The position numbers and the translations under genes are program-made. DNA of 64,000 bases, taken from positions 58,156,001 to 58,220,000 of the forward strand of contig OX597831.1 in the NCBI GenBank assembly GCA_951406725.2, given 5' to 3'. Under the pieces are notes generated by a model. It was not told the origin of the DNA. It saw only the letters and a list, made by a program, of their open reading frames with translations, and ran no database searches. This document shows positions 1 to 64,000 of the stretch, one piece after another; position 1 is the first letter of the stretch; every line of letters starts with the position of its first letter. The stretch comes from Octopus vulgaris. Its lineage: Eukaryota.

Positions 1-185
1 CCACCGCTTGTTGGTGTTTGTAGCATAGCGGTTCAGCCCGAGGGGATTGATAGAATCAGAAACCAGTCTGTTTTTTTAAAAAAAAATACGTAAGTACTGA
101 GTTTCATTTGCTCGACTGAAGTTCTAAGACTCGTTGCCCAAGCATGGCCGCACTCCAGTGACTGAAATAAGTGAAAGATAAGACA
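1..185 (+). mobile_element. SINE family A, degenerate 3' part
   Basis: Matches the tail of the full copies (...agcatggccgca...gactgaaa). Confidence 0.75.
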
Positions 186-223
186 ATCTATAATCGAAAA
201 AAAAAAAACAATAAAATACTCAC

Positions 224-316
224 CACGTTAACCATGTGTAAAGTTTGAGAGAAAGATAGTGTGTGGTCTGCTTGCGAAAGAACCAGGAACAGAACTAGTG
301 ATAAAGCCGGCTGCAT
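224..316 (-). CDS. Candidate first coding exon of a secreted/membrane protein (MQPALSLVLFLVLSQADHTLSFSQTLHMVNV); gene continues beyond the left edge
   Basis: ATG at 316 lies 6 nt after a good acceptor (TTTCCTTCACAG, AG at 324-323). The N-terminus is hydrophobic and signal-peptide-like (ends ...SQA). A phase-0 donor GTGAGT sits at 223-218. The sequence is non-repetitive. Confidence 0.5.
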
Positions 317-456
317 TGTTAACTGTGAAGGAAAGCCTCTGAGCGCAGTTTCTTTTATAGCTAGGAAGTCGTCCAATCCTTTTAAACTTGACTTTGAAGT
401 ATGCGTAATTGTATGCGTGTGCGTGCGCGTGCGTGAGTGTGTGTATGTGTGTGTGT

Positions 457-488
<32 letters not shown>

Positions 489-607
489 ATACATCATGGA
501 ATTTGGAACTTTGGTTTCTACAGGAATTCTCTTCTGTTTTTTTTTTTCTTCCTTTGGTGGTGTGGCAAAACCCATTTTATTTATTACATACAAAGCACGT
601 ACGTATA

Positions 608-712
<105 letters not shown>

Positions 713-859
713 TACGAAATCACATAAAAAAATACAAGTCCGAAACTGAAGAAAACACTAACATGAGTTGAAGAAAGGAAAAAAAAAAGAGGAAAAACGG
801 AAGAAAAAGGAAAAAAAAAACAACAAAAAAAAGCCCATCACTTCGACACTAAGCGCTTC

Positions 860-990
860 AATTGGTCGCATACCACAAGGTTCAACAGAGTCTTACTGAA
901 GCAAGCCAACACGCTCGCAGCATTACCGCGGACGAGGGCGAGGCTAAATAAAGCGTTGAAACAGCCAACGCTCACGGGCATGACGTCACA
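860..990 (-). promoter_or_regulatory. CpG-richer unique segment, candidate promoter plus short non-coding exon 1
   Basis: Perfect CRE TGACGTCA at 981-988, TATTTA-like box at about 950-944, and donor-like GTAAGA at 896-891 or GTATGC at 873-868 on the minus strand, upstream of the candidate exon. Confidence 0.4.
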
Positions 991-1278
991 CTACTACGCA
1001 CAGCCAGCAAAAATATACCCCGATGCCTCCTGTATATGAATACAAACATACCCATTCAAACACTCACGCACGATCTGCTCTAGTATTCTCTCTCACTCGA
1101 CCTCACTTTCTTGGCTTCCCTTTCTATTCACTGCCACTCACTCTTATTTATTTAATTATTCGTTTATTCATTTTAATCTTTCTTTTTTTTTTTTCTTTTT
1201 TCTTTTGCCAGGATTTTGTACTTATTTGTGAGACTCATTCGTCCTTGCTATAATTTAAAACTTTTTATCGCGTATAAA

Positions 1279-1442
1279 AGGCGCAGGAGTTGCTGTGTGG
1301 TAAGTAGCTTGCTTACCAACCACATGGTTCCGGGTTCAGTCCCACTGCGTGGCAGCTTGGGCAAGTGTCTTCTACTATAACCTCGGGCCGACCAAAGCCT
1401 TGTGAGTGGTTTTGGTAGACGGAAACTGAAAGAAGCCTGTCG

Positions 1443-1496
<54 letters not shown>

Positions 1497-1700
1497 TTTC
1501 TGTGTCTGTGTTTGTCCCCTTAGCATTGCTTGACAACCGATGGTGGTGTGTTCATGTCCCCGTAACTTAGCGGTTCGGCAAAAGAGACCGATAGAATAAG
1601 TACTAGGCTTACAAAGAATAAGTCCTGGGGTCGATTTGCTCGACTAAAGGCGGTGCTCCAGCTTGGCCGCAGTCAAATGACTGAAACAAGTAAAAAAAAA
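1279..1700 (+). mobile_element. SINE family A, full length (tRNA-like head, internal (TA)n(TG)n, LINE-like tail)
   Basis: A-box-like TTGCTGTGTGG (TGGCTGTGTGG in other copies) and B-box-like GGTTCAGTCCC; near-identical copies recur more than 15 times in the window. Confidence 0.92.
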
Positions 1701-1989
1701 GAAAGACATTTTCTGGTATTTTTCCCATTATTGACAGCTAATTTTCTTTTTTTTACACTGTTTTTAAAACTACTACGATTGCGAGAATAATGTAATAGTT
1801 GGTCGACATAACGTCGGAATAGTCGTCACTAGCTCATGGAGAAACAAAAATGTGATAGTTTATTTAGTAAGCCTTGAGTAACAAAAAAAGCAAAAAAGCA
1901 AAAAAAAAAAATAAAATAAAATAAAAAAGTCACTCGACTGTGGGAAGAAGTGTTTTCCCTGTATTTCTTAATTTCCGTGTAAGCTGCCT

Positions 1990-2126
1990 GCCAAGAAGTT
2001 TGCCTCCCACGCACATAGTTCCGGGTTCGTTCCCATTGAGCGACATCTTGGGCAGGTGTCTTCTATAGCCTCGGTTCGACCAAAGCTTGGGAGTGGATTT
2101 AGTTGAAAGAAACGAAAAGAAGCTCG

Positions 2127-2161
<35 letters not shown>

Positions 2162-2168
2162 GTGTGTA

Positions 2169-2228
<60 letters not shown>

Positions 2229-2570
2229 TTGTTCCTCGCCACAGCTTAACAACCGATGCTAGGTATTTACGTCCCCGTGAATTAGCAGTTCGACAAAAGA
2301 CACTGATAGAATAAGTATCGGCTCAAAAAAAAAGAAAAAAGAGAAAAAGGAAAATAAAGAAAAAAAGAAAAATAGAAAGAAGAAAAAGAAAAAAAAACCC
2401 AAAAAACCAAAAACCAAAAAAAAACAAAAAAGAAAAAAAAAGAAAAAAGATAAAGGAAACAAAAAGAAAAAAGAAAAAAAGAAAGAAAAACCCTGGGGTT
2501 AATTCATTCGACTAAAATTCTTCAGGATGGTGCCCCAGCTTGGCCGCAATCTATTGACACAAGTAAAACA
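1990..2570 (+). mobile_element. SINE family A, diverged copy with an A-rich expansion
   Basis: Similar to 1279-1700. Confidence 0.8.
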
Positions 2571-3279
2571 TAGACAACTATTTTTGCAGTTGTTATGACA
2601 GTCTCTACAAGTATAATTGATTTATGGTACACTGTGTAATACAATTTTCGTCCTTCAGTTGCAACATTTATTTCAAATTTATTTCATATTCAAACTGGTT
2701 AATATTCCCTTCAAACTCTGCTTCTGTTATGGTATTTATTCAGGCCCCCAAAGAATCCCTCTCTATGATACTCCTCCATCACCTCTGCTCACGATCAAAG
2801 ATGCACATATTGTCGGGCATTAAGGGACATGCTCAAATGGCTACGGTCAAGCAACTGACAAGCAGATTTGTCCTATTGAGTAGAATATTTGTTATAACGA
2901 TATTTCTGCTTCAGCAACTCAGCGCGGAATCTATCTGAAATGTAATGGAAAAATTGATCAGTTTCAAAATATTAATGTTCAGATTACAAAAGTAAAGTTT
3001 GAAAGGAACAGTAGCCATTTCGTTTGATTTCTAAATAGAAGCAAATAGGAAATAACACTTACTGACCAAAGGCAAAAAAAAAAAATTTGTTACACAACGT
3101 AATTACTACTGTTTATATTTACTTATAAACCATAATATTGCACTAAATACTCACGACTGTCTGATAATCGGTTACTTGAAACCCTGAGCAACAGTTCGTG
3201 AAATCTTAACTCTTGTTTTGCACCGATGTGCTTGCATGTGTGTGTGTGTACACACACACACACACACACTAATATACAA

Positions 3280-3400
3280 TCTCTCTATATAAAATCCTTT
3301 GTTTCTGTCTGTTCCCAATGTATTCTCAAACGGCTCAACCAAATCAAATAAAATTTTACATGATAAAACCCCGTGAGCGTCAACATGTAATTGATTTTGT
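3280..3400 (+). mobile_element. Helitron-like 5' end fragment
   Basis: A|TCTCTCTATATAAAA...tctgtctg...acggctcaacc resembles the 5' end of 25592-26113. Confidence 0.4.
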
Positions 3401-3539
3401 CATTTGGATTAAAACAATACGACATTGGCACTGGTTCGGTATTACGTGTCAAAAGTCAATGAATAAAAGTGAAAGAATAAGATCTATATTGTAATGTGAT
3501 ATATTGTTTCACTTTTATACTTTTACTTTTAATTCTAAC

Positions 3540-4145
3540 CACGACAACAATGACGTCACATTTTGTATATGATTGTGTATCTGTCTGTGAATGTATGTGT
3601 ATGAGTGTGTATATGTCTCACAGTGTGTATGTCTTTCCGCGTTAGGTACGTTATTAAACATACTATATATGTGTGTGTGTGTGTGGGGGGGGGCTGGTCA
3701 GTGTCAATACGAAATTTTATTTTCATTTCGCTTAAAACAATACAACATTTCATAGAGATGATCTTTCTATGGTCAATAGGACATTTTATACTACGACGAC
3801 AACGACATCACATTTTGTATATGACTGTATCTGTCTGTGAGTGTATGTGTGTAAGTGTATGAGTGTGTATATGTCTCAAAGTGTGTGTGTCTTTCAGTGT
3901 TAGGTACGTTATTAAACATACACACATCTGCACACACATATACATATATAATGACTGACATGCGTGTATGTATGTCTCTGTGTGGCTATCTTAGTATATG
4001 TATGTGAGTGTATATCAGGAACATTTATACCACGACGTCACATTTTATATATGAGTGTATATCTGTCTGTGAGTGTATGAGTGTATACGTGTCTGTAAGT
4101 GTGTGTGTTTCCGCGTTATGTACGTTATTAAACATACGCACACTT
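3540..4145. repeat. Three dispersed-tandem copies of a ~120-bp unit about 250 bp apart
   Basis: tcacatttt(g/a)tatat...tacgttattaaacata at about 3550-3661, 3800-3920 and 4030-4137. Confidence 0.75.
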
Positions 4146-4361
4146 CTACACATACATATATGTATGTGACGGCTGACAAGTCTGAATGTATGTATGTGAG
4201 TGCTAGAGGTGAAACTCTTGAAAAAAAAAACGAGGTGGCAAGGTCCAAGGTATATATAAAAATACACATTTACTGTTCCATTACCAGTTAATAATTACCA
4301 CAGCAATTGCAAGGTATTTACAATTACATATTCACCCTTACATTAAGGAATTTATCCTATA

Positions 4362-4753
4362 CTAGCAGTATCGCCCGGCGTTGCTCGGGTTTGTAAGGGA
4401 AATAACTATATAAGCATTTTTAGAGAGTTATAGCCAAAAAAATAGCAAAAACATGCATTAAAAATGGAAAAAAAATGATGGTAAATTTTTTAAAAAATCG
4501 TTGACTCATCGTAGACATTTTTAGAGAGTTACTTCCCTTAGCGAAAAAAATGCATTAAAATGGAAAAAATGATGGTAAATTATTTTTAAAATCGTAGACT
4601 CATCGTAGACGCGCGCTAATACCCAGAAGGGCTCGATATGAATCACGACTATAAGATACCCGCTTTTGGTTACACTGCACCGCAAAATGTGGGAGATGTT
4701 AGGAATCTAAATCGTAGGAGACAGACACACAACTTCTCTTTTATATATAAAGA
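4362..4753 (-). mobile_element. Non-autonomous Helitron
   Basis: The minus strand starts with TC and ends CCCGAGCAACGCCGGG hairpin + CTAG. It sits between A and T with no TSD. A second copy is at 24592. Confidence 0.88.
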
Positions 4754-5802
4754 TATAATTCTTTATCTCTCTGTAATAATTATTGTGGCATTTACCGTCA
4801 AATTAGCAGTTCTATACACGTGCTTCTATTTCGTTAATTTGCTTATATTTTGTTAATTTACACTGTATACGAGAATACAAACGTACTATATTCATATCAC
4901 GTGGTAAGTTATTATGCCTTATTTCTTGAAATAATTTATTGCTACATATTCTCATGTGACTTCATAGGCTCACTTTATTCTACAGCCACACCAGCAATCC
5001 AATGTCAACCCTTCGTCTTCTGCAACATTTGAACAGTTCACTTCCTCGTTGTCGTCTCCCATTGCAGCCCATTTCCAGAATATACCCATTTACGTACAAT
5101 ATCTCCATTACATCTCCATTCATTTGATTGTCAACCATACGATGGGTTGTGTTAGGCGCAGCGCTGACCACCCCAAAGGCGAGTATATCCGCTGACAGCT
5201 TTTCAGTGAGTTCAAAAAGTACACACTCCCTTCCAAATTTGGATGACAGGCTAGGACCTGGAATCCTCCAAACGGACGTATTACATGTCGCTTTGTCGAA
5301 CTAGACCATCATTTACTCTATAAATGTTTTGTCGTCGATGCTGCACTTTCCAATATCACCTCTTTCAACATAACTGTAATATATATATTGTTGGCATCCT
5401 TTTGTCTCGGGTGACAAAGGAGTTGCGCATAAACTAATCCAGTCTGGTTTTTACATTTCATGTCCACTCCAGTTTTTGCGCAGGCCTGGGCTAGATGTAG
5501 GAAAATCCTGGGTAGCCCAATTCTCAGGATTCCTCTCTCGACCTTGATGACGTAGTCCAAAGGAGTGCAGAGCATTACGTTTGGCACCAATTGGTTGCAG
5601 GGGCTGCCGGAAGAGTATCGAGTCGAACATTAAACCGCCTACGGGGCTCCACTCCGGATTCTTTAAAGGTTGTCTCCTTTCCGTAACCCTGGATAGGGAT
5701 CCATACCGGGAACTGTAAGCCAGAGCCAGCTGAACCCGGGACTCGTGTCAGGCAGGACAGTTACTCCATGAAGTAGTGAAGAAAATCGTTACCTACTACC
5801 TA

Positions 5803-5854
<52 letters not shown>

Positions 5855-5899
5855 TAGGTAGTAGGTAGCGATTTTCTTCACTACATATATATATATGTA

Positions 5900-6140
5900 A
5901 AAGTAATATGTGACAATTATTCTGTAGCCAAGATAAGACTCCGAGTTTCGGATGCCGAGGTGAATATTCATGCCGCCATCTCTTCAGTTATCCGGCCATC
6001 GGAAAAAACGCTATGAAAAATTAGGGTAATATTTCATAGCGTTTTTCCGATGGCCGGATAACTGAAGCATGAATTTCCACCTCGGCATCAGAAACTCGGA
6101 GTTTTATCTTGGCTATCGAATAATTGTCACATATTACTTT
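5900..6140. mobile_element. Inverted-repeat (Penelope pseudo-LTR-like) element carrying a hammerhead motif
   Basis: Arms 5900-6020 and 6028-6140 are reverse complements; the right arm has a short deletion in the ribozyme core. Confidence 0.75.
5932..5992 (-). ncRNA. Type I hammerhead ribozyme motif (C3-G8)
   Basis: GATAA CTGAAGA GATG...CATC C GAAA CTCGGAG TC TTATC: stems I, II and III plus a GUC triplet, with one extra C before GAAA. Confidence 0.72.
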
Positions 6141-6220
6141 CACAGATAATTTCCTCTATTTACATAATATCGTGGTCTCTTTCTTTCTTTTGTCATCTTA
6201 TCGTTTTTATCAATATCATC

Positions 6221-6742
6221 GAACATTTTCATCAAATATTTTCATCAGACATTTTCATCAGACATTTTCATCAGACATTTTCATCAAACATTTTCATCAG
6301 ACATTTTCATCAAACACGTTCATCAAACATTTTCAGCAGGCATTTTCATCAAACATTTTCATCAGACATTTTCATAAAACATTTTCATCAAACATTTTCA
6401 TTAGATATTTTCATCAAACATTTTCATCATTTTCACCAGACATTTTCATCAGACATTTTCATCATTTTCATCAGACAATTTTATCAAACATTTTCATCAA
6501 ATATTTTCATCAGACATTTTCATCAAACATTTTCATGAACCATTTTCAGCAAACATTTCTCAGACATTTTCATCAAACATTTTCCTCAAACATTTTCATA
6601 AGATATTTTCATCAGACATTTTCATCAAACATTTTCATCAAACATTTTCATCAGACATTTTCATCAAACATTTTCATCAAACATTTTCATTAAACATTTT
6701 CATGAAACATTTTCATGAAACATTTTCATGAAACATTTTCAT
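6221..6742. repeat. 13-bp minisatellite (CATCARACATTTT)n
   Basis: Direct tandem periodicity over about 520 bp. Confidence 0.95.
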
Positions 6743-6793
6743 TAGGTAGTAAATCTTAGAGGGAGTTATAAACAGTAGCTGAAACATCGTGAC

Positions 6794-6843
<50 letters not shown>

Positions 6844-6845
<2 letters not shown>

Positions 6846-6954
6846 CTAACAGAGATACCCAGCGTTGCTCGGAATTAAAATGGTATAGTTTATATATATA
6901 TATATATATATATACCATTTTAATTCCGAACAACGCTGGGTATCTCTGTTAGTA

Positions 6955-6955
<1 letters not shown>
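6844..6955. repeat. Inverted pair of Helitron-like 3' termini around a (TA)n spacer
   Basis: atactaacagagatacccagcgttgctcggaattaaaatggtata and its reverse complement. Confidence 0.7.
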
Positions 6956-7009
<54 letters not shown>

Positions 7010-7783
7010 CATACATACAAGAGCGGCTTCTGGTCCTGGAGCCAATTTATAAATTGTCGAAAGCCAAAGCCTTATAACTGAAGCAGTAATCAGTGTCCTG
7101 ATGTTGAATGTGCTGACAATATGAAGAACTTTACGTTGGACAAATGTGAGAAGTGCTTTCCTAAAGCATATTTCACATTAAGTAGTTTCCCGGAGGCCTC
7201 ACAGATCTAGGGACCCAGTTCCAATGTATGTTTAGCAGTCAATAAATAAATACTATAGTGCATTGATATGAAACCGGGAGATTATGATGCTGTTAAGACG
7301 CAGTTAAATGTGACAGCACCATCTTTCTCTGCACCAGGGCTGAACTGTCCGTGAGGATAGAGCATGCATTCTTATTGGAAACCAATGTAAACCAAAGAGG
7401 TGAGGGCGTCGAATGAGGGACTCTAAACCTGGTGGTGTTGCACAGCAAATTCATCTTGTCAGTTTTGTGATAATATACTAAGATCGCAACTCCTTTAGTA
7501 ACCCTTTTCTGTTAGAGCTGGTCATCCCTACCCTTTTCTGATGTCTAAAATCCATTCTATAAAACTAGCTGTTTTTCTATTTGGCTGTTGCCTCACACCC
7601 TTTGGTGTGAGACATATCCCTCCTGCGATACACACCCTGGACCGTCTTATCCCTCTCGCTTATTCCACCTTTTTTCCTACTGCTCACCATCCGTTGCCCA
7701 TTCCACTTTACGCTTCATCTTCCAACTAAACCACATTTTTTCTATGACTTCTTCGCTCTCACTAAACAACATAAACTCCACTC

Positions 7784-7836
<53 letters not shown>

Positions 7837-7837
7837 G

Positions 7838-7912
<75 letters not shown>

Positions 7913-7919
7913 ATGTATG

Positions 7920-8110
7920 TGTGTTTCTATCTGTGTTTGTCCCACACCACTGCTTGAAACCGGTGTTGGCGTGTTTATGTCCCCGTAACTTAGCGGTTCG
8001 GCAAAAGAGCCCGCGTCAGAATAACTACCAGGCTTTTACAAAAAGAAGTACTAAATTCAAGGTGGTGCCCCAGCGTGGCCGCAGTCAAATGCCCGAAACT
8101 AGTAAAAGAT
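7920..8110 (+). mobile_element. SINE family A, 3' half
   Basis: Similar to the family A tail. Confidence 0.75.
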
Positions 8111-8412
8111 GCCCATTTTATTTTTGCATATGAATTCAAAGACTTTTTCAGGTTAGTAGAAATAACAGTCTTCCAACTGCGACCGCCCCTTCATATTAAA
8201 AAAAAAAGAACAAAAAAATAAAACAAAACAAAACAAAGCAAAAAACACAAAAAAAAACACAGTAAACAATTTTCAATTCAAATAGCGTCAGTACAATTTA
8301 CAATGAATAAATAACAATACAATTTATGACAAAACAATATCTATTGTTGCAATTAAAAAATTTTTTTTTCTAATTTTGGAACAAGGTAAACAATTTTTCA
8401 AGAATTGAGTCA

Positions 8413-8828
8413 GGATCTTTTCGATTTGAACTGCAGTTTTTCCTAGCGGTGTCATATGAAATTGTCACCCATAATTATGACCCTAGTATCGATCTATTGC
8501 ATTTCAATCTATTTTAGGGGTAGGGTTAGGGATGGGGGAGGGGTATCTTTTTTTCTTCACAAATATAAATAAACCCAATCTGTTTCTTAATCGAGGGACA
8601 TATTCATTCGGCACAGCATGTTATTTACCTCAATGGACGTCATTGATTGGTTGAAATTGCAGAAATTGAAGGAAAAAACAACAAATATCTTACAAACTAT
8701 AGAATTTTCTCAATAAAGCCAAGAGAAAAAGATGTTTTATAAACACATTCTACCAGTATACGAAGTTAAAAATTTTTTTAGTTACCTAGAAATTATGTTA
8801 AAAACTGCCATTCAAACCGAAAAGATCC
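8413..8828. mobile_element. MITE with ~29-bp TIRs and internal TTAGGG repeats (copy 1)
   Basis: GGATCTTTTCG...CGAAAAGATCC termini with tgagtca duplicated on both flanks; three copies in the window. Confidence 0.88.
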
Positions 8829-8844
8829 GTGAGTCATTGTAACA

Positions 8845-9003
8845 TCGATCACAGTACTTGACTAGTACTTTATATTATTCACCTCGAAAGGATGAAAAGC
8901 AAAGTGGATATCAGCGTGATTTGAACTCATGACGTAAGGAGTCGGAAGAAATGCCACAACGCAGTTTGAGTGACTTGCTAACGATTCTGCCAGCTCGCCG
9001 TCT
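8845..9003 (-). mobile_element. SINE family B, diverged
   Basis: gaaaggatgaaaagcaaagt...tttgaactc...ctgccagctcgccg. Confidence 0.7.
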
Positions 9004-9029
9004 TAGTTACAATCTTTTATCTGTTAATT

Positions 9030-9436
9030 TTTATATGCTTCAGTCATTAGACTGTGGCCATGCTGGGGTACCGCCTGAAAGAATTTTCAGTCGACTGTAT
9101 CAAACCCAGGACTTATTTTTTTTTTGTTAAACCTGGTCATTATCTTATTGGTCTCTTTTGCCGAACCGCCAGATTACAGGTACGTAAATACACCACCATT
9201 GGTTGTCAAGTGGTGGTCTCATATACACATGTGCGCGCGCACATACAAAAGGATACACTCACACGCGCACACATACACATTCGACGGGCATTTTTCAGTT
9301 TCCCTCTACCAAATCCATTCACAAGACTTTGGTCGGCCTGGGGCTACAGAAGACAATTGTCCTAAATGCTACGCAGTGCGACTGAACCACGTGGGACTGG
9401 GAAGTGAACTTCGTACTACACAGCCATGCCTGCACC
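9030..9436 (-). mobile_element. SINE family A, diverged
   Basis: Reverse complement of the family A consensus. Confidence 0.85.
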
Positions 9437-9495
9437 TATTTAATGGTATTGAGAACAAAAAACAAACAAACAAAAGAACAAAAGCACATGAAGAA

Positions 9496-9659
9496 AGGCG
9501 TAGGAGTGGCTGTGTAGTAAGTAGCTTGCTTACCAACCACATGGTTCCGGGTTCAGTCCCACTGCGTGGCACCATGGGCAAGTGTCTTCTACTATAGCCT
9601 CGGACCGACCAAAGCCTTGTGAGTGGATTTGGTAGACGGAAACTGAAAGAAGCCGGTCG

Positions 9660-9712
<53 letters not shown>

Positions 9713-9971
9713 ATGTATGTATGTATGTATGTATGTATGTGTGTGTGTGTATATGTTTGTGTGTCTGTGTTTGTCCCCCCAACATCGCTTGACAACTGAT
9801 GCTGGTGTGTTTACGTCCCCGTAATTTAGCGGTTCGGCAAAAGAGACCGATAGAATAATTACTAGGCTTACAAAGAATAAGTTCTGGGGTCGATTTGCTC
9901 GACTAAGAGGCGGTGCTCCGGCATGGCCACAGTCAAATGACTGAAACAAATAAAAGAGTAAAAGAGTAAAG
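9496..9971 (+). mobile_element. SINE family A, full length
   Basis: Full head, microsatellite and tail, ending in (TAAAAGAG)n. Confidence 0.92.
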
Positions 9972-10636
9972 TTTATAACGAAAGAGTTCTCAAGTGCAAT
10001 CACTGGAAAATTCAACATTGCAGTTCTTCTGAATGCATGGTGCTGGTCGGGGGAGATTTTCCCTGACGGTTTTATTTTTTCTTGATGTTTCTGCACAGCT
10101 GTGGTCCTCTCAGCTAACTTAAGGAATAGTTGCATCTCACTTGTGTCCGTTGTCCATTTTTGTCAATGTCTTTGCTCCTTCGCCTGTTGTTTGCTATTCT
10201 TTCATAAGCCGCCTTTAGCTTTATTTAGGTCTGAGGAATTTTCAGTCAACGATTTGGAATTCGTTAGTAATTTTGTACACACCAAACAATGTATTTGATG
10301 TGTAATTATTGCGCGTCATTGGTTAGATTTTTTATGACGTCTTCACTCAGTTTGAAAGATCCTGTTTTGTTCTTTACTAAAATTTAAGTGAAAAAAGAAC
10401 CCAGGTTTAAAATTGAGGCTGAGAATGTTACAGCAGTTTCTCTTCAGTTTAAAAATATTAATGGTCCCAGATTGGGTCAAACTATACATGTGGCAAAACG
10501 GAGAAGCTATAATGTTAATTCTTGAATGAGATTGCATGAATCATATTAATCAGAGCGTCCACAAGTTTTTAAGACAGTGAGGATACAATGAAAGAGATTT
10601 CGTAGCTCTTTATAGGGAATAAATGACCCTGTAGAG

Positions 10637-10893
10637 CAGTGGTTGTCTCCCATTGGTCCACATGGTCCTTCATGATGGAGATATAAGATTTTGTTGTTAA
10701 AATTTAGGTGCAATAAACTGGTTATATTTCTTCAATACACAAAATATTTTAACAATTTTTTAAATACAATTCCTAATAATATTTTATCATAAAAATATAA
10801 GAGCTTTTAGGCATCAAATGACTATAAGGATTCCACCTGCTGTGAAATTGGAATCAAAGAGGTCCATAAGCAAAAAAGGGTTAAGAACTATTG
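10637..10893. mobile_element. Degenerate hAT-type MITE
   Basis: Termini CAGTGGTT... / ...GGTTAAGAACTATTG resemble hAT TIRs. Confidence 0.35.
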
Positions 10894-11000
10894 TAGAAAC
10901 TCGCTGCCCCTTTGGTTAGGAATTAATACCAGTGGGTAATATATGGAGTTGTGTGGAGTTTAGGCTTACAAGGAACAGCGCATTATTAATAGATCTTCAA

Positions 11001-11160
11001 GGTATGGTTGTGTGGCAAGAGGTTTGCTTCCTAACCACATGGTTCCAGGATCAGTCCCACTGCATGGCACCTTGGGCAAGCGTCTTCTACTATAGCCTCA
11101 GGCCCACCAAAACCTTGTGAGTGGATTTGATATGATGAAGACTGAAAGAATCTTGTCGTT
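11001..11160 (+). mobile_element. SINE family A, 5' half
   Basis: Similar to the family A head. Confidence 0.75.
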
Positions 11161-11367
11161 GAAGTGAATTTGTTTTTTAAAAGTTAAAATATGTCACAAT
11201 CGTATTTTAACTAACCCAAAGTTCGTTTATTCCTCATCACTGCTATACTTATTTAGGTCAGGAAAATGTTGTGACGCCATGAAAACCGAGTAACACTTGA
11301 CCCCCCAAGAAAAATAACACACACACACACAAAATATTAGTTAGGTGTGTATATATATGTGTATGTA

Positions 11368-11448
<81 letters not shown>

Positions 11449-11760
11449 GTCTGTCTGTCTGTCTATCTGTCTGTCTGTCAGTTTGTCTGTCTGTCTGTCG
11501 GTCTGTCTATCTATCTAGCTATCTATCTATATATACACACACATACATAATATTGTGTATTTTGTGTGTGTGTGTGTGCATGTGTGTGTGTGTGTGTGCG
11601 TGCGCGCGCGCGTGTTATATACGCGTTCATGTATTTGTTTCTATACACAATTTCACATCAGAGGTCTTGGAAAACAGATATTATATTTGGGGATGGTCAT
11701 TTTTAATATATTTTTCTGACAAATAATCTCATGGACTATATACACGTTCTTCATTTCAGC

Positions 11761-11822
<62 letters not shown>

Positions 11823-12289
11823 CATTATTATTATTTTAGTGTCCTTTATCTGAAATCTTTTGTCACACATCCTGTGACCTCTTCAGCGACACTCCATCCC
11901 ATATGTCTCCGCCTGTCCTGTTTTGTCCATTCTGTAGTCAGGAGGAGAGATATGTAATGGTGAGTCACTGAAGAGGTCACATCTGCTCAAATAATCTCAG
12001 TTCAAGATAATTGCTATATATATATATATATATATATACATGGTCTAGGAACTAAATAAGATGGTAAACGTTTTTAATTTTCATTCCATTCGAGAATTTA
12101 TCGATAAATAGTGGTTTGAGTTTTCTACTGCTCTTTCTAGCACAAGGCTTTCCTATTTGGAAGCCTCTTGATGTGTTTTAATGTACACGATATTTCTATG
12201 TGAATAATATGTAGTCTATTGACTAATTCTTTTTTGTGCTAGGTCACAGGTAATAATAATTTATATCATTCTTATTACCCCAATGTTAC

Positions 12290-12367
<78 letters not shown>

Positions 12368-13060
12368 CTTTTATACATCAATGAATTTTCATTAATAATT
12401 GCAGTTCCTGGAATATTAAAATCTTTCAAATGCCGATTTGAGTAGTTTTTAAATATTATGTGCAAATATCATTTTTGATTTCATTTTTATCGGTCATTTT
12501 GCGTACATATTTAAAACCATGATTTGAAGAAATCTTAAATCATGTTTTTATATTCTTCGAATTCTGATCAAAGTTCAGCAAAATTTATAATATTGATTCT
12601 TGAAAATCAGTTCAGGTTGAAGTACAAAGGTCATTGAACTGCTGATATATTTTTATAGAAGTTTTGACGTCATATCCTGTTTAACATTTGATTCTATTTG
12701 TAGAGCATTGCTTCCGCTTTGATCGAAATACACTGCATTGTCGACAAAGACGGAAATATCCTACCAAACACAGTAACTGGTATTGTGGAGTCTAGAATAT
12801 ACAGATAAGTTAGCTGATCTTAAATTATTGTCATAACTAGACTAATATTTATGTATCAGTAATGGTTGTATGCTTAACATGCTTTGCTTCGTAACCAAGT
12901 GGATCCAGATTAGGTTCTGGATCCGTTCGTTTGAGCTTTACTTTAGACAAGTATCTGCTGTTGAACTAATGCCAGTTTGACCAATACTTTGTATGAGGAA
13001 TTTGGTAGACAGAAACTGTGCAAAAGCTAGTTGTGTTTGTATATGTATTTTCTTAAATAC

Positions 13061-13436
13061 TAGTTTCAGTCATTTGACTGTGGCCATGCTGGAGCACCGC
13101 CTTTAGCCGAGCAAATCGACCCCAGGACTTATTATTTGTAAGCCTAGTACTTATTCTATCGGTCTCTTTTGCCGAACCGCTAAATTACGTGGATGTAAGC
13201 ACACCAGCATCGGTTGTCAAGCGATGTTGGGGGACAAACACAAATAGATAAACACACAGACACACACATATATATATACATACATATATACGACGGGCTT
13301 CTTTCAGTTTCCGTCTACCAAATCCACTCACAAGGCTTTGGTCGGCCTGAGGCTATAGTAGAAGACACTTGCCCAAGGTGCCACGCAGTGGGACTGAACC
13401 CGGATCCATGTGGTTGGTAAGCAAGCTACTTATCAC
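13061..13436 (-). mobile_element. SINE family A
   Basis: Reverse-complement copy, head-to-head with the next copy. Confidence 0.9.
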
Positions 13437-13446
13437 GTGCACGAAT

Positions 13447-13511
13447 GTGTAAGTCTTCTGCTATAACCTCGGGCCGGCCAATGCCTTGTGAGTGCATTTG
13501 GTAGAAGCCTA

Positions 13512-13590
<79 letters not shown>

Positions 13591-13800
13591 TTGTGTGTCT
13601 GTGTTTGTCTCCCCAGCATTGCTTGACAACCGATGCTGGTGTGTTTATGTCCCCGTCACTTAGCGGTTCGGCAAAAGAGACCGATAGAATAAGTACTGGG
13701 CTTACAAAGAATAAGTCCTGGGGTCGATTTGCTCGACTAAAGGCGGTGCTCCAGCATGGCCGCAGTCAAATGACTGAAACAAGTAAAAGAGTAAAGAGTA
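13447..13800 (+). mobile_element. SINE family A, 5'-truncated
   Basis: Similar to the family A consensus. Confidence 0.9.
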
Positions 13801-14189
13801 TACAGTACAGTACTGTTTCAACTTCGCGGATTTTCACCGAACGTGAGGGTTTTGGAATGTAACATCCGCGATAGTCAAGGGATTACTGTATTGTATTAGT
13901 GAAATTAGGACACAGTGCGAAGCAAAGACCAAAGTATGAAAGACACTTAAGTTTAGATCAAAGTTCAAGGCACAATAAACCCCAGAACAAAAAAAAAAAT
14001 GTACAGAGCATATAGCATTTATCGACAGAATTGGGCACCGCTGTTTGGATATGACACAGCTGACTGGACGTTGAACCTCTTTGTAGAGATAGAGCTTTTT
14101 GGTGATCGAGGTAAATACACACGCGTACGCACATGTGCACGTACAGAAATATACACATGCAGATAGAAAGAGAGGGAGAGTGTGTGTGT

Positions 14190-14243
<54 letters not shown>

Positions 14244-14399
14244 TATATATTTGCGTAAATGTAGAACGTTGGAATGAGTGCTCAATACCGCATTGGAATC
14301 GAACACCTTTCTCCATGTAATCGGTTTGAAAATTTTTAAGGTGCTTGGATATTTTCCTACTCTTCTTAACATGAAAGCAATGGTAGCCTTAACTCACAA

Positions 14400-14470
<71 letters not shown>

Positions 14471-14490
14471 ATGTATATGTATATGTATAT

Positions 14491-14564
<74 letters not shown>

Positions 14565-14701
14565 GAGGAAAAGGGAGAGAATGAGTGAAACATTCTGATG
14601 TAAAATAAATCAGCGTTGAATCAGCGATGCCGAATCAGAGGTGCCAAAACAGCTATGCCAGAGTCTTAAGTACTCGGCGTTTATGTATTTGATTGCAAGT
14701 C

Positions 14702-14732
<31 letters not shown>

Positions 14733-14819
14733 TGTATGTATGTATGTATGTATGTATGTATGTATGTATGTATGTATGTATGTATGTATGTGATATATCC
14801 GAAGCATCGTCCATTATTC

Positions 14820-15212
14820 CCCACCTTATAGAGTCACAATGTCAACTAACCTACATGATGCATAGGGTCTTTCAGCAAACAACCAAGAAAGCACGACTCT
14901 GTGTTTGGTAGCCTTGCTTAGCATACTCCATTGAGAAGTTCGTTAAATGTTGTGATAGTTGCCAGAGGTTTAGACCAAATCTAGTGAAGGTAAATGAGCC
15001 ATGGCCTATTTCTGGGCCCTGGGAAAGTGTTCACGTGGTTTGGGTATATATTCCAAGCATGGGCAATATTTTAGTTATTGCAGATGTATAGTCTACAAGG
15101 ATTGAAGCATTCGTATACTCTAACCGTTCAAATGAGGTTGTAAAAAAACAAGCTGATGTCTTATCTCGTTTTGGAGTACCCACCACCTTATTATCAGACA
15201 AAGAACCTAAAG
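14820..15212 (+). pseudogene. Gypsy-like LTR retrotransposon integrase relic, N-terminal half
   Basis: Translation ...KARLCVW*PCLAYSIEKFVKCCDSCQRF...PWPISGPWESVHV...SRFGVPTTLLSDKEPK (H2C2 zinc finger plus start of the rve domain, with stop codons). Confidence 0.8.
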
Positions 15213-15325
15213 TTAAGAAACACACAAAAACCGTTAGATTCACTTCAACATTTAAATTTAATTTGTCAAAATATTTTCGTCGCTTTGAGACCGCGATCTG
15301 TTCACTGACAAAATTCTGTACGGAA
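15213..15325 (-). mobile_element. Short hammerhead-bearing element (family P), partial copy
   Basis: Near-identical to 16205-16320 and to 32506-32701. Confidence 0.8.
15262..15312 (-). ncRNA. Minimal hammerhead motif, G3-C8 core variant
   Basis: TTTGTCA GTGAACA GATCGC GGTCTCAAA GCGAC GAAA ATATTT TGACAAA; one stem II mismatch. Confidence 0.6.
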
Positions 15326-15429
15326 TTTATTTTTCATCATCTAATGTTGTGCCAATAATTAAATTTAAACTATGTTTTATCAATATTACGTAACGACTAT
15401 CAAACTCTCAAGTTATACACGAGGAAATC

Positions 15430-16112
15430 CCAATGGATTATTCCTTCTCAAAATGTTTCGGTTTTTTACATCCTGTTGTAATTCAAGTACTTCGCCTAAA
15501 TTGTGGCCCTGATATAACTGAATTTCGATGACGTTCTGGTCTTCCTACAATTCCGTTCTTGTGTTTAATTTTAGAACTTGATATGACCGTTTGTTGAAGA
15601 CCCACATCTTCACCATTAGGCGTCTTTGCATAATCAGTTCGAAAAATTGCACTAGGCATGTCACTTATGTTAATCGATTCAGGTTCCCGAATATTAAGTT
15701 GTACAAATTGCTCAACTGCTACTAACCGTAAAGGATGACCCTCCATTTGAATCCATATGATATTTTTTCCAGCATGTAATACGTATTTTTGCTTTAAATG
15801 CAACTTTATCCAACGTGGTCTTGTGCATTATATCCTTACCTGATTCAAAGAATGGGTTTACTGCAATTATTAATTGTCTGTTCATCAGCTATTCAGCAGT
15901 TTATAACTTGAGGCACTTCAATGATTACATAAGATTTCATTCATGTTGTTGACGAAATTCCGTGCACTTTGATCAAAATGTCTGAGTACAGATTTTACAG
16001 TATGTACAGCCCTTTCAACGGAACTATTAAACACAGGACTATAAGAGGGTGTCTCTATCTTTCTACAACCCATTTGCAAACATGCTCTTTTTAGTATAAT
16101 AAATTTAGGTTT
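15430..16112 (-). pseudogene. Gypsy-like integrase relic, C-terminal half (inverted relative to the N-terminal half)
   Basis: KPKF...CLQMGCRKIETPSYSPVFNSSVERAVHTVKSVL resembles the rve Y.P.SNG..ER...T.K motif. Confidence 0.75.
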
Positions 16113-16131
16113 TACGGATTTGTACTTGCAT

Positions 16132-16320
16132 AGCAAGTAAACCTGACCTGAGATCGTGTGCTGGAACGAAAACAATTGCAGCGTTGAAGGTGTTTATAAG
16201 CCATTTAAGAAACACACAAAAACCGTTATATTCACTTCAACATTTAAATTTAATTTGTCAAAATATTTTCGTCGCTTTGAGACCGCGACCCGTTCACTGA
16301 CAAAATTCCGTACGGAATTT
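16132..16320 (-). mobile_element. Short hammerhead-bearing element (family P)
   Basis: Matches 32438-32701 and 15213-15325. Confidence 0.8.
16254..16304 (-). ncRNA. Minimal hammerhead motif, G3-C8 variant (A9 mutated to G in this copy)
   Basis: TTTGTCA GTGAACG GGTCGC GGTCTCAAA GCGAC GAAA ATATTT TGACAAA. Confidence 0.5.
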
Positions 16321-16503
16321 CCTCGTGAGTACTTGAGAGTTTGATAGTCGTTACACAACATCGATAAAACATAGTTTAAATTTAATTATTGGCACAACAT
16401 TAGATGATGAAAAATAAAGAACGATTTTGAGATTCAAATCTGTCACTGAATACAATTATCACAGTATGTTTGTATGAATATATATATGTGTGTGGGGGTT
16501 TGC

Positions 16504-16566
<63 letters not shown>

Positions 16567-16790
16567 AGCATGTATGTATGTATGTATATATTACATTTTG
16601 ATCTTACCCAAAAGGGCAACATATATAATTTCTAAGCCTTTTCTGGGGCATAACCCACACTGCAGCCCACCACTCTGATAAGGTGCCGCGTGGTCCAATA
16701 TGGACCAAATACATGTCGTAACTAACGTTATTGTCACTAAACTCGTGGACATCTTTATTTTTAACCTTGTATTGGTCGATATATATATAT

Positions 16791-16956
16791 AGGCGCAGGA
16801 GTGACTGTGTGGTAAGTAGCTTGCTTACCAACCACATGGTTCCGGGTTCAGTCCCACTGCGTGGCATCTTGGGCAAGTCTCTTCTGCTATAATCTCGGGC
16901 CGACCAATGCCTTGTGAGTGGATTTGGTAGACGGAAACTGAAAGAAGCCTGTCGTA

Positions 16957-17017
<61 letters not shown>

Positions 17018-17240
17018 GTGTGTATATGTTTGTGTGTCTGTGTTTGTCCCCCTAGCATTGCTTGACAACCGATGCTGGTGTGTTTACGTTCCCGTCACTT
17101 AGCGGTTCGGCAAAAGAGACCGATTGAATAAGTACTGGGCTTACAAAGAATAAATCCCGGGGTCGATTTGTTCGACTAAAGACGGTGCTCCAGCATGGCC
17201 GCAGTCAAATGACTGAAACAAATAAAAGAGAAAGAAAGAG
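16791..17240 (+). mobile_element. SINE family A, full length
   Basis: Matches the family A consensus. Confidence 0.92.
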
Positions 17241-17602
17241 AAACGATATATATATATATATATATTTCATATATTAAAAGGCAAGTTGTCTGTCTGTGTG
17301 TTGTGTGAACCACTTCTACTCATACAATTTTCAACCGAATTTCACCAAAGTTAACTTGTGTGCTCTCTTTGATTAGGACTCGTTTTCTTATAATTTTTAC
17401 CTCGAAATTCCGCGCCCCCAACATAAATAGACTACTCCCAATTCGACTAGGATTTGAACCCACCACGTCTATGCAATGGACGTTTTAAGAAATGTAACTC
17501 ACATGTGTAAAGACTTCAATCCGGTGTGAGAAAGATGGAACAACTGCAGAAAATTCCTCTAAGAGTTTATTAGTTGACATTCTGTTTAACATAACAATGT
17601 AT

Positions 17603-18205
17603 ACCTATTTCTTTATTACCCACAAGGGGCTAAACACAGAGATGACAAACAAGGACAGACAAACGGATTAAGTCGATTACATCGACTGAAGTACGTAACT
17701 GGTACTTAATTTATAGACCCCGAAAGGATGAAAAGCAAAGTCGACCTCGGCGGAATTTGAACTCAGAACGTAGCGGCAGACGAAATACCTATTTCTTTAC
17801 TACCCACAAGGGGCTAAACACAGAGAGGACAAACAAGGACAGACAGACGGATTAAGTGGATTATATCGACCCCAGTGCATAACTGGTACTTATTTAATTG
17901 ACCCCGAAAGGATGAAAGGCAAAGTCGACCTCGGCGGAATTTGAACTCAGAACGTAGCGGCAGACGAAATATCTATTTCTTTACTACCCACAAGGGGCTA
18001 AACACAGAAAGGACAAACAAGGACAGACAAACGAATTAAGTCGATTACACCGACCCCAGAGCGTAACTGGTACTTAATTTATCGACCCCGAAAGGATGAA
18101 AGGCTAAGTCGACCTCGGCGGAATTTGAACTCAGAACGTAACGGCAGACGAAATACGGCTACGCATTTCGCCCGGCGTGCTAACGTTTCTGCAGCTCGCC
18201 GCCTT
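17603..18205 (-). mobile_element. SINE family B: one head followed by three tandem ~184-bp body units
   Basis: Units are joined at AAATA|G(G/A)TATTTCGTCTG (plus strand about 17786 and 17970). Confidence 0.9.
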
Positions 18206-18319
18206 CTACAGAACTATATATACCACCTTAATTCAACGCATAATCTAACCAACATGCTTTATTCTCTAGGTCACTGCTCCTTCTGAACTTACCAGTCATC
18301 CCACTTCTCTTACTACAGT

Positions 18320-19235
18320 TCCATGGAAGATCTTGGTGTGTAGAGTTTTCAGGCACCTCCTCCACAGAGTCCTCTCAGAAGCACCCATCATTAGACTTCC
18401 CAGTTGGATTCTGAAGCATGATCAACTGAAGCTGTGAATATTATCCAGCCATCTCGTTCTTGGTCTACTCCTAGGTGTCCTATCAGCTTGAAGAGTCCAT
18501 CTTACAATTATTTCTCGCGTCATTTTAATCACATGTTCGGTAGTTACTGGAGCTTAGCGGTATTTCGTCTGACGCTACGTTCTGAGTTCAAATTCCGCCG
18601 AGGTCGACTTTGCCTTTCATCCTTTCGGGGTCGATTAAATAAGTACCTATTTCTTTATTACCCACAAGGGGCTAAACATAGAGGGGACAAACAAGGACAG
18701 ACATAGGTATTAAGTCGATTACATCGACCCCAGTGCATAACTGGTACTTAATTTATCAACCCCAGTGCATAACTGGTACTTAATTTATCGACCCCAGTGC
18801 ATAACTGGTACTTAATTTATCGACCCCGAAAGGATGAAATGCAAAGTCGACCTCAGCGGAATTTGAACTCAGAACGTAGCGGCAGACGAAATACGGCTAC
18901 GCATTTCGCCCGGCGTGCTAACGCTTCTGCCAGCTCGCCGCCTAAATAAGTACCAGTTACGCACTGAGGTCGATATAATCGACTTAATCCGTTTGTCCTG
19001 TCCTTGTTGGTCCCCTCTATGTTTAGCCCCTTATGGGTAGTAAAGAAATCGGTAGTACTGGAGCTGTGACGGAAAAGTAGCGGCTTGACCTAGAAAGACC
19101 GACTCCCAGGTCTCCAAGCTATCCACCCTGTCGAATAATGTTACTCCAGAGATCTTTCAGATCCATCACATTTTGTCCGCTTGTATTCTCCATCGAACTT
19201 TTTCGGCCATTACCCAACACTCACGATGGTGAATT
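18320..19235 (-). mobile_element. RTE-clade LINE 3' fragment interrupted by nested SINE B copies
   Basis: Homologous to 20985-21430; TSD ggtag(t)tactggagct at 18539-18554 and 19051-19065. Confidence 0.7.
18555..19050 (+). mobile_element. SINE B (outer copy) containing an antisense SINE B (18648-18942)
   Basis: The inner copy is flanked by TSD taaataagtacc (18636-18647 and 18943-18954). Confidence 0.9.
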
Positions 19236-19727
19236 AGATAACTGAATACCCCTACCGACCCAGACACTTTCATCCCCTTTCATTTTGTAATCTCTAGTGT
19301 CTTCATTATTTCCATTTTCTTTATTACCTACTTTGGTGAAAGCGTGTGGGGATTAGTGGTTAGGTTCATTGATGTCCTAATTATTCACAGAATTTTCTGT
19401 TTTCTGAGAATTTTGCTATTCTGGGGAAAACGCCGTTCGTATGAATTTCAATATTTAGTTTAGCAGCACTAAAAATATCAGCAACGAACAATGTAATGTG
19501 TATCTAGTGATTCAGTGTGTTAAACCTCTCAACAGGAAATGTCACTGTAAAACAGAATCATAGAACTGTCTCTCAAATAGCAGCATGTACAGAGAACTCG
19601 TTACAAAACAATAGTATTACGTCATCATACCTTCGAGATTTTAGAGCATTTACGACACTTATACTTCAACGTTTCTGTTACATTAAACATCTACTAAAGT
19701 CTAAGTGAAATATATTTTAACTATAAA

Positions 19728-19957
19728 AGGCGGTGAGCTGGCAGAACCGTTAGCACGCCGGGCGAAATGCGTAGCCGTATTTCGTCTGTCGTTACGTTCT
19801 GAGTTCAAATTCCGCCGAGGTCGACTTTGTCTTTCATCCTTTCGAGGTCGATAAATTAAGTACCAGTTACGCACTGGGGTCGATGTAGTCGACTTAATCC
19901 CTTTGTCTGTCCTTGTTTGTCCCCTCTGTGTTTAGCCCCTTGTGGGCAAAAAAGAAA
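19728..19957 (+). mobile_element. SINE family B, full length
   Basis: A-box TGGCAGAACCG, B-box GAGTTCAAATTC; TSD atatattttaactataa. Confidence 0.92.
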
Positions 19958-20184
19958 CATATATTTTAACTATAATTCCATCAGTGCTGCAATTAATGGT
20001 AAACGTTTGTGTGTTACGTGTTCAATCCATAAAATCACACTAAATCGAGTATAATTTTCCATTCAGTCTAAATAATCGCGAACATTATAGATACATTTTT
20101 TACAACGTTTGAGTAAATGACAGCATTCGAGAATAAATGAATAAAAAAGCATTTGGTCACTGCAACTTTCTTATATATAATACC

Positions 20185-20580
20185 GTGGAGGCGCAATGGC
20201 CCAGTGGTTAGGGCAGCGGACTCGCGGTCATAGGATCGCGGTTTCGATTCCCAGACCGGGCGTTGTGAGTGTTTATTGAGCGAAAACACTTAAAGCTCCA
20301 CGACGCTCCAGCAGGGGATGGTGGTAATTCCTGCTGTACTCTTTCCCCACAACTTTCTCTCACTCTTACTTCCTGTTTCTGTTGTACCTGTATTTCAAAG
20401 GGCCGGCCTTGTCACTCTCTGTGTCACGCTGAATATCCCCGAGAACTACGTTAAGGGTACACGTGTCTGTGGAGTGCTCAGCCACTTACACGTTAATTTC
20501 ACGAGCAGGCTGTTCCGTTGATTCGGATCAACCGGAACCCTCATCGTCGTAACCGACGGAGTGCAAAAGAAAAGAAAAAG
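20185..20580 (+). mobile_element. tRNA-derived SINE, head C + tail 1
   Basis: TGGCCCAGTGG and GTTTCGATTCCC boxes; TSD atataatacc (20175-20184 and 20581-20590). Confidence 0.9.
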
Positions 20581-20984
20581 ATATAATACCACGGTGATTC
20601 ATAATTAGCGAGGACGGTTTAAATAAAAGGAAATAAGAACGACTTTCCGTGAGATTTATCGAAATAACTCTTTGTGGTATCTTCAGCCGTTTTAATATCT
20701 GAAGACAAAAGAAAATGACACAACCTCCTGTAATATCTGATAGAGCTCTTGTTTTTGTTAGATTTATCCACCTTTCTTTCAGGTTTATCGGCAAAATTCC
20801 AGAACATTTAACGGGAATGTTTTTCACTCACCAATCAATCAATCTGATTGGCTGAGTCACAATCGAGTGAGTTTACTGCCTTTTATAGCAACCGTAGTCC
20901 GAAGTTTTGATTGTTCAAACCACGCTTCGGTAGTCCCCTTGTAGTGAGTTTCTTATAGTACAAAGGGAATGAAAACTTATGTAT

Positions 20985-22345
20985 CAATCCACCTTGTCCA
21001 CCCAACATTTCTGGGAGGGTTGTGGTTATAGACTGCTCAGGCACCTCCTCCATAGCGTCCAATCAGCAGCAACTTCCATGACATTTTCCTGCTAGATTCC
21101 CGAGCGTTGCTAAATGAGACTGGATATTATCTGACCATCCCGTCCTTGGTCTCCCTCTAGGTCACCTGCGGATTGACTCGACTTGGAGAAAACGTCTTGC
21201 GATTCTCTCCCGCGGTATTCTAATCACATGTCTGTAGTATTGGAGCTGTGATCTCTCAGTGCAGAGAAATACTGACTTGACCTGGAAATACTCCCTGATC
21301 ATTGAGCTACACACCCTATCAAGTAACATTACTCCAGAGACCCTTACGAGGAATCCCATTTAAGCTGCTTGTATTTGCGTTCGTAATTTTTCGGTCAGTA
21401 TCCAACATTCATTACCACAAGTAAGGGTAAGTATGAAAACCGAATTGAAGATAACAAGTTCGACTTTTTTTACCAACCTTTCTGCTTCCAAGGATCGAAT
21501 GTTGGAACTGGCACATTATTATACGATCATCTGTAATTATAGCATTAAATTCAGTCTTTTTGCTTCCAATTACTCAGGAATACAACGCCAAGATACTTAA
21601 CCTTCTCCACTTGTCTCAGTGGTGTTTCGCTGACATGCAGAGAGTTCTAGGAAGACTATCTTCAGAGCATTAATGTCTCAGTCTTCGCAACATTAATTCT
21701 CATCCCTGCCTTTCAGCGCTCAGCAACGAAACTATTGTGGAGGCACATGGCCTAGTGGTTAGAGCAGCGGACTCACGGTCGAGGGATCGAGGGTTCGAAT
21801 CTCAGACCGGGCGATGTGTGTGTTTATGAGCGAAACACCTAAGCTCCACGCAGCTCCGGCAGAAGGTAATGGCGAAACTTCTGCTGATTTTTTCACCACA
21901 ACGTTCTCTCACTCTTTCCTCTTGCATCTTGCAGCTCACCTGCGACGGACCGGCGTCCCGTCCAGGTGGGGAACTTATACGCCAAGAAACCGGGAAACCG
22001 GCCCTTATGAGCCAGGCATTGGTCGAGAAGGAACAAACAACGAAGCCATTCAATATGTTCTAAAGACCCTCTTCCGATGAGCTAAGTAGCATCATGTTGT
22101 CTTCAAATAACAGCCGACCGATCCTACACTCACTGATTGGGATACCAATTCCACAGAGATTGCGCATGACAACCCAGTTCATAAAAATTACGAAAAAGAG
22201 AGGTGACAAATTGCATCGTTGTAAGGTTTCGACTTAGCTATTTACCCGAACATAAACACCTGGGCCTTCGTATAGGGACTTGACCGCTACCAGAAGTTTA
22301 CCCATTAATCCCAAACTCCTGCACAATCCTCGACAACATGTGGAA
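20985..22345 (-). mobile_element. RTE-clade (Rex3/Expander-like) LINE, degenerate RT and C-terminus
   Basis: LSPLFFVIFMNW...RLLFEDNMMLL (RT motifs) and LTCGNECWILTEKLRTQIQAA*MGFLVRVSG...ERSQLQYYRHVIRI...PRGRPRTGW. Confidence 0.85.
21737..22040 (+). mobile_element. tRNA-derived SINE, head C + tail 2, inserted in the RTE element
   Basis: Near-identical to 56268-56578. Confidence 0.9.
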
Positions 22346-22425
22346 AACATTTTTGAATTAACAACAAAAAACAAATACATCATATAACATATAAATCATA
22401 GACTTGACCGTGTTTTGCTAAAGTA

Positions 22426-22991
22426 TTGGGTTGTCCGGAAAGTTCGTGCCGATTTATAGCAGCTTACCTTTCGACTTATTTTAGAACATGGTCGAGTCCA
22501 TAAAATAGGATTTGACTTCACCTCCATTCAGAGCACAGTTTAAGCTATCTTTTCGTGGAAGAAGGTTTATGTTCCTATAACCTGTGTTAATTCTGTAACC
22601 CTTTAAAATGGAAGATAAGAAAGTTCATTTTCGGCACTTGATGCTTTAGGAACCAGACAAAAATTGCTGCAGCTCGGCTGGGATATGTTAACCCACCCTC
22701 CATTTTCACCAGATATTGCTCCTTCGGATTTCCACTTATTCAGGTCTCTGCAGAATAGTCTTAATGGTAAAAATTTCAATTCTTTGGGTGACGTAAAAAG
22801 ATACCTTGATGAACTCTTTGCCATGAAACCACCTCAGTTCTTGGATGAGGGTATTTTCAAGTTAAAGGAAAGATGGAGATGCATTGTGCAACAAAATGGT
22901 TCATATTTGGTTGATTGAAAATGTAATGGCAAGTATTTATTGACCTTTTTCTTTCCTTTAAAAATCGGCACGAACTTTCCGGACAACTCAA
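22426..22991 (+). mobile_element. Internally deleted mariner (mellifera-subfamily-like)
   Basis: 30-bp TIRs TTGGGTTGTCCGGAAAGTTCGTGCCGATTT (1 mismatch) and TA TSD. MEDKKVHFRHLML is fused to ...HPPFSPDIAPSDFHLFRSLQNSLNGKNF. Confidence 0.93.
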
Positions 22992-23329
22992 TAGTTAGAG
23001 AAGACACACTGGTTAAATGTACAACAGTATATCATGGTTGCAGCAGAAAATGGAGTTGTTTAGAGTAATGGGTCTTAGATTTTTGATTTTTTTGATTATT
23101 GGGGATGAAACAAAAACAAAAAAAATTCGTCCTATTTTTCTGGACTGCCATGTTAGCTTGGCGATAACTATAATATCCAGTACCACTACCGTAGTCTCCT
23201 TTAGAGAGACTATGAAATATGAATATTTCTATTTTTGAAAACCAGTGGAGGTAGAGGACCAGCACATAGAGGTCTAGAGATTGAACTCTTATAATGGATT
23301 GTTGTTCAGCGTGCAAACAATATAATTGT

Positions 23330-24265
23330 AAATTATCGCCGTTTACGGGAATATGCTTTTGAATTAGTAAAAAGGTTTGGAATTGGAATGAACAGCTTTA
23401 GATGTTCTGATAAATGGATTTTCAATTTTATGAAACGGAATAAACTGACTGTGAGAAAGATTACACATGTTGATCAAGCAGACAATAAAACACTCGGAGA
23501 AAAAACACAAATCGCCAGTGACTATTTAGATATCATTCCAGTATTAACAGCAGATAAGGATGCTGGCCAGATTTATAATATGAACGAAACACCTAAAACA
23601 ACGTTGGCATGTTTAGTTCAACAACCATAGACTTTTCTGGCAATAAAAATGTAGATGCTAGCCACTGTGGTGCTACCAAAGCCCGTTTTACTGCTGTGTT
23701 GTGTGTTAATGCTGCAGGAAAGGTGTTGAAAACAATGATTATCCTTAAAGGATTAAAACACGTGCCTAAAATCAAGATCCCAAAGAATATTTACATAACA
23801 GTCTCCAACAGGGGATCAATCACATATGAACTCATGCAGGTGTGGGCTGACAAAGTGTTTGGGAAGAGAACAGCACAACTATTCCATGCTCAAAATTCAG
23901 TACTATTCATGGATGAATGCTCAGTGCACAAGAAAACAGAGCTCCGAGAAGTGTTCAAACGTAGGAATACAATTCTCAAACTTATACCTCCTAAAACAAC
24001 ATCTTACTTGCAGCCATTAGATGTATCAATTATTGGTCTTTTCAAGAAAACTCTTCGTGCTGAATGGGAGAATTGGTTTTCAAACGGCAAAAAGGAGTAT
24101 ACAAATAAAGGGTGTCGTAAAAAACCTTCTTATCAAGAGATAGTGAACTTTGCGACCCAAGCTGTTACCACTTTGAATAAAGAAACTATAAAGCGTGCTT
24201 TTGAATGTTGTGGAATTGCTCCTCTTAGACAGACTGTAGAACATTGCCTCTTAGACTCAGGCTAA
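23330..24265 (+). pseudogene. pogo-family transposase pseudogene (frameshifted near 23600)
   Basis: ORFs 23388-23630 and 23609-24265. Confidence 0.85.
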
Positions 24266-24591
24266 CAGGATATTTTGTCTTGCCTTGAGGTAAATGCACC
24301 AGATGCACATAATGACAGAATTGAAGAAGATAAGATTACAAGTAAGTGCAATTAGCTCTGATGTGAATTATGGCCAAGCAACAAATGAAGAAATTCGTGA
24401 TATTTAACTTGAAACTATTCGGTTATTATTCTATTATAAATACCCAAGGACATTATTTGTTCATACGAAGCTTCTATTCATGTTTTCAATAATTTAATGT
24501 TCAAAATTTCCTAATAGAACCATTGTTAACTTCAGAATATTTTTTAATGTGCTACTTCTTTTAAGGCTGCTTCAGTTTCTTTATGTCTATA

Positions 24592-24983
24592 CTAGCAGTA
24601 TCGCCCGGTGTTGCTCGGGTTTGTAAGGGAAATAACTATATAAGCATTTTTAGAGATGTAAAGTATAATAGCCATCTCAATATGGCTAACCACAAAGAGG
24701 GGTGTTACTGTAGCTTTTTACGTTCTGAGATTTAATAATACATTTTTAGAGAGTTACTTCCCTTATATAATAGCAAAAATGCATTAAAAATGGGAAAAAA
24801 AGATGGTAAATTTTTTTTAAATCGTAGACTCATCGTAGACGCGCGCTAATACCCAGAAGGGCTCGATATGAATCACTACTATAAGATACCCGCTTCTGGT
24901 TACACTGCACCGCAAAATGTGGGAGTAGTTAGGAATCTAAATCGTAGGAGACAGACACACAACTTCACTTTTATATATAAAGA
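24592..24983 (-). mobile_element. Non-autonomous Helitron (same family as 4362-4753)
   Basis: TC...hairpin-CTAG termini at an AT target. Confidence 0.88.
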
Positions 24984-25591
24984 TATCTGGTAACTGAAAC
25001 GATAGAAGTTCAATGGAATTGTATAAAATAAATATGGTTTTTGAGAATACCTTTGTTTTTCCTAGGTGAAATATTTTACTTCCATATTACCACCCATGAG
25101 CGCTTATTATAGGTGGGCGGTTATTTAAGCCGAAAAATAGTTTTATAATATAGAATTTTCCGTTTAACAGCCCTGGGCGGACTTTCGGAAAATCCCGGTA
25201 TATGCAAAAGTTGAAAAGTGGAAGAAATTGGAGACGGATATATCAAATACGCATTTCCACCTTCTATTTTGTCTTTTCAAAAATTTATTCAGAATATCTT
25301 GCCTCCAACAATGGTTTCTACAAATTTGTTCCCCACACAGCTTTTTAAAATTCCGAGTAACCCTACTTACTTCACTCCAGTTTCTGTTTCACTTTTTGAA
25401 AATATTTTTGGGGAAATTTCACATGGAACTGATACTTAGCGTTTGAATTGTTTCTTAGTTTTCAATTATAATTCCATTCAAATCCAACATACAATATACT
25501 AGTAATTTCAATAAGAACAAACGGAACCCCACTCGGGATTGTGCGGATTGAAAAAGGTAGTGGTAGTGGTGGTGAGGGCTGTAAATCGTCA

Positions 25592-26113
25592 TCTCTCTCT
25601 ATATGAACGGCAGTTTGTCTGATGTGTGTCTGTGCGTCTGTCAGGTTGTACCGTCACTCTGACCACGGCTTTCAACCGATTCTGATGAAACTTGACACAC
25701 ACATAGCCCAATGTCATAATTCAAAACTAACGCAGCGAAAATTTTGAAAAGTTCCCCCAGTTCTGAAAAATATCAATAAATTCGACATGGGGTCGAGAAT
25801 CTAAGCTTTTTATTTGCAATACATTTTCTGTTGTAGTTTTCGCAACTTGCAATCGATTTTCACCAAACTCATGGTGAAGCTTAATGTTACCATAAGAAAC
25901 TTAATTCTGACGTTAGTTTTTCATGCAATACCTTACCATCAGAAAAAATCGATAAAATCATGCCATTTTGGGAAATCGCGTTCAATTTCAAGATGACATA
26001 TTTTCGACAATATCTTTCACAAATTGGCAGGAATTTTTTAAAAATTCACAGCGAGCATCATGTCTACTCCAGGGGCTCTTACATACCCGGGCAATGCCGG
26101 GCTATGCTGCTAG
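25592..26113 (+). mobile_element. Non-autonomous Helitron, second family
   Basis: A|TCTCTCTCTATATG...CCCGGGCAATGCCGGG...CTAG|T. Confidence 0.85.
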
Positions 26114-26776
26114 TGTTTATTAAAACAATTTAAGACCATTTGAAACATTTAAAATAACTTATCCAACACCATAGCAACTTGCTTTTTCTCAAAGTGTTTT
26201 TCGAGAATGTATACGTGATCAGGCCCATTTTGCCCCAAACTGGTAGACTAATTTTTGCGGTACTGCTTTCTGACTGACATCATTGCTGCTTTATTAATAT
26301 TTCCTCTTTCGTCTCGGGTTCCTCACTGACATTTTTACATAATTTTTCCTTTTCGCCAATTTACAGATTTTACTTTAAACTTTTTGAAAATAATTCAATT
26401 TTCTTTTATCTTTTATACTTTTAGAGCGTTGTGTCAATAGGAATTAATTTTTAGTTATAAAAATCGGTGCCTGTAAAAAAAAGTGGTTTAATAGGAATAA
26501 TGCAAGCGTAGGATTAATGATATTCTTAATGAATTGAACTTGGAAAAGTAGTGGACTAGAAGAAACAGAAACTTAAAGAATTTGTTGTTAAGGATGAAAC
26601 TGAAATAAAAAACAATATACTGATTTAGTTTCATCCAAATGTGGAAGTATACACCATCTTTTGTCCCTGAGTCTTCCTAACTAAATATGATATGGTGGTT
26701 GATAGTGGTTGAGGCACTCTTATGTAATAGAGACAACTTGTTGCTCAATATATATATTAGCAAACCATTCCAAAAT

Positions 26777-26992
26777 GTGGAGGCGCATTGGCCCAGTGGT
26801 TAGGGCAGCGGACTTGCAGTCGGAGGATTGCAGTTTCGATTCCCAGACCGGGCGTTGTGTGTGTTTATTGAGCGAAAACACCTAAAGCTCTACGAGGCTC
26901 GGGCAGTGGGTGGTGGAGACCCCTGTTGTACTCTTTCGCCCCAACTTTCTCTCACTCTTCTGGAGTAACGCTGCGATGGATTGGAGACTGGC
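26777..26992 (+). mobile_element. SINE head C with a truncated tail-2-like end
   Basis: Similar to 20185 and 21737. Confidence 0.8.
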
Positions 26993-27083
26993 TAGGCTTG
27001 AAAAAGGCGCAAAAAAACCCCTTCCAAAATATAAAAACAGTCAGCTACTGTTCTTTCAGGGTTTTTCCTGACATCGCTGAACA

Positions 27084-27385
27084 GGGTGCAGCATGGCTCA
27101 GTGGTTAGAGAGTCAGGCTCACAATCATGAGTTTCGGACCGAGCTGTGTCGTGTTCTATTTCACATTGCTCCAGTTCACTCAACTGTAGAAATGAGTTGC
27201 AACGTCACTAGTGTCAAGCTGTATCGGCCATTGCCTTTCTCTTCTGACGTGGAGAGGAGCAAGGCTGGTATGCATAGGCGACTGCCAATCTTCCATAAAC
27301 AACCTTGCCCGGACTTGGGCCTTGGAGGGTAACTTTCTAGATGCAATCCCATGGCCCTTCTTGACAAATCGGGATCTTTACTTTT
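27084..27385 (+). mobile_element. CORE-like SINE, head D + tail 3
   Basis: Similar to 34411-34750. Confidence 0.8.
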
Positions 27386-27810
27386 TAACAATCAATTAGG
27401 CAGCACTATCCTCTCTAACGAAAAATAAATGGTGTGTAGGTTTTACTAAAAAATGGAAATTTATCCACTCTAATAACAAAGGATTCTGAAACTATGCCCT
27501 CCAAACGCCGGAGATCAAGCACACCTTGGTTTCTGAAATCCAGAAATTGCCACTCTTAATACTGCCATCTATAAAGCTTGACCAACAGATTTCCCTCACT
27601 CCAAAGTGTACAAACTTTGATTATCTTACCCAAACTGTTGCAGCACCCAGTAAACTTCTCTATGAAAAATATACCAATATCTATCAACTCATTACCTGAA
27701 AGCACAACTAGAAAAAAACCCAAGTGATCTAGATGTGGTCTCGATGGAAAATTTACCATTATGAAAAAGAAAAAAGAATATGGATGAAAAGCCCACTAGT
27801 TAATGATTAA

Positions 27811-27914
<104 letters not shown>

Positions 27915-27934
27915 TGTATATTTATACCTATATA

Positions 27935-27984
<50 letters not shown>

Positions 27985-28084
27985 TAACAATATAGGGTGA
28001 AATTAATTAATTTGGAATAATTATTAATTACACCAAGTAGATTAATTATTATTAATTACACCAAGTAGTAGAGTGGACTGCCAG

Positions 28085-28282
28085 CAGTCCACTCAGCTGG
28101 CAAAACAATACGTTGTACGTGTATTTCAAAGGGCCAGCCTTGGTACATTCAGTGTCACGTTGAATCTCCCTGAGAACTACGTTAAGGGTGCACGCATCTG
28201 TGGAGCGCTCAGCCACATGCACGTTAATTTGAAGAACTGGCTGTTGCGTTGGTCGGATCAGCTGGAACCCTCGTCGTCGTAA
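28085..28282 (+). mobile_element. 5'-truncated SINE, end of CORE-like segment + tail 1
   Basis: Similar to 49505-49705. Confidence 0.75.
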
Positions 28283-29275
28283 TTCAGGTAAACACAAGAT
28301 CCAAGCAGTCTCTTGAGTTAAACAAAAGGGGCTCCACTCGTTGTTAGCGACAGAAAATCAAATACTTAGAAAATAAACCCCTGAAAAGCATATATACATA
28401 AATGCATACATAAATACATGCATGCATTCACATACATGCATGCATTCACATACATGCGTACATACATACATACATGCATACATAAATGCATATATGCATA
28501 CATGCATACATATATTCATAAATGCATACATACATATATATACATACATGCATACATACATATATACGTATATGCACGTGACATACATGAATACATATAT
28601 ACATACATGCATACATACATAAATGCATTCATATATAAATGCATTCATACATAAATGCATACATACATACATACATGCATACATGAATGCATTCCGCCCA
28701 TCACACAAATCATAAATATCAATTATATACAATTATAGTAATAATTATTTTGGGGCCCAGTTATGTTAGTAAATGTTTTAAGCAACAGCATACATATATA
28801 CGTAGATAACTAAATGCATAATTACATACGTACATGTATACATACAACTCTTCACACACATGTAAAATTTTTAAGCGGCAGCTGGGCAATAATCATGAAG
28901 TCATACGTAAACCGATACATTTTAAGATGTAATCAGTTCGGTTTTCTCGGAAAACCTTATTATAAGCATCCTGTTTTGGAGCAAAACTTCTGCTTGTTGT
29001 CACAAAAACAAACTCCGTCTCGAAGTTTGCTAGAGAATCAACGTGCCTGGTTGAATTACCGATCGTAAACAATGAAACCGATCCCAAATTTCTGAGTAAA
29101 ATGATTTTTAGAATATACTTTTCCAAGAATCGGTTGCATCGTTACATCTTTTTCTGTTGGCGAAGAATTGGCTTTGTTTGCCTCCAGCTTGTTTGTCCCA
29201 CTCGAAATTTGAGTAAACAATCCAATCAACTTTATTATTTGTCACATTATGGCATTATTAAACTACACACATACA

Positions 29276-29316
<41 letters not shown>

Positions 29317-29399
29317 CATACACACACATACATTGGCATTTCATTGACATTTCAAAAACATCAACAAGGTAATTTTGCTCGTATGTGTACCTGAGCAGT

Positions 29400-29785
29400 A
29401 ACTGAAGTCAGCGCATGTGCATATTTGTATGTTTTCTTTTATGCATGTATTCTCATGCGTACAATAGTTCCATGTCTAGACGTGTACATGCATACTTAAA
29501 TGATAAACTTCTGAAAAGTTTTACAGATTTTTACAGTTCCAGTGATGGCTTGGTTCTGTAGCCTTCGAATCGGCTTTCTCCTTTCTGGTTTAGAGAAGCC
29601 TAATTCCTCAAGATTGTTATTTAGGCAGTGTATTACATATCCCAGCGCCTCAGTAATTACAGTTATAAACCTGAACTTGTAATCTGGATAGAGTTACTAC
29701 AGATTTCCCAATAGTTCAGTGTATTTTTTGCTAATCTTTAGTTTCATGTTAACATCCGCTGGGCAGCTGATTTCCACAAATATAC
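29400..29785 (-). mobile_element. R4/Dong-like (restriction-like endonuclease) LINE 3' fragment
   Basis: FVEISCPADVNMKLKISKKYTELLGNL..LYPDYKFRFITVITEALGYV...LQNQAITGTVKICKTF. Confidence 0.65.
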
Positions 29786-30001
29786 ACGTATGTATGCATG
29801 CATGCATGCATGTATGTATGTATGTATGTATGTATGTATGTATGTATGTATGTATGTATGTATGTATGTATGTATGTATGTATGTATGTATGTATGTGTG
29901 TGTGTATGTATGTATGTATGCATGCATGCATGTATGTATATATGTATGTATGTATATATGCATGCATGTTTGTATGAATTTGTGTGTTCATATATGTATG
30001 C

Positions 30002-30034
<33 letters not shown>

Positions 30035-30125
30035 TGTATGTATGTGCGTACGTATGCATGCTTGTATAGAAATATGTATGTATGTATGAATGTGTGTATG
30101 CGTGCATATATGTATACGTATATGG

Positions 30126-30181
<56 letters not shown>

Positions 30182-30336
30182 CACACACACACACACATAC
30201 AGAACCATATAATAGCTTAGTAGTGAAATTTAGGATTTCTCGGTTTTCTGTGTCTCGATTTGGATAAAGCTTTTCTCAACTGGTTTGCACACTATGGCAA
30301 CACCATTGTTATGTTTTCATTACTATGTGTGACATC

Positions 30337-30551
30337 TCTTTTACTCTTTACTCTTTTACTTGTTTCAGTCCTTTGACTGTGGCCATGCTGGAGCACTGCC
30401 TTTAGTCGAGCAAATCGACCCCGGGACTTATTCTTTGTAAGCCCAGTTCTTATTCTATCGGTCTCTTTTGCCGAACCGCTAAGTGACGGGGACGTAAACA
30501 CACCAGCATCGGTTGTCAAGCAATGCTGGGGGGACAAACACAGACACACAA

Positions 30552-30622
<71 letters not shown>

Positions 30623-30788
30623 TACGACAGGCTTCTTTCAGTTTCTGTCTACCAAATCCACTCACAAGGCATTGGTCGGTCCGGGGCTATAGCAGAAGAC
30701 ACTTGCCCAAGATGCCATGCAGTGGGACTGAACCCGGAACCATGTGGTTGGTTAGCAAGCTACTTACCACACAGCCACTCCTGCGCCT
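30337..30788 (-). mobile_element. SINE family A inserted in the left TIR of the Tc1-like element
   Basis: Matches the consensus; flanked by acatc. Confidence 0.92.
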
Positions 30789-31393
30789 ACATCCTTTCTT
30801 TTTTATTTCAGATTCTTCAGTTTTTGGGTGAAGCACGCTAATAGCGTCTCTCCTCTCTAAGAACACTGGGACGTGGAAAAGGCCTTAACGATGAAGAAAA
30901 GTCTGTCATCCTCAAGAAAATTGTGGAGTTTGGTCGTCATGTGGACATGGTTATACGATTCCTTCGCCAAGGAAAAAACGATACGATTGTGGGACCGCCA
31001 AGACTGTGACAGCTAGGTATTGAAGGAGTTTTAGCTGTAAGTTACGTGGGAAACCTGGACAAACAAACAGTCATTTTCACCGCCTCCGGACTTCCTCATG
31101 TACCGAAAACCACCAGAGATCGCATCCTCGGGACCATGGCTTCCGTGCGAGAAACCCCCGAAACTGCCTTCTTTAATGCTCTGTCATAGGATTTTGAGGC
31201 TTCAATGGACCCAAAGGTAGATAACGTTAGACATGAGTTGTGTTCTGATCACTGACGAAACCAGAGCGACTCTTGACGGACCTGACGGTTGGGAAAATGA
31301 TTGGATCTATTTTGGAGATGAGCGTCACCAACGTTTACGACGTCAACAACAAGGTGGAGGAGTCATGTTGTGGGCTGGTATCATTGGGGACAG

Positions 31394-31612
31394 CTGGCAG
31401 AAACGTTAGCACGCCGGGCGAAATGCGTAGCCGTATTTCGTCTGTCTTTACGTTCTGAGTTCAAATTCCACCGAGGTCGACTTTGCCTTTCATCCTTTCG
31501 GGGTCGATAAATTAAGTACCAGTTACGTGTGTGTGTGTGTGTATCCATAATCCGTTTGTCTGTCCTTGTTTGTCCCTTCTGTGTTTAGCCCCTTGTGGGT
31601 AGTAAAGAAATA
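31394..31612 (+). mobile_element. SINE family B inserted in the Tc1-like transposase
   Basis: 17-bp TSD ggtatcattggggacag (31377-31393 and 31613-31629). Confidence 0.93.
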
Positions 31613-32394
31613 GGTATCATTGGGGACAGTCTTGTTGGCCCAGTCAGGACCCTGAAAGGGTTAAACTGATCGCAGCCGCCTACTGTAATCTCTTGTAGGA
31701 GGTCTTGGATCCCAGGCTAGATGGCATACCGCTGTCACTTCTAAGGAATCTGGTATTCATGCATGACTACGCTCCCTCCTACTCTGTTAGGACCACCCAA
31801 ACATTACTAGGGTCTTACGGCATACAAGGTGAAAGGTTGATGGAGTGGTTGCCAGCATCTCTGAATCTCAACCCCATTGAAAATCTGTGGTCTATCCTTA
31901 AACAAGATATTTATGCCGATGGACGCCATTTTATGCCGAAAGATGCCTTATGGGCGACCATCAAAACTGTAGCAGAGGCAGTCCAACCTGCTGCTATTAA
32001 GAAATTGACAGATCCCATGACTAATAGGGTTTTTAAAGTTATTCGTCGAAAAGGTACACGTGTGGCTAAATAATTAATTATGTCAATAAATGTTATAATA
32101 TCATTATGGTTTTCAGTTAAGTATATACTCAATGTATGTTTAATATGTATCATCACCCTTCATTTTCCGAAAAAATGTCTAGATGGGCTATTTTCATTCA
32201 TAAGCAATTAGCATGGTTCATCCAAAAACTGAAGAATCTGAAATAAAAAAGAAAGAACGTTACACAGAATAATGAAAACATAACAATAGTGTTGCCATAG
32301 TGTGCAAACCAGCAGGGAAAAGTTTATCAAAATCGATTCCCAGAAAACCGAGAAATCCTAAATTTCACTCCTAAGCTATAAGCGTGGCTCTAGG

Positions 32395-32437
<43 letters not shown>

Positions 32438-32439
<2 letters not shown>

Positions 32440-32700
32440 CGAGTGACTTGATCTGAGATCGTGTGCTAGAACGAAAACAACAGCAGCGTGGAAGGTGTTT
32501 ATAAGCCATTTAAGAAACACACGAAAACCGTTAGATTCACTTCAACATTTAAATTTAATTTGTCAGCACGAAGTTTTGTCAGTGAACAGGTCACGGTCTC
32601 AAAGCGACGAAAATATTTTGACAAATTAAATTTAAATGTTGAAGTGAATCTAACGGTTTTTGTGTGTTTCTTAAATGGCTTATAAACACCTTCCACGCTG

Positions 32701-32703
<3 letters not shown>
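32438..32703. mobile_element. Family P element as an inverted repeat inside (TA)n
   Basis: Arms 32483-32565 and 32619-32701 are reverse complements; (TA)n lies on both sides. Confidence 0.85.
32575..32625 (+). ncRNA. Minimal hammerhead motif, G3-C8 core variant
   Basis: TTTGTCA GTGAACA GGTCAC GGTCTCAAA GCGAC GAAA ATATTT TGACAAA. Confidence 0.62.
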
Positions 32704-32769
<66 letters not shown>

Positions 32770-32918
32770 TATATTTATAAATACAGTGTACATTTACACA
32801 CATAAGAGGCTCCATCGTAGGATTCCTTGCACGCTAGAGAGAACAGTTAAATTCCAAACAACTAATAGGGATAAAATTTCGAAGGGAATGAAAAATAAAA
32901 AACATTTACCATCTAACT

Positions 32919-32990
32919 CCTGGACCAATGGTTTCAAACTTTAATTTTAGCAAATAAAATAATTTGCTAGGCGAAGTCTTCTTCAGCAGG
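32919..32990 (-). ncRNA. Type I hammerhead ribozyme motif (C3-G8, long stem II)
   Basis: CCTG CTGAAGA AGACTT..TAGCAAAT..ATTTGCTA..AAGTTT GAAA CCATTGG TC CAGG. Confidence 0.78.
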
Positions 32991-33255
32991 TACACCCTAG
33001 ATTAAATATATATATACACGAGGCAATTCAGTATATGGCCCGTGCTTATACATTCTGATTTTTCAAATCTACCGCTCAAGCGCAGCTGCTTGTCGGTAGG
33101 AAATAAAAAATGTCGGCTTTTTAAATTCGAAAATTATACAGAAAAAATTATCAATAATTAATAATATCAAAGGGTAATCAGAAATAGTAGAAATTTCCAT
33201 TACCAGTAACCTAGCGTGTAAAGATTTAGTATATATACTAAATATAAAAATTTAC

Positions 33256-33749
<494 letters not shown>

Positions 33750-34251
33750 ATATATATATACATACATATATATGAAATCAAAATAAGTAACAGGATGTCA
33801 AGTAGTAATGCTGTATGACCGTTCCAAGCGGATCCATTTAATTGAACAATGTAACCATTACATCTATTTAAATGCACCGCTATCATTACCGGGTTAGCTA
33901 AGAGGGATATATAAATCCATTTAAACATTAAAAAGAAGATTACTATTTTGTAGAATCCACTTAATGCCTCATATTTACACAATTAATTATTAGGCGGTCA
34001 CCATAAAGACCACTCAAACAACTTACATATGGAAGTTATCTGGAAAAATATACACACTATCTAAGGAATCGGAAGCAGGATTATAAGATAAATGACAATA
34101 GCATATTGTGTTACGGTCGAACTGTATTACTACTTTTCATCCTGTTACTTATTTTGATTTTATTCACCTTACTTCGAGCTTTGCGGATAACACCGGAATG
34201 ACTTGGTACTTCAACTTAAGTACCTAATTCAACCTAATATATATATGTATG

Positions 34252-34377
<126 letters not shown>

Positions 34378-34410
34378 TATATATATGTATATATATAAAT
34401 ATATATATAT

Positions 34411-34750
34411 GCATGGCTCAGTGGTTAGAGCGTCGAGCTTACGATCGTGAGGTTGTGAGCTCGAATCTCGGACCGGGCTGCGTGTTGTGTTCTTGAGCAA
34501 GGCACTTTATTTCACGTTGCTCCAGTTTACTCAGCTGTAGAAATGAGTTGCGACGTCACTGGTGCCAAGCTGTATCGACCTTTGTCTTTCCCTTGGATAA
34601 CACTGGTGGCGTGGAGAGTGGGGGGGGGGGCTGGTATGTATGGGCAGCTGCTGGTCTTCCATAAACAACCTTGCTCGGACTTGTGTCTAGGAGGGTAACT
34701 TTCTAGGTGCAATCCCATGGTCATTCATGACCGAAGGGGGTCTTTACCCT
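34411..34750 (+). mobile_element. CORE-like tRNA SINE, head D + tail 3
   Basis: TGGCTCAGTGG A-box; CORE-like ttgtgttcttgagcaaggcactttatttcac...tcagctgtagaaatgagt. Confidence 0.88.
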
Positions 34751-34849
34751 TTTATATATATTTACATATATATATTTATATATATATATTTATATATATA
34801 CATATTATATATATATTTATATATATACATATATATTTTTTATTTATTT

Positions 34850-35535
34850 TTTTTATTTATTTATTTATTTAGTTTCAGCTCACAAGCTGTGGCCATGCTG
34901 GGGCACCGCCATTTGGTGTTGCTACATGATTTTACTTCACGAATGCTTTTTAGCAATTGCCATCTGGTGCATGAGAGAGTTCGATGCAGTTGCCCTCATC
35001 TGCACCTCCTGCCGTGAAGTTGGTTCATCTGGGACACCTGACAAGAAGAGATCCAGTTTCATTTTAAAGACATCTGCATCCACCTCATGCAGGTCTCTTA
35101 GGTTCTTCGGGAGGATATTGAAGAGCTGTGGGCTTCGGAAGCCCAGGCTATCATAGTATCTTGTCCTACATCTTGATGGCAAATTTGGAGTCCTTGGCAC
35201 TATGCAGTGGCGCCCAGTTCTGGCATTTGTGTAACTCTCGATTCCAAAGTTTGGGACAAGTCCTTCTAGGATCTTCCAGATGTATATTATGGCATATCTT
35301 TCTCGCCTACGCTCTAAGGAATAGAGTCTCAATCTCTTGAGTCTTTCCCAATAGCTTATATGCTGCACAGAGGCTATCTTCTTCGTGTAGCTTCGTTGGA
35401 TCGCCTCAAGTTCTGTGATTAACTTGACACTGGATGGTGACCATAACTGAGAGCAATAGGCAAAGTGGCTTAGGACAAGTGTCCTTCAGAGGACCATCAT
35501 GGTTTCCTGGTCTCTTGTTCTGAAGGTTCTAAGAA
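34850..35535 (-). mobile_element. CR1-clade LINE 3' end with 3' UTR
   Basis: ILRTFRTRD...YCSQLWSP...LEAIQRSYTKKI...SYWERLKRLRLYSLERRRERY...FKMKLDLFLSGVPDEP, followed by an (AAAT)n tail. Confidence 0.9.
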
Positions 35536-35552
35536 TAAATAAATAAAAGATA

Positions 35553-35606
<54 letters not shown>

Positions 35607-35834
35607 GTAAATATGGTTTCTTCTTTTTTGCTTGGACACTGGTTTTTAACTATAGGTTTCCCTTATTTGAAATGTAATTTTTAAAAGATTTTATAAACGA
35701 TGAACTTTTATTTTTACATTATATGTTATATATTACTTATTTATATGCTTCCTTATATATATATATATATTTTTATATATTTTTATATACCTATATATTT
35801 ATATATTGCTTTATACTATATTTTTACGTATTTA

Positions 35835-37120
35835 CGAGGGACGTTCAATAAGTAATGCCTCTGACCCACTTGCAGTTGGTTGATCCAGCTGAAATTTTGC
35901 ATGTGCAATTATTTATATCTCTACAGATTAGGTGATAAATTACAGCCCTGAACTAATTGTGGTTTCTGATTTACAGGTGTTTGAACTGAATTAAGTGTGA
36001 AATGGAGCCTGTTGAGTGTCGAACAGTGATCCGGTTTTTGTATTTGAAAGGACGCACACCACGAGAGACTTTTGATGAAATGAAAGTAACTTATGGTGAT
36101 GATGCCCCATCATATGACCTTGTAAAACGCTGGCATCGTGAATTCAAACATGGTCGGAACTCTGTGGAAACAGCTCCCAGATCTGGTCGCCCCCCCTTTT
36201 GCCATTGATGAGGTATCTGTCTGTCAAGTTGAGGCTGCCATTTTGGAAGATCGACGCATAACTATTCGCCAAATAGCCCATGAGGTCAAGATTAGTACCA
36301 GGTCTGTGGAAACTATCATTCATGACCATTTGCATATGCAAAAGGTGTCTGCCATATGGATTCCCAGGTTGCTCACACCTTTCCAGAAGCAAGAACGCGT
36401 TGAGTGCTCGAGGATGAATTTGGAGATGTGCCAAGAAGATGAGTCAACATTTTTCAAAAGTCTGATTACACAGGACGAAACCTGGGTCCATCACTATGAT
36501 CCAGAGACCAAAGCCGAGTCAATGCAGTGGAAGCACCGTGACTCACCGCCTCCAAAGAAGGCAAGGGTGCAACCCTCCGCTGGCAAGTCATGCTCACAGT
36601 CTTCTGGGACCAGGACGGAGTAGTGATGACAGATTTCCTGGCAAAGAGTACCATAATTACAGGAGCCTATTATGCTTCACTTTTGAAGAAATTAAGAGAA
36701 GCTATCAAAATCAAGAGGTGGGGCAAGATCAGCAAAGGCATCTTCCTCCTGCAGGACAACGTACCGGTCCACAACTCGCGTATCACCAGATCAGAAGCAC
36801 AGGCGTGCGGCTATGAACTCCCCCCCCCCCCCCATCTGACCTTGCACCCTCTGATTCTCACCTCTTCCCAGCCATGAAGTTGTTTTTGAAAGGAAAGCGT
36901 TTCCCAGATGATGCAGCCTTGATTTCTGAAGTCACGTCGTGGTTGGAGGACCAAGCTGGGGTCTTCTACAAAAACGGTCTCCAGAGCTGCATCAAACGAT
37001 GGGAGAAATGCGTAACTCTGGGTGGTTCCTATGTAGAAAAAGACTAATAACTGTGCCACGTTTCGTTGCTCTACTGCTATGGGAAGTGGATCAGGGGCAT
37101 TACTTATTGAACGCCCCTCG
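35835..37120 (+). mobile_element. Full-length mariner (irritans-like), 1286 bp
   Basis: TIRs CGAGGGACGTTCAATAAGTAATGCC / GGCATTACTTATTGAACGCCCCTCG with TA TSD. Confidence 0.95.
36002..37047 (+). pseudogene. Mariner transposase pseudogene
   Basis: WIPRLL, ITQDETW, LQDNVPVH and DLAPSDS motifs; frameshifts near 36195, 36585 and 36830. Confidence 0.93.
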
Positions 37121-37444
37121 TATTTTCTAGGTGTTGTAATGTCTTTTTAAAAAAGATATATTTCTTAATTGCTAAAGTATTAACATTAACCGTGATGAAC
37201 TGTATTCACACATTTTTCTCGCACTTTCTTATATGCTTGTACAGATGAGTTATGTTTCATCTTCCGTGATATCATAAATGTATATTCTATGATTAAATGT
37301 TCGAGATATGAAATGTTATGTGGATGACCTTGCATTTGTTTGTTCTGTAACCTTAGTTTGATATATTTGTCTCATTCAATTGAGCACTTCTATAGCTGTC
37401 CTATTAAACATTTTGTTCCTGATTAGAAACAATCACTGTATTAT

Positions 37445-37518
<74 letters not shown>

Positions 37519-38337
37519 TTATATATATATATACATATATATGTGTGTGTGTGTATTTGTGTGTATACTTAAACACACACATATGTTTTCCAATATATTA
37601 TAACATAAGCAGCAAATACCAGGATATAGGTTTGTATCTGGTGTTGAATGAATGACAGAGAAATAATTGACGTTTGGGACGTATTTGTCCTTTATAGCAA
37701 ACAACTTAAGAGAAAGAGAGAGGGGGTGGATGAATGAATGGGGGAGGAGTTAATTTACGCCATATTTTTTGAATGACGAAGGTCACTCAAACCACTAGAG
37801 GACTATATGGTCTTTGTTTTTTTTCTGTTCCTGTTTTTTTTTGTCTTTTTTTTCTGGCATGGGAAAAATAAACCTGAAATTACAACATTTTCTTTCTTTC
37901 CCTCAATCCGCATCTGTGTTCTTAGTTAACAATTAAATATATATATTCTTCTTTATTCGACACACACAAACCCGGATGGCCAAACTGGAATGCTTTTGAT
38001 GATTGCACAATAAGGGCCGATCTGGTGCTAAGTAACAACGACTTCTTCCTGATGAATTTTAAGGAGGTCCTTCCTGTTACGTCAATTACACTTGATGTTT
38101 TAAGCCGTGTCACCATCTGTATTTATGTCGCCGAAACAGATGGTTACAACACTACCACCAACGATCACGACGATAACAGCAACAACATCAATAGTAACAG
38201 TAGGAACAGCAGAAGGGGCAGCAGTAAGAGCAGCAGCATCATCAACAACAAAAGATGAAACGTGTCCCATGCGTCTGCTTTCTCTCTCTCTCTCTTTCTC
38301 TCTCAGTCTCTCTCTCTCTCTCTCTGTGCCTCTCTGC

Positions 38338-38339
<2 letters not shown>

Positions 38340-38370
<31 letters not shown>

Positions 38371-38371
38371 C

Positions 38372-38435
<64 letters not shown>

Positions 38436-38509
38436 GTCTGTCTGTCTATATAACTATCCATCCATCTATCTATCTATCAATCTATCTATCTATCAATCTA
38501 TCTATCTAG

Positions 38510-38578
<69 letters not shown>

Positions 38579-38591
38579 AATCTATCTATCA

Positions 38592-38646
<55 letters not shown>

Positions 38647-38659
38647 AATCTATCTATCA

Positions 38660-38718
<59 letters not shown>

Positions 38719-38731
38719 AATCTATCTATCA

Positions 38732-38778
<47 letters not shown>

Positions 38779-38791
38779 AATCTATCTATCA

Positions 38792-38832
<41 letters not shown>

Positions 38833-38833
38833 C

Positions 38834-38868
<35 letters not shown>
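38340..38868. repeat. (TATC)n microsatellite
   Basis: Seen directly. Confidence 0.97.
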
Positions 38869-38869
<1 letters not shown>

Positions 38870-38874
38870 ATGTA

Positions 38875-39290
38875 TGTCATTATTCAGTTTTATTTCAAGA
38901 TTTCTTACTTATAGAGAAAGAGCCGATTTCTAATCTAGATCCAAAGCTCTTTCATTGGAATTTCAACAGGGTATTTTTGTAAACATGTATATGTACAGAA
39001 TTGTATTTTTGTTTTATGTATGTATTCTCATGCATGTATATATACTTAAATAATGGCTTGGTTCTGCAGGCTTCGAATGAGCTTTCTCCTTTCTGGTTTT
39101 GAGAAGATTTATTTCTCAAGATTGGTATTTATCCTGTGTTACATATTCCAGTAATTACAGGTATAAACCTGAACTTGTAATCTGGATAGAGTTGCTGTAG
39201 ATTCCTAAACAGTTCAGCGTAGGTATTTCTCTATCGCTGATCTTTAGCTTTATGTTAACATCCGCTAGGAAGTTGATTTCTACACCTGTA
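38875..39290 (-). mobile_element. R4/Dong-like LINE 3' fragment, second copy
   Basis: Homologous to 29400-29785 (VEINFLADVNIKLKISD). Confidence 0.65.
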
Positions 39291-39547
39291 TACTTATGTA
39301 CGTAGTACGTATGTATGTAGTAAGTAAGTATGTATGTATCTTCTATTTTATTTTTATTATAAATCTTCCAACAAAGATACAAGGCTCCATCTTTGGAATG
39401 TAGTTAACACAGACAAATTCATATTTGGAGAAAAGTCTTGTATATTTTTACAGTTCCACTTACAGACTAATCAGCCGGTCAATTTCTGAAAATCTCAGAC
39501 CCCAGCATGACCGCAATCAAATGACCGAAACAAATAAAAGATTGAAA

Positions 39548-39610
<63 letters not shown>

Positions 39611-39613
<3 letters not shown>

Positions 39614-39799
39614 AGAATTCACGAAAAAAAAAAAGACGAAGACAGGTTGCGTAGAAAACAAACAGATGTATTAGTATAACGCTCGGGAATTGAAAACGTC
39701 TTTTACGTATCGAGCCTTCACTCTTCCACAGAAAGGAACACAGAAAGAAACAAGGAGAGAAAAAAAATGTGTGTAGTGGCTACCGATCTATCACGGCGA

Positions 39800-39802
<3 letters not shown>
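39611..39802 (-). mobile_element. Short (TA)n-embedded element with a degenerate hammerhead-like motif
   Basis: Related fragment at 53355-53430; the motif is at 39700-39735. Confidence 0.5.
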
Positions 39803-39844
<42 letters not shown>

Positions 39845-39847
<3 letters not shown>

Positions 39848-39995
39848 TGGGTGTATGGCAAGAAGATTGCTTCCCAACATGGTTCCGGTTTTAGTCCCAC
39901 TGCGTGTCACCTTGGGCAAGTGTCTTCTAAGCCTCGGTCCGACCAAAGCTTTGTGAGTGGATTTGATAGACTGAAACTGAAAGAAGCCCATCGTG
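39845..39995 (+). mobile_element. SINE family A, 5' half
   Basis: Similar to the family A head. Confidence 0.8.
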
Positions 39996-40008
39996 TATAC
40001 ACACACAT

Positions 40009-40069
<61 letters not shown>

Positions 40070-41369
40070 TACACGCATACACGTATACACACACATATGT
40101 GTGTATGGGCATGTATGTGTGTATGCGTGTGCGTGTGTAGCCACTTCACTAGATTTCACAATTGCTCATCTAACGTAGGCGGCAGCTGTCACAAATTTCC
40201 CGATCGTCCACGCAATTGCTTTTATCGTTGCTGTTCTTGATGGTTACGGATTAACGCCCATCATAAGCACGTGCATGGATGCATCCCCCTCTCCCTTCCC
40301 CCCTTTCTGTGTGTGTCTCTCTATTTAAATATAGGATATCGGAAGTCCTTAAGCTAGCGCCTGAGTATTACTGCTGATAGTTTGTCTTGCCTGCACACCA
40401 TATGGCAAGATTTAATGCAAGTATACTTTCAAATTCTGTAAGCGAAAATAAAAAGAAAAAAAAAACATACATACGCATACACACATACACTCACAATACT
40501 GAGACGTACATATCAATATATGAATATGTGTGTGTGTATGTATGTTCCTTATGCAGTCGAAAACTAAGTTGCCGATTTTGACGTATGGAGTATCAAAAGA
40601 TTCAGTAATCTTTCAGCTATCAAATAAACTTAATTTTCATTTACTTATTTTCTACATTATCTTAACAACCAACTATAGTCATTTGAAAAACGCTGCTCTA
40701 CAATGAGCAAGTTTCATTAGAAAGTGAACATAGTTTTACACTTTCAGTTTGAACCAAAATTACAGTGATGCATTACGTGAGTGACAATGTGAGAATAATG
40801 AAAGTAATGTTTCTCCGAAATAGTCACATCTGTACTGTAATAAAGAAAGCTGCTTATCATCTATCTATATCAAGGCTACTAAATAAATAAAATAACCTGG
40901 GAAATGAGGTCGGGTCGCACAATTTTGAAGTCATTTTCGGGCAATGTTTCATTTTGCTTCTAATGTTTCACTTTCGTCCGATGTTTCACACATGCGGAGA
41001 ATTCTACTCAGACATATTTATGAAACTATTCACATGAATATTGTATTAAAATACGCCACAACCAAAAAAAAAAAAAAAAAAAAAAAATAATCAAGACATC
41101 CATTTCTCTATATGTTATGAGGAAATAGAGTCACTCACTTACTCTCTCTCTCTCACACGCACCCGAACACATACATACATACAAAAATGATGTATGTATA
41201 TGTACTTATGTACGTGTATATGAAATATAATGTGTGTGTGTGTGAGTCTGAGAAAGAGAAAGAGAGAGAGTGAGTGCCACTTACACATACATGCAAAAAA
41301 TACATACATGACAACACATACCTTCACTCACTCACTCACTCTCACTCCCCCCTCCCTCACGCACACATG

Positions 41370-42091
41370 GATCCTGTGATTAGGGGTGTTTCCACTGAAT
41401 GGATTGTCTCTTTGTCTCTGGCTCAAAGTCATGAACCCAGCACCCATCCTGGGTTAGGAAACAATCAAGGAAACCAGCTGGATCTGCCTCAAACAATATC
41501 AGATTTTACCAGGTTGTAATCAGCCTGGTGTGCTTTTGACCAGGTATCAGAAGCCATGGCACCTACCGAGCAGAAACCGTTGTCATATCAAGTTCATTGT
41601 GCAGAATATTATCAACTTTCACACGAGATATGCTAATAGCATTGGCTATTTGATTTGTAGTCAATCGCCTGTCTTCCATCACTATGTTGTGATCAATGTT
41701 TTCCTCGGTGATGACCGTTGCAGGACGTCCAGACCTCGGGTCACCATCAAACCCCTCCGTTTCCCTCGTAAATTCAGCTGCTTCTTCTTGCACTGTTGTT
41801 AAACCTGGAATGTCATCCCCTGATTTAGAAACCATGTCAGTATGAATGTCTTTGGGAGCTAAAGCCCTTTTGTGCAGGTACTCAATAGTACCACGATGAC
41901 AAATTTTGTTCATTTTCAAGAGCAGTTGCTACTAGTTGCTTTCGAAGTCTTTTTGAACAGTCAGATATCAGTTTGCCTGGAAAGAAACAATGTAGTCATC
42001 AATAAGAAGATTTGAAATTAATGCACGGAAGATTTCACTTCTCCAGCATCACTCCTTCATAGTCAGCCTATGAACTATTCAACCAACCCTC
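41370..42091 (-). mobile_element. Mariner relic, 5' half
   Basis: MNKICHRGTIEYLHKR...DPRSGRPAT...MEDRRLT...VSAR*VP; TIR-like GAGGGTTGGTTGAATAGTTCATAGGCTGAC. Confidence 0.85.
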
Positions 42092-42164
42092 TCAACTGCA
42101 TGGCATCTTGGGAAAGTGCCTTCTACTATAACCTCGGACCGACCAAAGCCTTGTGAATGGCTCT

Positions 42165-42839
42165 TCTTTGAGGAGTCCTCCGTCTCTTCGGTTGCCTTCA
42201 TTCCTTCCTCTACAGAGGTCTCCGTCAACCGCTCCGGGACTTTGCTTTGCCCTTGAGAACAGTTCTTTTTTATATGGCCAGACTTCAATCACCGATGACA
42301 CTTTGGGGTGGGGAGCGTCCCTCAAGAATCACCGGATACTTAGATCTGGCCATTCTCAAAGTCTGGAAATAACAGACTTTCGGCTGACTGGGTCCATAGG
42401 GTCAAAACAGCTTTTGACCCCTCCCAGTCTGATTATTTACGCTGAGGAGCTTGGTGCTACTGCCACCCAGACCCCGGCGGATAGTATATCCTATCCACTG
42501 GGGCTCAACTCCGGGTGGCAAGCTGCAAACCCAAGCCCTCGTCAAACTCTTCCCACAATAAGTGGGAAAAAACAAAATTTCATTACCCTCCAGGGGCTGA
42601 CTTGCAAATTCACAGGCCACTTCTGGGGAGTCAAACAGCAACCACACGGTTGCGTATTTGACCCTACGAGTAATAAACTTAATCGCTGGCTTAAATTCTG
42701 CCAGCTCTCTTTCGATTAAATTCTTTCTGAAAACGGCAATGGCGTCGAGGGTCCTAGAGTAGGTCCTAAAAAACCACCGTCTTACTTTCAAGTTCTTTTA
42801 ACCATTTTTGGGGTGGTGTAATTTCCCACTCCACCAACT
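42165..42839 (-). mobile_element. Possible LINE ORF1 (gag-like) relic
   Basis: Coding-like ORF 42402-42791 with ...VCSLPPGV..., followed by a zinc-knuckle remnant GHIKKNC. Confidence 0.5.
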
Positions 42840-42849
42840 TTTCAATGTT

Positions 42850-43606
42850 GCCATATAGTAGAATTGGTTCGACTGTGGCTTTAAAGATTTTAAGCTTGAA
42901 ATCTCTACTCAGATTTGATGACCAAATCTTATGCATATCATTACAGGTTGACCAGATCATACCCTTTCTAGTTAGAAAATCTTTTTCAGATGATGATATG
43001 TATGACCCAAGATATTTGTAATCATAAACCATATTTAAGAGCGTATTGTTGAGAGTATGGATGATGAAATCACTGTTGGACAGGCACTTGTTTAATATTC
43101 AGTCTTGGATTTATTGAGGTAAAGACCTACACAATTTGAGGCTTGTTCGAGAGATTGTAAAAGAGACTGGGCATTGGAGAGAGAATCACTGATAAGAGCG
43201 ACTGATAATTCTACTATATGGCTCAGAAATCTGGACGTTATCAAAGAAGGTTGAGAGGCAGTTGGATGGCCTCCTTATGAGAGCTCAAAATATCTCGTGG
43301 AAGCGTCATCCAACCAATGTACAAATATATGGGAAATTACGACCTCTATCAACTCTTGTGAAAGGTAGAAGAGTCCAATTTGCTGGACATTGTTGTAGAG
43401 CTGAAAACGAGGTAATTTCTCCTTTTCTCCTCTGGAAGCCATCTGCTCGCGATACCAGAGGGCACACACTCTCCTACCCTGATGTAATCTCCAGGGATAC
43501 AGGCATCCAGAAACAGGACCTCCGTAATGCTATGATGGACCGTGAAGTCTGGCGTAACATAGTAAATTCCATTGTCTCGACCACGGTCGAACAATGATGA
43601 TGATGA
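42850..43606 (+). mobile_element. RTE-like LINE 3' end with an inverted 5' segment
   Basis: Minus-strand 42850-43205 (DYKYLGSYI...VEPILLYG) continues on the plus strand from 43207 (ILLYGSEIW...RRVQFAGHC). It has a (TGA)n tail and TSD tttca(a/t)tgtt. Confidence 0.88.
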
Positions 43607-44768
43607 TTTCATTGTTATTTGCCATGTTTTATCCAAAAATACAGTTGTTAAAATATAGAATAATTAAAGAAAAAGAAGGAAGACGAAAAAATCCCAAACA
43701 AAAGGAAGGAGAGAGTAAAAAATTAACAGTTCGATAAATCTTTTTAAAAAATCAAAGATAGAAGAAGAGAGAGCAACAGTTCAAAACACAGCAAAGGCCA
43801 CTTGGTACTCCAGGCCAAAATTTAACACAATTGTAAAACAGTTAAAAAAATCATTCCAATTTTCTTCTAGGTACTCCTTAACAGGAACAACACTATTTTA
43901 AAACGAAAATTTTTGCAGGACACGCCCACCAAACCAATAATTTTCACAATTAAGTGAATAATATTTTCACTCAGCCTCAGGCAGACTAGAGTCTAGTGAG
44001 GACTTCTTGTTTGTAAAAATAATTTGCGACATAAAACAGGTCCCCACTAGACCCCCAAAATTCTTACTTTACGGCTGAGTTTCAAAAGTCTTCAATTTAA
44101 GACGGCTTTCAAAAACATGTCTTACATCTTCGGTGTCAAACACAACTCTAATTCGCACATGCACAATGAGGTAACAATGAGGTAAGCAAGCTACTTACCA
44201 CACAGCCACTCCTGCGCCTATACATATTAACTTATATAGGTTGAACTATGTAAGACTTTCAAAAAAGAAGCCTAGCTGTTTCTTGCAATACACCACAATG
44301 CATACATCTAAAGCCAAATTCTTTCAGAGGCCCTTAAAATACTGCCCTGGATCCCCAATGTTTTTATTTTGCTGTATGGATCATCCAAAATCTTATATGG
44401 ACACCCAGGGACCACATGGATCCCGGTAGAGAACCTCTGGCCTAATCACTGAAACAAGTAAACGACAAAAAATATGTGTAATATACGAGCTTTTATGAAG
44501 CATTGTCAGATATCTCTGCTTTAATTATATTCTATTTTGTAAAGTCAAAACAATGCAATTTATAAAATTAAAACCAGCTATTAGTTTTACCTGGTATCTC
44601 AATAGTTCAAAGTTAGGCCCCCTTCTTCCAGATATGTTTGGAGAAAAGTTGTTAATCGCTGACTTCCTTGTCCTAAGAAAAGGGTCCTAACCCCGAATTA
44701 CTGAAATAATAGGTAAAACTTATAGCCGCTTTTTAGTTTTATAAACTGCATTGTTTTATCTTTAGAAG

Positions 44769-44774
<6 letters not shown>

Positions 44775-44842
<68 letters not shown>

Positions 44843-44981
44843 ATATATATGTATATATATGTATATGTATATATATATATATGTATATGCATATGTATAT
44901 GTATATATATATATATGTATATATATGTATATATATAGGTATATGTATGTATATATATATATGTATATGTATATATATATG

Positions 44982-45038
<57 letters not shown>

Positions 45039-45148
45039 CAAGGCTTCATGAAAACCAACACTACTCAGAGAGTAAGAGAGAGATAGAGAGAGAGAGAGAG
45101 AAAGCGAGAGAGAAAAAGCAAGAGAGAGAGAAAGTGAGAGAGAGAGAA

Positions 45149-45218
<70 letters not shown>

Positions 45219-45443
45219 GGATGTGTTGCAGTGTCGTTAGCTCTATAAATGGCATCACTTTCGCTGTAAAAATTATAGTTAAAACAGACAGACAGACACA
45301 CACACAACCACCCACGCGCGTGCACTCAGACATATATTTTTAATTATAGTTTAAATACATACATAATATATGTACTTATACATATATAGATATAAATACA
45401 TACATATGTACACACACATATATATATATATACATATATACTC

Positions 45444-45534
<91 letters not shown>

Positions 45535-45731
45535 TATATATACATATATACACACACATATATATATATATACATATATATACACATACATATATATACA
45601 CATACATATATATATATATACATATATATACATATATATATACATATATATACATATATATACATATATATATATATATATACATATATATACATATATA
45701 TACATATATACATATATATACATATATATGC

Positions 45732-45764
<33 letters not shown>

Positions 45765-45845
45765 CATATATATACATATATATATCCACATATATGTATA
45801 TATATATACATATATATATGCATATATATGTATATGTATATACAT

Positions 45846-45876
<31 letters not shown>

Positions 45877-45944
45877 CATATATGTATATATATATATACA
45901 TATATCCATATATACACATACACACACATATATATGTATGTATG

Positions 45945-45978
<34 letters not shown>

Positions 45979-45995
45979 TGCATGTATGTATGTAG
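44775..45995. repeat. Compound (TA)n/(GA)n/(TACA-TA)n microsatellite block
   Basis: Seen directly. Confidence 0.95.
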
Positions 45996-47194
45996 GTAAG
46001 CAGTTAGGTTGGTATGTGTGTGCGTGTGCCTGTTTCGCGTTTTCCCTTCTTGAAAAGTAGGATTGAATGAAAGATTTCCGGAATGTACATGTTGGCGATT
46101 CTTTTCACACAAACACACGGACATACACACGCGTACGCTCACTTAGGAAAGCGCGTGCAGACACCCACTTATTCACTCTGGCGCGTACGGAAATGACTGA
46201 ACCTATTTTTAACCAATGATTCGCATATATGACCCTATATGTCATTGCACTCCACATGTACCCAGCATCTTTTGTGGAATTCGAGGAAACTCGTGATAGT
46301 CTGCGTTCACAATTAGGATGAGGTAACAGAGTGGAAGAAATTATGTTACTGGGGAGATGATGAAACGGATCTGACGTTTAGAATAGAGACCCACATTGTA
46401 AGAAAGGCTTCACCCAAATCATCTGATCGGTTCTTTCCTTCACGTGAAAACTAATCCATTCCACTTTGTGAATTTCACTCCTACACACACACACGGACAC
46501 ATACACACACACACGGACACACACACACACACACACGGACACACGCACACACACGGACACACACTCACGCGTGGAGTGTGTCTTTGGTCGGGTAATTTAC
46601 TATTAGGACATGGGTTGGTGTTAAGTGTCGGTAAAAGAATAGATACCTTCTATCGTTTTTCTATTACTTGTTTCAGTCTTTGGTCTGCAGCCATGCTAAG
46701 GAACCGCCTTGAAGGATTTAGTTGTACAAATTAGCCCTACTTCTTATTTTAAAAACCTTATTCTATCAATCTGTCAAGTTAAGGATATACGAGTATATTA
46801 TGAAAATGCCTCAGGGAGTGACGGCCGTGTTCTGCATAGTTACGAGCTTCGCTTTGGCAAGACAAAGCACCCATTCAGCCACCCTACTAGAGATTCGACG
46901 AAGTCATTCGACGAAGTCATAGCAGATAGTAAAGAGGTAATGGATGAGCTCAACTGAGCCAACGGTGCTTCTTACGTTGATGTTGAGCAGAGGGATTCTA
47001 GATCTACGGTCAGGATAACCCAGCTGTATCAAAAGAGTAACTGCAAAGCATTCATAGGGGTGGTGTCCATGATTGTGTTATCAGCAAATGAAAGATTCAC
47101 TATGACTCAAGTTCCCAATTTGAATTCATAATAATGGAATTGGATGGCGACTTAGTCATAGGAATCTGCGAAAGCAGCGAAAAAAAAAAGCAAC

Positions 47195-47245
47195 AACACT
47201 GGTTGCAAGCGATGATGGTGGGACACGCACACACATACACACACA

Positions 47246-47295
<50 letters not shown>

Positions 47296-47495
47296 CTCTC
47301 TCTCTCTCTCTCTCTCACTCACACACGTACGACGGGTTTCTTTCAGTTTCCATCAACCAAATCGACTCACAAGGATTTGGTTGGCCTGAGGCTATGGTAG
47401 AAAGCATTTGCCCAATGTGACGCACCGTGAGATCGAACCTAAGATTACATAGTTGGGAAGCAAGCTTCTTACTACCCAGCCACACCTGAACCTAT
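47195..47495 (-). mobile_element. SINE family A, diverged
   Basis: Similar to the family A consensus. Confidence 0.75.
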
Positions 47496-47534
47496 TATGT
47501 TTATAGTAAGTCATTATTTGAGTGTTAAAAATCG

Positions 47535-47827
47535 ATTTCAAGTTTTGTCACAAGGCCAACAACTGAGGGGGAGGGGGTCAGCCAATTTCATCGATCCCAA
47601 TGTCTAACCGGTACTTATTTTATCGACTTCTAAAGGAGGAATGGCAAAGTCGACCTCGGCGAAATTTGAACTCAGAACATAAAGACGGACGAAATTCTGC
47701 TAAGAATTTTACCTTGAGTTCTAACGATTTTTGCCAGCTCGCCTCCTTAAACGTAAAGACGCACGACGGACGAAACCCTGCGAAGCAATTTGCGCATGCG
47801 CTCACGATTCTACCAGCTTGCCGCCTT
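47535..47827 (-). mobile_element. SINE B-related copy with a duplicated head
   Basis: gtcgacctcggcgaaatttgaactcagaac; the head segment occurs twice. Confidence 0.7.
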
Positions 47828-47828
47828 G

Positions 47829-47873
47829 ATAATAATAATAATAATAATGATAATAATAATAATAATAATGATG

Positions 47874-47907
<34 letters not shown>

Positions 47908-47952
47908 TGATGATAATAATAATAATAATGCTAATAATAATAATCATAATAA

Positions 47953-48051
<99 letters not shown>

Positions 48052-48075
48052 TGATGATAATAATAATAATAATGC

Positions 48076-48111
<36 letters not shown>

Positions 48112-48170
48112 TGATAATAATAATAATAATAATAATGATAATAATAATACTACTAATAATAATAATGATG

Positions 48171-48219
<49 letters not shown>

Positions 48220-48229
48220 TAATAATAAT
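47829..48229. repeat. (AAT)n microsatellite, about 400 bp
   Basis: Seen directly. Confidence 0.97.
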
Positions 48230-48729
48230 CCTTTTTACTTTAGGCACAAGGCCTGGATTTTTTTGGGGGAGCGGGATAGTTGATTAGTGTATTCTTCTAA
48301 GACGTTAGAATGTAATTTGAGGAAGAATTCGCTCTTATTTCCAGAAGGTCAACTGACCACTTAAAGGACTCCATCGTTGGCTTGTGTGGTCACACAGAAA
48401 CTCTTGTGTGAGAATTTAGATGATTTATGAAGGTGATTGTGGTTACTTCTAGTGAACGTTATATGGGGGCCTCCATTGGTCATATTTGACCATGCATCCT
48501 CAGGCCTGGACGAGATTTTTTGTTTTCAGGAAGACTGGTTGATGCTCACGCATACTAATTCTCTCTCTTCACGTCAACAATGTTTAACTCAAGACCATTG
48601 ACTTAGGCCAATATAGTTTGGCTCCAGTGTCACAGGCATTGCTATTAGAACTCAAAGAGTTGGAGCAGATACCCAAAAGGCACATTTCCTTACCCACCAA
48701 CAGCCCTGCCAATTTACTACTGTGGATTG

Positions 48730-49362
48730 GAATTTTTTATCGATTCTGAAAGGATGAAAGGCAAACTTGATTTCGGCAGGATTTGAACCCCGATAGGAGA
48801 ATGTTGAAATAAGTACCGCCAAGCACGCTATCCAACGCTCTTAGGATTTCCTCAATCTGCTCGCTTGATTGAGTTGTAATTGCTTGTGAGTGATTTCTGT
48901 ATGTTTAGGCATGGGAGTCACATTTCTGTTAATCTTAGTTAGTATTTCTTTCAGACACAAGGCCCGGAATTTCATGTGAGGACGCTAATTGATTACATCG
49001 ATACCAGTACTCAGCTGGATGGAAATTTTTTTACCCGCGATAAAAGGCAAATTCGCCCTCGGTGGAATTTGAACTCAGAAATTCCGCTAAGCATTTTGTC
49101 CGGTGTGTTAACGATTCTGCCAGCTCGTTGTCTTCACTATCAGTTAATGCTGATTTCAAATTTTGGCACAATGTCAGCAACTGCAGAGGAGACAGTAAAT
49201 TAATTACATCAACCCCAGTGTTCAACTGGTACTTATTTTACCGATCTCGAAATGATGAAAGGCAAATGCGACCTCAGCGGAATTTGAACTCAGAACGTAA
49301 AGACGGACGAATTGCTGCTAATCATTTTCCCCGGCGCGCTAACGATTCTGCCAGCTCGCTGC
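48730..49362 (-). mobile_element. Cluster of three diverged SINE B-related copies
   Basis: Repeated gaaaggcaaa...tttgaac...ctgccagctcg. Confidence 0.7.
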
Positions 49363-49393
49363 ATTCAACACTAGTTTATAGAAGGATTAAATA

Positions 49394-49716
49394 GTGAGGG
49401 CGCGTGGCTTAGTGGTTAGGGGATTCGGGTCATGATCGTAAGGTTGTGAGTTCGATTACCAGCGACGCGTTGTGTCCTTGAGCAAGACACTTTATTTCAC
49501 ATTGCTCCAGTCCACTCAGCTGTTAAAAATGAGTAGTACCTGTATTTCAAAAGGGCCAGCCTTGTCACACTGTGTCACTCTGAATCGCCTTGCGAACTAC
49601 GTTAGGGTTACACGTATCTGTGGAATGCTCAGCCACTTGCACTTTAATTTCACGAGCAAGCTGTTCCATTGATCGTATCAGCTGGGACCCTCGTCGCCGT
49701 AACCGACGGAGTGCTC
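49394..49716 (+). mobile_element. CORE-like SINE, head D + tail 1
   Basis: TSD aggattaaat; tail shared with 20185-20580. Confidence 0.88.
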
Positions 49717-49734
49717 CTATTAGGATTAAATTTA

Positions 49735-50162
49735 AGGCAGCGAGATGGCTCAATCGTTAGCACGACGGGCGAAATGCTTAGCGGTATTTCGTTTGTCTTT
49801 ATGTTCTGAGTTCAAATTCCACCGAGGTCGACTTTGCCTTTCATCCTTTCGGAGTCGATAAATTAAGTACCAGTTACGCACTGGGGTCAATATAATCGAC
49901 TTAATCCATTTGTCTGTCCTTGTTTGTCCTCTCTGTGTTTAGCCCCTTGTGGCTAGTAAAGAAATAGGTATTTCGTCTGTCTTTACGTTCTGAGTTCAAA
50001 TTCCGCCGAGGTCGACTTTGCCTTTCATCCTTTCGGAGTCGATAAATTAAGTACCAGTTACGCACTGTGGTCGATATAATCGACCTAATCCATTTGTCAG
50101 TCCTTGTTTGTCCTCTCTGTGATTAGCCCCTTGTGGGTAGTAAATAAATAGGTATTTCGTCC
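49735..50162 (+). mobile_element. SINE B: head + two tandem body units + start of a third
   Basis: Junctions AAATAGGTATTTCG at about 49967 and 50151. Confidence 0.9.
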
Positions 50163-51107
50163 GTCCAAGCCACCACTGAAACTGTAAAAATATGTAAAAC
50201 TTTCCAGAAGTTTATCATTTAAGTTTATATGCGCATATCTAGGCATGAAGATATATGCACGAGAGTACACACATAAAACAAAACATACAAATCGTCATGT
50301 GCACCGACTCCAATATTGCACACATACACACGCATACACACATACATTCATAATATATAGATGCAAGCATGCATACACACACACACACATACTTACATTC
50401 ATACATACATAGATGCAAGCATGCACACACATACATACCTTCATACATACATAGTTGCATGCATGTACACACACACACATACTTACACACATACTTACAT
50501 ACATTCATACACCTCAACTTTTATATAGGCGTTCTATCTTATATTACAAAGTTGATATCAAAATTCGAATTGGTACAACGAATATCAAGGGAGGTTATTA
50601 ATACATATCTTTCAAGAGTTATGTTTCTTGAATATATAAAATGTGAATATAAAATTATCTGTGTTCAAATTTACCCCTATCATAAATCTTTTTTCATTTG
50701 TAGGGCCGGATCCAAGGCGGGGGAAGGAAAAGAGGTGCACGTGCCCCTCCCTCCAAGAAAATAAGTGCGCCCTTCTAAGTAATATTATTACGCCCTTTTC
50801 TTCTGGAATTATATTCCCTTCTGACCTTGTGCCCTCTTTTCGAAAAATTCACTGGACTGTGCCTGATTGGAACCAGGGCACTTTCACACGTACAATAGAA
50901 ACATTATAGATTAGAGCTACAAATGTGAGAGAATGGAATGGATAAAACAAGTTGGATGTAAGCAAGGTAGGTGTCGAAGACGTTATACGTCTGACATGTG
51001 TGTTACATATTTGATTTAAATTAAACGAAAAATAAATTGATAAATATATATAAAGAAGCAATCCTTGATAACAGATATTTAAAAACAAAAATACAAAAAT
51101 GAAATAT

Positions 51108-51410
51108 AGGCGTTGGAGTGGCTGTGTGGTAAGTAGCTTGCTTACGAACCACGTGGTTCCGGGTTCAGTCCCACTGCGTGGCACTTTGGGCAAGTGTCTT
51201 CTACTATAGCCTCGGGCCGACCAAAGCCTTGTGAGTGGATTTGGTAGACGGAAACTGAAAGAAGCCCGTCGTATATATGTGTATATGTGTATATGTGTGT
51301 ATATGTTTGTGTGTCTGTGTTTGTCTCCCTAACATCGCTTGACAATCGATGCTGGTGTGTTTACGTCCCCGTAACATCGAGACCGCTAGAATAAGTAAAA
51401 AGAGTAAAAA
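51108..51410 (+). mobile_element. SINE family A with a tail deletion
   Basis: Matches the consensus. Confidence 0.88.
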
Positions 51411-51574
51411 GAACATGATAAAATAAAAAGAAAATACAGAATAATCCAAACCCACATGTAAATGAGAACATGTCATCTTGGGATTGAGATTAACCTCCTC
51501 TCATGCCTTGAATCTACTATACTCGAAGGTGCTTGCGAGCACTTTGGTGTCAGACTGGGCAAAAAATACTCAAC

Positions 51575-51770
51575 ATGCTTACTGCTTGCTTCATGTTCTT
51601 CTTTCATAAGGCTGAGACGCCATCATGCGTAGAGCCGACCAAGCCCACCAGTGCTCCCCATTAGTGACAGTCAAGTGCCAGCCCCTCCGCATCTTCCTCA
51701 GTGACGTCGAGCTTCTAGAGACCTTCCCCAACCATCTGGTGTAGGGCTTGCCACGAGGCCAACATTCTGT
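51575..51770 (-). mobile_element. RTE-like LINE extreme 3' tip
   Basis: WPRGKPYTRW motif followed by a short repeat tail. Confidence 0.45.
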
Positions 51771-53027
51771 AGTAAATTGACTATAGTATTGTGGTCTAGC
51801 ATTCGATTGTTCTGCAAATTAAAGGCCTATCTCTTCTTCAGTGAACGCATCGCAACTCGATTCTTCTTTTATTTTGCCTTCTTGACGTCATTTAACAAAA
51901 TCTACACGTGGTTTCCGTTGCATCCTCAGGTCTGGATGGCAGAACTACACAGCGGTAGTAGCTTTGGAATCAAAAGAATACAATCACTCTTCGCTTATTT
52001 ATTCGAATACACATGCGTTTAATCATTCTACCTTAAGCTTTCTCTTACGTTATATTATTTATTTGGGCTTTTCTCTGAGTAAGGGAGGATATAATGATTC
52101 AACGTCTCTTATACTCAAGTGTTATCATTATATCTAAAACCCTAACTGCAGTTATAACGTCATATAGACATATACGCATGGAACGCTACATCAACGACAA
52201 TGTATGTTGAATATTTTAATCGCGTCCTTTAAACCGCTATAAGAAACATAAAACAAAGATTACAGAAATGCATATTTATCTATGCTCAGTTGAAAAACAA
52301 ACGTGAAGAAAAACATTTTCTTTTTAATTATTTTATTTATATAAATATAACATTTTATATTTTTTACAGTAAGAAAGATAACTTAGTCGTGAAGAAAAGC
52401 GACTATAAATTCCTTAGCTAATTTCTTCTTTCTATCTAATACAGTAACCAACAAATCAAAATAGATTTGTGATTAACTTGGACATGGCATAAAAATTACC
52501 GATGTCTCCAAAAGAGTGAGTGACGTGGAGTTGAGTGACTACCAACGAGCACTGAAATATTTTCCAAAATCCAGGGTTTTTATAACTGCTCAACTTGACT
52601 TAAAAAGAATCGAAATTCATGACAGATATTCTTTTCGAAACTTCTAGAATCTTTATATGAGCAGTTATATTAACAAATGGAAAAAAAAACCCCAAAAATG
52701 ATATTTCTTCCGCAATACGACATTACGTCATATTGCCAATTCGCGCCACATTTCAAAATGGCTAAAATGATTATTGATACAGAATCAAAAGAATACAATC
52801 AGTCTTCGCTTATTTATTCGAATACGCATGCGTTCAATCATTCACCCTCGCAAGCCACCACACGACAACAGACATACGGTTATAAAAGAGCGACTGCTTC
52901 AATGTTTTATAAATTATTCGATCGTCTAAAGCCGAAACAGTTTGTGAATCCTTAGAAATAGCATTTTTATTAATAGCATAACAGTATAATACTTATATTT
53001 CTTATGTCTATTGTTCACTCGATCCTT

Positions 53028-53084
<57 letters not shown>

Positions 53085-53244
53085 TCTTTCCTGAGCGTCC
53101 AATAACACTATACTTGTTCCACGTCCTCGCGTTGTTGTGTTTTCTCTTTGTGTTTTCATGTTTGAATTAACTTTATATATACACACATATATGTGTGCGT
53201 GTGTGTGTGTGTATCTATGTATTACGTATTTGTGTGTTTGTGTA

Positions 53245-53276
<32 letters not shown>

Positions 53277-53277
53277 G

Positions 53278-53329
<52 letters not shown>

Positions 53330-53456
53330 CATACTTATATATACATATATATATGGGGAGAATTCACACACACACAAAAAAAACAAAAGTTGAAGACAGC
53401 TGGTGTTGACAACAAACAGATGTATTAGTGTGTGTATATATATGTATATATATGTA

Positions 53457-53544
<88 letters not shown>

Positions 53545-53559
53545 GAGAGTGTGTGTGTG

Positions 53560-53872
53560 TGAAGGCGCGTGGCTTAATAGTTAGGGCATTCGGCTCACGA
53601 TCGTAAGGTCGTGAGCTCAATTGCCGGCGACGCGTTATGTCCTTGAGCAAGACACCTTATTTCACGTTGTTCCAGTCCACTCAACTGGCAAGAATGAGTA
53701 GTATTTGTATTTCAAAGGGCCAGCCTTGTCATGCTCTGTGTCTCGCTGAATCTCCCCTAGAACTATGTTAAGGGTACACGTGTCTGTGGAATGCTCAGCC
53801 ACTTGCACGTTAATTTCACGAGCAAGCTGTTTTGTCGATTGTAACCCTCGTCGTCGTAACCGACGGAGTGCT
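53560..53872 (+). mobile_element. CORE-like SINE, head D + tail 1
   Basis: Similar to 49394-49716. Confidence 0.88.
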
Positions 53873-53905
53873 CCTCTCGCTCTTTCTATCTCTCTCTGTC
53901 TGTCC

Positions 53906-53958
<53 letters not shown>

Positions 53959-54384
53959 TATACATATATATGTATGTATATATATATATGCATACTCACA
54001 CACACTTATATATGTATGTATACACACACAGACACAAACACACACACATATATATATGCACACTCGCGCGCGTACACACACACATACACATTAATATATA
54101 CATAGATATGTATATATTATATCTATATAAATAAATATACATTTTAAAAATATTTTATTTCATTTATATTTGATTATGTTTATTCCTTCACACAGCTAAT
54201 GTACAGTGATGGTATCTTTTCACATTATTCGACCGACTAACCATAACAGTCACATATCCGTCTTCAAAAATATAAGAAACGAAGGACAAATTTGATGATG
54301 TACACCTTGGTGTACTTAGTCTGAACAAAAGATGAGACAATCATAGGTTCAGTGTCTTTGAATTTAAGTCTATTTGATTACTAT

Positions 54385-54794
54385 TTTACTCTTTTACTTG
54401 TTTCAATCAATTGACTGAGGCCATGCTGGAGCACCGCCTTTAGTCGAGCAAATCGACCCCGGGACTTATTCTTTGTAAGCCCAGTACTTATTTTATCGGT
54501 CTCTTTTGCCGAACCGCTAAGTGACGGGGACGTAAACACACCAGCATCGGTTGTCAAGCAATGCTAATGGGACAAACACAGACACACAAACACACAAACA
54601 CACACACATATATATACATATACATATATACGACAGGCTTCTTTCAGTTTCCGTCTACCAAATCCACTCACAAGGCATTGGTCGGCCCGGGGCTATAGCA
54701 GAAGACACTTGTCCAAGATGCTACGCAGTGGGACTGAACCCGGAACCATGTGGTTGGTTAGCAAGCTACTTACCACACAGCCACTCCTGCGCCT
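54385..54794 (-). mobile_element. SINE family A, full length
   Basis: Matches the consensus. Confidence 0.92.
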
Positions 54795-55558
54795 ATTGAT
54801 TGTTGCGTTTAAACGAATAAAAGTTCCAACAACAGCAACAACAATAAGATCAACGTTGTCTTTTAAAACACTATTTCTTGTAAAGTCTAGCAGCAGTCCT
54901 TGATTATAGGCTGTCGGGACAGTCTATAATCAGGACAGAAAAGAGACAGGCAAATTACAGTGTTTAATAAGATTGATATGTTAAAATACTTTTCAAACTT
55001 GTCCAATACTTTTGCACCCCCACCCCAAAAAACGTAATAAGAATACAAACTCGGTTTTATCTAATCATTCGTAACATGCAGTGGAGGGTTCAAAAAATTT
55101 AACAAATATGTATTTGTCAGTTTGAGAAACACTAACATCAAGGGAAATAACTTTAAAAATTTGGTCAGCAGTTATCTCCCTTGAAATTTTTTTTTCTCGC
55201 GTTAAAATTGTAAATTAATGAACTAAAAGAGGGGCCTAATGCCAATAATAGGGCCAGTTTTCAATTTCCGCTCTCTAAGGTTCATAAATTGAATATCATA
55301 TATTCATATTAAATTCATATTAATCTTAGATGAAAGCTGTATGAATCTTTATATTTTCCAGTAAAAGTGGACCCAAACACAACTGACGTTATCATTTGAA
55401 TTTCCACTCACGTGTGTGACTTACAACCAGATTGTATCGTAAACAGTAGTCAGAGTCGTCACAAAGTTCTAAATTTGAATTACGGAATTGAAAAGAATTC
55501 AAGTAGAATCAAAAGTTCGTATACTTTAGGTTTAGTAATCAGCTTGCATGGGAACCTG

Positions 55559-55991
55559 GGATCTTTTCGGTTTGAACGGCAGTTTTTTTTCTAGCGGTGT
55601 CATATGAAATTGTCACCCATAATTATGACTCTAGTATCGATCTATTGCATTTCAATCTGTTTTAGGGTTAGGGTTAGTTAGGGTTGGGGTTAGGGGTGGG
55701 GGGAAGGGTATCTTTTTTCTTCAGAAATGTAAATAAACCCAATCTGTTTCTTAAATGAGGGACATATTCATACGGCACAGAATGTTTTCACCTCAATAAA
55801 CGTCATTGATTGGTTGAAATTGCAGAAATTGAAGAAAAAAACAACAAATATCTTACAAACTATAGAATTTCTTCAATAAAGCCAAGAGAAAAAGATGTTT
55901 TATAAAAACATTCTACCATTATACGAAGTTTAAAAGTGTTAAGTTACGTGGAAATTATTTTAAAAAATTGCCATTCAAACCGAAAAGATCC
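55559..55991. mobile_element. TTAGGG-containing MITE (copy 2)
   Basis: Same TIRs as copy 1; flanks ggaacctg / gaaacctg. Confidence 0.9.
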
Positions 55992-56267
55992 GAAACCTGT
56001 ATTTTGTCGCTTGGCATGCTAGATATAGCAGCTGAATTTTCCACACCCATTGTTGTACATCAAGAGATCGAAGTGGGGCTTTATTGCTACGCCGCACATC
56101 GATTGGTTTTCGATCCTTTGCGTCTAAGAGCACTTACCTTATTTTAGACAATGTGACTTACTTGCTTCCCGTCAAATGATTGTTGAAAACCATTTTCCAC
56201 GTCAGCATTGCCTGAGTATCCAGTCGTTCCATACTGTTGCCGCCCTCTGTTATCCATATCTACGGAT

Positions 56268-56578
56268 GTGGTGGCACATGGCCTAGTGGTTAGAGCAGCG
56301 GACTCGCGGTCGAGGGATCGCGTTGTTCGAATCTCAGACCGGGCGATGTGTCTGTTTATGAGCGAAACACCTAAGCTCCACGTGGCTCCAGCAGAAGGTA
56401 ATGGCAAAACTTCTGCTAACTCTTTCGCCACAACTTTCTCTCACTCTTTCCTCTTGCATCTTGCAGCTCCCCTGCGACGGACCGGCGTCCCGTCCAGGTG
56501 GGGAACCTATACGCCAAGAAACCGGGAAATCGGCCCTTATGAGCCAAGCTTGGCTCGAGAAGGAACAAACAAACAACA
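56268..56578 (+). mobile_element. SINE head C + tail 2
   Basis: TSD atatctac(g/t)gat. Confidence 0.9.
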
Positions 56579-56917
56579 ATATCTACTGATGCGGTTTAGC
56601 TATCAGTAAATTTTCTGTAATCTTTCTATCTTATTTACCTACGCTAAAGCAACGCCAACCTCACGTGTAACCTTCTCTTCACATTCGTATTTTCTGGAAA
56701 ATGGACTTACAAATTTTTGCAATTCCATAATCTAAATTTAGAACTTTGTGACGTCTCTGACTACTGCCTACGATACACTCTAGTTGGAAGTCACACACAT
56801 GAGTGGAAATTGAAATGATAATTCTCAGAAATGAAAAACTGTCAGATAATCTTTGTGGGTTATTGTACCATCTTGTCACACAACGACAGTGTGTACCTAA
56901 GAGGTATTCACTCTAAT

Positions 56918-57135
56918 AAGGCGGCGAGCTGGCATAATCGTTAGCACGCCGGGCGAAATGCCTAGCAGTATTTCGTCTGCCGTTACGTTCTGAGTTCAAA
57001 TTCCGCCGAGGTCGACTTTGCCTTTCATCTTTTCGGAGTCGATAAACTAAGTACCAGTTACGCACTGGGGTCGATGATATCGACTTAATCCGTTTGACTG
57101 TCCTTGTTTGTCCCCTTGAGGTTAGTAAAGAAATA
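56918..57135 (+). mobile_element. SINE family B
   Basis: TSD gg(t/c)attcactctaat. Confidence 0.92.
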
Positions 57136-57654
57136 GGCATTCACTCTAATGTGCGAAACATTTCTTAGAATTCTTCTAGACGTCGCAAGTCGGGTCGTAG
57201 AGGTCACTAGTGTGAATGGTGCATCACTATTGCTTACAACCAGTGCTATCAAATATGCATCCTTGTGCCACGAAGATCACCGTGATCTGAAGGCGCAGAA
57301 GTTTCCGAAGCACTACTGCCACTCTGCTCGATTCTCACAGATAGCACTATGTATACATCTGTTAGTCAGTCAAGAGAATCAAGTGTGTGCGCCCTGGAAG
57401 CTTACATCGACATTGTATGACCTGAAGTCGTTCAGAAGTGTCCTTGCTAATAAGCTGACTCGAAGCTGCATTCACTCATTCATTTATACAACGTACTTGT
57501 TCTGACTGCATGTTAGGCGGAGAAAGTAATAAGCGAAGCCATTTTACTCTTTTCTAGAAAATGGGTAAACTGGTTTTTAAAATAGGGGTGAGGGGTCTTG
57601 AAAAGAAAACGAAATGTCACTTGGGCTGAATATACAAAGCAAAATTTATGTTGG

Positions 57655-57795
57655 TGCAGGCGTGGTCGTGTGGTTAAGGAGCTTGTTTCCCAAACATGTG
57701 GGTCTGGGTTCACTCCCAGTGTGGCTTCTACTATAGACCCTGACCAATGAAAGTTTTGTGAGAGGATTTGGTAGACAGAAATTGAAAGACGTCCG

Positions 57796-57800
<5 letters not shown>
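57655..57800 (+). mobile_element. SINE family A, diverged 5' half
   Basis: Similar to the family A head. Confidence 0.7.
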
Positions 57801-57851
<51 letters not shown>

Positions 57852-57856
<5 letters not shown>

Positions 57857-58121
57857 AAGGGTGAAAAGGAACATGAAAAAACAAGTCAAAATAGAAAATG
57901 CTAAAATAATTTTATAAAGAACATTTCAGTACCGGTTTCGGTCATTTTGAGACCTTTTCAACTGTAACGATTAAATATGACCGAAACCGGTACTGAAATG
58001 TTCTTTATAAAAATGACCGAAACCGGTACTGAAATGTTCTTTATAAAATTATTTTAGCATTTTCTATTTTGACTTGTTTTTTCATATATATCAACTCGTG
58101 TGTTCCTTTTCACCCTTATAC
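57852..58121. mobile_element. Inverted-repeat element inside (TA)n carrying a hammerhead motif
   Basis: Arms about 57852-57945 and 58012-58121, plus a tandem 35-bp duplication at 57977-58049. Confidence 0.82.
57924..57967 (-). ncRNA. Minimal hammerhead motif, U3-A8 core variant
   Basis: TTACAG TTGAAAA GGTC TCAAAAT GACC GAAA CCGG TA CTGAAA. Confidence 0.68.
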
Positions 58122-58131
58122 ACACACACAC

Positions 58132-58196
<65 letters not shown>

Positions 58197-58425
58197 CATG
58201 TGTGTGTGTTTATATATATATATATATAAATGGATGAATGAATTATCCTTTGTTTACTGTTAACATGGAAACTTCAATAAACAATTACCAGGGTAGCAAA
58301 ATTCACGCAAGTAACAAGGATGTAGCGACCTATTCAAAGGTAGGAATTCCGGGTTAATGTGCAGCAATTTGTGTAGTATAAGTAAATAAATGGAGTTGAA
58401 CGCAGATGCTATTCAAATTCTTTTA

Positions 58426-58508
58426 CTTTCGACATATGTTTCGAAGACAACATTGGTTTTATTCCAATGGAATAAACGGTGTAAAATGCAATCTTCTCAT
58501 CAGGAAAG
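58426..58508 (-). ncRNA. Canonical type I hammerhead ribozyme motif
   Basis: CTTTC CTGATGA GAAGA...TCTTC GAAA CATATG TC GAAAG; predicted cleavage between 58431 and 58430. Confidence 0.88.
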
Positions 58509-58564
58509 AAAGAGAACCTATCTCAACAACAAGACATTATATATATATGCACATATATATTTAT

Positions 58565-58770
58565 GTGTTTATATCTTTGTGTTTCTGTTTGTCCCCCACC
58601 GCTTGCCAACCGGTGTTGGTTTGTATACAGCATAGTAACTTAAGCTGATAATGACTGACAGAATAAGTATCAGGCTTAAGAAAAGTAAATGAGTCCTGCG
58701 ATAGATTTGTTCGATTAACCCTTTCAAGGGGGAGCTCCAGGTTGGTTGCGATCTAATGAATGAAGTATAC
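58565..58770 (+). mobile_element. SINE family A, diverged 3' half
   Basis: Similar to the family A tail. Confidence 0.65.
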
Positions 58771-60123
58771 AAACACAAGTCTACATTCCCCCAAAACAAT
58801 GCTGCATGCACATCAGAATCACGTGATGCAGTAGAAACACGCATAACGCTGTGGAAGACATGATGACGATGATGATGACGATGAAGTTGACGATAATAAT
58901 AATAAGGATAATAAATTATTAATAATCTATAGTATAACAACGAAAGCTGCTTGTTAATTGGTTTGGAGAATGTAACTTTATTAAAAGAAAACAATTATTA
59001 AAGTCTATACTGTATAGCAAATTCTTATAAATTCTAATTTAAATAATATTTTTTTAATAAATATGTAGTTTATAAAAATGTGGTTTTTTGATGCGTCTGT
59101 CTTCACTTTTTCTAGAAATATAAAGGTTACCCAAACATTAACAACGCTACTTTCTACCGACATATCAGTAAAAACTTTCTTAAAATTACAAGCTTAATCC
59201 AGCGACTGTCAAAGAATGTTGATTACAGTATCCTTCCATATTTTTTGGGTGTTGTTGAAGAAATGGAAAGATGAATAAAAAAAAGTGATTTTAATTTAGT
59301 TACGTCAATTGTACCAAATATAAAATTGTCTTATTTTCTTTCAACTAAAGTATTTCATTGTTGTGCAATTATAAGAAACTGTTATAGTATATGGTAAGGA
59401 CTATAACATGGAATCTGTATATATATAAGGCAGGATGTGTGTGTGTGTGTACGTGATTGTAGTTTATGCACATCCACAAATTAGCACGCATGTCGCTCAA
59501 ATTTTAGGAGGACATTCGTCACGATCTTAGCTGTATTTTCGTCAAATTATTTTCCCCCGAGGCACCCGCGAATAGCGGTAAATAATTTTGAGCGATAACT
59601 TCAATTTTCCCGGCGAAGAAATCCACCGTAGTGACGCCATTATTGTTTACGAAATATAAGTTAAGTCCCCTTCTAGCGACGGTGTAAAGAGAGGGAGGGA
59701 GAGAGAGAGATAACTGATTTTAAAAATTTCTTTCTAGTGAGTGATTGACAGACAAAAACAGACAGACAGGTATTGTTATGTATGTATGTATGTGTGAATG
59801 GCTGGTGGAGTCGTGATGATTCTGTTTTATTGATGATTCTGTATATCAAGAACTACACGACCTAATATGTCCGTCCTTCTTTAAGATACTAAGGTGTATA
59901 ATTTGAGCAAGATTCGGCTACTATTTCTAGCAGGACAAATGCCCATGTAGATGTCTCTTTATTGACTCGAATCGAAAAGCTCAACAATTTATATCGTACC
60001 GTTTTGATGCTTAAAGTCGAAAGCTATAATACACTGTGGTATCTACGCAGAGTTAGTTGGATGTGGCCATGAATGGTTAAATATCTTGGTTACGATGATG
60101 TTGCAATATCAGCGACAGCAGAT

Positions 60124-61050
60124 AAGGTGACGAACTGACAGAATCGTGAGCACGCCGGGCAAAAAATGCTTAGCGCCATTTCATTCATCTTTACGTTTTC
60201 AATTTAACATTCCGCCGAGATCGACTTTACCTTTCATCCTTTCGAGATCGATAAAATAAGTACCAGTTGAGCACTGGGGTCGATGTAATCAACTTAGCCC
60301 CTCCCATGAAGTTGCTGGCCTTGTGCCAAAATTTAAAACCAATATCAGTGACAGTAGCTTTATATGAACTGCCGATCTCTAGGCTGGCTGTTTGGTTTTT
60401 TATCGACCCGCCAATTAAAAAGGAAAGGAAAAATATTGGGAACATTGTTATGAAGATGCAGAATCACAGGACTTGGGTTAATAAAATGCATTCTTGTGGG
60501 AGGGCAAGGGGTGGATTGTCTGACTCACTAAAACATCGAACAAATAATGCCTAGCGGTGTATTTACAATTCTTTCACTCTGAGTTCAAATCCCGCCGAGA
60601 CCAATTTTACCTCTCCTCTTTCAGGCCGAGAAAATAAAGTAGCGGTCAAGTACTGGGCTCAATATAATTGACAAACGCCTGCCTCTAAATTTGGCAGAAT
60701 CATTAGAGCGTCGAACAAAATACCTTGCGATGTTTTGTTACGGCTCTTTTGCTCTGAGTTCAAATTTCGCTAAGATCAACTTTGTCTCCCACCCTTCCAG
60801 GGTCAGGATAATAAAGTACAACTATGTACTAATGTCGATACAATCAACAAACCTCTTTCCCCAAATTTGAGGTTTTGTGCTTCAGTTGGAGAATAATAAA
60901 ATGCGATCCAGCCAGAAGGCAGTCGGTGCATTAGCAGAAATGGAAATAAAAAAAAATATCTGAGATATTTAGTTACGGATCTTTACACTGTGAGTTCAAA
61001 TTCCATTGAGGTGAATTTTACCAGCCATCCTTTCGGGGTTCGTAAGAACT
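60124..61050 (+). mobile_element. Cluster of four old SINE B-related copies
   Basis: Repeated gagttcaaat...ctttcatcctttcg-like bodies. Confidence 0.65.
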
Positions 61051-61099
61051 GATGTAATCAGTGAATCTCCAATGATACTCCTTCACGTAAAGAGGACTG

Positions 61100-61661
61100 G
61101 GATCTTTTCGGTTTGAACGGCAGTTTTTTCTAGCGGAGTCATATGAAATTGTCACCCATAATTATGACCCCAGTATCGATCTATTGCATTTCAATCTGTT
61201 TTAGGGTTAGGGTTAGGGTTAGGGGTGGGGGGGAAGGGTATCTTTTTTTTCTTCACAAATGTAAATAACCCAATCTGTTTCTTAAACGAGGGACATATTT
61301 ATACGGCACAGAATGTTTTTTTTTACCTCAATAGACGTCACTGATTGGTTGAAATTGCAGAAATTGAAGAAAAAACAACAACAAATATATTACAAACTAT
61401 AGAATTTTCTCAATAAAGCCAAGAGAAAAAGATGTTTTATAAACTCATTCTACCAGTATACGAAGTTTAAAATTATGTAGAAAGACAGCAAGGCGATAAA
61501 AACGAAAGTGAAAGAAAGAAAAAGAAGAAAGAAAGAAAAATAGATAGAAAGAAAGAAACAAAGAAACAAAGAAAGAAGTGATAGGTAGAAAAAAAGAGAT
61601 GTAATATATAAAGAGACAGAGCAAGTTATGTTAAAAACTGCCGCTCAAACCGAAAAGATCC
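61100..61661. mobile_element. TTAGGG-containing MITE (copy 3) with a ~155-bp captured insertion
   Basis: Same TIRs as copy 1; flanks gaggactg / gtggacgg. Confidence 0.9.
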
Positions 61662-62809
61662 GTGGACGGGTCACCCGTTGATGGATACGTTTTGCCAAAC
61701 AACTGACTTTCTTTATTTGCATATGCGCATCGATATATAAGCAGCAGTTGTAGTAGAATTGTGTGGGAAAAATGAAAAACGACGGCGGTGCTACTTAACA
61801 TTTTTCTTTATATTTAATCATATTATTATTTATTTATTAAAAAAAATATGGACTAAAAATGAAAAGAAACATTCAAAGAATTTCTATTCTGTATTCTTGA
61901 GATGTAAATGGCATATGCAGGTGATAGTCTTCCATATGCACTTATAGGCATCATTATTTCCATAGCTACAATAATTTTTCAGGTTCAGCTTCAACCAATA
62001 AATAGAATGATCAGTGTGAAATTCCGTTTTAGGTGATGTTATAACGATATCAGTGTGTGAGTTTCTTCTGCCGAATTATCATTGCCGAAAAACATTGTAT
62101 ATAGATTAAATAAAATTAAATATAATATAATATAATATAAATAAAATACAATGAAATACATAAATAAATGCAAACTCGTTTTACAAAGGCAGGTGTTTTC
62201 CTTGAAGCATCGAAAATCAATTTATCACTGTATGTTAGTTTACAGGTTTGCTCTGTCTCTTTAGATATTCCATCTCTTTTTTTCTATCTATCACTTCTTT
62301 CTTTCTTTCTTTCTATCTATTTTCTTTCTTTCTCTCTATCTATTTTTCTTTCTTTCTTTCTTTCACTTTCGTTTTTATCGCCTTGCTGTCTTTCTACATA
62401 ATTCGCAATTCTTAAGATTTAATTTATAGTCTAAGCTGGATGAATGTTTACGAAAGATAGTTTCACATATTTAATGTTTAACATTAAATAAACGAACATT
62501 CTCTAACTTGATAGTGAATGGTTTCTAGATGTTGACGAGCCAGCTGGCAAGCACTTAAATCCGGATTGATCTGGATTAATATCTAAAACTTATAAGCTGT
62601 TCGTCGTGGACAAAACACATTCTTCAAATTATTGACTTCATAAAGCAGCAACAAAGTGATATAAAATCGTGAAAAAAGATTTACTCTTTCAGGTTAATGA
62701 GATGTCAATACTATGCACTACAGTGAAAGTGAAGCATTCGCTGCTGATTCAACAGTCTATTACACTGTGTAACAAAATTTAAATTTTTTTATTGTCTTTG
62801 GTCAGTAAG

Positions 62810-62865
62810 GCTGACCAAAGCCTTTTGAGTGGATTTGGTAGATGGAAACTGAAAGAAGCCCGTCG

Positions 62866-62921
<56 letters not shown>

Positions 62922-63172
62922 ATGTATATGTATATGTTTGTGTGTGTGTCTGTATTTGTCCCCCCACCATCGCTTGACAACCGGTCTTGGTGTGTTTACG
63001 TCCCCGTAACTTAGCGGTTCGGCCCAAGGGACCGCTAGAATAAGTATTAAGCTTACAAAGAATAAGTCCTGGGGCGGGGGGGGGGGGGCGATTTGTTCGA
63101 CAAAAGCTGGTGCTCCCGTATGGCCGCAGTCAAATGACTGAAACAAGTAAAAGAATAAAAGAACAAAAGAAT
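62810..63172 (+). mobile_element. SINE family A, 5'-truncated
   Basis: Matches the consensus. Confidence 0.88.
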
Positions 63173-64000
63173 ACACTTGCAGAGAAAACGTTGACAGTGA
63201 CGTTGAAGTTTTGGTTTACGAGCCATCATCAGCCTAACTGAGTCTGTTCTTTTGCAGGTCTTAAATATATATTTTTTCAGTGGTGGGCAGGTTCATTCGA
63301 CGGGTGTAGCGATCTTTATGAAAATTAGATGTGGTATGAATGAATTTGCAGAGGACAAGGAGAAACAGTTGTGCACAGAGTAGTGATGGAAAACGAAAGA
63401 GCGTGTGTGTTTGTAGGGAGACAAGGATGGCGAACACAATATCTCTGGATTGACATAAGAATGTTGTGTTCGTCTTGCAGCCACTACTGGTTGCTTAAAT
63501 TTAATGTGAAGGGTTAATGCTTGTTATTGCTGGGATTTAGTTGGCACAAACATAAAGCCAGATGTTGAAGGTTAAATTTATATAGCAGGTCATGTAACAT
63601 GTAGGCCACATTCAGGTCACATTTTGCGTTAGTTGAGAGTTTTCTGTGGCCTATTCAGAATTTTTATTATGGGTTTTCTACTGTAAGAGGTTAAGGTTGA
63701 TGCATTTTAGGGTTGATACAAGAATGGTTATAAACATAAATGTCAAAGGCTAAAATTGCATCAGAGTGAAGGTCAAAGTTAGGTCAAAGTTTGTGGTTAG
63801 CGTTAAAGGCTTGCTTCTAAGCCAATCTTCGACTGATTTTGTAAAAGGTGCTCGGGTTATTATAAATTTTAATATAGATTTTGTACCGATGTATACAGAA
63901 CAGAAACATTTAAGTGTGTGTGTGTGTGTGTGTGTGTATACATGCATATGTATATCATGCACATATATATTACATATACACATATATCATACACATATAT

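What the first reader, a model, noticed from the sequence alone, without database searches (positions are those of the whole stretch)
32575..32625. Natural G3-C8 swapped hammerhead core in a multicopy element (family P)
Seen: the three copies give the consensus UUUGUCA GUGAACA G GUCGC GGUCUCAAA GCGAC GAAA AUAUUU UGACAAA. This has a 7-bp stem I, a 5-bp stem II, palindromic stem III (AAUAUU) and a UUU triplet. G3 and C8 occur in all three copies, while the other deviations are private to single copies, so the swap belongs to the master element. Established: C3-G8 is a Watson-Crick tertiary pair in the active fold, and the double swap partly rescues activity in vitro. Inference: a natural, amplified example of that swap. 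Its novelty needs a literature check.
Basis: partly seen in the sequence, partly recalled or inferred. Interest (0 to 1): 0.85.

Follow-up and report, generated by a model that had tools for sequence, protein, structure and literature searches.

The report
Swapped-core hammerhead in Penelope-like retroelement
A jumping gene with thousands of copies in this animal genome carries a hammerhead-shaped RNA in which two normally fixed, paired core letters are swapped (G3-C8 instead of C3-G8); it likely still cuts itself slowly, but cutting is untested.

Summary
Observation confirmed and extended. The 51-mer is the minimal type I hammerhead in the pseudo-LTR of an endonuclease-bearing Penelope-like element with a Nematis-type linker. 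A full unit spans 4.26 kb, and one copy has a 1025-aa open RT/GIY-YIG frame. Genome-wide, 5534 of 6024 exact 22-base matches are G3-C8; no C3-G8 copy was seen. The sister family (51% protein identity) has C3-G8 at the same place, and relatives in other animals have C3-G8 or U3-A8, so the swap is derived and compensatory. Cleavage is not shown. Most copies read through the cut site and end about 23 bases before G3 with an extra G, likely copied from a cap, so they come from uncut RNA. About 1% end at the cut site, which is inconclusive. Each of the three window copies carries one damaging private change, and two share a flank. The double swap partly rescues a Penelope hammerhead in vitro (PMC11167929). 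I found no natural G3-C8 in print (7 searches; Lünse 2017 unreadable), but this scan noted it before on other DNA (phages, protist elements; unchecked notes). New variant of a known kind.

The parts
32575..32625 (+). Minimal type I hammerhead motif, copy 1 (stem I 32575-32581/32619-32625; stem II 32590-32594/32604-32608 with one private mismatch at 32593; loop II 32595-32603)
32582..32589 (+). First core strand: G3 (32582), U4, G5, A6, A7, C8 (32587), A9, plus the extra G between 9 and 10.1 typical of PLE hammerheads
   Evidence: sequence; consensus in PMC4209133 Fig. S3
32609..32618 (+). G12-A13-A14-A15.1, palindrome AAUAUU (32612-32617; predicted dimer helix III) and U17 (32618); predicted cut between 32618 and 32619
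   Evidence: sequence; numbering by analogy to known hammerheads (inferred)
32564..32704 (+). Direct arm of a short PLE insertion: pseudo-LTR fragment ending at the first of the family's two 3' ends, into (TA)n
32437..32565 (-). Inverted arm of the same insertion; runs from the tail region to within 0-2 nt of the predicted cut site (2-nt microhomology with the direct arm)
32675..32704 (+). Predicted start (ATG 32675-32677, +56 from the predicted cut) and first codons of the PLE RT/GIY-YIG ORF
   Evidence: homology of the same stretch in full-length L216 to the N-terminus of the sister ORF; inferred
16254..16304 (-). Copy 2 of the motif (A9->G), in a pLTR fragment with tail, about 16130-16311
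15262..15312 (-). Copy 3 of the motif (G10.1->A), about 15213-15319; shares an inverted flank with copy 2

Best explanation
The motif is the minimal hammerhead of a Penelope-like retrotransposon family whose master elements carry a G3-C8 pair in place of C3-G8, a swap likely kept by selection on the hammerhead fold and likely giving slow cleavage that needs a dimer or the element's protein. Shown: the carrier, the position of the motif before the ORF, the fixed swap, and C3-G8 or U3-A8 at the same place in relatives. Inferred: transcription starts about 23 nt before G3. The element's RT starts inside the first 25-85 nt of the ORF and copies the uncut, capped RNA to its 5' end, which gives the thousands of 140-200 bp copies. 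Inferred: cleavage after U17 happens only in a minority of molecules, probably when two motifs of a tandem transcript pair through AAUAUU, and trims long transcripts to unit length. Inferred: U17 rather than C17 suits G3, because C17 could pair with G3 and trap the inactive fold.
For: Carrier: long copies run into an RT + CX3CxxC linker + GIY-YIG ORF. L216 has two direct motifs 4.26 kb apart around the ORF, and L213 has a 1025-aa open frame followed by the motif. The family shows two 3' ends, inverted 5' arms and (TA)n targets, as described for PLEs (PMC8557442). Swap fixed: 5534 of 6024; 46 of 55. Derived and compensatory: the sister family has C3-G8 in ungapped register and groups with this family at 100% SH-aLRT (quick tree). 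Among 24 metagenome relatives scanned downstream of the ORF, 8 had a recognisable motif: 6 C3-G8 (one with a doubtful stem I) and 2 U3-A8, none G3-C8. All other core bases and G10.1-C11.1 are canonical in the master. Non-CpG subfamily-level changes hit 4 of 9 loop II positions but only 1 of 42 core or stem positions, and that one keeps a U.G pair. Stems I and II form with probability mostly above 0.9 in the transcript context. U17 in 55 of 55 copies. Published: the C3G/G8C double mutant partly restores cleavage of a PLE hammerhead, which needs the PLE protein (PMC11167929); a G3-C8 variant was less active with C17 than with G17 (PMC3884650, data not shown there).
Against: No cleavage was measured. 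Of 82 downstream-anchored copies, 35 end at -66..-54 and only 2 within 5 nt of the cut site, both apparently internal deletions, so most templates were uncut. Ends at the cut site are about 15 of 30 inspected of 139, roughly 1% of copies, and are not above positions +5..+7 in the held loci. The predicted AAUAUU duplex is only -0.2 kcal/mol, and the lowest-energy dimer fold is not the hammerhead dimer (-30.6 against -25.4). The sister family and relative L233 have C9 in place of the conserved A9, which suggests loosened catalytic constraint in this clade. The motif overlaps the likely downstream promoter, a second source of constraint. Outside loop II, non-structural positions change little more than the stems (6 of 78 against 1 of 42). 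The minority base G8 is in unexplained excess (42 of the first 100 non-C8 copies).
Confidence: 0.65

Rival explanations
1. The fold is kept but no longer cuts: it serves as a protein-binding or RT-handling structure, or its sequence is held by the overlapping internal promoter.
For: Most copies derive from uncut RNA. Hammerhead mutants did not affect insertion in vitro, and no RNA-seq reads ended at the site in the anole element (PMC11167929). C9 cores occur in the sister family and L233. The motif lies +17 to +67 from the inferred start site.
Against: A promoter or plain hairpin role does not predict a Watson-Crick-preserving double change at 3 and 8 with U4, G5, A6, A9, G12, A13, A14, A15.1-U16.1 and a non-G 17 all kept, while the flanks no longer align with the sister pLTR (no blastn hit between them).
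Confidence: 0.27
2. A dead relic: the core decayed in a master element, the 3-8 complementarity is chance, and the element amplified it passively.
For: PLEs such as Naiads proliferate without canonical hammerheads (PMC8557442). Core-deleted copies exist (L219, L221), and some copies spread as passengers of another repeat.
Against: The same core persists through several subfamilies whose loop II changed in sequence and length and whose ORFs differ by up to about 20-35% (broken copies L062, L222). It is present in young copies with long open frames. The core-deleted pair shares frameshifts, as duplicated dead copies would.
Confidence: 0.08

Closest known systems
Minimal type I hammerheads of metazoan Penelope-like elements (Cervera and de la Pena 2014, PMC4209133)
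   Same: Lies in the pLTR; type I topology; extra base between 9 and 10.1; G10.1-C11.1; short palindromic helix III; massive dispersal as truncated copies.
   Different: G3-C8. The 56 representatives of Fig. S3 have C3-G8, U3-A8 (2, S. mansoni) or U3-G8 (1), none G3-C8. Stem I is longer (7 bp) than the usual 3-5 bp.
PAc hammerhead of the Anolis Poseidon element and its engineered C3G/G8C mutant (Frangieh 2024, PMC11167929)
   Same: Motif near the ORF start; two internal RT start sites giving a tail; uncut RNA is the main template; the engineered double swap is the core found here.
   Different: Here the swap is natural and fixed. The ATG lies 56 nt after the cut site rather than inside the motif. 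The linker is Nematis-type. Copies also record a sharp 5' end with an extra G.
Natural U3-A8 hammerheads (Perreault 2011, PMC3088659)
   Same: Natural compensatory change of the 3-8 tertiary pair.
   Different: That is a double transition; this is a double transversion that reverses purine and pyrimidine. That survey dropped core-mutant hits from its final alignments.
Nematis-clade EN+ PLEs (Craig 2021, PMC8557442)
   Same: C-terminal GIY-YIG with a short CX3CxxC linker resembling the Nematis rows of Fig. S2; pLTRs, inverted 5' copies, tails, (TA)n targets.
   Different: Clade placement rests on the linker motif only; no tree with named reference elements was built. The tail is about 58 nt rather than 30-40.

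Membership tests
Hammerhead ribozyme (type I, minimal) | Stems I and II around a core, 5' and 3' ends in stem I | tested here: met
   Lowest-energy folds give both stems in intact copies L004 and L216; pair probabilities mostly 0.92-0.99 in context
Hammerhead ribozyme (type I, minimal) | Core U4 G5 A6 N7 A9, G12 A13 A14, A15.1-U16.1, H17 | tested here: met
   Majority letters in 55 unbiased copies
Hammerhead ribozyme (type I, minimal) | Literal C3 and G8 of the textbook consensus | tested here: not met
   G3-C8 in 5534 of 6024; filed therefore as a variant
Hammerhead ribozyme (type I, minimal) | Watson-Crick pair between positions 3 and 8 | tested here: met
   G-C here; C-G or U-A in relatives. 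Sequence complementarity only, no 3D test
Hammerhead ribozyme (type I, minimal) | Helix III, or a palindrome allowing it in a dimer | tested here: inconclusive
   AAUAUU palindrome present, but duplex -0.2 kcal/mol and hammerhead dimer not the lowest-energy fold
Hammerhead ribozyme (type I, minimal) | Self-cleavage after position 17 | not testable with these tools
   Only contigs were available; the genomic 5'-end test is inconclusive
Rfam hammerhead families | Match to an Rfam covariance model | tested here: not met
   No match at gathering score in the window; no hammerhead among 19 matches at E<=10 on 32540-32660. Whether canonical PLE minimal hammerheads match was not tested
EN+ Penelope-like elements | Single ORF with RT and C-terminal GIY-YIG | tested here: met
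   P0015: YVDD RT motif read from the sequence, PF01541 above cut-off; Pfam gave no RT hit
EN+ Penelope-like elements | Direct pseudo-LTRs, inverted 5' copies, optional tail | tested here: met
   L216 unit; two 3' ends, tail in 43 of 82
Nematis clade | Short CX2-5CxxC linker before GIY-YIG | tested here: met
   Compared by eye with Fig. S2 rows
Nematis clade | RT phylogeny with named reference elements | not tested
   The tree holds no named references
Non-LTR retrozyme | Non-coding tandem repeats of 150-400 nt with a hammerhead in each unit (size range recalled) | tested here: not met
   Copies are dispersed pLTR fragments of a coding element

The most novel reading that the evidence does not exclude
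An active natural G3-C8/U17 hammerhead, amplified to about ten thousand copies in an animal, tuned down so that the capped mRNA mostly survives to be copied while a minority is cut. The genome then holds a fossil record of both RNA states: copies ending at a cap-derived G and copies ending exactly at the cut site. That would be in vivo evidence for what hammerheads do in Penelope-like elements.
Probability: 0.3. Interest if true: 0.72.

Novelty: new variant of a known kind. Interest (0 to 1): 0.5.

Why it matters
It supplies a natural, lineage-fixed example of the reversed 3-8 pair that I found in print only as a laboratory mutant, with close relatives showing C-G and U-A at the same place. 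Standard descriptors require C3 or U3 and miss it, so hammerhead counts in animal genomes are underestimates. The family also bears on an open question, the role of hammerheads in Penelope-like elements: its copies show that the usual template is uncut and probably capped RNA, and it offers an autonomous element with long open frames for a direct test.

Tried and rejected
Rfam: no hammerhead match. Idea that the G3-G8 copies are a relic intermediate lineage: not supported, since they fall on at least five subfamily backgrounds and share no private changes. Idea that they are younger than other single mutants: not significant (25 against 21 copies, p=0.20). Idea that the common 5' end is a spliced exon junction: the letters before the extra G are random and no exon is shared, so a start site with a cap is preferred, although a branch-point-like motif and AG precede the site. 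Idea that the window copy's inverted arm marks cleavage: no peak at the site in unbiased copies. The one control position (+8; about 1 true end in 30 inspected of 154) is too few and is biased by AT microhomology. Idea in my notebook that the two arms of one insertion often come from different subfamilies: overstated; only 2 of 59 pairs clearly do. Sequencing runs: no RNA holder listed; four runs were laid as contigs (two guessed to be RNA), which cannot show ends, strand or expression. The flank upstream of copies 2 and 3 is an older unrelated repeat, not a second hammerhead. MAFFT did not align the motifs by structure, so no pair count was made on it. The careful tree did not finish; the quick tree is cited. 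Papers not held: Lünse 2017, Przybilski and Hammann 2007, and an id recalled for the Hammann 2012 review; one search fetched an unrelated paper by a wrong id.

Full report
Observation. The 51 bases at 32575-32625 (+) read as described. Two more copies lie at 16254-16304 and 15262-15312 on the minus strand, and none is expected by chance. G3 is at 32582, C8 at 32587, and the predicted cut falls between 32618 and 32619. Each window copy has one private change in a structural position: a stem II mismatch, A9->G, and G10.1->A. Copies 2 and 3 share an inverted 105-nt flank. Copy 1 sits in a head-to-head duplication that folds into a long hairpin. These three copies are therefore probably inactive, and the claim concerns the master element. 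Rfam has no match.

Genome-wide state. The genome has 2.8 Gb in 227 contigs. It looks like an octopus genome from its size and repeats; that label is recalled and untested. Exact 22-base patterns give 5534 copies with G3-C8, 324 with G3 and another base at 8 and 166 without G3. Among the first 100 listed of those 166, 10 have C3, all with C8, so no C3-G8 was seen; 66 were not listed. A downstream 24-base anchor has 5104 exact matches. I examined 82 anchors from the loci fetched for the first 100 listed; 55 span the core, with G3 in 52, C8 in 48, both in 46 and C3 in none. The total of about ten thousand copies is my estimate from these exact counts. Some copies were multiplied as passengers of another repeat (L043, L044, L048, L055-L057), so counts are not independent insertions. 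Loose-end strings in contigs of runs labelled organisms A, B and D show the same core.

Carrier. Following copies upstream led through about 1 kb of microsatellite-rich UTR into an ORF with RT motifs, a short CX3CxxC linker and GIY-YIG. L216 has two direct motifs 4.26 kb apart around the ORF; L213 has a 1025-aa open frame followed by the motif. The 14 database homologues are 41-49% identical and unnamed. Short copies have two 3' ends about 80 and 140 nt after the site, inverted 5' arms and (TA)n flanks. These are the hallmarks of endonuclease-bearing Penelope-like elements (PMC8557442, passages). The linker resembles the Nematis rows of its Fig. S2 (supplement part 54). The ATG is inferred at +56 by homology with the sister ORF, so both 3' ends lie inside the ORF start, as in the anole element (PMC11167929, parts 1-2 of 4).

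The swap is derived and compensatory. A protein search of the genome found a sister family with 1309-aa ORFs (51% identity). It has a hammerhead at the same place, in ungapped register, with C3-G8 but C9. Of 79 metagenome loci I scanned 48 with a strict descriptor and the downstream DNA of 24 with a loose one. Eight had a recognisable motif: C3-G8 in L236, L237, L238 (doubtful stem I), L249, L251 and L257; U3-A8 in L233 (with C9) and L239. Several of the rest had under 110 nt downstream. A quick tree joins this family to the sister family at 100% SH-aLRT, with C3-G8 and U3-A8 rows outside (29 rows, weak outgroup, no named references). Within the family, non-CpG columns that differ between subfamilies are 4 of 9 in loop II, 1 of 42 in core and stems (keeping a U.G pair) and 6 of 78 elsewhere (269 copies). 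The contrast is strong against loop II and weak against the flanks.

What the copies say about the RNA. Of the 82 anchors, 35 end at -66..-54 from the predicted site, 14 at -45..-38 and 2 within 5 nt, both apparently deletions. At the main end an extra purine before AGATG is G in 88 and A in 12 of the first 100 of 646 matches, where long copies have C or T. The letter before that G is T, C, A, G in 9, 9, 9 and 1 of 28, and in 5 of 28 the G could belong to an inverted arm. I read this as RT copying the cap at a start site about 23 nt before G3. That is an inference from recalled RT behaviour; a splice acceptor-like motif also ends there. So the usual template is uncut. A direct test at the site gave 139 matches with a non-U base before it, against 154 at a control position. 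On inspection about 15 of 30 are true ends at the site (the script said 19; I reclassed 3 as degenerate continuations and 1 as unclear), against about 1 of 30 at the control. Three of the 15 are explained by the stem I repeat itself. In held loci not chosen on upstream sequence, 1 of 86 true ends lies at the site (itself a selected copy) and 7 at +5..+7, one of which is a locus edge. The test is inconclusive.

Mechanism. Best supported (0.65): a weak, dimer- or protein-assisted ribozyme with a reversed 3-8 pair. PLE minimal hammerheads cut poorly and as dimers (PMC4209133, parts 1-2 of 4 and supplement parts 1-2 of 3; PMC6765202, passages and part of section 11). The engineered double swap partly rescues a PLE hammerhead that needs the PLE protein; G8C alone costs 10^5-fold (PMC8495972, one passage). 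U17 is invariant (55 of 55), which fits avoidance of a G3-C17 trap (PMC3884650, passages). Against it: the weak predicted dimer helix, C9 cores in relatives, mostly uncut templates, and overlap with the likely promoter. Rivals are a non-cutting structural or promoter role (0.27) and a dead relic (0.08).

Unexplained. Among copies lacking C8, G is 42 of the first 100 (U 41, A 17), while G3->C is 10 of 100. In held loci C8->G is 6 of 182 against 47 of 8413 at other non-CpG sites (p=0.0008), though one other site (+31) has 6 of 206. G8 is the ancestral base, yet these copies form no lineage.

Novelty. Natural U3-A8 is published (PMC3088659, passages and a search of 11 supplements with five G3-C8 strings, no hit). 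Seven full-text searches found no natural G3-C8; one search found only an engineered one. I also saw passages of PMC6155905 and part 1 of 5 of bioRxiv 2026.07.22.740005, neither of which mentioned it in what I read. Lünse 2017, with its large alignment of PLE hammerheads, and Przybilski and Hammann 2007 could not be read and may bear on the claim. Earlier notes of this scan report G3-C8 cores in phages and, with an extra base, in protist Penelope-like elements; they are unchecked, and none is on this genome or this sequence. Verdict: a real new variant of a known kind, interest 0.5.

Noticed in passing
L224, L226, L227 (e.g. L226:6515-6560); G000:C17, C1, C19: Very young sister PLE family with many near-identical 1310-1312-aa open frames; its hammerhead has C3-G8 but C9 in place of the conserved A9, and U17 or C17. 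Relative L233 has U3-A8 with C9.
   Followed up: partly
G000-wide; e.g. L317-L321: Short copies begin with an extra G before the common 5' end, with random flank before it: likely a cap copied by the PLE reverse transcriptase, marking an internal start site.
   Followed up: partly
G000-wide: Excess of C8->G copies on several subfamily backgrounds; hotspot, RT error or minor source loci not resolved.
   Followed up: partly
L043, L044, L048, L055, L056, L057: One palindromic PLE fragment with identical flanks recurs at many places, in L043 and L044 at both ends of a 2.8-kb unit; a nearby 247-aa ORF in L048 looks like a hAT-type transposase C-terminus (recalled; no Pfam hit).
   Followed up: no
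L144, L405: In 2 of 59 inverted insertions the two arms belong to different subfamilies, so at least some head-to-head insertions join cDNAs of two RNA molecules.
   Followed up: partly
L219, L221, L200, L208: Long copies sharing a 3-base deletion in the core (positions 8-9.1) and the same frameshifts; probably duplicates of a dead copy.
   Followed up: partly
L218:7273(-), L229:9809(+): Canonical C3-G8 minimal hammerheads of another repeat family occur in the same genome.
   Followed up: no
L451-L455, G000:C2:17908600-17912200: Five copies of the motif in a tandem array with about 660-1330 bp spacing, retrozyme-like in layout.
   Followed up: no
window 23597-24262, 31699-32070, 36126-36874: DNA-transposon fragments: DDE_1 above Pfam cut-off, DDE_3 and an HTH below cut-off. 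No PLE ORF lies in the window.
   Followed up: no
window 6132-6826: Array of a 13-bp unit in two blocks.
   Followed up: no
window 5770-5890 and 6853-6945: Short perfect inverted repeats around (TA)n tracts, similar in layout to PLE head-to-head insertions of other families.
   Followed up: no
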